DNA of 63,633 nucleotides, the filler included, from Octopus bimaculoides (lineage: Eukaryota): assembly GCF_001194135.2 (NCBI RefSeq). It is 8 parts of 7 records of this genome, joined end to end, with 100 filler letters (N's around TTAATTAATTAA, not from the genome) between each part and the next. Parts side by side here need not be neighbours in the genome. Positions count along the whole stretch, not along the records: positions 1 to 17,043 come from NC_068984.1; 7 more parts are not named here. One strand, 5' to 3'. Shown here piece by piece: positions 1-63,633 of this stretch; the first letter of the stretch is position 1, and every line of letters starts with the position of its first letter. A model generated the notes under the pieces. The model worked only from the letters and a program-made list of their open reading frames with translations, searched no databases and was not told the DNA's origin. A program made the position numbers and the translations under genes.

Positions 1-58
<58 letters not shown>

Positions 59-1886
59 ATATACATATGTATGCATGTATGTATGTATGTACGTATGTTA
101 TGTGTTCTAAAAAAAAACGACTAAAGTTTAAAATGTATTTCAAGCATGCAGCTTGATATGATTTATTATGATCATGTTAAACATATATACATTTTATATA
201 GTTATTGCAACATCAACAAAGTCTAGCTACATGACATATATTAACAATAACATGGTTGTTAATTGAAAGTAATCGTATGCTAAATTTTAGTTACTTTATA
301 CTCCACGTAGTAGATTCCGTTGAATTCTATAAGGTAATATGTACCATTGCTATATATCGGTTCTTGATAGAAGCGCCATAGTTGAAAATATCATTTACTA
401 TAAAGTGTTACCAAATAGTGGCAATGTGATTAGCCTATATCAGACTGAATGATATAGATAAATAAACACTGTCAAACGCACACACGCCGACACAGATGCA
501 GACTCATATATGCACATGCCCATAGACAAATTTTAATTGAACCATTTCTTTTATTTAGTCTCTCGATTTTTCTGAAGAATGCTTCTTTTTCCTTCTCATG
601 GAAGCCCACTTCTATTTGTTCTCATGAAGTTGGTCAAGGTGTCTTTTTACTGAATTCAGCCAAGTTGTTGCAATGTCAGAAGTATCAGTAAAGGAGCAGC
701 CGACAAGAAGCAGATATTGTCTGCTTGCTTTTCAGTCTTCTTTGTGAAGATTGATGTTATCAGATAGATGCTCTGAGGTGACAATGACTGGTTTGGCTTT
801 AGCATCTTAGGAACCAAGATCGTAGAGTTATTGGTGTCAGTGCCAAGCAGGGAAGCGTGGCTGCGTTGTTATTTTCACTTTCGTGTTTTGTTCTTTTTTC
901 TTTCATTTTGTTCCTTTCCCATGGTGAATTGTTGCATTTCAAGTTCTGAGATATGGTTGTGGATAAAGAATTCTTCCATATGGAAGTAAATACACGTTTT
1001 ACATCATTATGCTGGGCTTAGGCTAGGACGCCGTAATTGGGAGAATGGTTAAGGTGAAGATGGGAACAGTCTCTTTCCCTTATATGATTTGGGAACACAC
1101 GCACACACGAAAACACACACACACACACACGAACACACACACACTAGCACACAAACACATACTAGCACACAAACACACACACCTATGTATGCATACATAT
1201 ATTTACAGTGAGAATTTTATTGTAACTGTGACGTTTTGGCTGACATATCTGACTATATATATTGCTGAAATTTAGACGTAACAGTAAAATTCTTCCTTGC
1301 AAACTTATAATGAATATGTTACTCGGATGAAGAGTATTCAATGATCTTTCAATATAATATTTTCTACTGTAGGCACAAGCCCTGAAATTTAGGGTAGGGA
1401 TTAAATCGAGATTACATCAAGACCAATTCTCAATTGCTACTTATCTTTTCAACACCGAAATGAAATTCAAAAGTCGAACACCGAGGAACTTCCCAGATGA
1501 AATACTATTAAGAATTTATCCCGGTGAGGTAACAATTATGCCAGTCCGACGCCTTTAAAGGTAATGTTTGTTTGCATATTCTACGTTTCTAGGTTGATTT
1601 CGAAATGAAATTCAAAAGTCGAACACGATCGAACTTCACAGAGTAGTACGGCGTGGAAACGATAATGCCAGTTCGACGTCTTTAAAGATCCTTTAATGTA
1701 ATGTTTATTTCCATATTCTATTTTTCTAGGTTAACAAGAAGTTGTCTTACTCTGGAATCTTCCCAGAATTATTTTCTGTTCTTCAGGAAAAGACTGCTGA
1801 AATGCGATCTTACTCTTGACAGTAGCCTTTTAGATGATACTTTGCTTTACTTGCTAGTTATTACTAGTGCATATATGTGTGAGTAG

Positions 1887-1923
<37 letters not shown>

Positions 1924-2811
1924 CGTGTGTGCGTGCGTGTGTGCGTGCACGCACGTTCATTGCTGTATATACATAAAAGAGAGTTTGATGTGCGTGCGAG
2001 CGCGTATGTTCCTTATGCATTCGAAAACTAAGATGCCGATTTTGACGTATAGTATATCTAAAGATTCAGTAATTTTTCGGCTACCAAGTAAACTTTATTT
2101 TCATTTACATATTTTCTACATTATCTCAACAACCAGGTTTAGTTATTTGATAGACATTGATCTATAATGACCATGTTTCATTAGAAGATGAAAATAGTTT
2201 TGCACTTTCAATATGAACCAAATTTAGAAAGTGTTGCATCACGCGAGTGATGGTGTTTGAAAAATTAAAGTAATGTTTCTCCGAATTAGTCACATCTGTA
2301 CAATAGTAAAGAAAGCTGCTTATCATCTATCTATATATATATTGTATAAAAAAACTACCAAGTAAATTCAGTTTTTGGCACGACAACTCTTTTTTACTAC
2401 TAAAATAACCTGGAAAACCAGGTCGGTCGCACAAAGTTGGGTCATTTTCGGTCAATATTTTGATTTGCTTCTAATGTTTCACTTTCATAAAATGTTTCAT
2501 GTATGCATAGACTTCTGCGCAGGCAGACATTTATGAAAATGTAACCATAAATATTGTATTAAAATAAGTCACAAAAATATTCATTAAAAGACATCCATTT
2601 CTCTATATGTTATAAGGAAATACGGTCCTTCCCCCTCCTCTCTCTTTCTCTTTCAAACACACATGCACATGCACACATACTTGTAAAAGAGATGTATGCT
2701 TATGCAATTATGTACGTGTATATGAAAGATAAAATGTGTGTATTTGAGTGAAAGAGTGAGTGCTACTTACACATACATTCAAAAACATATATACATGTCA
2801 ACACGCACCTT

Positions 2812-2960
2812 TACTCACTCACTCACTCACTCACTCACTCACTCACTCACTCTCTCACTCACTCACTCACTCACTCACTCACTCATTCACTCACTCACTC
2901 ACTTACTCACTCACTCACTCACTCACTCACTCTCTCTCTCTCACTCACACACTCTCTCTC
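2812..2960. repeat. (CACT)n then (CT)n microsatellite
   Basis: Direct reading. Confidence 0.95.
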
Positions 2961-4139
2961 TCTCTCTCTCGCATACACACCCACGTCCATTTCATATGCA
3001 CTTACACACATCTAGATGACAACTTTGTTGCTCCAANNNNNNNNNNATTCTGTAATTTGTTTGTGATGAGCGTATTTAAGGACCTGATCTTCGATATAAA
3101 CTTAAAAGGAAGTTTTCTCAGAAATCCTGCCCTTTACTTGTTGTTTCTAGCAATGCCCATTTGCGCCGCACCTTATTATTTCCTAAATTTCTTCCGATTC
3201 CTAAGATTTGGATATAGGAGATTAGGATTTCCCCTAAAAAAACACGCTCTCAATATTTCAATTTTCTCCCTCCTCATCCCAATTTCTTTAATTTAAAAAT
3301 TTTCCAGTTTTATTATTATTATCATTATTAATATTATTATTATTATTATTATTATCATTATTATTTTTATTATTATTATAATTTGTAATCCACCGAGAAT
3401 TCTCTTCTTCCCCTTTTCTTAAAGAAACACTAAAATCTCCTTCATAAATATCCACCCATCACTTCATCACTTTCAAAACGCTGCTAACTCCCAATGTTTC
3501 ACTTCTAGATTTTTAGAAAGCGGGGGAACAATGGCGTTTACCTGTTGTTTCTAGAATGAGGGATTTTCTGGTAATGGTCTGGTATTTTTACGTCTGCTGT
3601 TTCACTACTGATGTTTCTAAGCATGCGTGAAACATCAGGCCAAAGTGAAACATTGGGAAGTTTTAGATTTTTGAAAGCGGGGAAAGGGGTATTGAGAGTT
3701 TCTTTAAGAAAAATTAAACCTTAAAACAAAACATATGCATTTCTCAGATTCGTAATCTATGTATTTTTCTACGAGATTACGAAGAAAAAGTTGGGAAAAA
3801 AAGTTACAAATTAAGAAATTGCGGTGGGGACGGGGCGGAAGCTAAAATTTTCAAAATGCGATTTCTGGACAAAATCGTATAACCCCCTTTTATACGATGA
3901 AAGAATACATAATTTGTGATCATTCTTAAGAACCGAAAGCACTTTAATGCAAGCCTATGCAAATTGTACCTTCCCCCTTTCAGTTTTAAACAAACAATAA
4001 CTTCCATTACGCCAGTAATCCAGCCCACTATATATCAACTGTGCCGATTCTGCCCATAAGAATAGAACAAATAATACAATGTGGCTGTTGGTCATAACAG
4101 TGGGGAAACGCCGGGATGCATTGCTAGTGTGTATGTGTG

Positions 4140-4187
<48 letters not shown>

Positions 4188-5865
4188 TGGATGTGTGTGC
4201 GCGGAGATGCATAGATGTATGTGTGTGCGTGCGCGTGTGTGTGTGTTTGCGTGTGTGTGTGTGTGTGCGTGTGTGTGTGCGCGCGCGCGTGAGAGAGAGA
4301 GAGAGAGAGTGTATGAGATTGCTATGATATAATTTAGATTACTCGGTTCAGACTTCTTTTTATCGAGAAGTATCTACATCACATCGTACGTTAGACATGA
4401 CAGCCATTCATTCAAATCCATTAGATTGTGAAAATTCAGGTTTCTGAAAGATATGAAGTCAGAATATCTTCAGATAACAGCAATTAGTTAATGTTCTTTA
4501 AATCCTTTTAAGAGATATCGAAGGCTGGTGTAATATCTGAAAATATTCTATACGAAATTTTCAGTTTAGTGATCCAATGAAAAATGGAATTCTTTGTCGC
4601 CGCTGATACATTCTCTTGCTGGGTGTTCAGTTCCTTCTTCCTATGTATTATAGACGAATTGAAACAAGATATTTTCGTTATATCCTTGAAAGAAATTTAT
4701 CAAATATCTGTAGTAACTGCTTTGGAGAATGTTTACAACGAGAGTGAAATAATTCTTTCGGTACTCTCTAATGGGGTTATAGTTCTCGGTAAATCCTAAC
4801 CGTGTTAAGACAAGATCTGCAAAGCGAGCGTGCAGAAGGATTTCGAAAAATACACAGTAGCTGCTTGGATGAGGATTTATGAGGAAAAGCTTTCGAAATT
4901 AATTTGAGACCTTTGCAGTCATGTTGTAGTTGTAAAATTAGCTGATCTCGATGAATGTTAAAGAGTTTACTGTAAGTGTAATTCGGTCAGATGTGTGATC
5001 AAACAGCGGGTTTACGTAGAAAATATAGAGTGGAGAAATTCCTCTTACTAAGTTCTAGTTTCTATTTCAAAAGAGCTAGATAGCGGTGGGTTATCATCAT
5101 CTTTCGAGTGCCGGACAAATCCTAAACTACAAGTGCTGATATAAAATTCGTTCGAGTTTAAATTTTAATTTTATATATTAGGGTTGATAAATAGAACACC
5201 AGTCAAAAGCAAGGCAGTTCGCATGTACTTTCCTCTTTGTCTATCTCTAACTTTCATTAAATCAATTTCAACCACGTGTGAAAACTTCGATTATTTTCTC
5301 AAAAGGAAACAGAAGCGAGCAGCTAACAATCTTCTGTTAGTCTATATTGCTACACGAACCTACCAAGCGAAGCAGAATAATTCGGTGCGGTGTGTAGCCG
5401 TGAAATGTTACAATGAATTATATTTGGGGGGATATTTTTTAAACAGTTTACATTGAAGACCTATGTGTACGCGTACATGTGTGACTATGTGTATGCATAA
5501 CGATGGCGGTAGGCTTAATACATCTCTCGGGGTAGATTTTTCTCTGCGTATGTGTGAGTGTGTGTGTGTGTGTGTGTGTGTTTGCGTGTGCGTTTGTGCG
5601 TGCGTGCTAGATACTGGATGCTAAAACCAGTAACTGTAACTATCTATTTTATATAAATTGTGAATTTATATATATTCTAAAATAGAACATAGCATTAAAT
5701 AAAAGAAGTAATCTAAAGAATGCAAAATGCGCACGCGCGCACACACACATACACACTCAGACACACACGCACTCACACTCACATATACTCATACACACAT
5801 CCAGAGCTGGGTATATACAAGAATATAAATGTACGCTCGTATGTTCTAATACATATATAAACATT

Positions 5866-5903
5866 AGGCGTAGGCGTGGGTGTGTGGTAAGAATCTTGCT
5901 TCC
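5866..5903 (+). mobile_element. 5' part of tRNA-derived SINE (family A head), interrupted by the Tx1 elements
   Basis: ggcgtaggcgtgggtgtgtggtaagaatcttgcttcc matches the head of uninterrupted copies at 25501-25665 (-) and 44530-44690 (+). Confidence 0.85.
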
Positions 5904-6467
5904 AGTGAACAGAGGTGGATGTGGACTAGCTGTGCTCCGTCCAATTAATGAAAACAAAGAACATTTGAAGAACTCGCCAAGGTAAGTCGGTTTTGTTTCT
6001 CAGCTGAGCAATAATTTGTTGTGTATTATTTTCAGCAGGTTTTTGTTCAGCATTGCGACATTTTCGCATGCCTTTGGCGGGTTTTTTGTGTTTGTTCGTT
6101 TACGAACAAAATTCTATGTTCATTCGGATCTTTTTTAAAACGGGGGCCACATTTTTCATTAACGAAACACTTTGAAACTTGGAACACTGGTAGAATGTGT
6201 CANNNNNNNNNNCAACATGGATTCTTGCCTGATGGCAGCATCAGATATGATGACGAGGAACTATTGATTGTAAATTGATTATTGATTGTAAATTATTTGT
6301 AACCATAGTGAACAAAGGTTTTCGAGGGGTTGCCGATCAGTGGGCGTCGGTGCCCCTCTCATTTCTCATTTTTCATATATGTCATTCTCATTTTGTCATT
6401 AATGTTTCTGTCCAGCCCTAGCTTCTGCTAATCTATGTAATGCCTAAATGGCAAATTAAATTAAATA
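5904..6467 (+). mobile_element. Second Tx1-like element (5' UTR, 10-N gap, ORF2 C-terminus and 3' UTR); interior probably collapsed in the assembly
   Basis: The first ~200 bp are nearly identical to the 5' end of 6483-8757. After the gap at 6203-6212 it reads QHGFLPDGSIRYDDEELLIVN*, followed by a diverged copy of the same 3' UTR. Flanked by the same 15-bp target at 5889-5903 and 6468-6482. Confidence 0.7.
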
Positions 6468-6799
6468 AAGAAGCTCGCTTCCGGTGTACAGAGGTGGATG
6501 TGGACTAGCTGTGCTCCGTCCAATTAATGAAAGCAAAGAACATTTGAAGAACTCGCCAAGGTAAGTCGGTTTTGTTGCTCAGCTGAGCAATAATTTGTAG
6601 TGTATTTTTTTCAGCAGGTTTTTGTTCAGCATTGCGACATTTTGGCTTGCCTTTGGCGGGTTTTTTGTGTTTGTTCGTTTACGAACAAAATTGTATGTTC
6701 ATTATCTGTGGTAAGCGGGTTCGCTCCGGCCATAGAGTGAAAATTTTTGCTTGGCTTTTTAGCCAAGAAAACAAAACAAAAAAAGACTTTGTGTTCACA

Positions 6800-6978
6800 T
6801 TTGTGAACGAATTGTGAAGTGAAAATATTTGTTGGCATTTTTTGCTGAAAAACTTTGTGAACGAATTGTACAGTGAAAATATTTGTTAGCAATTTTTGCT
6901 GAAAAATTTGGTGAACGAATTGAGCAGTGAAAATATTTGTTAGCATTTTTTTTGCTGAAAAATTTTGTGAACGAATTT
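6800..6978 (+). repeat. About 3.5 copies of a ~51-bp tandem monomer in the Tx1 5' UTR
   Basis: Unit tttgtgaacgaattg.(a/c)agtgaaaatatttgtt(a/g)gca(t/a)tttttgctgaaaaa repeated directly. Confidence 0.9.
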
Positions 6979-7261
6979 GTTTGCTGCTTGTGGTTCGAGT
7001 GTTCGATTCATCACAAGAGTAGAAATATTTGGTTTGGCAATTTTTGGCCGAAAACGCAGCGGAGTACCTTGAATCGGAGTACCTTTTGAAAGAAGCTCGG
7101 ATTACCTATTGGTTGGAATTTTTTTTCAGTGTTTGAACTGTTGTTTTTCTCCCTTTTCTGTCTATCTTTTTATTTGGATCTGTTGTTTTTTTTTCTTTTC
7201 TTTCTTCGTTTTCGTTTTTTTTTTTAACTCTATTTATTCATTTGTGATCTTTTCGAACTTT

Positions 7262-8505
7262 ATGGGAAAAAAAGTGAACAGTGAAGCCACTCTCTTGGAA
7301 TGGGATGTTATACCGCCCAAGCAGTGGGTGAGAGAGACGGAAAAGAGGACAGTGGTCTTGCGGACCTATTCGAGGTCACGCAATGCCATTGCCCTCTTCA
7401 ACAAAGAAACGATAGAGAAGGAGCTGGCGGCGTGTCTGCCAGCGAAGAGCTTTTTTGTCTCAAGGGGAGTCAAATTTGCAACGGTGGGGTCGCTGTTTGA
7501 CTCCCCCGAAGAGGCTGGCACTGCAGCCAGCCAACCACTACAGGGGGAGGAGATTTCTTTCCCCCCCACTTATTGTGGAAAAAAAATTGTGAGAGCCTGG
7601 GTATGCGGACTTCCCCCAGGTACCGAAGCTGGATGGATCACAGAGGCCATCCGGCGGGGTTTGGGAGACAGTGGACCAAGGCTACTAAATGTAGACGTGG
7701 CTCCCGCAGTTGACTGGGAAGGGTCAAAGGCAACTTTGACCCTATGGACCCCGGTAGCTGTGGGAGATATTGTATTTCCGAACTTCCTAAAGATGACTGG
7801 CTGCAGGTATCCGGTGATACTTGAGGGTCGGCAACCTAGATGTCACCGGTGTCTGGAGCCTGGCCATTTGAAGAAGGATTACCGCCGGGACACTAAAGTG
7901 TCCCAGGAACGACCACCCGTTGGAGAAAGTAGTCCTGCTCGGCAGGAAGGAAAAAATGAGGAGGCGGTAGCCCCAACAGATAGAGGTAGAAAGAGGAAGG
8001 TGGGCATTAATGACAGCCCGCCGAAACCTCAAAGACATGTAGAGGTGGAAGAGGGATTGAGTCCCACGGGTAAACCAGAGGACTCCTCCTCTCCCACCGG
8101 AAAAAAGAAAAAGAATAGAAAGAAAAAAGTGCAAACGAATGTTGAACCACAGCCGTTGGGAATTGTGCCGCGACTGTGGAAATGTCTTTCCCTTCTCCGG
8201 AGGAAGAAGAAACGTTAGTTTTCTTCTTTAGGGAGGGGGAAGTAGAAAAATAATTAGAAAAGAGTCTTGGGGGAGAGGCCATGGCCTGCATACAGGATCC
8301 CGAGTGGCCTCCGCAGATAGCTGTAGAGGTCACAACGTGGGACGTACCGAATAAATTTTTTGACCTCAAAGAAATATTCTTCACGGCGCCGGGAAATGCC
8401 GACACGCCACTCGAAGAGTGCCTAGAGAGGGCGTGGGCGTTAGTGAAAAGAGGTTGTAGATATGGGGAGGATAAAAGCCCCAGTGAATTATATGAACATT
8501 TATAA
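7262..8505 (+). pseudogene. ORF1 (Gag-like nucleic-acid-binding protein) of Tx1-like element, with a frameshift near 8.15-8.2 kb and a stop
   Basis: ATG at 7262 (MGKKVNSEATLL...). V.V.GLP motif (AWVCGLPPG). CCHC-type knuckle CHRCLEPGHLKKDY at 7841-7882, last Cys TGC>TAC. Basic tract KKKKNRKKK. Continues in another frame as ...MACIQDPEWPPQ...YEHL* (8281-8505). Confidence 0.72.
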
Positions 8506-8757
8506 GTGGCTTGTTGCCTCATATAATGAGGAAGAACATTTGTGTTAATAATTTGTTTTACAAATTTGACCGACATGTATTGAACAAAGTTTTAGAGAAG
8601 TTATCAGTCGGCGGACGCTGGTGCCTCTCCCATTTTCATTCTTTCTTGTGTATTCATCTCCATTCATTAATGTCCGCGTCCAGCCCGAAGCTTCTTCGTT
8701 TGTCTGTCTTTGTTTGTCCCCTCTATGTAACGCCGTATGGCGAATTTTTATGAAATA

Positions 8758-8880
8758 AAGAAGCTTGCTTCCCAACTACAAAGTTCCGGAGTCAGTCCCA
8801 CTGCGTGGTGGCTTGGGCAGGTGTCTTCTACTATGCCTTGTGAGTGGATTTGGTAGGCTGAAACTAAAAGAAGCCCATCG
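8758..8880 (+). mobile_element. 3' continuation of the interrupted family A SINE
   Basis: aagaagcttgcttcccaactacaaagttccggagtcagtcccactgcgtgg...ttgggcaggtgtcttctactat...gtgagtggatttggtagg...gaagcccatcgt, followed by (TACA)n(CA)n(TA)n as in other copies. Confidence 0.85.
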
Positions 8881-8889
8881 TATATACAT

Positions 8890-8985
<96 letters not shown>

Positions 8986-9044
8986 GAGAGTAAAAGTGTA
9001 TATAGATAATTAAGCATTGGTTATAGAACAAACATTAAAATGAG

Positions 9045-9440
9045 TTAACGACTTTATATACGGTATCAAACCCACAACATACATCATGTATAAATAAATA
9101 TTACCATGGCTTTCATAATATATAAATCAAACATAAGACATACAAATACGGAAAACCACGAAAGGTAAAAAAAAATATACGTATATGCGAAAAAAAAAAA
9201 ACACGTATAGTAACGTCCCATCAAAAAACGACTAAACATTCATAAAATACTTAAAATACTAGGAGTGTGTCAAGTTGTAACGTTTTTTCGCATATATGTA
9301 TATTTTTTACCTTTGGTGGTTTTCTGTATTTGTATGTTTTATATATTTTATATTTTGATTCATATATTATGAAAGCCATAGAAATATTTATTTATATATG
9401 ATGCATGTTGGAGGTTTGATATCGTATATAAAGTCGTTAA
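9045..9440. repeat. Long imperfect inverted repeat (foldback/MITE-like), ~150-bp arms
   Basis: Left arm ttaacgactttatatacggtatcaaacc...atatgcgaaaaaa (9045-9195) pairs with right arm ttttttcgcatata...gtttgatatcgtatataaagtcgttaa (9283-9440). Confidence 0.85.
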
Positions 9441-9652
9441 TGTTTAATTATGCTTGCCTCATTTATTTGAGCACTTCTTTTTTTGCAGCCCTGTTAACTC
9501 TTTGTCTCATTTGAAAGAGGAACTCGATTGAGGAAAGAAAACTCGGAATGACCCATCCTTGATTTCTTTGTATCGCCTATCTGGATATTTTGTTGTCCGT
9601 TTTTGTATCACCTAACAGTCTGGATGTTTTGCGTTCTTGTGCTATCCCCCAC

Positions 9653-9691
<39 letters not shown>

Positions 9692-9819
9692 CATATATAT
9701 ATGTATATATAATATATATACATATATATACACACATATATATAAAAATATATATATGCATATATATATATACACATGTATATATACCCATACACACGCA
9801 CATATGTATTTGTGTGTCT

Positions 9820-10025
9820 GGTGTCTGTGTTTATTCCCTTACCATCGCTTGACAAGCGATGATGGTGAGTTTACGTCCTTGTAAAAAGCGGCGTGGCAAA
9901 AGGGACTGATAAAATAAGTACTAGGCTTACAAAGAATAACTCTTGGGTTCAATTTGATCGACTGAAGATAGTGCTCCATCATGGCCGCAGTCAAATTATT
10001 AAAACCAATAAAAGAATAAAAGAAA
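9820..10025 (+). mobile_element. Family C SINE tail (a second fragment at ~10060-10150)
   Basis: catcgcttgacaa...aataagtactaggcttacaaagaataa...catggccgcagtcaaat...aataaaagaataaaaga, preceded by a microsatellite. Confidence 0.75.
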
Positions 10026-10149
10026 AAGGAATGAAAAGATTTATATATTTCGAGTACAAATAATAAGCTATGGGGTGGATTTGCTCGACTAAAGGTGGTG
10101 CTCCAGCATAGCCATAGTCAAATGACTGAAAGAAGTAACAGAGAAAGAG

Positions 10150-10190
<41 letters not shown>

Positions 10191-10746
10191 ACTTGCTTCT
10201 TTTATTTGATTGCACTATGCTGGAGACCCGTCTTGACGGGTTTTAATTTGTTAGTATAAAGTATCTATTTAAGGTGTTATATTTATAAAAGACTAGTNNN
10301 NNNNNNNNNNNNNNNNNNNNNNNNNNNNNNNNNNNNNNNNNNNNNNNNNNNNNNNNNNNNNNNNNNNNNNNNNNNNNNNNNNNNNNNNNNNNNNNNNNNN
10401 NNNNNNNNNNNNNNNNNNNNNNNNNNNNNNNNNNNNNNNNNNNNNNNNNNNNNNNNNNNNNNNNNNNNNNNNNNNNNNNNNNNNNNNNNNNNNNNNNNNN
10501 NNNNNNNNNNNNNNNNNNNNNNNNNNNNNNNNNNNNNNNNNNNNNNNNNNNNNNNNNNNNNNNNNNNNNNNNNNNNNNNNNNNNNNNNNNNNNNNNNNNN
10601 NNNNNNNNNNNNNNNNNNNNNNNNNNNNNNNNNNNNNNNNNNNNNNNNNNNNNNNNNNNNNNNNNNNNNNNNNNNNNNNNNNNNNNNNNNNNNNNNNNNN
10701 NNNNNNNNNNNNNNNNNNNNNNNNNNNNNNNNNNNNNNNNNCCTAG

Positions 10747-10784
10747 CCCTAACCCTAACCCTAACCGTAGGGTTAGGGTTAGGG
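10747..10784. repeat. Perfect 17-bp hairpin made of telomeric hexamers: CCCTAACCCTAACCCTA-accg-TAGGGTTAGGGTTAGGG
   Basis: Read directly from the sequence; adjacent to an N gap and ~350 bp upstream of the Helitron helicase remnant. Confidence 0.9.
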
Positions 10785-11139
10785 TTAAAGCAAATTTAAA
10801 ATGAAAAAAACAAATAAAACGAAGGTATGGAGATCAAATACGCTTTACATCGCTTAATCAGCCAAAGGAGTAAATATAAACAACTGAATACTTGTCAGTG
10901 ATTGGTTGAAATTATCGAAATAAGACAATTTTTTACATGAAATAAATTCGAATACAAAAATATTTTTCTGTTCTATAACACAATATAGATAAGTATACGA
11001 AGTTTGAAAGTCTTTCCGTACCCAAACACTACGTAAAACATTAATGAAAAATGTGGCCCCCGTTTTAAAATAGATCCGACGAAGTTTCAATGATACCAGT
11101 TTATGCTTTGAAAACTACAGATAATTGTTTAATAGATAT

Positions 11140-12128
11140 TATGAATAGTAATTTGGTTGCAAAATTATCGTACTAGCAGGAGATTTTAGTCAAGTCCTTC
11201 CATTTGTTTCCAGAGCTCCTCGTGCAGCTGTACACGATGCCTGACTCAAACGTTCCTTTATGTGGGATAATTTTCATCAATTGCAACTTACGCAAAACAT
11301 GAGAACAAATGCAAATGAAGAAAATTTTTCGAGGTTGCTACTACAACTACGAAGTGGATTTCTTCAAAGCTCCCTTGATAATCCAGCAGAAGATATTATT
11401 GACAATTCTGAGGCAGCAGATGTAACAGTTTTTGTTATCTTATGTATTTGACAATTGCACAGTAGAAGAGATGAAAAATAGAGTGATCTTATCCCTTAAA
11501 ATTTCGGACTGGTTAATGAAGAAATGAAGAAATTCTAAGTAGCTTGCCCCACCGAATCTAAGATATATCTAAGCACCAACTCAGTAACTTCTGATAATGA
11601 AGAAGAAGCTCAATTATCATATGAAGTCTATAAACTCTCTCACACCTTCCGGAATGCTTTCCCATCGCCTTAACTTAAAAGTTGGAGTAATTATTATGCT
11701 TCTTAGAAACCTATCTATAACACAATGTCTATGGATTGGAACTCGCTTGGATGTACTTCAACTCCACGAGCATAGCATCGAAGCGTTATTTATAAGGGGA
11801 TCTTATTCTCACACGATTGTACTCATTCCAAGTATCAAAATTAAACCAAGCGCTGCAAACATTCCTTTCGTTCTTCAACGAACACAGTTCCTGGTTCGTC
11901 TGTCCTATTCTATGACAATCAATAAAGCACAGAGGTAAACATTCAATAGAGTTGACATACACTTGCCACAGCCATTCTTCATTCATGGCCAGCTTTACGT
12001 AGCTATTTTCAAGTGCCAGGGCGATGAACAGTGTCAGCGTTAAAGCGATAACTCAAAACGAATCCACTCATGGTCGCAGAAGGGGAATCACCTACACTAG
12101 AAACATTGTATATAGGGAAGCGCTGTAA
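11140..12128 (+). mobile_element. Helitron RepHel PIF1-like helicase C-terminal remnant (frameshifts and stops)
   Basis: GDF.QVLP, LTQNMR, LTPSGM..H.L.LKVG..IMLLRNL, QF.VRLSYSMTINKAQ, HGQLYVA and TRNIVYREAL* appear in order. Confidence 0.9.
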
Positions 12129-13398
12129 CGTATTTAGCATACACTTTCACACACTAACTTGATATATACTTATATTATTAATAGATATAACATAAAAGCT
12201 AATAGAATCTTTCATTAAGCAAACTAGTGCAAATTGAACAATTTTAATTAAATGATAACTATTCATTGGACGATATTTAAATAATCCATGAATTTCCACA
12301 CGGTTCCAGGTAGTTAAAATAGTTATATCAGGGGCTAGCGTATAAAAAGTGATCGTATCGGTAAAATTAATATTTAAGTATATAATTATATAATACAATT
12401 ATAACTAAGGGCTGTGGAATGCTAGCGCCTATACGCTAAAAGTAGATGTCAAATACCCACAGTCCACTCTAAATTAGTTCTCTATTGATAACCCTAGGTC
12501 GGATGCGAGTGAATGGGCAAGAAGAGTTACAAAATTCCGGATAATCCTATATCTTAAGATTTCATGCCCTGCTATAGAAATTGCTTTGCAATCCTCGGTA
12601 GAAATGCACCGATAGATATATAAACAATATATATATATATATATATATANNNNNNNNNNNNNNNNNNNNNNNNNNNNNNNNNNNNNNNNNNNNNNNNNNN
12701 NNNNNNNNNNNNNNNNNNNNNNNNNNNNNNNNNNNNNNNNNNNNNNNNNNNNNNNNNNNNNNNNNNNNNNNNNNNNNNNNNNNNNNNNNNNNNNNNNNNN
12801 NNNNNNNNNNNNNNNNNNNNNNNNNNNNNNNNNNNNNNNNNNNNNNNNNNNNNNNNNNNNNNNNNNNNNNNNNNNNNNNNNNNNNNNNNNNNNNNNNNNN
12901 NNNNNNNNNNNNNNNNNNNNNNNNNNNNNNNNNNNNNNNNNNNNNNNNNNNNNNNNNNNNNNNNNNNNNNNNNNNNNNNNNNNNNNNNNNNNNNNNNNNN
13001 NNNNNNNNNNNNNNNNNNNNNNNNNNNNNNNNNNNNNNNNNNNNNNNNNNNNNNNNNNNNNNNNNNNNNNNNNNNNNNNNNNNNNNNNNNNNNNNNNNNN
13101 NNNNNNNNNNNNNNNNNNNNNNNNNNNNNNNNNNNNNNNNNNNNNNNNNNNNNNNNNNNNNNNNNNNNNNNNNNNNNNNNNNNNNNNNNNNNNNNNNNNN
13201 NNNNNNNNNNNNNNNNNNNNNNNNNNNNNNNNNNNNNNNNNNNNNNNNNNNNNNNNNNNNNNNNNNNNNNNNNNNNNNNNNNNNNNNNNNNNNNNNNNNN
13301 NNNNNNNNNNNNNNNNNNNNNNNNNNNNNNNNNNNNNNNNNNNNNNNNNNNNNNNNNNNNNNNNNNNNNNNNNNNNNNNNNNNNNNNNNNNNNNNNNN

Positions 13399-13439
<41 letters not shown>

Positions 13440-13767
13440 GATAAATCTATTCGCAGACAGTAATGTATACATGCGTTTCCCGCGTATACATTATATCTAC
13501 TAGGCCATCTCGACAGTGTGGTTAACGTCAGAAATCATACGGGGAAAATACAGTCTCACAGTATAATATAATTACTAGACAAGTAAAAAATTATTTATAC
13601 TTGTAAATTAACGATTTAATCATTAAAATGATTACATCAGTGGCTAGCGTATAAATAGTGGCCGTATCGGTAAAATTAATTTATATATAAGTATATACAT
13701 AAAGTTACACTTATACATATATACGCTGTATGTTATACATGCACACATATATTACCATAGGTATATA

Positions 13768-13802
<35 letters not shown>

Positions 13803-14346
13803 TTGTATGAGCGTCTCACTCAACGTATATGTCGATACATGCGAATACATACGCTCACGCGCGGGCACACGCACACGCACCCAAACACGCACACACATAT
13901 ATAGAATTAGATCCACAGATTAGACGCAAAAGACTATTAATATGAAAACAGATTTCAATAATAGTTCCAGTACGCCACACTACTAGCTAATTATTCTCTG
14001 GAATGACTATCAGTTCGTCAGATGATAGATTGCAACAGCTGTCTTTAGAAAGATTGCTTAAATTTCCCTACTCTACAAACGTTGTTTGTCGTTTGTAGAA
14101 GCAAAAGATTGAGAATAAATGTGCTTCAATATTTAAAACAGCGTAATATATGAAATACTATTTCGTAGATGAGTTTTGACATTTTTACATCTATTGCTTA
14201 TAACATCCTCATTGCTACTATGAAGGTATTAGGGGTGTTGAAAATATGGCTTGTGCATTTCTTATGGTAGAGATGTTTCGTTTTTCTTATGAAAGGATAC
14301 CGCGCATATATATATATAAACATACATGTCTATAAATATATATATG

Positions 14347-14411
<65 letters not shown>

Positions 14412-14979
14412 NNNNNNNNNNNNNNNNNNNNNNNNNNNNNNNNNNNNNNNNNNNNNNNNNNNNNNNNNNNNNNNNNNNNNNNNNNNNNNNNNNNNNNNNN
14501 NNNNNNNNNNNNNNNNNNNNNNNNNNNNNNNNNNNNNNNNNNNNNNNNNNNNNNNNNNNNNNNNNNNNNNNNNNNNNNNNNNNNNNNNNNNNNNNNNNNN
14601 NNNNNNNNNNNNNNNNNNNNNNNNNNNNNNNNNNNNNNNNNNNNNNNNNNNNNNNNNNNNNNNNNNNNNNNNNNNNNNNNNNNNNNNNNNNNNNNNNNNN
14701 NNNNNNNNNNNNNNNNNNNNNNNNNNNNNNNNNNNNNNNNNNNNNNNNNNNNNNNNNNNNNNNNNNNNNNNNNNNNNNNNNNNNNNNNNNNNNGAAATAA
14801 ACAGGGAGAGAAAACAGAAAAAGGTTTAGTGGCTAGCGATCTATCATGGCAAATGCAAAGACAGAGGTGTCAAGCAGGAGAGCTAGGAACAAGTGGAGAT
14901 AATTAAATAGTGATGATCCGAAAAGGAAGGTGCGCATGCGTGTGTATGTGAGAACGTATATGTGCGTGTTGAAGGGTCT

Positions 14980-16190
14980 AGTGATCTTGACATGTTCGTG
15001 TGTGCTTTTCTAGGTGTGTGGATGATTGTGTAGGCGCTGTTAAGTGGTCAGTGCTAGTGTATGCGGGGTGGTATGATGTGGAAAGGTGTAGTATGGTGGT
15101 GTGTACTATGGTGATGTATAGTGTGGTGGTACGGTTTGGTTGAGTGTGGTATGGGTGGTGGTGTTGGGGTGGGGGGCGAGAGTTGGGAAAGGAAGGGTGG
15201 GGGTCTAAGGGATAGAGTGGGAGTGGGATGGGATGTATAGGGATGGTGGTGTTGGAATGTGTAGGAGTGGGGTAACGCTGGAGGGGTGACAATGAAAGGA
15301 GAGGGTGGAAGGAAGAAGATGGGTAATACTGAATAGAGGAAGTAGGTACCAGAGCAAGAGAGGAGAGGTGGGTAGGAGGAAGTAGGTGTGAGAGGAAGAG
15401 ATGACAGAGGAGGAGGTTTAGAGGATGAGGGGAGGAGATTTTAACCCATGTGGTGAAAAGGAGCAAAGAGAGAAGATTAATACCTCCTCACGACGAAGAC
15501 GGCAGTCCGGATGGCCCCTGTGCAATGACAATCCGAACACTGACAGGTGTTGTAAAGAATGACCGGTAGAGCGAAAATGGCGCGAGACCAGGTTGTCGTT
15601 GCCGAGTCTGATGTCTCGGAGGTGTTCCGCGAACCAGTCAGCCAAGCGGCGTCCCGTTTGACCGATGTATTGAGAAGGACAGGGAGCAGGAGATGCATTA
15701 AGTGACGTTGCTAGAAGTGCAGGTAAAGGAGACTGTGATGTAAGTCGATGATGGGTGCCTGTGAGGAGGGTATTGTTGGTGGGGAACGAGCCGGGTTGGG
15801 AAATTGGGGTTAGAGAAGAAGCTGTTGACCAAGAGGTCTCGTAGGCTGTGGGCTTGTTTGAAGGAGGAAAGGGGTAGATTACGGAAGTTCTGAGAAGTGA
15901 AGTGGCTGGATTTGATTCGCCGGAAGGCTCGGAGAATGGNNNNNNNNNNAGGTAAAGGAGACTGTGATGTAAGTCGATGATGGGTGCCTGTGAGGAGGGT
16001 ATTGTTGGTGGGGAACGAGCCGGGTTGGGAAATTGGGGTTAGAGAAGAAGCTGTTGACCAAGAGGTCTCGTAGGCTGTGGGCTTGTTTGAAGGAGGAAAG
16101 GGGTAGATTACGGAAGTTCTGAGAAGTGAAGTGGCTGGATTTGATTCGCCGGAAGGCTCGGAGAATGGTGCATTGGAAAAGTAGGGGGAT
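14980..16190 (-). mobile_element. Penelope-like element 3' part (GIY-YIG endonuclease and pyrimidine-rich 3' UTR)
   Basis: PL.SF...SLRD.LV, TCTSSNV, C..C...YIGQTGRRLADWFAEHLRDIR, VSRHF...GHS, REEVLIFSL...P.GL. Bases 15721-15939 are duplicated across a 10-N gap. Confidence 0.85.
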
Positions 16191-16225
16191 GGTAGGTGAG
16201 GGGAAACGGGAGACGAGTGTATATT

Positions 16226-16270
<45 letters not shown>

Positions 16271-16706
16271 TCACAGATATACCTATTTATAGAAGTATGT
16301 CTGGATATGTATATATACACATTGTCTGGACTAAGTTCAACAGTTTGCATTGAAGACAATCTATATCCTAGCCAAACGGAAAGAGAATTTTAAAAACTCA
16401 AAATATATCATGTAGATTATGGCTGAGAGATAACAGTTTACACAGATTTGTCACCTTAGTTTACACCACAATTTCAAGATGGCTCTGGAAATTGTCGCAT
16501 ATGTTTCTCACTATGACTTGCGGGTTGTTAACACCTCGGTTTTGGCTCTTCAAGTAGAGCCGTTGGTGTTATTCACAAATGTACCGTAGACATAATACCA
16601 TATGGAATTTTATATTTAGATATAACTGCGGTACTTATGTGTACTCATGACTATTTTCTTCTGCTTTCTTTTTTCCATGGGTGATTGTATTTCATTAATT
16701 TCTTAT

Positions 16707-16775
16707 CGTATTCTCTACTGATGAGGGAAAAATCCGTTGGATTTATTCCGAAATTGATTCAATATAGAGATAACG
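16707..16775 (+). ncRNA. Type I hammerhead ribozyme
   Basis: Stem I tctcta (16712-17) / tagaga (16765-70); core CUGAUGA (16718-24); 11-bp stem II gggaaaaatcc-gtt-ggatttattcc; GAAA (16750-53); stem III attg-att-caat; cleavage triplet AUA after 16764. Confidence 0.75.
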
Positions 16776-17043
16776 CATTAAAAAAAAAATTCTGGAAGCT
16801 TGACTTCCTCGATTTCAGCACGACATGTATTCATAGTGATGCATATTTTATGTGGTGATTGACGATTTAAAATCTATTCTCAGCATATTGGCATATACAT
16901 CTTTTTTTCTTTTGGTCTTAATTATAATTGTTTATAATTTTCACCTTTAAAAGTATTTTTAATTTCCTGGCCACTTTGATGAAATTTTTTGAAAAAATGT
17001 TATCCTATCTTAGAAGTAAATGTGTATATATATATATATATAT

Positions 17044-17143
17044 NNNNNNNNNNNNNNNNNNNNNNNNNNNNNNNNNNNNNNNNNNNNTTAATTAATTAAN
17101 NNNNNNNNNNNNNNNNNNNNNNNNNNNNNNNNNNNNNNNNNNN
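17044..17143. other. Artificial scaffold linker 44N-TTAATTAATTAA-44N (also 30099-30198, 40937-41036, 46589-46688, 55910-56009, 57949-58048, 62182-62281)
   Basis: Seven identical 100-bp units whose 12-mer gives stops in all six frames. Confidence 0.97.
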
Positions 17144-17170
17144 ATATATATACATATATATACATATATA

Positions 17171-17254
17171 CGACGGGCTACTTTCAGTTTCCGTCTACCA
17201 AATCCACTCACAAGGCTTTGGTCGGCCCGAGGCTATAGTAGAAGAGACTTGCCC
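17171..17254 (-). mobile_element. Family A SINE fragment
   Basis: cgacgggctactttcagtttccgtctaccaaatccactcacaaggctttggtcggcccgaggctatagtagaag matches the body of 25501-25590. Confidence 0.8.
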
Positions 17255-17559
17255 TCTAGCTGCTCCTACTCTAATCATCAGTGTGGCCGCTTCCTCTTAA
17301 ATATTGTGGTTTTGAACTATTGGAATATATTTGCTGAGTACTAATACCATACGTGGTCATTCTTGGAAGTATAGTCTCTCGTTTGATGAGAATTGTATTT
17401 GTATTAATTCTTTCATTTCATATTCTAAATGGATTACTCGTTTACATAAACCTTTGTCGTGCTCATAAACCTTTACCTGGTGCATTAGCCATTGACATCT
17501 TGTGAGAGCGATAGAGTTTTAAACATTTTCCTCCTTTTTGCAATCAGTGCAGTCATTAG

Positions 17560-18150
17560 CAAAGTTAACAACAAAGTATCAATCATTGAAGACATCAATC
17601 AATAAATCCCTGTCGATATCCAGCTCTCAATCATTATGCACATGTGCTTTTGAATAACTGTGTACATCAATACGTCAGTCACTCTAAATATAAATCTAGC
17701 ACTCACTGTAGATCTTCCAAAACTGTCAATCTATATGCATCAATCTACCTCAATGCATCAATCAGCATGGACATGAATGCATCAATCACTTTAGTCATCA
17801 ATCTTTCAGTCACCGCAATACTCATTCTACGAATCAATATAGCTTATGCATTAATCTATCACTGTAGACTTCATTAATTCAATATCTGCAAACACCATTT
17901 TGTTAGTCGCTGTATAAATCAATGAATCAATTAGTCAATGAGGCAATCTGAGAAAGCATCAATCCATCACTCAGCGTAGACGTCAGTCTGTCAATCATTA
18001 TAGATATCACTCGATTAATCACTATTGACATTGATCTACCAACCATATTTGAAATCGATATATCAATCAATATGGAAATCACCTGCATTCATGAGTATAG
18101 CTTAAAGATAATACAGACCTTCAGTGTAAATCAATATGAGCAACATTTCA
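17560..18150. repeat. Degenerate ATCAATC-rich tandem array
   Basis: (a)tcaatc recurs at short intervals throughout. Confidence 0.6.
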
Positions 18151-19430
18151 AACGTCAATATGAATAACATGTAGTTCTTGGTAAAGCTATTACTGTTTAA
18201 ACTTCCTCCATTGGTCAGTTAAGATTGAGAATACGTGCTAAGACAGTAGAGTCTTACTTGAAGGTAATTTGGTGACTATTTCTAACAGTTAGTATGACTG
18301 CTTAGTGACTTACTTGTTAATTTCTACTGTTGTCGTATTGTCTAGTTCCAGATCAGAATACTTTTGGTATTCCATCTGTGACTATCCTTCCTCCACCCAC
18401 ATTGCTTAATTTTGAAGCAATATGTATACAAGACTCTATTAAACTAACTGGCCTCGTGCCGTCAAAAACAACGGCTAAGTGTTGTATTTTATATATTAAT
18501 ATGGATGGTAAATCAAATTAATACACTCACATACTTCCGTTGTCCACGTACAAGCGTACATACTTATAATCACACAGAATTGAAACATTGTTTGATTTTT
18601 ATTTTCAGCGTTGAATGTTCATCATCCCACCAGTTTGTCATCACCCCTTCATTTCTCATTCATATGTTTTGACGAAGAAAAAGAGAAGTGTATTATTATA
18701 GTAGAAGATATTTTGTTAATTCTATACATATTGTTATTCCATGCGCCCATTTCACCCTCTTGTAGACCCCTATTTGTACTTGTCTGTTCTGTTTTGTCCA
18801 TTTATGTATAAGCTAATTGTGGCCAGTTTGAAATAAAATTTCAGTAGCAGGCTGTTCCGATGATCTGTCCGCTGCAACACTCGTCTTAACCGACGTTGTG
18901 CCAGTTTTAAGTGTGTGCGTGTATATATAGGCACACCCACAAATACACACACATACAAACAAATACATATATCTATACATAATTGTGTGTGTGTGTGTGT
19001 GTGTGTGCGTGCGTGTGTGTGTGTGTGCGTGTGTGTGTGTGGGGGGGGTGGATAAGTATATGAATACCTGTTATAAATCATTCTAAACATAACTACTCGA
19101 AATTAGTATTATCAATATACTAACCAGAACAGAAGCCGTCGCCTCTAACATTCAATTTAAATACCAGACTAACGAAAATGTATAACAATCATTGTATTAG
19201 CTACTCAAACACCATCAGGAATACAACAGATATTACATTAGAGATCACCGCAACTAAGAAAACAAAATAAAACAAAAACAAAACAAAAAGCTTAAAAATA
19301 TATAAATAGAGAAATACAAAAATATATATATATATATTTCCCTTCAGCTTTAACACAATAGGTTATATTTTGTTGCTTGATATTTTGTACATTAATATTC
19401 TATTCTCTTGCGTACCTTGGTAAAAGAAAT

Positions 19431-19462
<32 letters not shown>

Positions 19463-19471
19463 CTATGTATG

Positions 19472-19516
<45 letters not shown>

Positions 19517-20604
19517 NNNNNNNNNNNNNNNNNNNNNNNNNNNNNNNNNNNNNNNNNNNNNNNNNNNNNNNNNNNNNNNNNNNNNNNNNNNNNNNNNNNN
19601 NNNNNNNNNNNNNNNNNNNNNNNNNNNNNNNNNNNNNNNNNNNNNNNNNNNNNNNNNNNNNNNNNNNNNNNNNNNNNNNNNNNNNNNNNNNNNNNNNNNN
19701 NNNNNNNNNNNNNNNNNNNNNNNNNNNNNNNNNTATATATATATGCTCACGCATACATATATGTATGTTTGTGTTTATATACATCGTGTATGCTAATTTA
19801 TGCAAATACATAAGTATATTTTTGAAAGTAGTAGATATTATATATGAATGTATATGCATGTGTCTATATGTATATATGTGCGTGTGGGCAAAAAAACATT
19901 GTCTTGTGCGTCTGTATTTGAGCCGCGTAGATTGTGTGTATACGTATATGTACATATGTATGTATCCCTATACATACACAGACACACACACACACATATA
20001 TATGTACATATTTATATATTCATACACACACATAAATACATATATGCACCTATATACATACATATAGAGTTGGCTTTTAAGTCGTAATCACGCACACGCG
20101 CGTACACACTCACACATACACACATATCTATATATATATGTATATATATATAATTATGTATGCGTTTGTAAATGGCAGGCGACGTCAAAGATGAAGAAAA
20201 AAAAACATTATAAAACATTGAAAAGTACCTTTAAGATAAGGTAAAATCATTTTGAGATTACATTGTTTCATTTAGAGTCAGTACTGACGTACGTGCGTAC
20301 ATACATACATACGTACATACATACGTTCATAAATTCGAACTTACATCCATCCATCCATCTACAGACGCGTACGTGCGTGCATGCGTGCGTGCGTGCGTGT
20401 ATGTGCGCAGGAGGCTTGTTTGTGTGTATGTGTGTGTGTGCGTTTACAGCACACTTTATGTATATAAATGTATGTATATCTGTATGTGTCTATGCATGTA
20501 TATATTTTATATACACACACACGCTATATATATTCTCTCGAATATATATATAAACGTACAAACCTTTTCTTACAGTCATATATTATTCATACATATCGTT
20601 ATAC

Positions 20605-20645
<41 letters not shown>

Positions 20646-20864
20646 ACTTGGGGATGGTCATATTNNNNNNNNNNNNNNNNNNNNNNNNNNNNNNNNNNNN
20701 NNNNNNNNNNNNNNNNNNNNNNNNNNNNNNNNNNNNNNNNNNNNNNNNNNNNNNNNNNNNNNNNNNNNNNNNNNNNNNNNNNNNNNNNNNNNNNNNNNNN
20801 NNNNNNNNNNNNNNNNNNNNNNNNNNNNNNNNNNNNNNNNNNNNNNNNNNNNNNNNNNNNNNNN

Positions 20865-20900
<36 letters not shown>

Positions 20901-20979
20901 AAGGCACGTATATTTTTATAGAATATATACATACGTTCATACAGACACGTACCACCCCCATCTCTCTGTCTTTCTCTCC

Positions 20980-21010
<31 letters not shown>

Positions 21011-21543
21011 TATTCATTTTCCTTCTCTCTCTGGGGTATGCGACGAGGTAAGGCATTTAAGACAATAACCGGAGAAAGCATATCCAAATGAGTCAGCCAC
21101 ATGAACAATAATATTAGTTACTCGACTTTACTTCGCCCCAGTTTCCTTCCTTGTAATACTTCGTGAGTTTATAACGTCTGCAGGTTGAATCTAGTGGCTT
21201 ATTTTATTTTATTGTATTTTATTTTATTTTTCTATTAATCGCTTCCTTATATGGGAGTAGAACAGTATGTCACTTGATTGATTGGCAATTCGTCAGGGCG
21301 TAAAAGAATCTCTTGCAGGAGTTGAAATACTTATTGTACTGCCAGACGGTTTTTTGTTTTGTTTTTAATTTATTAATTTATTAATTAATTAACTTATTTA
21401 CTTATTTATTTCTTCATTCATTCATTTTTACGTTCTCTGATCAAATCACGCCGACATCAAGTACCTTACTGTCATACCTAAGTTCTCTGTTTCGTTGCTG
21501 CTGCTGCTGCTGCTGCTGCTACTACTACTACAACTACTACTAT

Positions 21544-21577
<34 letters not shown>

Positions 21578-22149
21578 TCTTTTTTTTCTTCTTCGTCTTC
21601 TTTGTCGCCGTCATCGTTGTCGGCGTCATCGTCATCTTTCCTCTTCTTTGTCTTTCTCGTTTTCATCGTGGTCGGAGTCTTTTTGGTTATGGTCATCATG
21701 GTCAACGTTATCTTTTTTTACATCGTGATTATCAGCATCATTTTCGTCTGCCTCTTCTATTTCTTCATTTCTTCTGCCCCCACCCTTTTTTTTTCCTCAT
21801 GCTCCACTTCTTCCATTTCATCCTCATCCTCGCCTCAGAATTAGTTTCGATCTGCTACAGGTGGACAGTTTTGCGATGCAACTCATGGTACACCGTTCTC
21901 CACAAACAAAAACAAAAAAAATGGAAGAGGATTGAGCGGGGATTTAGCAAATTCTTTTCTGATCAACTATTCAAAGGCATCATAAAACAAGATGGTAGAG
22001 AATGGGTCGATGTATTTTTATTATTTCAGCGACGAATGGTTAAAAAAAGACAAAAGAACCCAAAAAGATAAATGTGCTACGATTGGATACGAGAGAAAAT
22101 TTAAAAAAAGAGGATAAATACAATTGAGAGAGAGAGAGGGAGAGAGAGA

Positions 22150-22201
<52 letters not shown>

Positions 22202-22439
22202 TAAATATAGAATGATAAAAACGTGGGGGTGTAATTTGTGACAATTTCTATTGTCTGTTGAAAAAATGGGATATGTGCCAAGAAGATGTATGTCGCACTT
22301 ATTGCTAAGGCTTGTGGCACTAGTGATTGAACATAGATATAATTAAGTATTTGAAACCGTAACCACGTGTTGCTAGATGCATAAAAGTCACACTCCATAT
22401 ACCATGCAGATTGATATGGATTATCGCGGACAACCAACG

Positions 22440-23025
22440 TCTGAAGATTAGTTTTCTTGAGAAAGATACAAGTCGTGGTTTACCGTAGCCTTCGGAGACT
22501 ATATTTTCAATTCACGTTGTTAATTACCTGTTTTACTGGGCTTAACTACTTCATGACTAAGTTCCTATCTAACCCTTCAACAGAAGTTATGGTTGAGTTC
22601 AGTACACTATCATTGACGATTTTGGGCATGAGACGCGTGTCTTCCAAGTTTGTGCCGAAACTGCTTTCAGTTGACCACGATGACATTCGGGTTTCAGTTG
22701 CACAAGATTTCCTTGTTTGTGTCGAGTACGATGACAACATTTTGAAAATTTTGCGTATGCCTCTGAGCAGGTATCGCCAAGCTTTTGGCAAAATTTGGTG
22801 CATATTCTCTACTTAACTTTGTCTGTCATGGTCAATGCCATGATCACACGCTACACACCTTCCATCTAAGGACTGTTGTAAACAGCGGAAGTGAGTTAGA
22901 ACATTAAAACTTAGTGTAAGTGCACAGAAGAATTCAAAGTTAATCTATGCTAAGCGGATTCACTCTGCATGATTTAGCTTCATTACTACGGCAACAGTCC
23001 GGATGCTTATTGAACAGAGCACGTA
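22440..23025 (+). mobile_element. Internally deleted mariner remnant
   Basis: LGMRRVSSKFVPKLL (WVP.LL motif region). Right end ...ggatgcttattgaacagagcacgTA is TIR-like. The left end is uncertain. Confidence 0.65.
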
Positions 23026-23057
23026 TATGCATATATATATATTTATCCATTTATTTT

Positions 23058-23252
23058 TTTCTCCAACCATTTGACTGCGGCCATGCTGGAGCACCGCCAT
23101 TAGTCAAACAAAGCGACCCTAGGACTTATTCTTTGTAAGCCTAGTACTTATTCTAACGGGCTATTTTGTCGAACCGCTATGTTACGGGGAGGTAAACGCA
23201 CCAACATCAGTTGCCACGCGATGATGTTGGGGACAAACACAGACAGACAAGC
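23058..23252 (-). mobile_element. Family C SINE tail
   Basis: catttgactgcggccatgctggagcaccgcc...ggacttattctttgtaagcctagtactta. Confidence 0.8.
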
Positions 23253-24287
23253 ATATATAGATATATATATNNNNNNNNNNNNNNNNNNNNNNNNNNNNNN
23301 NNNNNNNNNNNNNNNNNNNNNNNNNNNNNNNNNNNNNNNNNNNNNNNNNNNNNNNNNNNNNNNNNNNNNNNNNNNNNNNNNNNNNNNNNNNNNNNNNNNN
23401 NNNNNNNNNNNNNNNNNNNNNNNNNNNNNNNNNNNNNNNNNNNNNNNNNNNNNNNNNNNNNNNNNNNNNNNNNNNNNNNNNNNNNNNNNNNNNNNNNNNN
23501 NNNNNNNNNNNNNNNNNNNNNNNNNNNNNNNNNNNNNNNNNNNNNNNNNNNNNNNNNNNNNNNNNNNNNNNNNNNNNNNNNNNNNNNNNNNNNNNNNNNN
23601 NNNNNNNNNNNNNNNNNNNNNNNNNNNNNNNNNNNNNNNNNNNNNNNNNNNNNNNNNNNNNNNNNNNNNNNNNNNNNNNNNNNNNNNNNNNNNNNNNNNN
23701 NNNNNNNNNNNNNNNNNNNNNNNNNNNNNNNNNNNNNNNNNNNNNNNNNNNNNNNNNNNNNNNNNNNNNNNNNNNNNNNNNNNNNNNNNNNNNNNNNNNN
23801 NNNNNNNNNNNNNNNNNNNNNNNNNNNNNNNNNNNNNNNNNNNNNNNNNNNNNNNNNNNNNNNNNNNNNNNNNNNNNNNNNNNNNNNNNNNNNNNNNNNN
23901 NNNNNNNNNNNNNNNNNNNNNNNNNNNNNNNNNNNNNNNNNNNNNNNNNNNNNNNNNNNNNNNNNNNNNNNNNNNNNNNNNNNNNNNNNNNNNNNNNNNN
24001 NNNNNNNNNNNNNNNNNNNNNNNNNNATATATATATATATATATACATGCACATATGGAAATACGTACATACGAACATATATATGGCGGTATTCTAAATC
24101 TGTTTGAATGTATACCTAATTTTTCAGAGGTAGTAAAAGGAGTAACGTGGACGCAACATGTGTGCTTGAATGTGACTAGGAATGCATGAACGTACGCACA
24201 CGTATGCATGTATGCATATATATGTCTTTATATGCTCTCACACCGCCATATGTTTGACTATGCACGTATCTATGTACGTGGATGTTC

Positions 24288-24357
<70 letters not shown>

Positions 24358-25295
24358 NNNNNNNNNNNNNNNNNNNNNNNNNNNNNNNNNNNNNNNNNNN
24401 NNNNNNNNNNNNNNNNNNNNNNNNNNNNNNNNNNNNNNNNNNNNNNNNNNNNNNNNNNNNNNNNNNNNNNNNNNNNNNNNNNNNNNNNNNNNNNNNNNNN
24501 NNNNNNNNNNNNNNNNNNNNNNNNNNNNNNNNNNNNNNNNNNNNNNNNNNNNNNNNNNNNNNNNNNNNNNNNNNNNNNNNNNNNNNNNNNNNNNNNNNNN
24601 NNNNNNNNNNNNNNNNNNNNNNNNNNNNNNNNNNNNNNNNNNNNNNNNNNNNNNNNNNNNNNNNNNNNNNNNNNNNNNNNNNNNNNNNNNNNNNNNNNNN
24701 NNNNNNNNNNNNNNNNNNNNNNNNNNNNNNNNNNNNNNNNNNNNNNNNNNNNNNNNNNNNNNNNNNNNNNNNNNNNNNNNNNNNNNNNNNNNNNNNNNNN
24801 NNNNNNNNNNNNNNNNNNNNNNNNNNNNNNNNNNNNNNNNNNNNNNNNNNNNNNNNNNNNNNNNNNNNNNNNNNNNNNNNNNNNNNNNNNNNNNNNNNNN
24901 NNNNNNNNNNNNNNNNNNNNNNNNNNNNNNNNNNNNNNNNNNNNNNNNNNNNNNNNNNNNNNNNNNNNNNNNNNNNNNNNNNNNNNNNNNNNNNNNNNNN
25001 NNNNNNNNNNNNNNNNNNNNNNNNNNNNNNNNNNNNNNNNNNNNNNNNNNNNNNNNNNNNNNNNNNNNNNNNNNNNNNNNNNNNNNNNNNNNNNNNNNNN
25101 NNNNNNNNNNNNNNNNNNNNNNNNNNNNNNNNNNNNNNNNNNNNNNNNNNNNNNNNNNNNNNNNNNNNNNNNNNNNNNNNNNNNNNNNNNNNNNNNNNNN
25201 NNNNNNNNNNNNNNNNNNNNNNNNNNNNNNNNNNNNNNNNNNNNNNNNNNNNNNNNNNNNNNNNNNNNNNNNNNNNNNNNNNNNNNNNNNNNNNN

Positions 25296-25665
25296 GCTGG
25301 AGTAGCGCCTTTAGTCGAGCAACTCGACCTCAGGACTTATTCTTTGTAAGCCTAGTACTTACTCTATCGGTCTCTTTTGCCGAACCGCTAAGTTACGGGG
25401 ACGTAAATACACCAGCATCGGTTGTGAAGCGAGGTTTGAGAGACAAACAGAGACACACAAACATACAAACACACACACACACGCATATATATACATATAT
25501 ACGACGGGCTTCTTTGAGTTACCGTCTACCAAATCCACTCACAAGGCTTTGGTCGGCCCGAGGCTATAGTAGAAGACACTTGCCCAAGGTGCCACGCAGT
25601 GGGACTGAAACCGGAACCATGTGGTTGGTAAGCAAGCTACTTACCACATAGCCACTCCTGCGCCT
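25296..25665 (-). mobile_element. Near-complete composite tRNA-SINE (head A, internal microsatellite, tail C)
   Basis: The reverse complement reads tRNA-like head (TGGTAAG A-box-like, GGTTCCGGTTTCAGTCCC B-box-like), then accttgggcaagt (CORE-like), then a (TA/CA) tract, then gtttgtc...cgatgctggtgtatttacgtccccgtaacttagcggttcggc...aaaggcgctactccagc. Confidence 0.8.
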
Positions 25666-27963
25666 AGGAGTGTAATATATATGTATGTAATATATGTATG
25701 CATGTATGCATGTGCCTGCAGCTTTTAAATGTATATATGTACTTATGTATATATAGATGAGTCTTACTAATATTTTCGTGCTGTTTCTTTACTAATGATT
25801 CTACCATTGCATGTAGTACCAAAATCTTTGAATATGGATGTGCAGAACTACTTGGGCCAAGGGCATTGGGAGCCTCCTTGATCTAGTCTGATGTGTAGCC
25901 GACCAGTAGTAAACTTGATTAAATCATTCATTTGCTTATCACCTTACGTGTATGAAAATTGATTACCGACAATCCTTTGCAAAGCATATTCGATGAACAT
26001 TCAGCAAGTTTCATCGAACCTTTTATGTATATATATATAAAGGATGTGAATTTATATACATATGTATATGTATACATAGTGGTAATCACCTCACAGTATC
26101 CATTCTCTATCTCAGGACGTCTCGGTCCTCGTCGCTGCTGATTGAAAACATTAGAGATTATTGGGTGTAGATTGTTCTCCGGCACCAGACACCTCTTGTT
26201 ATAATCCAATTTCAGCGCAATGAAGATAGAAAGTTCTTCGAACCAAAAACATAGGAAGAATCCATCATTTCCGAGATAGGGGTAAACTACTCGCCTGCTT
26301 TTTGAAATGTATTTACTCCCAAATGTTAGATCAAACGGACGCAATCCAAGTATTTCGCGCACATGCGCAAATACGGATTTTGTTACTTTTTAAGAAAATA
26401 CATTCACATGAGAAAAGTGGACACATCAAACGCATCAATAATAAAAAGAGAACACTTACACACGCAAAAAATGCATCCGGACGCACACACACGCACACAA
26501 TCACATAGGCACACTCATGCACACACATAAAAAAACACATACGCACATATACAAACGCATATCTTAAAATACATAATGCGGTCATTTTGACCCTTGGAAG
26601 TGTAGTACATCGATTCATGATCGCATACATAAAGCATACATACTTTCAAACGTACACGTATTCATGCAGGCATTCTTATATATATATGTATATATATATA
26701 TGCATACGCACAACATACATTCATACGGCCACACATGCATTCATATATTCATACATACATTTGAACATCCAAGTGCGTGTTTACTCAACCAATAGTCCTT
26801 TACAAAACACTAGTCCTATTGATCACAACAATTTATTTTACTTCCTATTTGTATCATATATTATTTGTTTTTAATAGCTATTTTATACATACATACATAC
26901 ATACATACGTATATACATATATATATGAACACGCACATACATGCATACACACATACATTTATATATACATATATGTGTGTGTGTATATATGTATATATAT
27001 ATATATATGCATTCATCCATCTATCTATCTATCTATCTATTTATNNNNNNNNNNNNNNNNNNNNNNNNNNNNNNNNNNNNNNNNNNNNNNNNNNNNNNNN
27101 NNNNNNNNNNNNNNNNNNNNNNNNNNNNNNNNNNNNNNNNNNNNNNNNNNNNNNNNNNNNNNNNNNNNNNNNNNNNNNNNNNNNNNNNNNNNNNNNNNNN
27201 NNNNNNNNNNNNNNNNNNNNNNNNNNNNNNNNNNNNNNNNNNNNNNNNNNNNNNNNNNNNNNNNNNNNNNNNNNNNNNNNNNNNNNNNNNNNNNNNNNNN
27301 NNNNNNNNNNNNNNNNNNNNNNNNNNNNNNNNNNNNNNNNNNNNNNNNNNNNNNNNNNNNNNNNNNNNNNNNNNNNNNNNNNNNNNNNNNNNNNNNNNNN
27401 NNNNNNNNNNNNNNNNNNNNNNNNNNNNNNNNNNNNNNNNNNNNNNNNNNNNNNNNNNNNNNNNNNNNNNNNNNNNNNNNNNNNNNNNNNNNNNNNNNNN
27501 NNNNNNNNNNNNNNNNNNNNNNNNNNNNNNNNNNNNNNNNNNNNNNNNNNNNNNNNNNNNNNNNNNNNNNNNNNNNNNNNNNNNNNNNNNNNNNNNNNNN
27601 NNNNNNNNNNNNNNNNNNNNNNNNNNNNNNNNNNNNNNNNNNNNNNNNNNNNNNNNNNNNNNNNNNNNNNNNNNNNNNNNNNNNNNNNNNNNNNNNNNNN
27701 NNNNNNNNNNNNNNNNNNNNNNNNNNNNNNNNNNNNNNNNNNNNNNNNNNNNNNNNNNNNNNNNNNNNNNNNNNNNNNNNNNNNNNNNNNNNNNNNNNNN
27801 NNNNNNNNNNNNNNNNNNNNNNNNNNNNNNNNNNNNNNNNNNNNNNNNNNNNNNNNNNNNNNNNNNNNNNNNNNNNNNNNNNNNNNNNNNNNNNNNNNNN
27901 NNNNNNNNNNNNNNNNNNNNNNNNNNNNNNNNNNNNNNNNNNNNNNNNNNNNNNNNNNNNNNN

Positions 27964-28032
27964 TCATCATCATCATCATCATTTCTTCTATTGTTACTGT
28001 TGTTATAATTATTAATATTACCCATATTATTG

Positions 28033-28076
<44 letters not shown>

Positions 28077-28087
28077 TTATTGTTGTT

Positions 28088-28158
<71 letters not shown>

Positions 28159-28205
28159 TATTATTATTATTGTTGTTGCTACTATCATTATTGTTGTTGT
28201 TGTTG

Positions 28206-28245
<40 letters not shown>

Positions 28246-28300
28246 TTCCATCATCTTCATCGTCATCATCATCATAATCATCATCGTCATCGTTATTATC
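27964..28300. repeat. (CAT)n/(TAT)n/(TGT)n trinucleotide mosaic
   Basis: Direct reading. Confidence 0.95.
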
Positions 28301-28839
28301 TGCAAGGGCATTGCGTGGACACCTTTTGTCAACTTTTGCATTGTGCATGCACACTGCGCTGTCAACTGTGCAGTGAAGTGAACTGTGCAGTCAAGTGTGC
28401 ATATAACTGTGATTAGCTGTTCAACCAGTTGTTCTCTCCACCGCCGCCACTGTTGTCTCATTATCAATGTAACAAACCAATAGCTGTTACGTTGTAATCA
28501 CAATGTATTTTTTTTTGTTTTTCCCCCTTTAATGATATATGGATAATGGACACCTGATGATGAAGTAAGTGTATCGCGAGGTAGAGCAGCCGGTTGTTGC
28601 AAGCTATATTGCTATATTAGAGCTGGTTTGTTTCAGGGTGTGCCTAGCAGATTTATTGGGTGGTTTTGGAGGCTGATGTCAATATGGCGGAGAAGGGCTT
28701 TAGTTGGGTAGGTGTGGGAATGAACGAGTAAGAATGATTGAGGAGGAGGAAGAGGAGGAGGAGGGGCGGAAGGAAACGATTTAAACGTGCAAAAGAAGGA
28801 GAGCTAGAAAAGAAAGGGAGGAATGAAACAGAGAACGTG

Positions 28840-28968
28840 AGAAGAAGAAGAAGAAGAAGAAGAAGAAGAAGAAGAAGAAGAAGAAGAAGAAGAAGAAGAA
28901 GAAGAAGAAGAAGAAGAAGAAGAAGAAGAAGAAGAAGAAGAAGAAGAAGAAGAAGAAGAAGAAGAAGA
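28840..28968. repeat. (AAG)n microsatellite
   Basis: Direct reading; gives the poly-R, poly-L and poly-F ORFs. Confidence 0.97.
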
Positions 28969-29707
28969 TTTCGAATAAATGGCAAGACAATACGAATGAA
29001 GACGGGGAAAGAAAGAGCAAATACGTATTTAAAAAAAAAAAGAGAGAAAAACTGCAGGTGAGAATCGATTAAAGGAAGATGAAAGATGCTTAGAGACAGC
29101 TTTAACGTTGAAAGCTGTCGTCGTCGTCGTTGTTGTTAGTGTTGTTGTTGTTGTGGATGTTCTTCAAGGTTTTGACTCTGGTCAGCCACAATTTTTGCTC
29201 ATCTCACCTGAACAATACTCAAGTGCACATGCACCTATGTAAGACATCTAGGGCACACACATACATATATATACATAAATAAACACACAGGTAAGTACGC
29301 AGAGATGATGAGAGACAGTCAGGACTAGGTAAATGTTTCTGTATATATGTGCACATGCTGTACTCCCGTATCGTAAACGACAGGTGAGAGTCTAGCGATT
29401 TCTTGGGCAGGTGATCAGTTTACAGGCATCAAATGTCTGAGGAACTCTTTTACTACAGTAAAGAAAGGCAAACTCAGGTGGTTTGGGTATAACACTTGCT
29501 CATGATAGATGGCCAAAACAGTGATACGATTTTGTAAGCTAGACACTAATCCACTCCGAGATCTCAGGATAAAAAATGAATCATTTCACGTTTCCCGAAG
29601 CTTCTAAATTCATATAACCTAAAGAATATAGATGCATATATGGATAGATAGGTAGGTAGGTAGGTAGGTAGATAGATAGACAGATAGATAGAGAAATAGA
29701 TAGATAA

Positions 29708-30098
29708 TTTTCTTTTATTAGCCACACAGGGCTGCACACAGAGGGGACAAATACAACTGTAGAGCTTTTCTTTAAGAAAAAAAAAAATCCGATCAAAAGG
29801 GATCGGTAGGGGCAAAAAAAAAAAAAAAAGAAAAACTGGGGGTATCGTATATCACAGAAAATGTCAATCGTGTAAAATGGGGTAACATTAGGTTTATCCA
29901 TGGAGAGAAAAGCCTACGGAAAAGACCATGGTAACCTCAGCAGGAAATAGACACATTTTTTTTTTATTTTCGATTTATAGGATCATGCTCAAAGAGGTAT
30001 CGTCACTCGCACGCACCATCTTTGCTACATTCACCCACCTTTTAATGAAACTCACGAGACAAAAACTGTCTCTCTATTCTCACCTTCCTTTTCAAGTG
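29708..30098 (-). mobile_element. 3' end of a Tx1-like LINE (ORF2 C-terminus and 3' UTR)
   Basis: Minus strand reads HLKRKVRIERQFLSREF..RWVNVAKMVRASDDTSLSMIL* (one frameshift). The UTR ends tttgtcccctctgtgtgcagccctgtgtggctaataaaagaaa, followed by (ATCT)n. Confidence 0.65.
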
Positions 30099-30404
30099 NN
30101 NNNNNNNNNNNNNNNNNNNNNNNNNNNNNNNNNNNNNNNNNNTTAATTAATTAANNNNNNNNNNNNNNNNNNNNNNNNNNNNNNNNNNNNNNNNNNNNGT
30201 TTAAAGCATGTCCATTCTTTACAATAAATTTTGTAGTAAGTGATTAATAACTAAATGATTTATAATAGAAACAAATGTTTATTTGAAAAATACAAGATGG
30301 AAAAAATTAGAGAACATGACATAAAATTCAAGAAATCAACGTTTTGCCAGAAATGTTTATAATCCACATCAATATATTAATAAGCTGTGTACATTCCTTT
30401 ATGT

Positions 30405-31460
30405 TTAATGAACGCTACCCTGGATACACATCTATACTACGTGCGCAGAGTTAGTAATAGGAGAGGATGTAAATGCCTCAAAGACCTGCTCAGACGTTTC
30501 CAACTGTCTGACAGGTACCGACTGGACCACCCGAATGTACCAATGTGGACATGGAGCAACCGCATCGGGTCGTCCAGATCGTATTTAGATAGAGTATTCT
30601 GTAGGATAGTGGATAAAGATAGTGTAGGTTGTCCACAATTCCATAGTCAGCTACACAGACCACAAATTTGTGACCTGTACACTTGACTTAGATAAGACAC
30701 ATAGGCAGGGTCCCGGTTACTGGAAGCTGAATGCTTCATTCACGGCATGCCAGGCTTACAGAGACCGGATTACCACATTAGTTAAGAGAGCATTGACGGG
30801 AACCATCGTAAACAATAGATGGTGGTATGCCCTAAAGAAATCAATTAAAGCAGAATCGGTTAGGTACAGTAAGGCTCTAGCATTAGACCGAAATAGAATA
30901 GAAGGGGCACTTTGAACTTGCATCGCGTCCAACGTATTGGCCCTCGACCAACACTTCAACGCCAAACACGAAGGATGCGTTGTCAGAGCTAGGATGCGTA
31001 CTCTGAGGAACGAAGGAGTTGGGGCCGTCGGAGAGGCTCGAGTGGCGTAGGAGCAGCGAGGCAACAAAACCACCATTAGGTCCCTGACAGATGAGCAGGG
31101 GCGTGAATTACTCTCGCCTGAAAAGATGTGTGAGGCCTTTCAACAACACTTTGCCCGACAGTTCGGGACAACTGGTGGGTCAGAACGCAGAGTAGACTTT
31201 AGTGCCTACCTGCACAACCTGCTACAATTCGGAGTGTTGTGAAAGATCCATCACANNNNNNNNNNNNNNNNNNNNNNNNNNNNNNNNNNNNNNNNNNNNN
31301 NNNNNNNNNNNNNNNNNNNNNNNNNNNNNNNNNNNNNNNNNNNNNNNNNNNNNNNNNNNNNNNNNNNNNNNNNNNGGTCTGCCCTACGAACTTTATTGTC
31401 ATATGCTAGACTTGTTTGGAGGCATCTTGGCAGCAGCTGTCTACTGCAACTGGCAACAAA
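30405..31460 (+). mobile_element. Tx1/L1-clade ORF2 fragment (C-terminal APE endonuclease and linker), frameshifted
   Basis: Motifs YRLDHP..P.WTWSN, SRSYLDRVF, TDH (SDH-equivalent) and GPGYWKLNAS. After the N gap, GLPYELYCHM..L (PG.DGLP.EFY motif). Confidence 0.85.
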
Positions 31461-31469
31461 ACATATATG

Positions 31470-31689
31470 TGTGTGTGTGTGTTTGTGGGTCTGTGTTTGT
31501 CCCCTCAACATTGCTTGACAACCGATGCTGGTCTGTTTACGTCCCCGTAACTTAGTGGTTCGGCAAAAAAGACCGATATGATAAGTACTAAGCTTACAAA
31601 GAATAAGTCCTGAGGTCGATTTGCTCGACTAAAGGCGGTGCTCCAGCATGACGGCAATCAAATGACTGAAACAAGTAAAAGATAGTAAA

Positions 31690-31692
<3 letters not shown>
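31470..31692 (+). mobile_element. Family C SINE tail truncating the Tx1 ORF2 fragment
   Basis: ttgcttgacaaccgatgctgg...aaaggcggtgctccagcatg...gactgaaacaagtaaaaga. Confidence 0.8.
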
Positions 31693-31730
<38 letters not shown>

Positions 31731-31731
<1 letters not shown>

Positions 31732-31951
31732 GAGGTGGGGTGAAAAGTTCCTGGCTTTGTGTGAAAGAAAATACAAGAGGATTAGTTAATTATGATTTTA
31801 TTTAACATATTCCCCTCTCAGAATCACACACTTATTGTAACGGTCTTTCAGTTTTTCCAAGCCCTGTGAAAGAACTCTGAAGGCCAGCTAGGGACCCCAG
31901 CTAGGCCTTTCGCGAAACCGTTACAGCCAGGAAAGTTTCAGCATCCCCTCG
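31731..31951. mobile_element. mariner-type MITE (221 bp) in a (TA)n tract
   Basis: TA-cgaggtggggtgaaaagttcctggct ... agccaggaaagtttcagcatcccctcg-TA imperfect TIRs. Confidence 0.8.
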
Positions 31952-32704
31952 TATATATGTGTGTGTACGTATGTATATATATTTTAATGTTTATACATAC
32001 ATAATACATACATACTTGCACACACACATACATGCACACACACACATATATGTACACGCACACATACACATATATATATATATACATCTTGAAATTTATG
32101 CATATATACATACATGTATACACATATATACATACTTACAAAAACACACACATATTCTTTAAATGTCAACTATTTGATAGGGAAAGGCCGTATCATTTAA
32201 AACTTACTTATCTGCATATCCGAGTTGTAATGAACCAAACCTATAATTAAATAAAGGTAGAATTCCAGTAACAGAAATGATATCAAGCAGTTATAGAGAA
32301 TGGCATAAGAATAGGTCATCTCTTGATATTTATCTCCAACCTACGGCGATCTGCAAAATCTGTAGAATGGCTGACAAAAATGTTTTTCCAGAATATATTT
32401 TCGCTATTTTACGGTCTGAGTTCGATGTCGTGTTTCATCTATCAGATGGTTGATATAACAAGTGCAAGTGCTAATGAAATAATAGGGTATCCATTTAATA
32501 AATTATACAACATCTTCGAAGATTTTGGCTTTTTGTCCTAGGCTTGAAATCAAAATTCACTTATTCACTTCAATGCGCTCGTTATATGTAATAATACTAA
32601 AGTGTCAAGTTTTCTTTCTGCAGATGTTCTCATCTATCATAAAGTTGTTATAGATCAATATTTTTCAGTTGAGTGATTCAGTTTATATATCTTGCAACCA
32701 CGTG

Positions 32705-33065
32705 GTTTCGGTCATTAGGCTGTGGCTATGCTGGAGCACCACCTTGAAGAATTTAAGCCGAATGAATGACCCAGTATTTATTTTTTTAAAGACTGGTACT
32801 TATTTTATCGGCCCCTTAGGCTGAACCGTTAAGTTATGTGGACGTAAAGACACCAACAACAGCTGTTAATCGATGGTGGGAGACAAACACAAACACACAC
32901 ACATATACGACAGGCTCCTTTCATTTTCTGTCTACCAAACCTACTCACAAAGCTTTAATTGCCCCAAGGTTATAGTAGAAGAAACTTGTCCAAGGTGCCA
33001 CTCAGTGGGAATGAACCGAGAACCATGTGGTTGGGGAGTAAGCTTATGACACATCTACGCCTGCC
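32705..33065 (-). mobile_element. Diverged composite A+C SINE
   Basis: Same head, microsatellite and tail order as 25296-25665. Confidence 0.7.
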
Positions 33066-33155
33066 TTATAAAACAGGGCGAATTTACCAACTTCTCAAGA
33101 GACGATAGAGACAATGAACAACCTTAATCAGTATTGGACTCTTATTGGTAGTGTA

Positions 33156-33635
33156 TCAGGTCATCCCATAAGTTCTGTTCGAATTTTGAATAAAGAAAAC
33201 AACTGATCAACTTTCATATTTAATTGAAATTTAACCATGAATGTACTTTCCCTGATTGACTATGACTTCCTTCCATCTGTTTACAAGCTTTTTAATCCCA
33301 TCAACTCTTTTGTTTTCAAAGCGAACAACTCTGAAATGTCAGTTTCGACCCCCTCCTGGCTTGCGAAATTTATGTCTCCCAAATGATTCTGAAAACTACG
33401 AAACAAATGGTAGTCCGAAGGAGCAAGGTCGGGATGAGGAATTTTTTCCCAACCAAGCTCTTCGATCTTCTGTGATGTGATCTTTGCAGTGTGGGGTCGC
33501 GCATTGTCCCGATGAAACATCACTCTTTTAGATTCACTAAAGCGGGTCTCTCTTTCTTTGAAGCTTGGGTCAAATCCTCTAATTGTTGACAGTAAACTTG
33601 AGCATTGATTGTTGCATTAAGTGGTAACAATTCAA
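33156..33635 (-). mobile_element. mariner transposase C-terminal remnant with one TIR
   Basis: [37 protein letters not shown] followed by tcaggtcatcccataagttctg at 33154. Confidence 0.88.
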
Positions 33636-33770
33636 AGGTCAGCTTTGCTTGTCATCCTTTCGGGGTCGATAAATTAAGTACCAGTTGCATACTGCGGTCG
33701 ATCTAATTGACTAGCCCCTCCCCACCCCCACCAAAAAAATTTCGGGCCTTGTGCCTAGAGTAGAAACGAA
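33636..33770 (+). mobile_element. 5'-truncated SINE family B with the alternative tail, interrupting the mariner remnant
   Basis: ctttgcttgtcatcctttcggggtcgataaattaagtaccagttg...cccctccc...aaaatttcgggccttgtgcc. Confidence 0.75.
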
Positions 33771-34084
33771 TTATCGACGTCGTAAATATGACGGCAAAGT
33801 TCATCTCAGCGGAAATTGAACTCGGCTCAGCTAATTCGTAGTTTTGCCATTACATACATGTATGTGATTTAGGAAGGTAATTTCATTGGTTGTTGGAATT
33901 CAGTAGAGTTAGCACTGATATAAAAATACATTGTAGATGGAAAATTAATAGGATGACGAATAGAAAGATAAATGACAAAAATAAATGAATAAAAAGGAGA
34001 ATATAGAGGAAGGAAAAAGGGGCATGATGAATAAGCAAAAAATAGAATGTAGTTGTTGAATGATGTAATATGTTATTTTATAAG

Positions 34085-34315
34085 AGCAGCGAGCTGACAG
34101 AATCGTTAGCACGCTGGGTAAAATGCTTAGCGGCATTTCATCGGACTTTATGTTCTGAGTTCAAATTCTGCCGAGGTCAACTTTGCTTTTCATCCTTTCG
34201 GGGTCGATTAAATAAGTACCAGTTATGCACTGAAGTCGATGTAATCAACTTAATTCCTTTGCCTGTCTTTGTTTGTCCCCTCTCTGTTTTGCTCCTTGTG
34301 GACAATAAAGAAATA
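34085..34315 (+). mobile_element. tRNA-like SINE family B with Tx1-type 3' tail
   Basis: Head gagctgacagaatcgttagc...gagttcaaattc. Tail tttgcctgtctttgtttgtcccctctctgt...gtggacaataaagaaata. Confidence 0.8.
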
Positions 34316-34850
34316 AATATGTTATTTAGCAAAGAATATTTACAAAAGAGAGAATAGGAAAGAGGGGTAGAGAAAAAAGGGGAGATAGAAATGAAGAGAA
34401 AGAAAAGAAAATGCATGCGTTTTTCGTCTTTTGTAATAGAAAATAGATAATACAAACACATACTCACACACGTGCATATATATTTGTTTACATAAGAAAT
34501 GTTTAGCTTTTTGACTTTGTGTGAAAATGTGTGTGAACATATATATATATATATATATATNNNNNNNNNNNNNNNNNNNNNNNNNNNNNNNNNNNNNNNN
34601 NNNNNNNNNNNNNNNNNNNNNNNNNNNNNNNNNNNNNNNNNNNNNNNNNNNNNNNNNNNNNNNNNNNNNNNNNNNNNNNNNNNNNNNNNNNNNNNNNNNN
34701 NNNNNNNNNNNNNNNNNNNNNNNNNNNNNNNNNNNNNNNNNNNNNNNNNNNNNNNNNNNNNNNNNNNNNNNNNNNNNNNNNNNNNNNNNNNNNNNNNNNN
34801 NNNNNNGATAGTTAGCAAGGTGAGACACACATAAGAAAGAAGGAAATAAA

Positions 34851-34895
34851 GGACCACTGATGAGGTCACAGAAGTGTGACGAAAGAACTCTGGCC
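34851..34895 (+). ncRNA. Minimal type I hammerhead-like ribozyme
   Basis: ggacca-CUGAUGA-g-gtcaca(gaag)tgtgac-GAAA-g-aa-c-UC-tggcc. Stem II is perfect, stem III is tiny, and stem I has one mismatch. Confidence 0.55.
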
Positions 34896-35049
34896 GAAAT
34901 AAGATTAAGATGAATGTAATATAAAGCTGAAGCAAATTAACACCAAATATACAGTGCGTGTGTTTTTATTGGCTAAACTGGCAATATGACCATCCCCAAG
35001 TACAACAACATCTGTTTCAACACACGATTTCACATCAAAAATCTTGCAA

Positions 35050-35080
<31 letters not shown>

Positions 35081-35294
35081 GAGGGGGGCATATTTGGATA
35101 TATAATTAAGTCCCACCTAATAAAGACGACGATGAAAACAACTACGACAACGGCTATGATGATCACGATGACGAATGGCGACGACGACAGAGACAACGAC
35201 GACGATGATGATAATGATGGTGATGATAAATATGGGGGTTAGTTAAGCGTCTTATCTCATTATAACCCCCTATTAGATAATTCTAATGGTATTC

Positions 35295-35560
35295 TTAACC
35301 CCGCGCAAGTAAGCGAAGTAAGGTTATTGTAGTCGCACGATTTTGTCGATCTGAGTGTTTGCAAAATTACTGGAAAACAGTTGAACGGATTTTCACCAAA
35401 TTTGGCAGAAATACCCATCGGGTGAGTGGCTCGGAGTAACGCTAAAACTGGCGATCAGATAAATCAAAATTATTATTTTTTCTTTATTACATATGCATAA
35501 AGGATAAGCAGAGGACATAACTCTTGATATAAGTTCGTTGAAATATGAATTCGTCTGAGA
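35295..35560 (+). mobile_element. Helentron-associated (HINE/DINE-like) non-autonomous repeat fragment
   Basis: ttaaccccgcgc...cgaag.aaggttatt...gcaaaattact...aacggattttcaccaaatttgg resembles the conserved start of such elements as I recall them. Confidence 0.4.
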
Positions 35561-36049
35561 ATATATTTATTAAATTAAATTATATTTTATCCTTGTGTGC
35601 GTGCAAGGTAAGCATTGCCCTTCCGAATTTTGTTTTTACATTCGATTCTTTATTCGTTTGCTGCTCCATATGGTATACCAACCGCGTGTAATGGTGCAAG
35701 ATCTTTTGTGATTAAACGAGCGGCTCTATTTAATCCAACTGTAGCTGACAAAGTGAATGACCAGTGGAACATCAAGTTGTTCTCCGAGGTAACGTGTGGT
35801 AATGAACGAGTATTTCCTTTCTATGCTATATTTCAGAACCGTTCTTTCTTAATTCGTACAGGGATGAAGTCAATGGACTTTCAGTGATTAAAAATCTTGT
35901 CTAGATGAGATAAAACTGTATTGCATCGTCTCTAATTTGTCTGTTATACACATACAAACATTATTGTATACAACATAAGTACATATAGTTAATATGTATG
36001 ACACACACACGCACATATATGTATATATATTTATGTATGTGTGTATGTA

Positions 36050-36087
<38 letters not shown>

Positions 36088-36809
36088 NNNNNNNNNNNNN
36101 NNNNNNNNNNNNNNNNNNNNNNNNNNNNNNNNNNNNNNNNNNNNNNNNNNNNNNNNNNNNNNNNNNNNNNNNNNNNNNNNNNNNNNNNNNNNNNNNNNNN
36201 NNNNNNNNNNNNNNNNNNNNNNNNNNNNNNNNNNNNNNNNNNNNNNNNNNNNNNNNNNNNNNNNNNNNNNNNNNNNNNNNNNNNNNNNNNNNNNNNNNNN
36301 NNNNNNNNNNNNNNNNNNNNNNNNNNNNNNNNNNNNNNNNNNNNNNNNNNNNNNNNNNNNNNNNNNNNNNNNNNNNNNNNNNNNNNNNNNNNNNNNNNNN
36401 NNNNNNNNNNNNNNNNNNNNNNNNNNNNNNNNNNNNNNNNNNNNNNNNNNNNNNNNNNNNNNNNNNNNNNNNNNNNNNNNNNNNNNNNNNNNNNNNNNNN
36501 NNNNNNNNNNNNNNNNNNNNNNNNNNNNNNNNNNNNNNNNNNATATATATACATAGACCTCAGTTCTCTCGTTATCTCTCTCTACATTAGAATGTGTAAG
36601 TATGCATGTGTATGTATGTATGTATGTATGTATGTATGTATATATGTATGTTTGTATGTAACTGTCTCTTTCCCTCTCTCACTCGCTCCCCTCTCTAACT
36701 ATATTCAAAATGTTTTGTATTCTATATTTATTTTGAAACTGTTGTCTTTGCGTTGTCCTTGAAGCAAATAAAGAAATTTTCATCTTTAGAATTATTATGC
36801 CTTGTTGAA

Positions 36810-37418
36810 AATTATTATCATTATTATTATTATTATTGTTGTTGTTGTTGTTATTGTTATTATTATTATGATTATTATTCGTATTAGTATTGTTAAAAAA
36901 AGCAATACTTAAGTCAGAACTATTATCATTCCTTTTATTATTATTATAATTATAATTATTATTATTGTTTTTGTTGTTGTAGTAGCAGCAGTGAGAAATA
37001 GAAAAAAAAAATAGTGTTGAGTGTTTTGTAATGAGATTTGCTGAAGTGCTTCAGGGAAATTGGTGACTGGATACAGACAATTTCTGTGGAACAAAGGGAC
37101 ACGATAAGAGAATTCTGTTTCATTTTGTTAAATAACAACAGCAGCAGCAGCAGCAGCAGCAGCGGTAGCAATGCTTACTACGACAATGCAGTATTCACTA
37201 AAGCCACCGCGACCACCACAACAATCACCATCCCTATCATGACCATAAACATCATCAACAACAGCAGCAATAACAGCAACTACTATAATAACGACGAGAA
37301 CCAAAAGCAGGAACACTAGTACAGCAACAACGACAAGAACAACAGCACTGGGTACGACGGTGCGACATTTACCACCAGCACCGCCACCATCGTCACCACC
37401 ACCATCATTACTACAATC

Positions 37419-37453
<35 letters not shown>

Positions 37454-38255
37454 CACCACCACCACCACCNNNNNNNNNNNNNNNNNNNNNNNNNNNNNNN
37501 NNNNNNNNNNNNNNNNNNNNNNNNNNNNNNNNNNNNNNNNNNNNNNNNNNNNNNNNNNNNNNNNNNNNNCAACAACAGCAAAACGCTATCTACAGCGCCA
37601 GTACCATCACCACAAACAGCAATACTAGTAACAATTCCCTTGCACTGACACCACTAGCACCTCTAGCACCATCACCATCATCGTCATCACAACAAACATT
37701 AATACTCCAACACCGTCATCAAGAATTACAACAAAAATAGTGATTCTACAATGAAACCGCAAACACCAAAATCACCATAGCAATCAAATTACTACCACCA
37801 CAAACAACAACAGCAATAACAATAACTATGCTGTTTCCATGTAGTTGCTCGATTGCTGGATATAGCTGCCAAATGCCTCTTTAAATCACACGTTACCATC
37901 TTGAATACAGATAAAACAAACTTAATAATGTAATCTTGATAGTCTGAAAATGAAAAGGGATAGCCATGATTGAAACACTTCCATCTTAGTTTCGATTGAT
38001 TAGACTTGATTTGAGACTAAGCTATACTACACTGGCCACAGCTCCCACCGACACCACAGCCACCACCACGAAGACCTCCAACACCACCACTAACACTGCC
38101 TTCATCACTGTCATCGTCACTGGAACTAACACCCCCGCCTACACCATTTCCATCTCCTCAACCCTACAAACACAACCACGAATGCCACAACCATGGATAA
38201 CACCAGCAGCACTGAGACTTTTATCACCATCACAAGCACTAGAAGTATCATTGGC

Positions 38256-38288
<33 letters not shown>

Positions 38289-38345
38289 TGCAGTGGCAGC
38301 AACAACATTAGCAATAATAAAACAGCAGCAGCACCAACGATAATT
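36810..38345. repeat. Extended cryptic trinucleotide mosaic (TAT, CAG, CAA, GAC, CAC)
   Basis: Direct reading; a similar mosaic lies at 21495-21830. Confidence 0.85.
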
Positions 38346-39084
38346 CTTTTTAATGTTGACACAAGGCCGGCAATTTTGAGGGGCGGGGGTAAGCAAAATC
38401 TTATGGGCTCTAGTACCCCACTAGACCCCGAAACGTTGAAACACAATATCAACCACGGCAAAATTTGAACCCAGAACACAAGGAACTGGAAGAAATGCCG
38501 CTAGGCATTTTGTCCTACATGTTAAGATTCTGTTAGCGCGCCATCAATGATTAAAATCAGAAAATACAAGCCCGAATTTATAAGTTTTATAAGTGCAAAA
38601 AAAAAAGAAAGGGGCAATTATACCGGCATCTGTTTTTGCAAGAGAGCTCACTGTGTACAGTAATATATAACTATAAATATAGTTTCTCTTATTAAAACAA
38701 AATAATTAGAAATTAAACGAAAAAATTAGGTATGACATTAATTTCCGCATCCTTCAGCTTTATACATTATTATTTTTCTTTTTAGCTTCTTTTTAGATTA
38801 CTTCCTCACACCAGAAGTCTCACGGAACTTTCAACTTTTTGAGGTTCAGAAGAAAATAAGTCCAAAGAATGGAGTGAAAACAAATATGGTGTTGTATTGG
38901 CAAAGATGCAACGTCTTATAGAACTATTTTTTGCTTCGTAAATGGAAAACAGACGAAGGGTTCAATACCAGATCTCCCTCCTGAGACAACGCCTTAATAA
39001 CTCCCAAGTATATCTACAGAAAATAAGTGTTACATATATTAAGATATTGGAGGGGATGAATTATTACATCCTAAAAATATTATA

Positions 39085-39262
39085 CTGCTTGACAACTGGT
39101 ATTGGTTCGTTTACGTCTCCGTAACCTAGAAGTTCGGTAAAAGAGACTGATAGAGTAAGTCCTATATTTTTAAAAATCACTACAGCGATCGATTTGTTAC
39201 CCATTAGGACTGTGTCCCAGTTTAGCTGTTGTCGAATGACTGAAACAAGTAAAAGATATAGC
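39085..39262 (+). mobile_element. Diverged family C SINE tail inserted in the hAT remnant
   Basis: gcttgacaactggtattggttcgtttacgtctccgtaacc...gaatgactgaaacaagtaaaaga. Confidence 0.7.
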
Positions 39263-39544
39263 TTTTGATTCCAGCCGAAACCACAAATTTTTCCCAGCGA
39301 AAATAGCATTAATGACTGGAAAAAAATCAGAAGTAAAAGTGAAAACACTGGAATAAAACCGACTCCACAGGCATTCTATGATGAAGTTCACTATTCTCTG
39401 TAAGGAATCTTTTTTTATGTTGATATGGAGTCGGGAAATAGGAACAGATGCAGGAGAATAAGAGATGCTGAAATGAACAATTATGCTTGTAGTCGTGGAA
39501 ATCATTTAAGGATAGTAAAGAGATCATTATTTATGTTTGCTTGG

Positions 39545-39865
39545 CACTCTGTCGCCTACGACGACGCGGGTTCCAGTTGATCCGATAAACGAAACAGCCT
39601 GCTCATGAAATTAACGGGCAAGTGGCTGAGTACTCCACAGAGACGTGTAACTTAACGTAGTTCTCAGGGAGATGCAGTGTGACACAGAATGTGACAACGC
39701 CGGTCCTTTGAAATACAGGGACTGCTCATATTTGCTAGCTTAGTGGACTAGAGAAAACGTGAAATAAAATGTCTTGCTCAAGGACATAACGCGCCGCCGG
39801 GAATCGAACTCGCGACCTTACGATCGTGAGCCGAATACTCAAACCACAAAGTCACGCGCCTTCAA
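39545..39865 (-). mobile_element. tRNA-derived SINE, third family (Deu/Nin-domain-like body)
   Basis: The reverse complement starts ggcgcgtgactttgtggtttgagtattcggctcacgatcgtaaggtcgcgagttcgattcccgg (clear B box GAGTTCGATTCCC), then tccttgagcaagac... The domain assignment is from memory. Confidence 0.7.
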
Positions 39866-40704
39866 GAAGAGATTATTAGGACAATGCATTGCATGAAAGG
39901 GTTTTAGAAATAATGGAATTTGTACAATTTAATTTATTTTTGACAGACCACCTTAACGAATTTAGCACTCCTGATAATGGTAAACAGGAATCTGCCAAGT
40001 ACTTTTTAGTTTGTATAGATTCAACGCTAAATCTGATTCATGCTGACCACCTAACCGTTATTACATAATATGTTGTTTCTGGCAAGAAATGTTTCTAGCT
40101 TTCCTATAAACTGACTCTGACAAGGTTGACGTAGTAGCTACATCGCTTCTAGAGTTTCTAAGAAAACAATGTATTAATTTTGAACACGGAACAAGCAGTC
40201 CTACTGTAATGCCATCAATATATCCGTATATTACACAAGAATGTAAGCCAGAGTTGAGAATCTCATTCTCTCTACTGCTCACTCATAGAATCGTACTTGA
40301 CAGGCTACTACCACTTGCTGTGTTAAAGCTGTTACTTATTTTGATTTCATACAATTGTTATATGCTTGTTTTATTGCGTCAACACACAGGCAGGAATATC
40401 TAATGGAGTCTTTAGAAACAAATAAACAGCAGTAACTGTGAAATTCCTGTCAGACAATCGGTCAGTAACGGCTTTTGCTATTCAAAGCCTTGATGAATAC
40501 AACTGTTTTCAAAAGGAACTCAGAAACATCAAAAGAAATAGGCAGCTGGGTTTATTATAATTCTTCAAGACGTAACTCGACGCAGAGCTGAGCACAGGAT
40601 CCTGGATTACATGGATATACATACATACATACATATATACATATGTGTATATTATAAGCACATAATGAAAATGTGCGTGTGTATTTGTTTTTGCGTATAT
40701 ATAC

Positions 40705-40936
40705 TCTTTTAATTGTTTCAGTCATTTGACTGCGGCCATGCTGGAGCATCGCCTTTAGTCGAGGAAATTGACCCCAGGACTTATTCTTTGTAAGCCTAGT
40801 ACTTATTCTATCGGTCTCTTTTTGTCGAACCGCTATGTTACGGGGACGTAAACACACCACCATCGGTTGTCAAGCGATGGTGGGGGGACAAATACAGACA
40901 CACAAACACACATACACACACACACACACACACACA
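40705..40936 (-). mobile_element. Family C SINE tail
   Basis: gtttcagtcatttgactgcggccatgctggagcatcgcc...gcgatggtggggggacaaatacag. Confidence 0.85.
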
Positions 40937-41188
40937 NNNNNNNNNNNNNNNNNNNNNNNNNNNNNNNNNNNNNNNNNNNNTTAATTAATTAANNNNNNNN
41001 NNNNNNNNNNNNNNNNNNNNNNNNNNNNNNNNNNNNCAGGATTATTTCTATTCCTTCCATGTTGATTGGAGGCAAAATATGCTAGCTGTTTTTTTATACC
41101 ACCTTTTTTTAAGAAGTATATCATTAACATTATGTATGTCTCCAAACATACACATGCACAACTCATTGTATGAGTTTTTGTGCATATA

Positions 41189-41233
<45 letters not shown>

Positions 41234-41784
41234 TGTTGTGTCTGGGGAGAGTCATTTTCTTATTGTGCCTTAAAATTTAACACACTCACCGTTAAAATTT
41301 CCACTTATTTCTTATTTTTATTTTCCTAAAATTTTCGTTGTGTCTTGCAACCTTTTCAAGAGTCAAGACTTCCTGTATGGGGAATGCACAAGAGCGCGAG
41401 GATGATTTCAACTTCATTTCAAGGATGTCCGGAAAGAGAGATAATAAAATCAATAGATCTGGACATCCTGAGATGGGAGAAAGGTTGCAAATGATTGCCC
41501 ATGCTGGAGAGAAATACTGTGAAAGAGAGAGAAACTTGCAGCCAAAGAAATGTGCACCCAATGAAAGGAAAAACCCTCAGTGCTGGTAGAGAGCTCCTTC
41601 AAATGCAGTTGCTTATGTGCATGACTGCCACTCCCATGTAGGCCGCTGCTTCGTCAGCAGATGCTGCACCACTATTTGCAGCTGGTACAATTTTTTCAGA
41701 CACAGATCCATTGTCTCTCGAGAACAACAGATGCCTACTATATGTAAATATATATATTTACATATGAGTGTGTGNNNNNNNNNN

Positions 41785-41816
<32 letters not shown>

Positions 41817-42109
41817 CATATTTGCATATGTAAGCAAAATTTACATACATGTTTGTATGTAGAATGGTTGCATTTGATACTACGATTGCATTTCTCAGTC
41901 ACTAAAGATAAATTTCAAGAAGTCGGAGAAAAAGTTCATTTTTTGCAGGATTATTTCTATTTCTTCCATGTTGATTGGAGGCAAACTATGCTAGCTTTTT
42001 TTATACCACCTTTTTTTAAGAAGTATATCATTAATATTATGCATGTCTCCAAACATGCACATACACACACACAATGACTGAGTTTTGTGCATATATGTGT
42101 ATGTATGTA

Positions 42110-42182
<73 letters not shown>

Positions 42183-42294
42183 TTCATTTTTGTATTTGGT
42201 TTACAAGATTCTTAACATGAATTTGTGTGTTGAAGCATATTTTATCATGTCTGGGGAGTCAGTCTCTTTTAGTGCCTTTATTCATGATACTGAA

Positions 42295-43110
42295 CTGTTG
42301 TTAGAGACTGTGAACAACAGAGTGTAGCTCCTCTACTCCTATTGCATGAAACCTGTAGCTTCTATATGTATATTGTTCACAAGAACTCAGCTTTGTCACA
42401 CAACATGAAAATCAACAGACTGATAGCTGGCTTAGTTAGGATAATGAACAACATGTCCCCACTATGCGAGCCCTATGAAACTTCAGAACTTTATGCACCA
42501 CATGCAATTCTCTGGATATGACCAGAAAGATAGGGTTCAGGTATACAGGGGAGCTAGAAAGAAGTTAGGTAGCATTATATGTAAAGAAACCAGTGGTACC
42601 TGCCCTAGATACAGAAGTAAAGACTGGAATAGGATACAAAGAGTTTGTGACAAAGAAAACAAGGTGAAAACATGGTACAAGACCAACAAATATCAAGGAG
42701 TGATGTTTGTAGAGGTCACAGCCCATGGAGAACTAGCCCGAAGATTTAGAACAGCTCTGAAGGAGGCCAGCTCCATTACCTCTTTGAGAATACCACATGC
42801 ACCAGTGATAACTGCATGGTATGTATGATTAACACTGGCATTAACTGTAGAACTACAGATGTCATCTACAACATAAGGTGCATAGACGGTGCTTGTAAAG
42901 ACAAGAACATCATATACATAGATGAGATATCATCTAGAAGCATTGCAGACAGACTAAATGAACATTTAAGACAATGTGATGACAAAAAACAGTCCTCCAT
43001 ACTTTATCAACATACCAAAGACCAACATGGAGGCACACTGGGTCAACTTGACATCTGCATTTTATCCAAGCACCTGAAGGACCCAACACCGAAACAAATA
43101 CAGGAGTACA
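42295..43110 (+). mobile_element. Second, different Penelope-like remnant (RT thumb region and GIY-YIG)
   Basis: Y.KP.AS...NSALS...K, then CRTTDVIYNI.C...C....YI.EISSRSIADRLNEH...SILYQH...H (GIY-YIG layout). Confidence 0.75.
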
Positions 43111-43114
43111 TCCT

Positions 43115-43325
43115 CATTTGTGTTTCTGTGTTTGTCCCCCAACATCGCTTGACAACCGATGCTGGTGTGTTTACGTCCCCCATAACTTAGTGGTTCGGCA
43201 AAAGAGACCGATAGAATAAGTACTAGGCTTACAAAGAATAAGTCCTGGGGTCGATTTGCTCGACAAAAGGCAGTGCTCCAGCATGGCCGCAGTCAAATGA
43301 CTGAAACAAGTAAAAGAGTAATGAG
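43115..43325 (+). mobile_element. Family C SINE tail truncating the Penelope-like remnant
   Basis: tgtgtttgtcccccaacatcgcttgacaacc...ggccgcagtcaaatgactgaaacaagtaaaagag. Confidence 0.85.
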
Positions 43326-44059
43326 TAAGTAAATGAGTGTAAATCGAACTGTTGAGTCTGTTAAGTAATAAGGTACTAAAAGAGAATGACTCTATCCGGA
43401 CACAGCATATATATATATATATTGAAAATGAATAAAAATGAAAATGCCACTTTTTTAAAACATTTTTGGGGGGGTTTTATCTAATTTACATGTTTCGGTT
43501 TTTTTGAAAAACCTTATCAAAAATGAATATAAAATATGTGAGAAGAGAAAATGGCTATTAATAAAATAAAATTGAAATTAAAATTAAGAATGACATTCAT
43601 AGTTTACTGTTATTTCTTGCATACGCACGTGGTCCTTTCCTTGAACATGGTAATTCCAACTTGTTCTTTTAGTAGATTACTACTACCTGTTTTAGTAAAT
43701 TAAATAGTGGTCAGGGAGGGATTCTAGGAGTGTAGTACTTTTACAAATCTTTTCAAATATATATATATATGTATCTATTGGTATGTATTGCAAAGAACAG
43801 CCAGGTTTCTTTCTCTAACATTCTACATAGTTAAATCTAAAGGGAAGTTAGGGGAGAAGTGATGACTAGCATATCTAGCTATCTATCTATCCATATCATA
43901 TATCATATCACATATCATTTATCATATATCATATCAGACATCATATAAAATTGTATACCACACTGCACCGTACCACATCACACCATACCACATCACATAC
44001 CATATCATGTCATATATAATTATTGTGGTGATGGCAGTGAAGAAAGGAACTGAATTTAC

Positions 44060-44297
44060 CAGATTCTGTGAGATCAGAAATTTCAACATCATCTTCGTTT
44101 TCAGAGCTGGAATTATGAAGATCATCATCATCATCATCATTAATGTTGATCCTATCTCCTTCTTCAGTAAGACCACTGTCCTCTACAGACAAGTGGCACT
44201 TTGCCTGCAGTTCTTTGAGCTTTTCCAAGAATTTCTTCTTGTCCTTATCCTGTTTGTACGACTGCTGGGTTTGAACCAGCAACTTCAGGATACGTTG
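44060..44297 (-). CDS. TONSL: Next coding exon of Tonsoku-like protein (TPR end plus acidic linker), 79 codons + 1 nt, phase 0/1
   Basis: Acceptor tttttctttcag, donor GTAAAT. Translation QRILKLLVQTQQSYKQDKDKKKFLEKLKELQAKCHLSVEDSGLTEEGDRININDDDDDDLHNSSSENEDDVEISDLTES joins the upstream exon in frame. It matches the TONSL layout of QxxxL..L..VQ followed by an acidic stretch before the ankyrin repeats. Confidence 0.8.
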
Positions 44298-44529
44298 CTG
44301 AAAGAAAAACAGTCTAATTACAGATTGAGCAGATTTATATAACTGGTGATACTAATTTCCTGGATTGTTCTAGAACAAACCATAAACACAATTACAATGT
44401 CACATGGATAATTCATATTTTTCAACTAGTTTGCCCATGATGTCATTCAGAAAGAAAATACATAAATAAGTAAAGGAAACTTTATGTGTATTTACACACA
44501 CATACAAACAAGTGTTAGTGAATATAGAT

Positions 44530-44690
44530 AGAGTGGGTGTGTGGTAAGAAGCTTGCTTCCTAACCACATGGTTCCAGGTTCAGTCACACTGCATGGCACC
44601 TTGGGCAAGCACCTTCTACTATAGCCTCGGGCCGATCGAAGCCTTGAGAGTGAATTTGGCAGATAGAAATTGAAAGAAGCCCATCACATA
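44530..44690 (+). mobile_element. Family A SINE head/body with an empty Tx1 target site
   Basis: gtgtggtaagaagcttgcttcctaaccacatggttccaggttcagtc..., followed by a (TACA/CA/TA) microsatellite. Confidence 0.8.
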
Positions 44691-44739
44691 CATACATACA
44701 TACATACATACATACATACACACATACACACACACACAC

Positions 44740-44789
<50 letters not shown>

Positions 44790-44949
44790 AGTTCAGTTAT
44801 TTGGGATTTCAATCAATAGATTTGTGGATATTCCATGTTATTATTTCTTGATGTGCATATAAATACCATGAGTTTTCCACCATAAATACTCGCTATGTTC
44901 TTTTTGCATTATCTGAAATGGAATATCCACAAACAAGCATCGCCTTACA

Positions 44950-45240
44950 GGCACTTGTGTCAGTGGCACGTGAACAAAACATTTGAGCGAGGTCATTGCC
45001 AGTGCAGGTGGCACGTAAAAAACACCATTTGAGCGTGGCCATTGCCAGTACTGCCTGACTAGCACTCATGCTGGTGGCACGTAAAAGCACCCACAACACT
45101 CTTGGAGTGGTTGGCGTTAGGAAGGGCATCCTGCTGTAGAAACTCTGCCAAATCAGATTGGAGCCTAGTGCAGCCATCTGGTTCACCAGTCCTCAGTCAA
45201 ATCGTCCAACCCATGCTAGCATGGAAAGCGGACGTTAAAC
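44950..45240 (+). mobile_element. RTE 3'-UTR-type repeat (family D); further copies at 46689-46982 (+) and ~51535-51720 (-)
   Basis: gtggttggcgttaggaagggcatcc...gctagcatggaaagcggacgttaaac, the same tail as 55600-55800. Confidence 0.75.
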
Positions 45241-45440
45241 AATGAACAATTGATTGAAATCCCAAATAACTGCACTATTATTAATTTCTATTATTATATA
45301 TTTTGTATATTTCTGTATAAATATATATAAATATATCATAATTATGACCCCACTGCACAATATCCTGATGTGGAAGACATCAGTGGGACTGAACCCGGAA
45401 CCATGTGGTTGGTAAGCAAACTACTTACCACACAGTCACA

Positions 45441-45481
<41 letters not shown>

Positions 45482-45621
45482 NNNNNNNNNNNNNNNNNNN
45501 NNNNNNNNNNNNNNNNNNNNNNNNNNNNNNNNNNNNNNNNNNNNNNNNNNNNNNNNNNNNNNNNNNNNNNNNNNNNNNNNNNNNNNNNNNNNNNNNNNNN
45601 NNNNNNNNNNNNNNNNNNNNN

Positions 45622-45663
<42 letters not shown>

Positions 45664-45803
45664 TGTGTACATATGTGATGATGATGATTTTCAACATCAT
45701 TTAGAAAACACATTCTATTAGATAACTAAAGAAGCTTTAATTTTAAATGAGACATTTTGTATGAAATAAAACATGGGTGGCCCAAGCAGATTAAAGTACT
45801 TAC

Positions 45804-45929
45804 CTCAAGCCGTACATTTTTTGCTTCTCTGGCAAAATTCAAGGCGTGAAGATAGGAGAGTTTGATAACCTCATAACTCATCTTGATATTTTCTTGGTTG
45901 ATGCCTAAATTGATAAGTGTCTGGCAGCT
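45804..45929 (-). CDS. TONSL: Internal coding exon of Tonsoku-like protein (end of TPR region), 42 codons, phase 0/0
   Basis: Minus strand has a polypyrimidine acceptor ttttctctcatttccag and a perfect donor GTAAGT. Open 126-bp frame SCQTLINLGINQENIKMSYEVIKLSYLHALNFAREAKNVRLE resembles the last TPR of vertebrate TONSL as I recall it (KTWLNIA..EE....YE.L..CFQKAL..A..A). The exon is not in the ORF track. Confidence 0.82.
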
Positions 45930-45977
45930 CTGGAAATGAGAGAAAAATAAGAGGGTATAATACTACTTTCAAATTTT

Positions 45978-46178
45978 GGCACAAGGCTAGCAATTTCAGA
46001 GAAGGGGCTAAGTTGGTTATATCAACCTCAGCGTTCAACTGGCACTTATTTCATAAACCAAGAAAGGATGAAAGGTAAAGCCAACCTCGGTGGAATTTGA
46101 ACTCACAATGTAAAGACTGACAAAATACCAATAAACATCTTGTTCAGTTTGCTAACAATTCAGCCAGTTTGCTACCTT
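45978..46178 (-). mobile_element. CpG-decayed SINE family B (alternative tail)
   Basis: ggcacaaggctagcaatttc...aaggatgaaaggtaaagccaacctcggtggaatttgaactc. Other degenerate copies at ~1372-1560 and ~38354-38540. Confidence 0.7.
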
Positions 46179-46384
46179 ACAGGATATTGAATGCTGTATT
46201 GATGGCAGGTGGACAGCTGCCAACTGGTGTACGTATAATGTGGGGGTGTAGTTCCTCCAGCAACACTGTGTGATAAGATGTTTGCTTCCCAACCAAGAGG
46301 TTTCAGGTTCAGTCCTACTGCAGGGCATTTTGGGATTCTACTATAACCCAGTAAGTAGATTTGGCAGACAGAAACTGACAGAAA

Positions 46385-46588
46385 GGCGGTGAGCTGGCAG
46401 AAACGTTAGCACGCCAGGCGAAATGCTTAGCTGTATTTCATCAGCCGTTACATTCTGTGTTCAAATTCCACCAAGGTCAACTTTGCCTTTCATCCTTTCG
46501 GGGTCAATAAATTAAGTACCAGTTACACACTAGGGTCGATATAATCGACTTATTCCCTTTGTCTGTCCTTGTTTGTCCCCTCTGTGTG
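46385..46588 (+). mobile_element. SINE family B with Tx1-type 3' tail (runs into a gap)
   Basis: ggcggtgagctggcagaaacgttagc...ctttgtctgtccttgtttgtcccctctgtgtg. Confidence 0.8.
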
Positions 46589-48462
46589 NNNNNNNNNNNN
46601 NNNNNNNNNNNNNNNNNNNNNNNNNNNNNNNNTTAATTAATTAANNNNNNNNNNNNNNNNNNNNNNNNNNNNNNNNNNNNNNNNNNNNTTGTAATCTTTC
46701 GAGCGGGATCGTTGCCAGTGCCCCTGGACTGGCTCTTGTGCGGGTGGCACATAAAAGACACCATTTCAAGCGTGGCCGTTTTCGTGCGGGTGACACGTAA
46801 AAGCACCCACTACACTCTCTGAGTGGTTGGCGTTAGGAAGGGCATCCAGCTGTAGAAACTCTGCCAAATTAGATTGGAGCCTGGTGTTGCCATTCGGTTT
46901 AACCAGTCCTCAGTCAAATCGTCCAACCCATGCTAGCATGGAAGGCGGACGGACGTTAAACGATGATGATGATGATGATGATGACATGTAAAACTCCATC
47001 ACTGTAGCAAATTTGAAAAATATTTCAATTGGAATAAATTTAAAAAGATGCAATTCAAAGAAAAGTAATTCTAAAAACAATTTTAAGATGCCATCTTACT
47101 TAGGTGAGCTCTCATAACCAGTCAATGTTTAAAAAATCCTATTATATTTTTACAACTGATTATTATCAAGTGTATAAAAAAAAATAGTTGAAATATTTTG
47201 GGTATTATAGAGGTATCTGATTTCATTGCACAAACTTTAACCCCACCCCCACCCCCAAGTTGTGGATCCCGGTTGAGAACCACTGGTTTAAACTGAAGTA
47301 GTGAAGACTCAACTGTGTACTATTATTTTGAATACATTACACTGATGAAGGGGCATAGATAAATGATTATGTGATTCTGAGTTCAATCCCATTGTGCATC
47401 ATCTTAAGGTGTCTCCTTCATAGCCTCAGGCAGATCAAAACCTTTAAAATAAAATTTGGTAGATGGAATGTGCAAAGGCTTGTCATACTTTTCAGTATTT
47501 ATACATTTTAATGAAAAATACAGTGCTCTTTTAAGTCTTTTGTACCATGTTAAACATCCCTTTGTTCCTTCTCAGAAATGCAGTGCACTTGTAGGATTGA
47601 AACTGCATCAATCTTATTCAGTTAATTAACTTTTGCTCTTAGACATTCAATGATATAACTCAAAATATTAAGTAACTGCTTACATTTCTAATAATTCTCT
47701 TTCAATGAATTTCAATAATTAAATAATTAAGCTAAGATTTGTTTAAAGGTATGTTAAATCAAATTTTTGCACCTAGAAATATTATAACAAGAAAAGTGCT
47801 AATTTTGAAAAAATTAGTAAGGCTAGTTGTTTCAAAACAATCCTTTAGTTATATCAATGCAGTGGTAAATATGGCACCACAAGATATGTTGCAAAACAGC
47901 CTTCAGACAATTATTAAAGCATTGAAGTAGTTTTGTTTCCCATATGCCCAAAGGAATTGTATTTAGTTATATAAGTTTAACAAAATACTGTTTTATTGCA
48001 ACTGCTTAGAACAGCAAGATTTTCTTATCCAGCAGTATTTACAGGTACGTTGACTAGACATGTGTGGACATCAGACACAACACAGGGTTAGCAACATAAC
48101 TGAAACCATCAATATCTTAGCTGGTTGTTAATGGTTTTCTCTAGTTAGAAAAATACTAGGATGGAAAGAGTAATATTGTCTGTAATAAATATCTTCAACT
48201 ATATTCTTCAATAAAAATAATTTTATTTTAAATTTTCAAGTTAAAACTGAAAACTTAAAAAATTTAAGTATATATTTGACATTTCATATTCAGATGGTGA
48301 TATAGATGCTTGGAGTTTTGTCAGTGAAACAATTTAGACATAGGTCTAGAATCTATTTTGCTATTGTGGTTCACCAGAATAAAAATGATGCACCCTACTC
48401 CAGTTCCACAAAAATAGAATTTATGATTGAAATATTGCAATCATTCAGACATGGAACATTAA

Positions 48463-50579
48463 CCCTTTCAATACCAACCCGGCTGAAAAATTTTTTGGTT
48501 TATAAGACCAACCCAGCCGAGAAAATCCATTGTTATTTAAATGTGAATTTGAACACAAATCTCATTAGTACATTTGTGAAAACACGTGATTTCACCTTGT
48601 AAATAGTTGAGTTATAGTATCCAACATTGTTTAACATGATATCTGAAATTAGTGAATTTTGGGAGATTTTTGTCCACATTTTTTTGACGCTTATTTTTTT
48701 TTCAACTTTGAAAATGGATAGGAATTTCATGCTATCAAGTAGTGATTCTGAGTTTGAAAGTTTTTCAACGGAAGATATGGAGATATCAAGAAAAAGAATG
48801 AATGAGGTACAAAGGCACGTGGTGTACAAGAATGAATCGGATATTTCTGTATCCGAAACTGAAAGCAGTGATTCTGAAGAAACTGAAAGCAGCGATAGCA
48901 AAGACGATTTTACATCGGAATGGAGTAAAAAGTTTTTAAATGTTTTTATTTCTGGGGAGATGGAGTCTACCCATAGTCTTTCTCAGGAAGCGCAACCGTT
49001 AAGACTTTTTTTCTTATTTTTTCCAGTATGCTTATTTGAAGCGATCACTGTGGAAACAAACCATTATGCAGAATGTAAACAAACAGAATATGTCAGGAAA
49101 GCCCATGAAATGGAGGATCAAAGTCTGTGGGTACTGCTGTGGATTTAGTTTTTCTACAGGGAAAAAGAGACAATAATGTTAGTCAGCATGGCCTAGGGTA
49201 CAATGTGGTCTGGAATTTATCAATTCCATACCATAACCAAGGCCATATATTATTTTTTGACCGATTTTTTAGTTCGGTCAAACTTGCAGTGGATTTAGAA
49301 GCTGTGACAACATATACGTGTGCTACAGTAATTGCTAGTAGAAAAGGGCTGCTGTTGGATATAAAAAAAAGCAAAATTAAAAGAGGTGAAACAATCCAAC
49401 AGCAGAAAGGAAATCTGCTAGCAACTGCATAGAGACAAGAGGCAAATAAATTTTCCATCTACCAATGCACAACCATGTGTAGATGAAAACGGCACTCCAT
49501 TTATGAACCTTGATTATAACAGGCACATGGGCAGTGTAGATCGGCTGAACCAGATGATGAGTTATTTGGTTGGTAGACCAGGTAATAAATGGTGGCGATA
49601 CCTGGTTTGGTGTATAGTAAACATGAGCATTGTAAATGCATTTATATTATATACCAAATCAGGAGGGGCTTGCAAGCGCTGCAACCATCTGCAGTTTCGA
49701 GCAAGTTATTCCTCCAAAAAAATAACTACAAGAAGGAAAAGCAAAGCCTGCCAGAGAGATATCCCAGAGTTCGGTCCATCTCCATAAATTAGAAAAAATC
49801 AGGGGTCGCAAAAGGCAGTGCCGTGAATGTTTATCCACAAAGAAAAACTCCCAGTGAATGGCCAGTTGAAACTTCTTTCTAATGTACATTCTGCAATGTT
49901 GCCGTATGTAGAGTGGGATGTTTTACAACTTTCCATGATAGAAATATTGTGTGAATATTGTATATATGTATGATTAGATTGTATAAATATTTTTCAAATT
50001 TACTTCGTTTTATTTTTTATTTACTTGTAATTTTAATTTAACTGTAAGGTGAGTGACGAGTTTTGATTTAATTTCTATTGTAAATCTTTATTATATATGT
50101 TCTTGTGTATTCATGTATGTGTGTGAGTATATATCATTTAGTTGATGTATTTAATTTTTTAGTTTTCTTCAAAAACAAATTCCAGTATTTCACTTTTATG
50201 GTACACCTGTTTGTCTGTGCATTAAATTCTATTGATAATCTAGTGATGTGCACAATTCTTCTATATCAAAATTCTGTTGCATACCCAATTGAATATTAGC
50301 TGATGATTCATTTTCTATTGTGATGTTTAAACAAAATTTTAATATTTTTACATTTTGCTCAGTTTACCTGGATTTACCTGTAATTAGAGTCACTTTGAGA
50401 CAAAAGTTATGGAATAGAATTGATTAAGAACCCTTTCTTTAATTATGTTCCAAATATCACATTAATATGTTGATAAGTAAAAAAGTTACAGTTGTTTAAT
50501 GAAACTAGTCTAAATTCATGATTATTTAATTGAAACTCACGAGGAGTGTATTTTGGTCAGAAATATAGTAATGAAAGGG
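48463..50579 (+). mobile_element. piggyBac-like DNA transposon copy 1 (defective, internal deletion)
   Basis: TTAA TSD at 48459-62 and 50580-83; termini CCCTTTC...GAAAGGG. Acidic N-terminus from ATG 48714, YNRHMGSVDRLNQM motif, C-terminal Cys-rich domain; stops and frameshifts present. Confidence 0.88.
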
Positions 50580-52084
50580 TTAATAATTAAATAAAAAAAG
50601 AATAGAAAGTGGCAAAAATTGTTTACTTTCATTGATTGAACTTTATCCCCTTCATAAATATGACCATGTTCCAAGGTAGTCATAATTTTCTACACAATAT
50701 TCATTTTTATATTTGTATCAAAATCTGAAGTCTATGAAACCTTGTTACATCTAGTCAAGTTATAAGAGTGTCAAATTGCTACAAAATCATCAAAACAGCA
50801 TTAAACCCCATAACGATTCCAATCCAAAATAAGTAAATAGACACTATAAGTAAAGACATCTCACTGTTGCAGTCAGGGCACAGAATAACAGCTAGTTGTT
50901 AGTATGCAACATTATGTTCCAATCCAATCAAGAAACCAAGAAGACTCACATATTACTTCCTGGATAAAAAGTTGAGAAATACAAGCACATATATAATTGA
51001 CCTAGAGATAACTGCCTGTTTGATGTTTCGCTCAAGGAATGGAGACTATAATTGGCCAACTCTGGGCCTGAACATGTCCACCTCTATTTTCTACAATTAG
51101 AGTTCAATCTGTCAGGATACCCAAGTATAGGCACCACCATTAGTTATAACAGTTAAAAATGAATAGGTTATTTGCTGACTCTACATTTAGTTTCTCCTTG
51201 AACACTTCATACTTTTGTATCCTAAAGTAGTATGTCTGCTTGAGTTAACTCTCAGCTTAGCTCTAAGTAGGTACCACCTACAGTAACTACTTTTTGAGAC
51301 CAATATTTAAATAAAAATCCATCAGTTTTAACTTTCATGTCTCAGTCATTAGACTGGCCATGCTGGAGAATTATCTTGAAGGACTTAGTTGAACAAATCA
51401 AAGCTAAACTCTTTTTGTCTAGAACTTATTCCTGTCTCTTTTGCCAAATTGCTAAGTTACATAAACAAACCAACACCAGGATTAATTTTCAAAGTAACTA
51501 AACCACATAGGCAGTGTATTTCTAGAGGAATATTCATCATTTAACGTCCTCCTTCCATGCTTCGTGTCTGTTTTGGCATGATAGCTAGATGCCCTTCCTA
51601 ACACGAACCACTCTGCAGATTGGATTGAGTGCCTTTCATGTGGCACTCGCACAAGCAAGGTCAGTTTTGGCAGTTTTTACAGCTAGATGCCCTTCCAAAT
51701 GCCAACCACTTTACAGTGGCATCTGCACTAGCAAGGTCACCAAGTAACTTTGCAAGACAAAGAATTGCAGGGAGGGGGCATTGGAGGAGGTGATCCTGTA
51801 TCAGATGAAAGGTTAGAGTGTGACAGAAAGAGATGTCTTGCTAAAGAGGAAGTACATAGAGAGAGAGAGACTAGAAACAGGTGTGCCTACTGAAGAGGAG
51901 GGACATGGTTACCTAGAGCATTATTAAGAACAAATTCTAAATGTCAAACTGTAACTTAACACTGTACAGTGTGAAGCTCATTACTTACTGTCTACATCAT
52001 TTATCACATTTTGTGCACATAAGCTAAATGGTAAAAAAATGCAAAATTTTTTTAAGGGATGGTTCTAACTCTTAACACTATACT

Positions 52085-52665
52085 TCAAATAACTGAATTT
52101 GTTGTATACTTTAAAAAAAAATTAAAACGCACACACAGAAAGTATTTTGCATGTGGCAGATGTACAGGTATAATAAACACTAGAAATTTACAAAAAATAG
52201 ACCTCATCAAATGCCAGGGAGGATACCTAGAAGTAGTCGATAGCTTCCATTATCTGTGACCAAGTCAGCAGTGGAGGTGGATGCTCCAAGAGCGTAACTG
52301 CTAGATGCTAGGCAAAGTTCAGAGAGCTTCTACCTTTGTTGGTAACAAAGGACCTCTCCTTCTGAGTGAAAGGCAGATTGTATGGTGCCTGTATGTGACC
52401 AGCCATGCGAAGGCTTGAAAGAAACGAAGCTAGCATGCTTTGTTTGATGTACAATGTCAGTATGCATGTACAACAAAGTGTAAATGTCTTGAGAGAAAAA
52501 TTGAGCATAAGAGGTATCAGATGTGTGCAAGAGAGACAAACATGCTGGTATGGTCATGTGATGCAGATGGACAAGGATAGCTGCGAAAAGAAGTGTCAAA
52601 CTCTAACTGTGGAAGAGGCAGACTTGAGATAAGGTGGTGAAACATGATCTTCAGATGTTGGGTAC
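52085..52665 (+). mobile_element. RTE-clade LINE, RT C-terminal remnant (5' part, before the piggyBac insertion)
   Basis: EVVDSF.YL, GGC..SV.AR, KFRELL, KGRLY, RLERNEASML, WYGHVM.M. Confidence 0.85.
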
Positions 52666-52669
52666 TTAA

Positions 52670-54818
52670 CCCTTTCGCTAAGCAAACCACCTGTAATCAC
52701 ATCTTCATATTTAAATGAGAATATCAGAGCAAATCTCGTTAGTACATTCATGAAAACACGTGATTATACTGTGTAAACAGTTTAGCTAGTTTTGTACAAC
52801 AATCAACGTGTTATTTTAATTTTGTGAGATTTTTTTCCAAATATGTTCCTGTTGTGTTTTAAAAATTTGTAATTCTGACAAAAAATGGATACGAATTTCA
52901 TTCTGTCAAGCAGCGAGTCAGAATTCGAAGGATTTTCCACTGAAGACCTTGATTAATCTAACTCTATAATTGAAAAAAAAAAAGCATGTTGTATTTGATA
53001 ATGAATCTGATGTTTCATTTTCCGAAAGTGAAAGCAGTGAATCCGAGAGCTCCAATGACACCTGAATGGGATAAAAATTTTAAAATTGTTTCTTTCAGTG
53101 ATTTTTCTGAAGAAACTGGACCAAGTCACAGTCTTTCTCAGGAGAACAAAGCTTTGGACTATTTCTTTCTGCTTTTTCCTATGTACCTATTTGAAATAAT
53201 TACGGCGGAAACAAATCGTTACGCTGAAAGTAAACAAAGCGTAAAAAAGGATAGTTTGTGGTTTACCACACGTTTAAATGAAATTAAGGCATATTTTGCC
53301 ATAAATATTATTATGGGCATTAGAAAGTTACCCAGAATAACAAATTACTGGAGTAGTGATGAACCCTTTGGAGACGAATATGTCTTGAGTATAATGACGA
53401 GGACACAATTTTTTAAATTGACTCAGTATTTACATATAAGAGACACGAGCAGTACACCAGTACGTGGAGAACCAGACTTTGATCCCTTATTTAAAATAAG
53501 ACCCCTCTCATTGACTGTGTTCAAAACACATATAAAACAGTTTATAAACCAGAGAGATATTTATCTATTAATGAGGGTATGGCTATAAAGGCCGAGTGCA
53601 TTTTCAACAATATATGCCAGGAAAGTCCACAAAATGGGGGATCAACGTTTGGAAGATTTATGAATCAAATACTGGATACTGCTCTGAATTTGAATTTTAT
53701 ACAGGAAAAAGAGACAATTATGTAAGTCAGCATGGCCTAGGTTATGATGTGGTCTGGAATTTATCATTTCCATACCATAACCAGGGCCATATATTATTTT
53801 TTGACCGCTTTTTCAGTTCGGTCAAACGTGCGGAGAATTTAGATACTGTGGCAACACATTCGTGTGTTACAGTGATCGCTAGTAGAAAAGTACTGCCGTT
53901 GGATATAAAAAAAGCAAAATTAAAAAAAATAGGTGAAATAATTCAACAGCAGTAAGGAAATTTGCTAGCGACCGCATACAGATATAAGAGGCAGATTAAT
54001 TTTCTGTCTACCTGTGCATGGCCACATGTGGATGAAAATGGCATGCCATTTGTGAACCTCGATTATAACAGGTACATGGGTGGTGTAGATCAGCTGAATC
54101 AGATGATGTCTTATTATCCAGTTGGCAGACCGGGGAATAAATGGTGGTGATACTGGTTTGGTATATAGTAAATATGAGTATTACTAATGCATTTATACTA
54201 TATACCAAATCGGGACCAGCTTGAAAGCGACGCGACCATCTACAGTTCCATGCAGATGTAGCAACACAACTAAGAGCTGGTTATTCCTCAAAATAAATAA
54301 ATAAATAACTGTAGAGAGAAAGAGCAAAGCCTGTCAGAGGGATATTCCTCTGAATTCAGTCGATCTCCATAAATTAGAAAAAAAATCGAGGGTCGCAAAT
54401 GCCTTCATCAAAATAAGGAAGCTCCTAGTGGAAGGGCTGCTGAAACAACTTTCCAATGTGCATTCTGCAAGGTTGCATTATGCAGAGCAGGGTGCTTTAC
54501 AAGTTTTCATGATAGAAATATTGTTTGATTTGTTTTTATAAATATTTTCAAATTTACTTCGTTTTTATTTTTCTTTATGTGTAATTTTAATTTACCTGTA
54601 AAGTGAGTGACGAATTTTGATTAATTTCTTTTGTAAATCATTATTGTATATTTCTGTGTATCTATGTATGTGGGAGAGCTTATTTAGGCACTATCATGCT
54701 GTCAGAAGTGAAAGTGCTCACTGCTAGTGAAGTATCTGTCTGTCTGCCTGCCTGTTGCTGGCCTGTCGATTCTTTGGCTACTGACAGCTAATACCATGAC
54801 TGGCCGGAGCGAGCTATA

Positions 54819-54851
<33 letters not shown>

Positions 54852-55545
54852 NNNNNNNNNNNNNNNNNNNNNNNNNNNNNNNNNNNNNNNNNNNNNNNNN
54901 NNNNNNNNNNNNNNNNNNNNNNNNNNNNNNNNNNNNNNNNNNNNNNNNNNNNNNNNNNNNNNNNNNNNNNNNNNNNNNNNNNNNNNNNNNNNNNNNNNNN
55001 NNNNNNNNNNNNNNNNNNNNNNNNNNNNNNNNNNNNNNNNNNNNNNNNNNNNNNNNNNNNNNNNNNNAAATTATTTAAAATATAAAAATATAATTTTCAA
55101 CAGAGAGAATTTATCAAAATAGAAAACAAATGAAGTTTGAAGTTTTAAAATAATAGGATCGACCACTCACGACTAGCTTTTGTGTGTTTAAATTCACCTG
55201 ATGAATCCATTAATGTGCACAACTCTTCTATAGTAAAATTTTGTTGTATACCCAATTGAATATTAGCTAATAACCCATTTTCTATAGCGATGTTTGAACA
55301 AAAATTTTAATAATTTTATATTTTGTTGAATTTACCTGTAATTAGAGTTACTTTGTGACAAAAATTATGGTATAGAATTGATTGAGAACCTTTTGTTAAA
55401 TTATCTTCCAAAAATCACATTAATATGTTGATAAATAAAAAAGTTAGAGTTGTTTAACAAAACCAGACTAAATTTATGATTATGTTAGAAATTAATTGAA
55501 ACACATAATGGGTGTATTTTGGTTAGAAATATGGTAACGAAAGGG
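52670..55545 (+). mobile_element. piggyBac-like DNA transposon copy 2 (defective, more complete transposase)
   Basis: TTAA at 52666-69 and 55546-49; termini CCCTTTCG...CGAAAGGG. ATG 52885; ETNRYA, YMPGKSTKWG, FFDRFFSSV, YNRYMGGVDQLNQM, and C..C..ALC...CF..FH. Confidence 0.9.
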
Positions 55546-55549
55546 TTAA

Positions 55550-55800
55550 GGAAGCAATGATGATTGAGACCTTTGCCAATTTGCTGAGCCTAAGAAGACT
55601 CAAGCCAAGTGAAATCGTAGTTGTGGACAGTGCCAGTGACATATAAAAGACATCCACTACACGCTTGGAGTGGTTGACATTAGGAAGGGCATCCAGCCAT
55701 AGAAACCAAGCCAAAATCAGACTGGGGCCTGGTACAGCTTTCCAGTTCCAATCAAACTATCTGACATATGCCAGCATGGAGAATGGATGTTAAATGATGA
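55550..55800 (+). mobile_element. RTE-clade LINE 3' end (continuation after piggyBac)
   Basis: The reading frame resumes after TTAA (EAM..RDL...KTQAK*), followed by a 3' UTR ggttgacattaggaagggcatccagcc...gatgttaaatgatgatg. Confidence 0.75.
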
Positions 55801-56009
55801 TGACCCTTACAGTGCAGCTGATATCAACAAACTTGTTCTTCAGGGTCTTGGAAACCAATAAATATTATTTCATGATTTAATTTTGAGAGAAAAGAATTTT
55901 CTAAAAACCNNNNNNNNNNNNNNNNNNNNNNNNNNNNNNNNNNNNNNNNNNNNTTAATTAATTAANNNNNNNNNNNNNNNNNNNNNNNNNNNNNNNNNNN
56001 NNNNNNNNN

Positions 56010-57830
56010 TAGACAGTGGGTTAACATGGAAGTGGTGGTATGGGACAACATGTCAGTGGTGATGGGGGCAACATGTTTGTGGTGGTGATATGTTAACATC
56101 ATAGTGATCAGTTAACCTATCAATGGTAGTGACCAAGTATGTGACAGAAGGTGCAGTAACATGTCAGTGATAGTGGGGTAATATGGCAGTTGTGGTCAGT
56201 TAACCTTTAAACAGTGATGGGTTAACACGTGAATGATGTTGGGATAATATAGCAGTTATAGTCAGTTAATCTGTTTGTACTGATGAGTTAACATATCAGT
56301 GTTGATGGGATAACATGTCAGTGATAGTGGGATAACTTCTCAGTGGCGACAATAGGTTAACATTATTGTAATGATAAATTAAAATGTCATCGATGGTTTA
56401 TTAACTTGTCAGTGCTCATGAGATATCATATCTGTGGTCAGTTAACCCATCAATAACAGTGGGTTAACATGTAACTGGAAGTGCAGTAAAATGTCAGTGA
56501 TGATGGGATAATATGGCAGTTGTGCTCAATTAACCTGTTAATAACAATGTGTTAACATGCCAGGATAACATGTCAGTTATCCCATCACTAACATGGGATA
56601 ACCTGTTAATGATGGTCAAGGTTAGCATTATTGTAATGATGGGTTAACTTGTCAGTGGGGGTAGAGGAACTTGTCAGCGCTAGTGGAATAACATACCTGT
56701 GGTGATGCTGAAATAGAGCAGTGATCAGTTAACCTTCCAATAGTAGTGGGCTAACATGTCAGTGATGGTGATAGATTTGCATTGTATTGAGATGTCAGTG
56801 CTGGTGAGATAAAATACAAGTGATGGNNNNNNNNNNTGCATTGTATTGAGATGTCAGTGCTGGTGAGATAAAATACAAGTGATGGTGATAGGTTAACATA
56901 ATAATGATGGGTTAAAATTTAAATGCTGGAGGGATAACATATCATTGATGGTGATGGGTAACATCATTGCAGGGATGGGTTATTGTGTCAATGCTAATGA
57001 GGTAACATATCAGACATATCAATAATACTGGTGGGGTAACATCCTAGTAATAAGGAGTAACATGTCACTGGTTTTAATTAACATGTTAGTACCTGTGGGA
57101 TGATGGGATAATATAGAAGTTATAACCAGTTAACCTGTCAGCAGTTGTCAGGTAAGATGGTGCTGTGAATGGACATAGCAGTAATAGTGGTAGTTTGTTA
57201 ACATGTCAAGGAAGCTGGGTTAACATATAAGTATACATGTCAGTTATAGTGGGGTAAAATGTTAACAGTAGTGGGTTAACAGTGGATCAACATGGAAATG
57301 ATAGTGGATCAACATATCTGTAGTGATGAGGTATTACGTTAGTGGTGTTGGAACAAATCAGTGGATGTGGAATAACAGGTTAATAGTTGTGGGGTGACTC
57401 CATTGTGGTGGGGTGAGATAACATGACAGTGGATATGGGGAAACATGTTTGTAGTTGTGGGTTATCTAACAGTGGGGGAGGTGAAGTAACAACAGTGGAA
57501 ATAGGGTACACAACAGTGGGCAGGATGAGGTAATATGGCAATTGATATTGGGGAAAGCATGTTAAGAATTGTGGGTTACAAAACAGTTAGGGTGGTGAGG
57601 CAAATACAACAGTGGAAATAGGGTACATGACAGTGGGCAAACATGATGTAACAAGGCAACTGTTATGGATTGTAAAACAACATGACAATGAAGGGTGTGG
57701 AGTAATATGACAGTGCATGTGAGGCAATATGTTAGTGATAATGGGGTAATATACTGGTGGCAGTGGAGTGACATATCTACAGTAATGGGTTAATGTGACT
57801 GTAATAGGGAGGTTAACTTCTAGATATATT
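56010..57830. repeat. Degenerate minisatellite with a GTTAAC/CAGTG core
   Basis: Recurring cagtg(at)gg(g)ttaacat(g)t and gggataacatgtcagtg variants over ~1.8 kb, G-rich on the + strand. Confidence 0.75.
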
Positions 57831-58048
57831 ATAGAAACATAATGAGCCCTTCAAACAGTATTTATTGTTAATGTTTTGCTTGATTGATGAAATCAAAAGT
57901 AAAATTTAATTCAAAATTTAGTGCGAAAGCTAAAAAAAAAAAAAAACCNNNNNNNNNNNNNNNNNNNNNNNNNNNNNNNNNNNNNNNNNNNNTTAATTAA
58001 TTAANNNNNNNNNNNNNNNNNNNNNNNNNNNNNNNNNNNNNNNNNNNN

Positions 58049-58084
<36 letters not shown>

Positions 58085-58497
58085 TGTATATGTATGTATA
58101 GTTGCATGTATATATGTGCATACATGATACATGCATGCATGTGTAAGGACGAAAGAGGAGGAGGAGATCGTAAAATAAGAAACGAACAGATATTACTTCG
58201 AGTTCTCGTATTTTTTCTTTTGAAGTTGATAGAAAGCGATTAGTTAAAGAATACACATACTTTAAGCAAAATCTACGCATCCATAGATACGTACATACAC
58301 ACACACACAAACACAACCACACACACATAAGTATGTATGTATATTGTATGAATATAATTAGATGTGTATCGATTGACGCACATATATTTAATTACAAAAC
58401 GAGAGAAATTGATCCGCGTGTACATATGTATATATATATATATATCATATATATATATATCATATATATATATATATCATGTATATATATATATTAG

Positions 58498-58532
<35 letters not shown>

Positions 58533-58657
58533 ACGAATGTATGTTGGGAGATGTGTGGGTTTGTAAGCAAGTGCGTTGCTAAATACGGTTATAAAGATAT
58601 ATTTTGTAAAATACGTATACAATTACATATGTTAAATCTTGTATGTATATATATATG

Positions 58658-58703
<46 letters not shown>

Positions 58704-58965
58704 AGTCTATGTATGTATGTATGTATGTCCACATACATAAACACACACGCTCACACATATATACATATATACATACATACGTACACAAGCTTGCACAAGC
58801 ACCGAAAGAAGTAGCATTTTTTTTTCGCTATATATTATTTCACGGATCTTTTTTGCATCCGTTTTCTGCTAATTTCTTCAAATGCCTACTTATCCGTGTT
58901 TATCAATATTGAAGTATTATATATATATATACTCCCGTTTATACCTACATACACACACACAGACA

Positions 58966-59029
<64 letters not shown>

Positions 59030-59179
59030 ATATGTATATATAATATATGTAATAATAATAATAATGACATATATAAATATATATATATAAACACACAAAC
59101 GTATGTATATATATACATATAGATATATATTTATATATAAGTATATATGTATATACATTTACATAGATACATACATGCA

Positions 59180-59215
<36 letters not shown>

Positions 59216-59994
59216 TGTGTGTAGTTATGTTTAACCTCATCTTTTTAAACAAAACGTGAACAGGTATTCATTGCAGCAATCTTGAGATCGTGTGCAGAAA
59301 TCAAAACTAAACACACACAAAAAAACCCCCCAAAAATGCCCGCTCGCGAACGGGGGTGGGGGTGGGGAGAGGGCTCGGAACGTCCAGGATGTGAATGTTC
59401 CGAGCCCTACCCCCACTTTCGCGAGCGCGCGTTTCTTTTTTTTTCCTATTCTTTTCTTTCCTATTCTTTCCCAGTTGTTTTACACTATTTTTTTGTATTT
59501 CGTTTTTGAGCTCGGGTCAAACATTCATAGTTTTAACACCCTTTTATTGCCTTAAAAAGTTGTTTTGGGGATTATATTTTTGTATGTCGAAGTTGTTCAA
59601 CAACTGATGCATTCGGTTGTGCAAATTGTTTGCACGGGAAACCTGCCTTTTGTGGTGAATTTACCGATATTATCTAATATTATTTTCGGCTTTTCTTCGC
59701 CATTTGTGGTCGTTTTTGAGACTCGGCGTCTCGAAGCCATGGCAGACGATCTCAGAACGAACGCCGGACTCCATACACAACGTCTCTTGGCGACGTTGAT
59801 TTCCTTACACTCCCTTCACCACGGCTTCACGAAGGAGGGAAGAACCGCTAAGTTATGGGGACCTAAACACACCAGCGCGCATTTTTTTTTTGTTTTTTTT
59901 TCCTATTCATTCCCAGCAACTTGTTTTACATCTATTACACTAATTTTATTTCGTTTTTGAGCTCGGGTCAAACACTACAGTTTTACGAAGATAG

Positions 59995-60260
59995 GCAGGT
60001 AGGTAGGTAGGTAGGTAGGTAGATAGACAGAGATAGATAGACAGATAGATAGATACCTTGATAGGTAGGTAGGTAGGTAGGTAGGTAGGTAGGTAGGTAG
60101 GTAGGTAGGTAGGAAGGCAGATAGCTTGGTAGGTAGGTAGGTAGGTAGGTAGGTAGGTAGGTAGATAGGTAGATTGATTAATAAATAGCTAGAGAGAGAG
60201 ACAGAAAGAAAGATAGACAGATAGATGCGTATAGATAGATAGATAGATAGATAGATAGAT
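59995..60260. repeat. (TAGG)n/(TAGA)n microsatellite
   Basis: Direct reading; a similar tract lies at 29640-29705. Confidence 0.95.
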
Positions 60261-60642
60261 GATATGCAGAGCGACATAAATAAACATGTCTTGACAGAAG
60301 ATATCAACGCGTAATTAAATTACGAATTGTAAGATATATTACATATAAGTATATGTATATGTATATGTGTGTGTGTGTATACATATGTTTTTATTACGTG
60401 CGTCCCATTTTTGCTCATTAAAGTGCAGTTGCTTGAGCGTTGCTTGAAATGTGCACTTTACGCCATTGTGCGCATCAAGGATGCATCTCTGTGACGCAGG
60501 CTTAGAATTGTAAAGGAATTCATTACCGTAAGTGTGTTTATGTAGTAGACAGGTGAACATGTTACCGCCTAAGTACATATACATGAGTACGTATATGTAT
60601 ATATATATGTATTTGTGTGTGTATATATATGTATATATATAC

Positions 60643-60693
<51 letters not shown>

Positions 60694-61679
60694 NNNNNNN
60701 NNNNNNNNNNNNNNNNNNNNNNNNNNNNNNNNNNNNNNNNNNNNNNNNNNNNNNNNNNNNNNNNNNNNNNNNNNNNNNNNNNNNNNNNNNNNNNNNNNNN
60801 NNNNNNNNNNNNNNNNNNNNNNNNNNNNNNNNNNNNNNNNNNNNNNNNNNNNNNNNNNNNNNNNNNNNNNNNNNNNNNNNNNNNNNNNNNNNNNNNNNNN
60901 NNNNNNNNNNNNNNNNNNNNNNNNNNNNNNNNNNNNNNNNNNNNNNNNNNNNNNNNNNNNNNNNNNNNNNNNNNNNNNNNNNNNNNNNNNNNNNNNNNNN
61001 NNNNNNNNNNNNNNNNNNNNNNNNNNNNNNNNNNNNNNNNNNNNNNNNNNNNNNNNNNNNNNNNNNNNNNNNNNNNNNNNNNNNNNNNNNNNNNNNNNNN
61101 NNNNNNNNNNNNNNNNNNNNNNNNNNNNNNNNNNNNNNNNNNNNNNNNNNNNNNNNNNNNNNNNNNNNNNNNNNNNNNNNNNNNNNNNNNNNNNNNNNNN
61201 NNNNNNNNNNNNNNNNNNNNNNNNNNNNNNNNNNNNNNNNNNNNNNNNNNNNNNNNNNNNNNNNNNNNNNNNNNNNNNNNNNNNNNNNNNNNNNNNNNNN
61301 NNNNNNNNNNNNNNNNNNNNNNNNNNNNNNNNNNNNNNNNNNNNNNNNNNNNNNNNNNNNNNNNNNNNNNNNNNNNNNNNNNNNNNNNNNNNNNNNNNNN
61401 NNNNNNNNNNNNNNNNNNNNNNNNNNNNNNNNNNNNNNNNNNNNNNNNNNNNNNNNNNNNNNNNNNNNNNNNNNNNNNNNNNNNNNNNNNNNNNNNNNNN
61501 NNNNNNNNNNNNNNNNNNNNNNNNNNNNNNNNNNNNNNNNNNNNNNNNNNNNNNNNNNNNNNNNNNNNNNNNNNNNNNNNNNNNNNNNNNNNNNNNNNNN
61601 NNNNNNNNNNNNNNNNNNNNNNNNNNNNNNNNNNNNNNNNNNNNNNNNNNNNNNNNNNNNNNNNNNNNNNNNNNNNNNN

Positions 61680-61724
<45 letters not shown>

Positions 61725-62281
61725 TTCTATAAATGTGCGCATGCAATTATGAATGTATGTGTAATTGCGTACATATAATTGCGTATGTTTGTATGAATAT
61801 ATGTATTAATATTCGTATAGATATATAAACATACGAATATAGATTTATGTTTGTGTCTATGCACGTATTTAAGTATGTACACACACACATTCACATATAT
61901 TTATATGTAGTTACATTTATGTATGTATATATCTACATTTATATACATATTATTGAAGTCAAACCAACTAATGATATGTAAATGCGTTTAAGACGCGCCT
62001 TTTAGATCGTTGCACAAGAGATGAAAAGGAAATTTCATCACTTACGCAAAATCTTCCTCGGTTAAGACCGACTATACACACACTCACACACACACACACA
62101 CAGTTTCCCATTCATTCGAGCCTCCTATGCCACCGATGTTATCCAAGAGAAAGGCAAAGGGGCCGATAGACCTTGGTATCANNNNNNNNNNNNNNNNNNN
62201 NNNNNNNNNNNNNNNNNNNNNNNNNTTAATTAATTAANNNNNNNNNNNNNNNNNNNNNNNNNNNNNNNNNNNNNNNNNNNN

Positions 62282-62324
<43 letters not shown>

Positions 62325-62364
62325 TAATTTATATATCTATAAACTCTCTATGTATGTATCTGTT

Positions 62365-62770
62365 ACCTTGTCTCTTTCAATTCTTTCTGCCAAACGTTGA
62401 GGCAAACCTTGACCACCACCTTTCAGTGTGTTGGGTTTTCTATTCTGTACTATTCCTGGTGAAGTAGCGAACTGCGCAGAGATATCCTCATTTAGAGCGT
62501 GCATATATCTCATGCTCTTTCGCAGGAAGATCAACAGTTGTAGACCCTTTAAAACGAAGCACTTACTATACTGCGTGCTTATTCAAGATGGAGAAGACGA
62601 AATATTTAATACTATGCAGTGTGGTCCTGTCCGGCGGCTGATATAGCTCTTAATTCCAACGTTGGGTGCTAGAACTTCCAGGATCTTCTTTACGTATATA
62701 AGTGCATATCTTTCATACTTTCCAACTTGGGAGTAAAGTTTCAATTCCTTTAGCGTTACCAAGTAGCTCC
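62365..62770 (-). mobile_element. CR1-group (L2/Crack-like) LINE 3' remnant
   Basis: Minus strand Y..TLKELKLYSQ...ERYALIYVKKILEVLAPN.GI resembles the Y.ERL..L.LYSL.RRRER..IIY.WKI.EG..PN motif. The 3' UTR resembles the family C SINE tail. Confidence 0.65.
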
Positions 62771-62790
62771 TCATATATGCATATATAAAT

Positions 62791-62829
<39 letters not shown>

Positions 62830-63633
62830 NNNNNNNNNNTATACATAAACACACACACGCATATACACATGCACATACACATATGCAGACACAGTGCAAA
62901 GGGAATGTGACAAACGTTTAAACAAATAAATGCGACTTACGCTATTTAATAAATAATACTGCATAAATATGCATAAATGCATACTTACACAGACGTAATC
63001 ACTTCCACCTATATGCTTACACGGACAATCCACCACACACATACACTACACCCACATACATACACACACTCACACAGAACACACAAACACATACATATAC
63101 AGACGTGTGTACGAGTGAGCGTCCATGAGTTTCTGGGTATGCGCATATATTATATAGTTTACTTTTATATATGTGTGTGTGTATGCTTGTGTTTGATTTT
63201 CTGTGTACATGTCAGTATGTATGCAAATGTAAAATACGTATTATGTGTGTATGTGTAGACGAAACTACGAAATTTCCTGGAGACTGAAAGCTGGGTTTAG
63301 TAAAAACAAAATGGCCGCCACCTATAATATATCGTGGGAAAGTCTAGGAGTAAAATGGAAATTACAATCTGTAATCAACTGTCACTATGTGTTGCCGACA
63401 TCACATCTGCTTTACACGGCCGGAAGACATTCAGATAATTAGCATATATGTATGAAAGAGCAGAGGGATAGCTATATTTCCCTCTGTGCCTTTGTGCGAT
63501 ATGTATTAGTATCCATATGTATATATTATATACATATGTATGTATATGTATGAATATATGTATATGTATGTATGTATGTGTATGTGTGTGTGTGTGTCTG
63601 TGTGTATATATATATGTATGTATATATATATAT

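What the first reader, a model, noticed from the sequence alone, without database searches (positions are those of the whole stretch)
5866..8880. Sequence-specific Tx1/L1-clade retrotransposons stacked in tandem inside the tRNA head of a SINE
Seen in sequence: the SINE head is split into 5866-5903 and 8758-8880. Three copies of one 15-bp target occur: AAGAATCTTGCTTCC (5889-5903), AAGAAGCTCGCTTCC (6468-6482) and AAGAAGCTTGCTTCC (8758-8772). They bracket two elements that start at the same nucleotide position, share a near-identical ~200-bp 5' end, but have clearly diverged 3' UTRs. Empty target sites occur in other copies of the SINE (44530ff, 25501-25665). The site is the anticodon-like arm (CTTGC-TTCCCAA, tRNA-Gly-like) between the A and B boxes, so insertion should break the SINE's Pol III promoter. 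Established: several Tx1-clade families are target-specific (Tx1L in the Tx1D transposon, Keno in U2 snRNA, Dewa in tRNA arrays, Mutsu in 5S). Inference: this family targets a high-copy SINE, possibly as a surrogate for an ancestral tRNA target. I know of no such system in cephalopods.
Basis: partly seen in the sequence, partly recalled or inferred. Interest (0 to 1): 0.88.

Follow-up and report, generated by a model that had tools for sequence, protein, structure and literature searches.

The report
SINE-targeting ORF1-only LINE relatives, stacked
One copy of a common octopus SINE has been split at a single nucleotide by at least two head-to-tail copies of a LINE-derived element that has no reverse transcriptase gene, and relatives in another octopus sit at exactly the same SINE position, so this is a site-specific retrotransposon with a new target: interesting, but a variation on a known theme.

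Summary
A SINE is split into 5865-5903 and 8773-8880. Three copies of a 15-bp target sit at 5889, 6468 and 8758 (0.04 expected by chance). Two inserts begin at the same nucleotide. Their first 225 bp are 95% identical. Their 3' UTRs are only about 70% identical.

Three corrections:
1. The inserts carry no endonuclease or reverse transcriptase. E2 is 5' UTR, ORF1 (two RRM-like domains plus a CCHC knuckle), then 3' UTR. An Octopus sinensis relative has the same ORF2-less layout, so the family looks like a non-autonomous "half-LINE".
2. E1 departs from E2 because a foldback MITE arm (6131-6202) abuts the N gap. E1's interior and size are therefore unknown.
3. tRNA finders do not recognise the SINE head. 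"tRNA-Gly-like" is unsupported.

Site specificity is supported. Two independent, old O. sinensis copies (51-54% ORF1 identity, unrelated flanks) start right after the same ...GCTTGCTTCC of the SINE head. That makes four of four 5' junctions.

Assignment to L1/Tx1 is indirect. More distant ORF1 relatives, some sharing the 3' tail motif, carry an L1-like ORF2. They also form tandem arrays, sit in an (ATT)n microsatellite, or have 15-bp duplications. No labelled Tx1 reference could be obtained for a tree.

This is a new variant of a known kind.

The parts
5865..5903 (+). 5' part (head) of the target SINE ('SINE-A'). It includes the A-box-like TGGGTGTGTGG at 5877-5887 and ends with target copy 1 at 5889-5903.
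   Evidence: 86% identity to positions 1-36 of an intact SINE-A copy from L003. Aligned with intact and occupied copies.
5904..6130 (+). E1, 5' UTR segment. It starts at the same target nucleotide as E2.
   Evidence: 95% identical to 6483-6708.
6131..6202 (.). Arm of a foldback MITE inserted in, or truncating, E1. It abuts the N gap at 6203-6212.
   Evidence: 85% identity to L002 9118-9169. The repeat has at least 5 copies in L006 and others in L001. The L002 copy folds as a 283-nt hairpin at -182 kcal/mol.
6213..6467 (+). 3' UTR of E1, or of another array member. It is a diverged subfamily and ends ...AAATTAAATA.
   Evidence: Homologous to 8500-8757 at about 70-76% identity (D9 and D13).
6468..6482 (+). 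Target copy 2 (AAGAAGCTCGCTTCC), sandwiched between the two elements.
6483..7261 (+). E2 5' UTR, including 3.3 copies of a 54-bp tandem repeat at 6800-6977.
   Evidence: (TRF score 289).
7262..8218 (+). E2 ORF1, 318 aa: two RRM-like domains, a degenerate CCHC knuckle (CHRCLEPGHLKKDY) and a basic tail.
   Evidence: - Pfam zf-CCHC match is weak.
- The knuckle is intact in L006 (CYRCLESGHIKKNC).
- The AlphaFold2 model has mean pLDDT 75, and over 90 across most of residues 21-160.
- Foldseek hits tandem-RRM proteins (UP1, SFPQ/NONO) at probability about 1 but TM-scores of only 0.2-0.3.
- 51% identical to the O. sinensis protein P0001.
- dN/dS about 0.12 against L001.
8131..8505 (+). Conserved coding segment downstream of the ORF1 basic tail, in another frame. 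It includes the 74-aa ORF at 8281-8505. Function is unknown, and it is not endonuclease or RT.
   Evidence: 46% amino-acid identity to the collinear segment of L006, with the block QDPEWPPQIAVEV identical. No Pfam hit. No ORF2 similarity. Its relation to the ORF1 C-termini of other families is not significant.
8506..8757 (+). E2 3' UTR. It carries the group-specific tail motif CGTTTGTCTGTCTTTGTTTGTCCCCTCTATGTAACGCC (8697-8734) and ends ...GAAATA.
   Evidence: The motif is shared with LINEs that carry an ORF2 or an ORF2 remnant (L003; the element end at L001 about 590-635) and with the tail of a second SINE (L006 43447-43478, 94%).
8758..8772 (+). Target copy 3 (AAGAAGCTTGCTTCC).
8773..8880 (+). 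3' part of SINE-A. It resumes exactly where the head stopped, carries the B-box-like GGAGTCAGTCCC at 8788-8799, and is followed by the SINE's microsatellite tail at 8881-8980.
   Evidence: 74% identity to positions 25-150 of an intact SINE-A copy. Microsatellites.

Best explanation
**What it is.** The region is one old copy of a common octopus SINE. A site-specific, non-autonomous derivative of an L1/Tx1-like LINE has inserted into it at least twice, at one fixed nucleotide after ...GGTAAGAAGCTTGCTTCC, between the A and B boxes.

**Proposed mechanism (inferred by analogy with L1/Tx1 target-primed reverse transcription).**
1. An ORF2 protein supplied in trans by a partner not seen here nicks the bottom strand at 5'-...GCTTCTT/ACC.
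2. The element RNA's 3' end (...AAUAAAGAA, typical of this LINE group) can pair with the exposed TTCTT and is reverse transcribed.
3. The top strand is cut 15 bp downstream, after GCTTCC. This gives a 15-bp target duplication.
4. Each insertion regenerates the target on both sides. A second insertion into one copy of the duplication then produces the head-to-tail stack with a 15-mer between the elements.

**The elements.** They encode only an RNA-binding ORF1 (two RRM-like domains plus a CCHC knuckle) and a short conserved downstream segment. They have no endonuclease or RT. In this they resemble mammalian HAL1, but with a fixed address.

**Shown:**
- the anatomy;
- the 15-bp triplicate;
- the same junction in four copies from two species;
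- the absence of ORF2;
- the ORF1 fold;
- the shared 3' tail;
- purifying selection on ORF1.

**Inferred:** the nick positions, trans-mobilisation by a SINE-specific partner, Tx1 clade membership, and inactivation of the SINE's Pol III promoter.
For: - The 15-bp triplicate gives 3 matches against 0.04 expected.
- The SINE resumes exactly after the third 15-mer.
- All four 5' junctions fall at the same nucleotide and in the same orientation:
  - window E1: ...AAGAATCTTGCTTCC|AGTGAACAG
  - window E2: ...AAGAAGCTCGCTTCC|GGTGTACAG
  - L001 (O. sinensis CM016886.1)...GGTAAGTAGCTTGCTTCC|TGTGCATGCG
  - L006 (O. sinensis CM016865.1)...GGTAAGAAGTTTGCTTCC|ACTGCGCATG
- The copies are independent. Window flanks do not match L001 or L006. 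L001 and L006 share 72% identity over ORF1, plus about 69% over the SINE head and the first part of the 5' UTR, and have unrelated flanks.
- Uninterrupted SINE copies show the empty site. One, at L002 8906-8932 (GGAAGAAGCTTGCTTCTCAACCAC), belongs to the same TTC subfamily as the occupied copies.
- No ORF2 is present in the window, L001 or L006. E2 and L006 are collinear from ORF1 into the 3' UTR.
- A separate 1.7-kb ORF1-only element with a duplication of about 17 bp lies in L004.
- ORF1 relatives at 25-30% identity sit upstream of an ORF2 with Exo_endo_phos, RVT_1 and zf-RVT (L003, L005, L002). The best solved-structure match is human L1 ORF2p, E 2e-71 over endonuclease plus RT.
- Those relatives behave like target-specific elements:
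  - three tandem copies in L003;
  - (ATT)n on both sides in L002;
  - a 15-bp duplication in L005.
- The 3' tail motif is shared.
- ORF1 folds as tandem RRMs plus a CCHC knuckle.
- ORF1 of the window against L001 gives pS 0.74, pN 0.29 and dN/dS about 0.12.
- Published precedent: Tx1 families target DNA transposons and LTR elements with 16-bp duplications, and tandem insertions sandwich a duplication (PMC4494074).
- L1-Tx1 is the only L1-group lineage listed among recently active O. vulgaris LINE families (PMC13282606).
Against: - Only four junctions from three loci could be examined. No genome-wide census was possible.
- A 3' junction with the SINE is preserved only in the window. In L001 and L006 the element's 3' part and the SINE's 3' half are missing, replaced by microsatellite and unrelated DNA.
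- No autonomous partner at this site was found, so nothing shows which protein sets the address.
- Tx1 membership was not tested by phylogeny. No protein labelled Tx1 was retrievable, and the window elements have no RT.
- The 95% against 70% discordance between the 5' and 3' ends of E1 and E2 is unexplained, and E1 spans a gap.
- The SINE head is not recognised as tRNA-like by the tRNA finders.
Confidence: 0.65

Rival explanations
1. The SINE head is carried along with the element rather than being its target. A copy sitting in a SINE was transcribed from the SINE start or from upstream, and head plus element retrotransposed together. The heads in L001 and L006 would then be 5' baggage, not independent hits on the target.
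For: - L001 and L006 keep only the head-to-element junction. No SINE 3' half lies downstream.
- Some Tx1 families carry pieces of their snRNA target at their 5' ends (PMC4494074).
Against: - In the window the SINE resumes precisely after the third 15-mer.
- E2 is preceded by only the 15-mer, not by a head.
- The occupied heads are about 85% identical to one another while the elements are 66-72% identical. This fits separate SINE copies hit by diverged lineages, though the heads are short.
- The 5' UTR holds several T runs that would stop Pol III.
- No double head is seen.
Confidence: 0.12
2. There is no real sequence specificity. A LINE with a loose nick preference (TTCTT/A-like) plus 3'-end microhomology lands in this SINE simply because the SINE is the genome's commonest carrier of that short motif.
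For: - SINEs make up about 11.6% of the O. vulgaris genome (PMC13282606).
- The element's 3' end ...AAATAAAGAA overlaps the start of the duplication (AAGAAG), so microhomology is possible.
- Relatives in L004 and L005 have duplications at unrelated sequences.
Against: - Four of four junctions fall at one nucleotide in one orientation.
- SINE-A covers under 1% of the 177 kb sampled here.
- The site is kept by lineages whose synonymous sites are saturated.
- All occupied copies belong to the GCTTGCTTCC subtype, whereas most intact copies read GyTTACC.
Confidence: 0.1
3. The tandem is an assembly artefact. The scaffold joined two contigs from different loci or haplotypes at the gap, and only one element sits in this SINE.
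For: - The gap at 6203-6212 lies inside a foldback repeat, which commonly breaks assemblies.
- The 5' piece left of the gap is 95% identical to E2, while the 3' piece right of it is only about 70% identical to E2's 3' UTR.
Against: - The junction of 3' UTR, 15-mer and E2 5' end (6213-6710) is gap-free, so a head-to-tail pair exists within one contig.
- Five per cent divergence is too high for two haplotypes of one copy.
- Both contigs independently show the same target 15-mer.
Confidence: 0.08
4. The family derives from another endonuclease-bearing LINE clade (for example R1, which also holds many target-specific families) rather than L1/Tx1.
For: - The window elements have no RT, so the clade is inferred only through 25-30% ORF1 identity and a shared 3' motif.
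- R1-clade elements also have gag-like ORF1s with CCHC knuckles (general knowledge).
Against: - The ORF2 linked to the homologous ORF1 and tail matches human L1 ORF2p across endonuclease plus RT in one stretch (E 2e-71) and carries the zf-RVT C-terminal domain.
- R1 is not among the LINE clades listed as recently active in O. vulgaris, whereas L1-Tx1 is.
Confidence: 0.08

Closest known systems
Tx1-clade families that target other transposons (Tx1L in the piggyBac-type Tx1D; crocodilian Tx1-Mar and SINEU-3 in Mariner-N4_AMi; others in LTR and Harbinger elements) - PMC4494074
   Same: - Insertion at a fixed position inside another interspersed repeat.
- Target duplication of 15-16 bp.
- Tandem insertions sandwiching a duplication.
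- Non-autonomous passengers share the same address.
- L1-like ORF2 in the related autonomous elements here.
   Different: - The target is the head of a SINE, between its A and B boxes.
- The copies seen here have ORF1 but no ORF2.
- Clade membership was not shown by RT phylogeny.
- The host is a cephalopod.
Tx1-clade families in small RNA genes and microsatellites (Keno/U2, Mutsu/5S, Dewa/tRNA arrays, Kibi (TC)n, Koshi (TTC)n; Kojima and Fujiwara 2004, as cited in PMC4494074)
   Same: - A multicopy, Pol III-type or repetitive target.
- An octopus relative (L002) sits in (ATT)n, like Kibi and Koshi in their microsatellites.
   Different: - The target is a retroposed SINE copy, not a functional RNA gene.
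- No insertion in a genuine tRNA gene was seen or could be tested.
HAL1 ('half-L1') of mammals (PMC5753468)
   Same: A non-autonomous LINE derivative that keeps the UTRs and ORF1 only and presumably uses ORF2p in trans. The ORF1-only form recurs in the group (E2, L006, L004).
   Different: - HAL1 is not site-specific.
- Its ORF1 is the L1 coiled-coil/RRM/CTD type, not RRM-RRM-CCHC.
- Propagation of this family as ORF1-only elements rests on two collinear copies plus one relative.
R2, R1 and other rDNA-specific LINEs
   Same: Strict single-site insertion into a multicopy target, and tandem or nested occupancy.
   Different: R2 uses a restriction-like endonuclease and is co-transcribed with the rRNA. 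Here the related ORF2 has an AP-type endonuclease, and the 5' UTR is long with tandem repeats, suggesting (not tested) that it carries its own promoter.

Membership tests
Tx1 clade (L1 group) non-LTR retrotransposons | The RT domain groups with Tx1 references in a phylogeny (RTclass1/Repbase). | not testable with these tools
   The window elements have no RT. No sequence labelled Tx1 could be retrieved for a tree.
Tx1 clade (L1 group) non-LTR retrotransposons | ORF2 with an AP-type endonuclease, RT and a C-terminal zinc-binding domain. | tested here: not met
   Absent from E1, E2, L001 and L006. Present in elements whose ORF1 is 25-30% identical, some sharing the 3' tail motif (L003, L005, L002: Exo_endo_phos, RVT_1, zf-RVT; human L1 ORF2p E 2e-71). 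The window elements can therefore only be derivatives, not full members.
Tx1 clade (L1 group) non-LTR retrotransposons | ORF1 of the RRM plus CCHC-knuckle type, not the L1 Transposase_22 type. | tested here: met
   - A CCHC knuckle is reconstructed from the window, P0001 and L006.
- The model folds as tandem RRMs.
- No Transposase_22 hit.
- The link to ZCCHC3-type RNA-binding domains is only weak (hhalign E 0.004, probability 8%).
Target-specific LINE (Kojima's criterion: one sequence in more than 20% of flanks) | Independent copies flanked by the same target at the same position. | tested here: met
   Four of four 5' junctions and one of one preserved outer 3' junction. The sample is very small and there is no genome-wide census.
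Target-specific LINE (Kojima's criterion: one sequence in more than 20% of flanks) | Fixed-length target duplication, and tandem copies sandwiching a duplication. | tested here: met
   The 15-mer occurs three times. A relative in L005 also has a 15-bp duplication.
HAL1-like ORF1-only non-autonomous LINE derivative | LINE UTRs plus ORF1, no ORF2, flanked by a target duplication, and more than one copy with this layout. | tested here: met
   E2 is duplication-flanked with 5' UTR, ORF1 and 3' UTR. L006 is collinear. L004 holds a separate 1.7-kb ORF1-only element with a duplication. Whether the layout was transmitted or arose by separate deletions is not proven.
tRNA-derived SINE (SINE2), for the target | The head is recognisable as a tRNA. 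| tested here: not met
   ARAGORN finds nothing in the rejoined SINE or in any locus. The Rfam tRNA model has no hit at E up to 10 on intact copies.
tRNA-derived SINE (SINE2), for the target | Internal Pol III A and B boxes at tRNA-like spacing; short; many dispersed copies. | tested here: inconclusive
   - By eye, intact copies carry TGGCTGTGTGG (A box TRGCNNAGTGG, 10 of 11) and GGTTCAGTCCC (B box GGTTCGANNCC, 9 of 11) about 40 nt apart.
- About 10 copies or fragments lie in 177 kb from three species.
- No promoter test was possible.

The most novel reading that the evidence does not exclude
The address may be carried by the non-autonomous element itself. Its RNA 3' end (...AAUAAAGAA pairing with the nicked TTCTT of the SINE) and/or its own ORF1 protein could steer a generic ORF2 protein from related LINEs to one nucleotide of the genome's dominant SINE. 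On this reading an ancient ORF1-only lineage has kept a fixed target without ever encoding an endonuclease. The saturated synonymous divergence between lineages that share the site would then suggest that the target, perhaps a tRNA-type sequence, is older than the present SINE family.
Probability: 0.1. Interest if true: 0.8.

Novelty: new variant of a known kind. Interest (0 to 1): 0.5.

Why it matters
- Target-specific LINEs are natural models for programmable, site-directed DNA insertion. They also show how selfish elements find 'safe harbours'.
- None of the papers found here reports a SINE head as the safe harbour. It would be a LINE relative that parasitises, and kills copies of, the very class of element that usually parasitises LINEs.
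- If the ORF1-only architecture is the transmitted form, this is a site-specific 'half-LINE'. It would allow target choice to be separated experimentally from the endonuclease/RT protein.
- For cephalopod genomics it explains one class of nested repeat. It also flags a LINE group (L003, L002, L005, L004) that includes tandemly arrayed, apparently intact copies.

Tried and rejected
- Other SINE copies in the piece: none found.
- tRNA detection on the rejoined SINE, on intact copies and on all loci: negative. The Rfam hits in the window are all microsatellite look-alikes of miRNA models.
- ORF2 remnants in the window, L001 and L006: none downstream of ORF1.
- Pfam on ORF1 and on the 74-aa ORF: only a weak zf-CCHC match.
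- A word-index protein search with ORF1 found only P0001. The exhaustive profile search found 67 relatives, of which only P0001 and a 47-residue piece of P0015 are close.
- A clade label from database names failed. No hit to the octopus or frog ORF2 carries a Tx1 or L1 name. The Tx1 paper has no supplement held as text.
- The ORF1 profile against a fish ZCCHC3-type ORF1 gave E 0.004 at probability 8%, which is not convincing.
- The conserved post-ORF1 segment against the ORF1 C-termini of other families was not significant. I dropped the claim that it is the canonical ORF1 C-terminal domain.
- Two metagenome scans, for the 5' end and for the conserved 30-mer, found nothing.
- L008, a short contig with a related ORF2, has too little flank to show a junction.
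- Orthology of the window and the O. sinensis loci is rejected because the flanks do not align.
- Hitch-hiking of the LINE on SINE retroposition is unlikely: the unit is about 2.3-2.9 kb, the 5' UTR holds Pol III terminator-like T runs, and the heads are less diverged than the elements.


Full report

Yes. The 15-mers are at 5889-5903, 6468-6482 and 8758-8772. At up to two mismatches the window holds exactly these three matches against 0.04 expected, and none of 200 shuffles reached three.

Joining 5865-5903 to 8773-8880 gives a sequence that matches uninterrupted copies of an octopus SINE, here called SINE-A, in other loci I fetched:
- L003 19829-20003 and 19641-19802
- L004 18089-18238
- three copies in L006
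- L002 8889-8951

So the window holds a SINE split by an insertion, and empty sites exist elsewhere.

Both inserts start directly after ...GCTTCC. Segments 5889-6124 and 6468-6703 are 95% identical. The 3' ends are homologous at about 70-76%.

**2. The gap**

E1 stops resembling E2 at 6131. From there to the gap (6131-6202) it matches one arm of a foldback MITE:
- 85% identity to L002 9118-9169;
- the L002 copy is a 283-nt hairpin of -182 kcal/mol;
- at least five more copies lie in L006.

Right of the gap the sequence is LINE 3' UTR. The two sides are therefore not continuous. At least the rest of the MITE and all of E1's interior are missing. No reading frame is involved, and the array may hold more than two elements.

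The junction of 3' UTR, 15-mer and E2 5' end lies in gap-free sequence, so a head-to-tail pair is real unless that contig is chimeric.

The contrast between 95% identity at the 5' ends and about 70% at the 3' ends is unexplained. Possible causes are 5' UTR exchange, gene conversion between neighbours, or the two E1 pieces belonging to different elements.

**3. What the inserts are**

E2 (6483-8757) consists of the following parts.
- A 780-bp 5' UTR with 3.3 copies of a 54-bp repeat.
- ORF1 at 7262-8218.
- A further conserved coding stretch in another frame, which includes the 74-aa ORF at 8281-8505.
- A 250-bp 3' UTR.

There is no trace of an endonuclease or a reverse transcriptase.

*ORF1*
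- It has a decayed CCHC knuckle. The window reads CHRC...H....Y and P0001 reads FHLC...H....C. L006 keeps the intact form, CYRC...H....C.
- An AlphaFold2 model has mean pLDDT 75, with over 90 across most of residues 21-160.
- The model matches tandem-RRM proteins such as UP1/hnRNP A1 and SFPQ/NONO. Foldseek probability is about 1, but TM-scores are only 0.2-0.3.

*Relatives*
- The only close database relative is O. sinensis LOC115225585 (P0001, 51% identity).
- An exhaustive profile search found 67 more distant ORF1 relatives, many from octopods.

**4. Related loci**

I fetched the genomic loci of six ORF1 relatives.

*Two more members of this family, both in O. sinensis*
- In L001 the element starts at 9491, right after TAGGCTGAGGCATGGCTGTGTGGTAAGTAGCTTGCTTCC.
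- In L006 it starts at 15741, right after TAGGCGCAGGCGTTGCCGTGTGGTAAGAAGTTTGCTTCC.
- These are the same SINE head, the same nucleotide and the same orientation as in the window.
- The loci are not orthologous to the window or to each other. Flanks do not align, and the elements are only 66-72% identical.
- All four available 5' junctions therefore use one position.
- The occupied copies all read GCTTGCTTCC, whereas most intact copies read G(C/T)TTACC. One intact copy of the TTC type is at L002 8906-8932.
- In L001 and L006 the element's 3' part and the SINE's 3' half are gone. This is the main weakness of the case.

*Age and selection*
- ORF1 of the window against L001 gives pS 0.74, pN 0.29 and dN/dS about 0.12.
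- The lineages therefore diverged to synonymous saturation under purifying selection while keeping the same address.
- Error-prone retrotransposition inflates these rates, so this does not give a date.

*ORF2-less architecture*
- L006 and E2 are collinear from ORF1 through the conserved downstream stretch into the start of the 3' UTR, with no ORF2 between.
- L004 (O. vulgaris) holds a separate 1.7-kb ORF1-only element with a duplication of about 17 bp.
- The family is thus best read as a HAL1-like, non-autonomous lineage (HAL1 is described in PMC5753468).
- Its endonuclease and RT must come from a partner I did not find.

**5. Which LINE group?**

The more distant ORF1 relatives (25-30% identity) lie upstream of a long ORF2 with Exo_endo_phos, RVT_1 and zf-RVT domains (L003, L005, L002). 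Its best solved-structure match is human L1 ORF2p, E 2e-71 in one stretch covering endonuclease plus RT. R2 proteins match only in the RT, at about 1e-24.

Several of these elements share a 3' tail motif with E1 and E2 (TGTCCyyTCTaTGT...AATAAAG):
- the L003 element;
- weaker variants at the ends of the L002 and L005 elements;
- the element end at L001 about 590-635, which follows an ORF2 C-terminus.

Their behaviour resembles that of target-specific elements:
- three 98-100% identical copies head to tail in L003;
- (ATT)n on both sides in L002;
- a 15-bp duplication in L005.

A curated O. vulgaris annotation lists RTE, Dong-R4, CR1, L1-Tx1, Hero and R2 as its recently active LINE groups (PMC13282606). 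An L1-like ORF2 with a CCHC-type ORF1 fits only L1-Tx1 among these.

This is inference by elimination, not a test. I could obtain no labelled Tx1 reference for a tree.

**6. The target**

Intact SINE-A copies carry TGGCTGTGTGG (A-box-like) and GGTTCAGTCCC (B-box-like). The insertion falls between them and now separates them by about 2.9 kb. That should abolish Pol III transcription of this copy, although the copy is old and diverged anyway.

ARAGORN and the Rfam tRNA model do not recognise the head. The 'anticodon arm, tRNA-Gly-like' reading therefore rests only on visual inspection.

**7. Mechanism**

- *Shown:* fixed junctions and a 15-bp duplication.
- *Inferred from L1/Tx1 biology:*
  - The first nick is on the bottom strand at GCTTCTT/ACC.
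  - Priming occurs on the element RNA, whose end ...AAUAAAGAA can pair with TTCTT.
  - The second nick falls 15 bp downstream.
  - Re-insertion into a regenerated 15-mer gives the stack.
- *Precedent:* Kojima described the same picture for crocodilian Tx1-Mar and SINEU-3 in a Mariner element, with a 16-bp duplication and tandem copies sandwiching a duplication (PMC4494074).

**8. Rivals**

- A co-mobilised head, confidence 0.12.
- A loose nick preference in an abundant SINE, 0.10.
- A scaffolding artefact, 0.08.
- Another endonuclease-bearing LINE clade, 0.08.

Each is set out with its refuting result in the Rival explanations section.

**9. Verdict**

The anatomy is real and the site-specific reading is well supported for so small a sample. 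The label 'Tx1/L1-clade retrotransposons' should be softened to 'ORF1-only derivatives of an L1/Tx1-like octopod LINE group'.

Tx1 families that target other mobile elements, and ORF1-only LINE derivatives, are both known. The new points are the SINE head as the target and the combination of a fixed address with an ORF2-less element.

Interest 0.5; new variant of a known kind.

Noticed in passing
L003 4445-19200 (Octopus vulgaris OX597840.1): Three head-to-tail, 98-100% identical 5.28-kb L1/Tx1-like LINEs. The first has an uninterrupted ORF1 and a 1132-aa ORF2 (endonuclease, RT, zf-RVT). Junctions read ...AAATAAAATAAAACACTGAT|AAGGACGTTAC. This looks like a recently active element with a target of its own.
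   Followed up: partly
L002 9778-15345 (Octopus sinensis CM016872.1): A related LINE with (ATT)n on both sides, so it appears to target a microsatellite, like Kibi and Koshi in fish. Its ORF2 is broken into several frames.
   Followed up: partly
L004 9923-11652 (Octopus vulgaris OX597833.1): A 1.7-kb element made of a short 5' UTR, an ORF1 (P0010) and a 3' UTR with the group's tail motif. It is flanked by a duplication of about 17 bp (GCTGGGTTCGtCTAgCTC). This is a second ORF1-only lineage.
   Followed up: partly
L006 43330-43510 (+) and 40360-40580 (-): A second SINE family whose 3' tail (CCGTTTGTCTGTCCTTGTTTGTCCCCTCTGTGTTTAGCCCCTTGTGGGTAGTAAAGAAAT) matches the 3' UTR of this LINE group; it is 94% identical to window 8697-8728. 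This LINE group is probably the SINE's mobilising partner.
   Followed up: no
window 8300-8331 and L006 17483-17514: A 32-nt island (CAGGATCCCGA[G/A]TGGCCTCCGCAGATAGCTGT) differs at only one base between the two species' copies, while the surrounding sequence is about 70% identical. It encodes QDPEWPPQIAV. The reason for the extra conservation is unknown.
   Followed up: no
window 6131-6202; L002 9080-9362; several in L006: A repeated foldback MITE with near-perfect arms of about 130 nt. In the window it sits exactly at the assembly gap, which probably explains the gap.
   Followed up: yes
window 11597-11938 (+): A 113-aa ORF with a Pif1 helicase 2B domain (Pfam PF21530, E 5e-12). It is probably a relic of a Helitron or a PIF1-like gene.
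   Followed up: partly
window 15000-16200: A GC-rich block with strong G skew (GC 0.50-0.52, skew up to 0.75). It contains a 229-bp unit repeated twice (15713-16168, 94% match). No protein-family hit on the long minus-strand ORFs.
   Followed up: no
L001 1-640: The 3' end of another LINE of this group: an ORF2 C-terminus 54% identical to L003's, then a 3' UTR. Its tail (TGTCCTTCTATGTAACG...AATAAAGAAAT) is the closest match to E2's tail, but it is not inserted in SINE-A.
   Followed up: no
P0138 and P0244 (fish and frog proteins): Vertebrate relatives of the octopus ORF2 are annotated as single proteins in which ORF2 is followed by ZCCHC3-type RNA-binding domains and a CCHC knuckle. This may mean the gene models run across tandem copies of such elements.
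   Followed up: no
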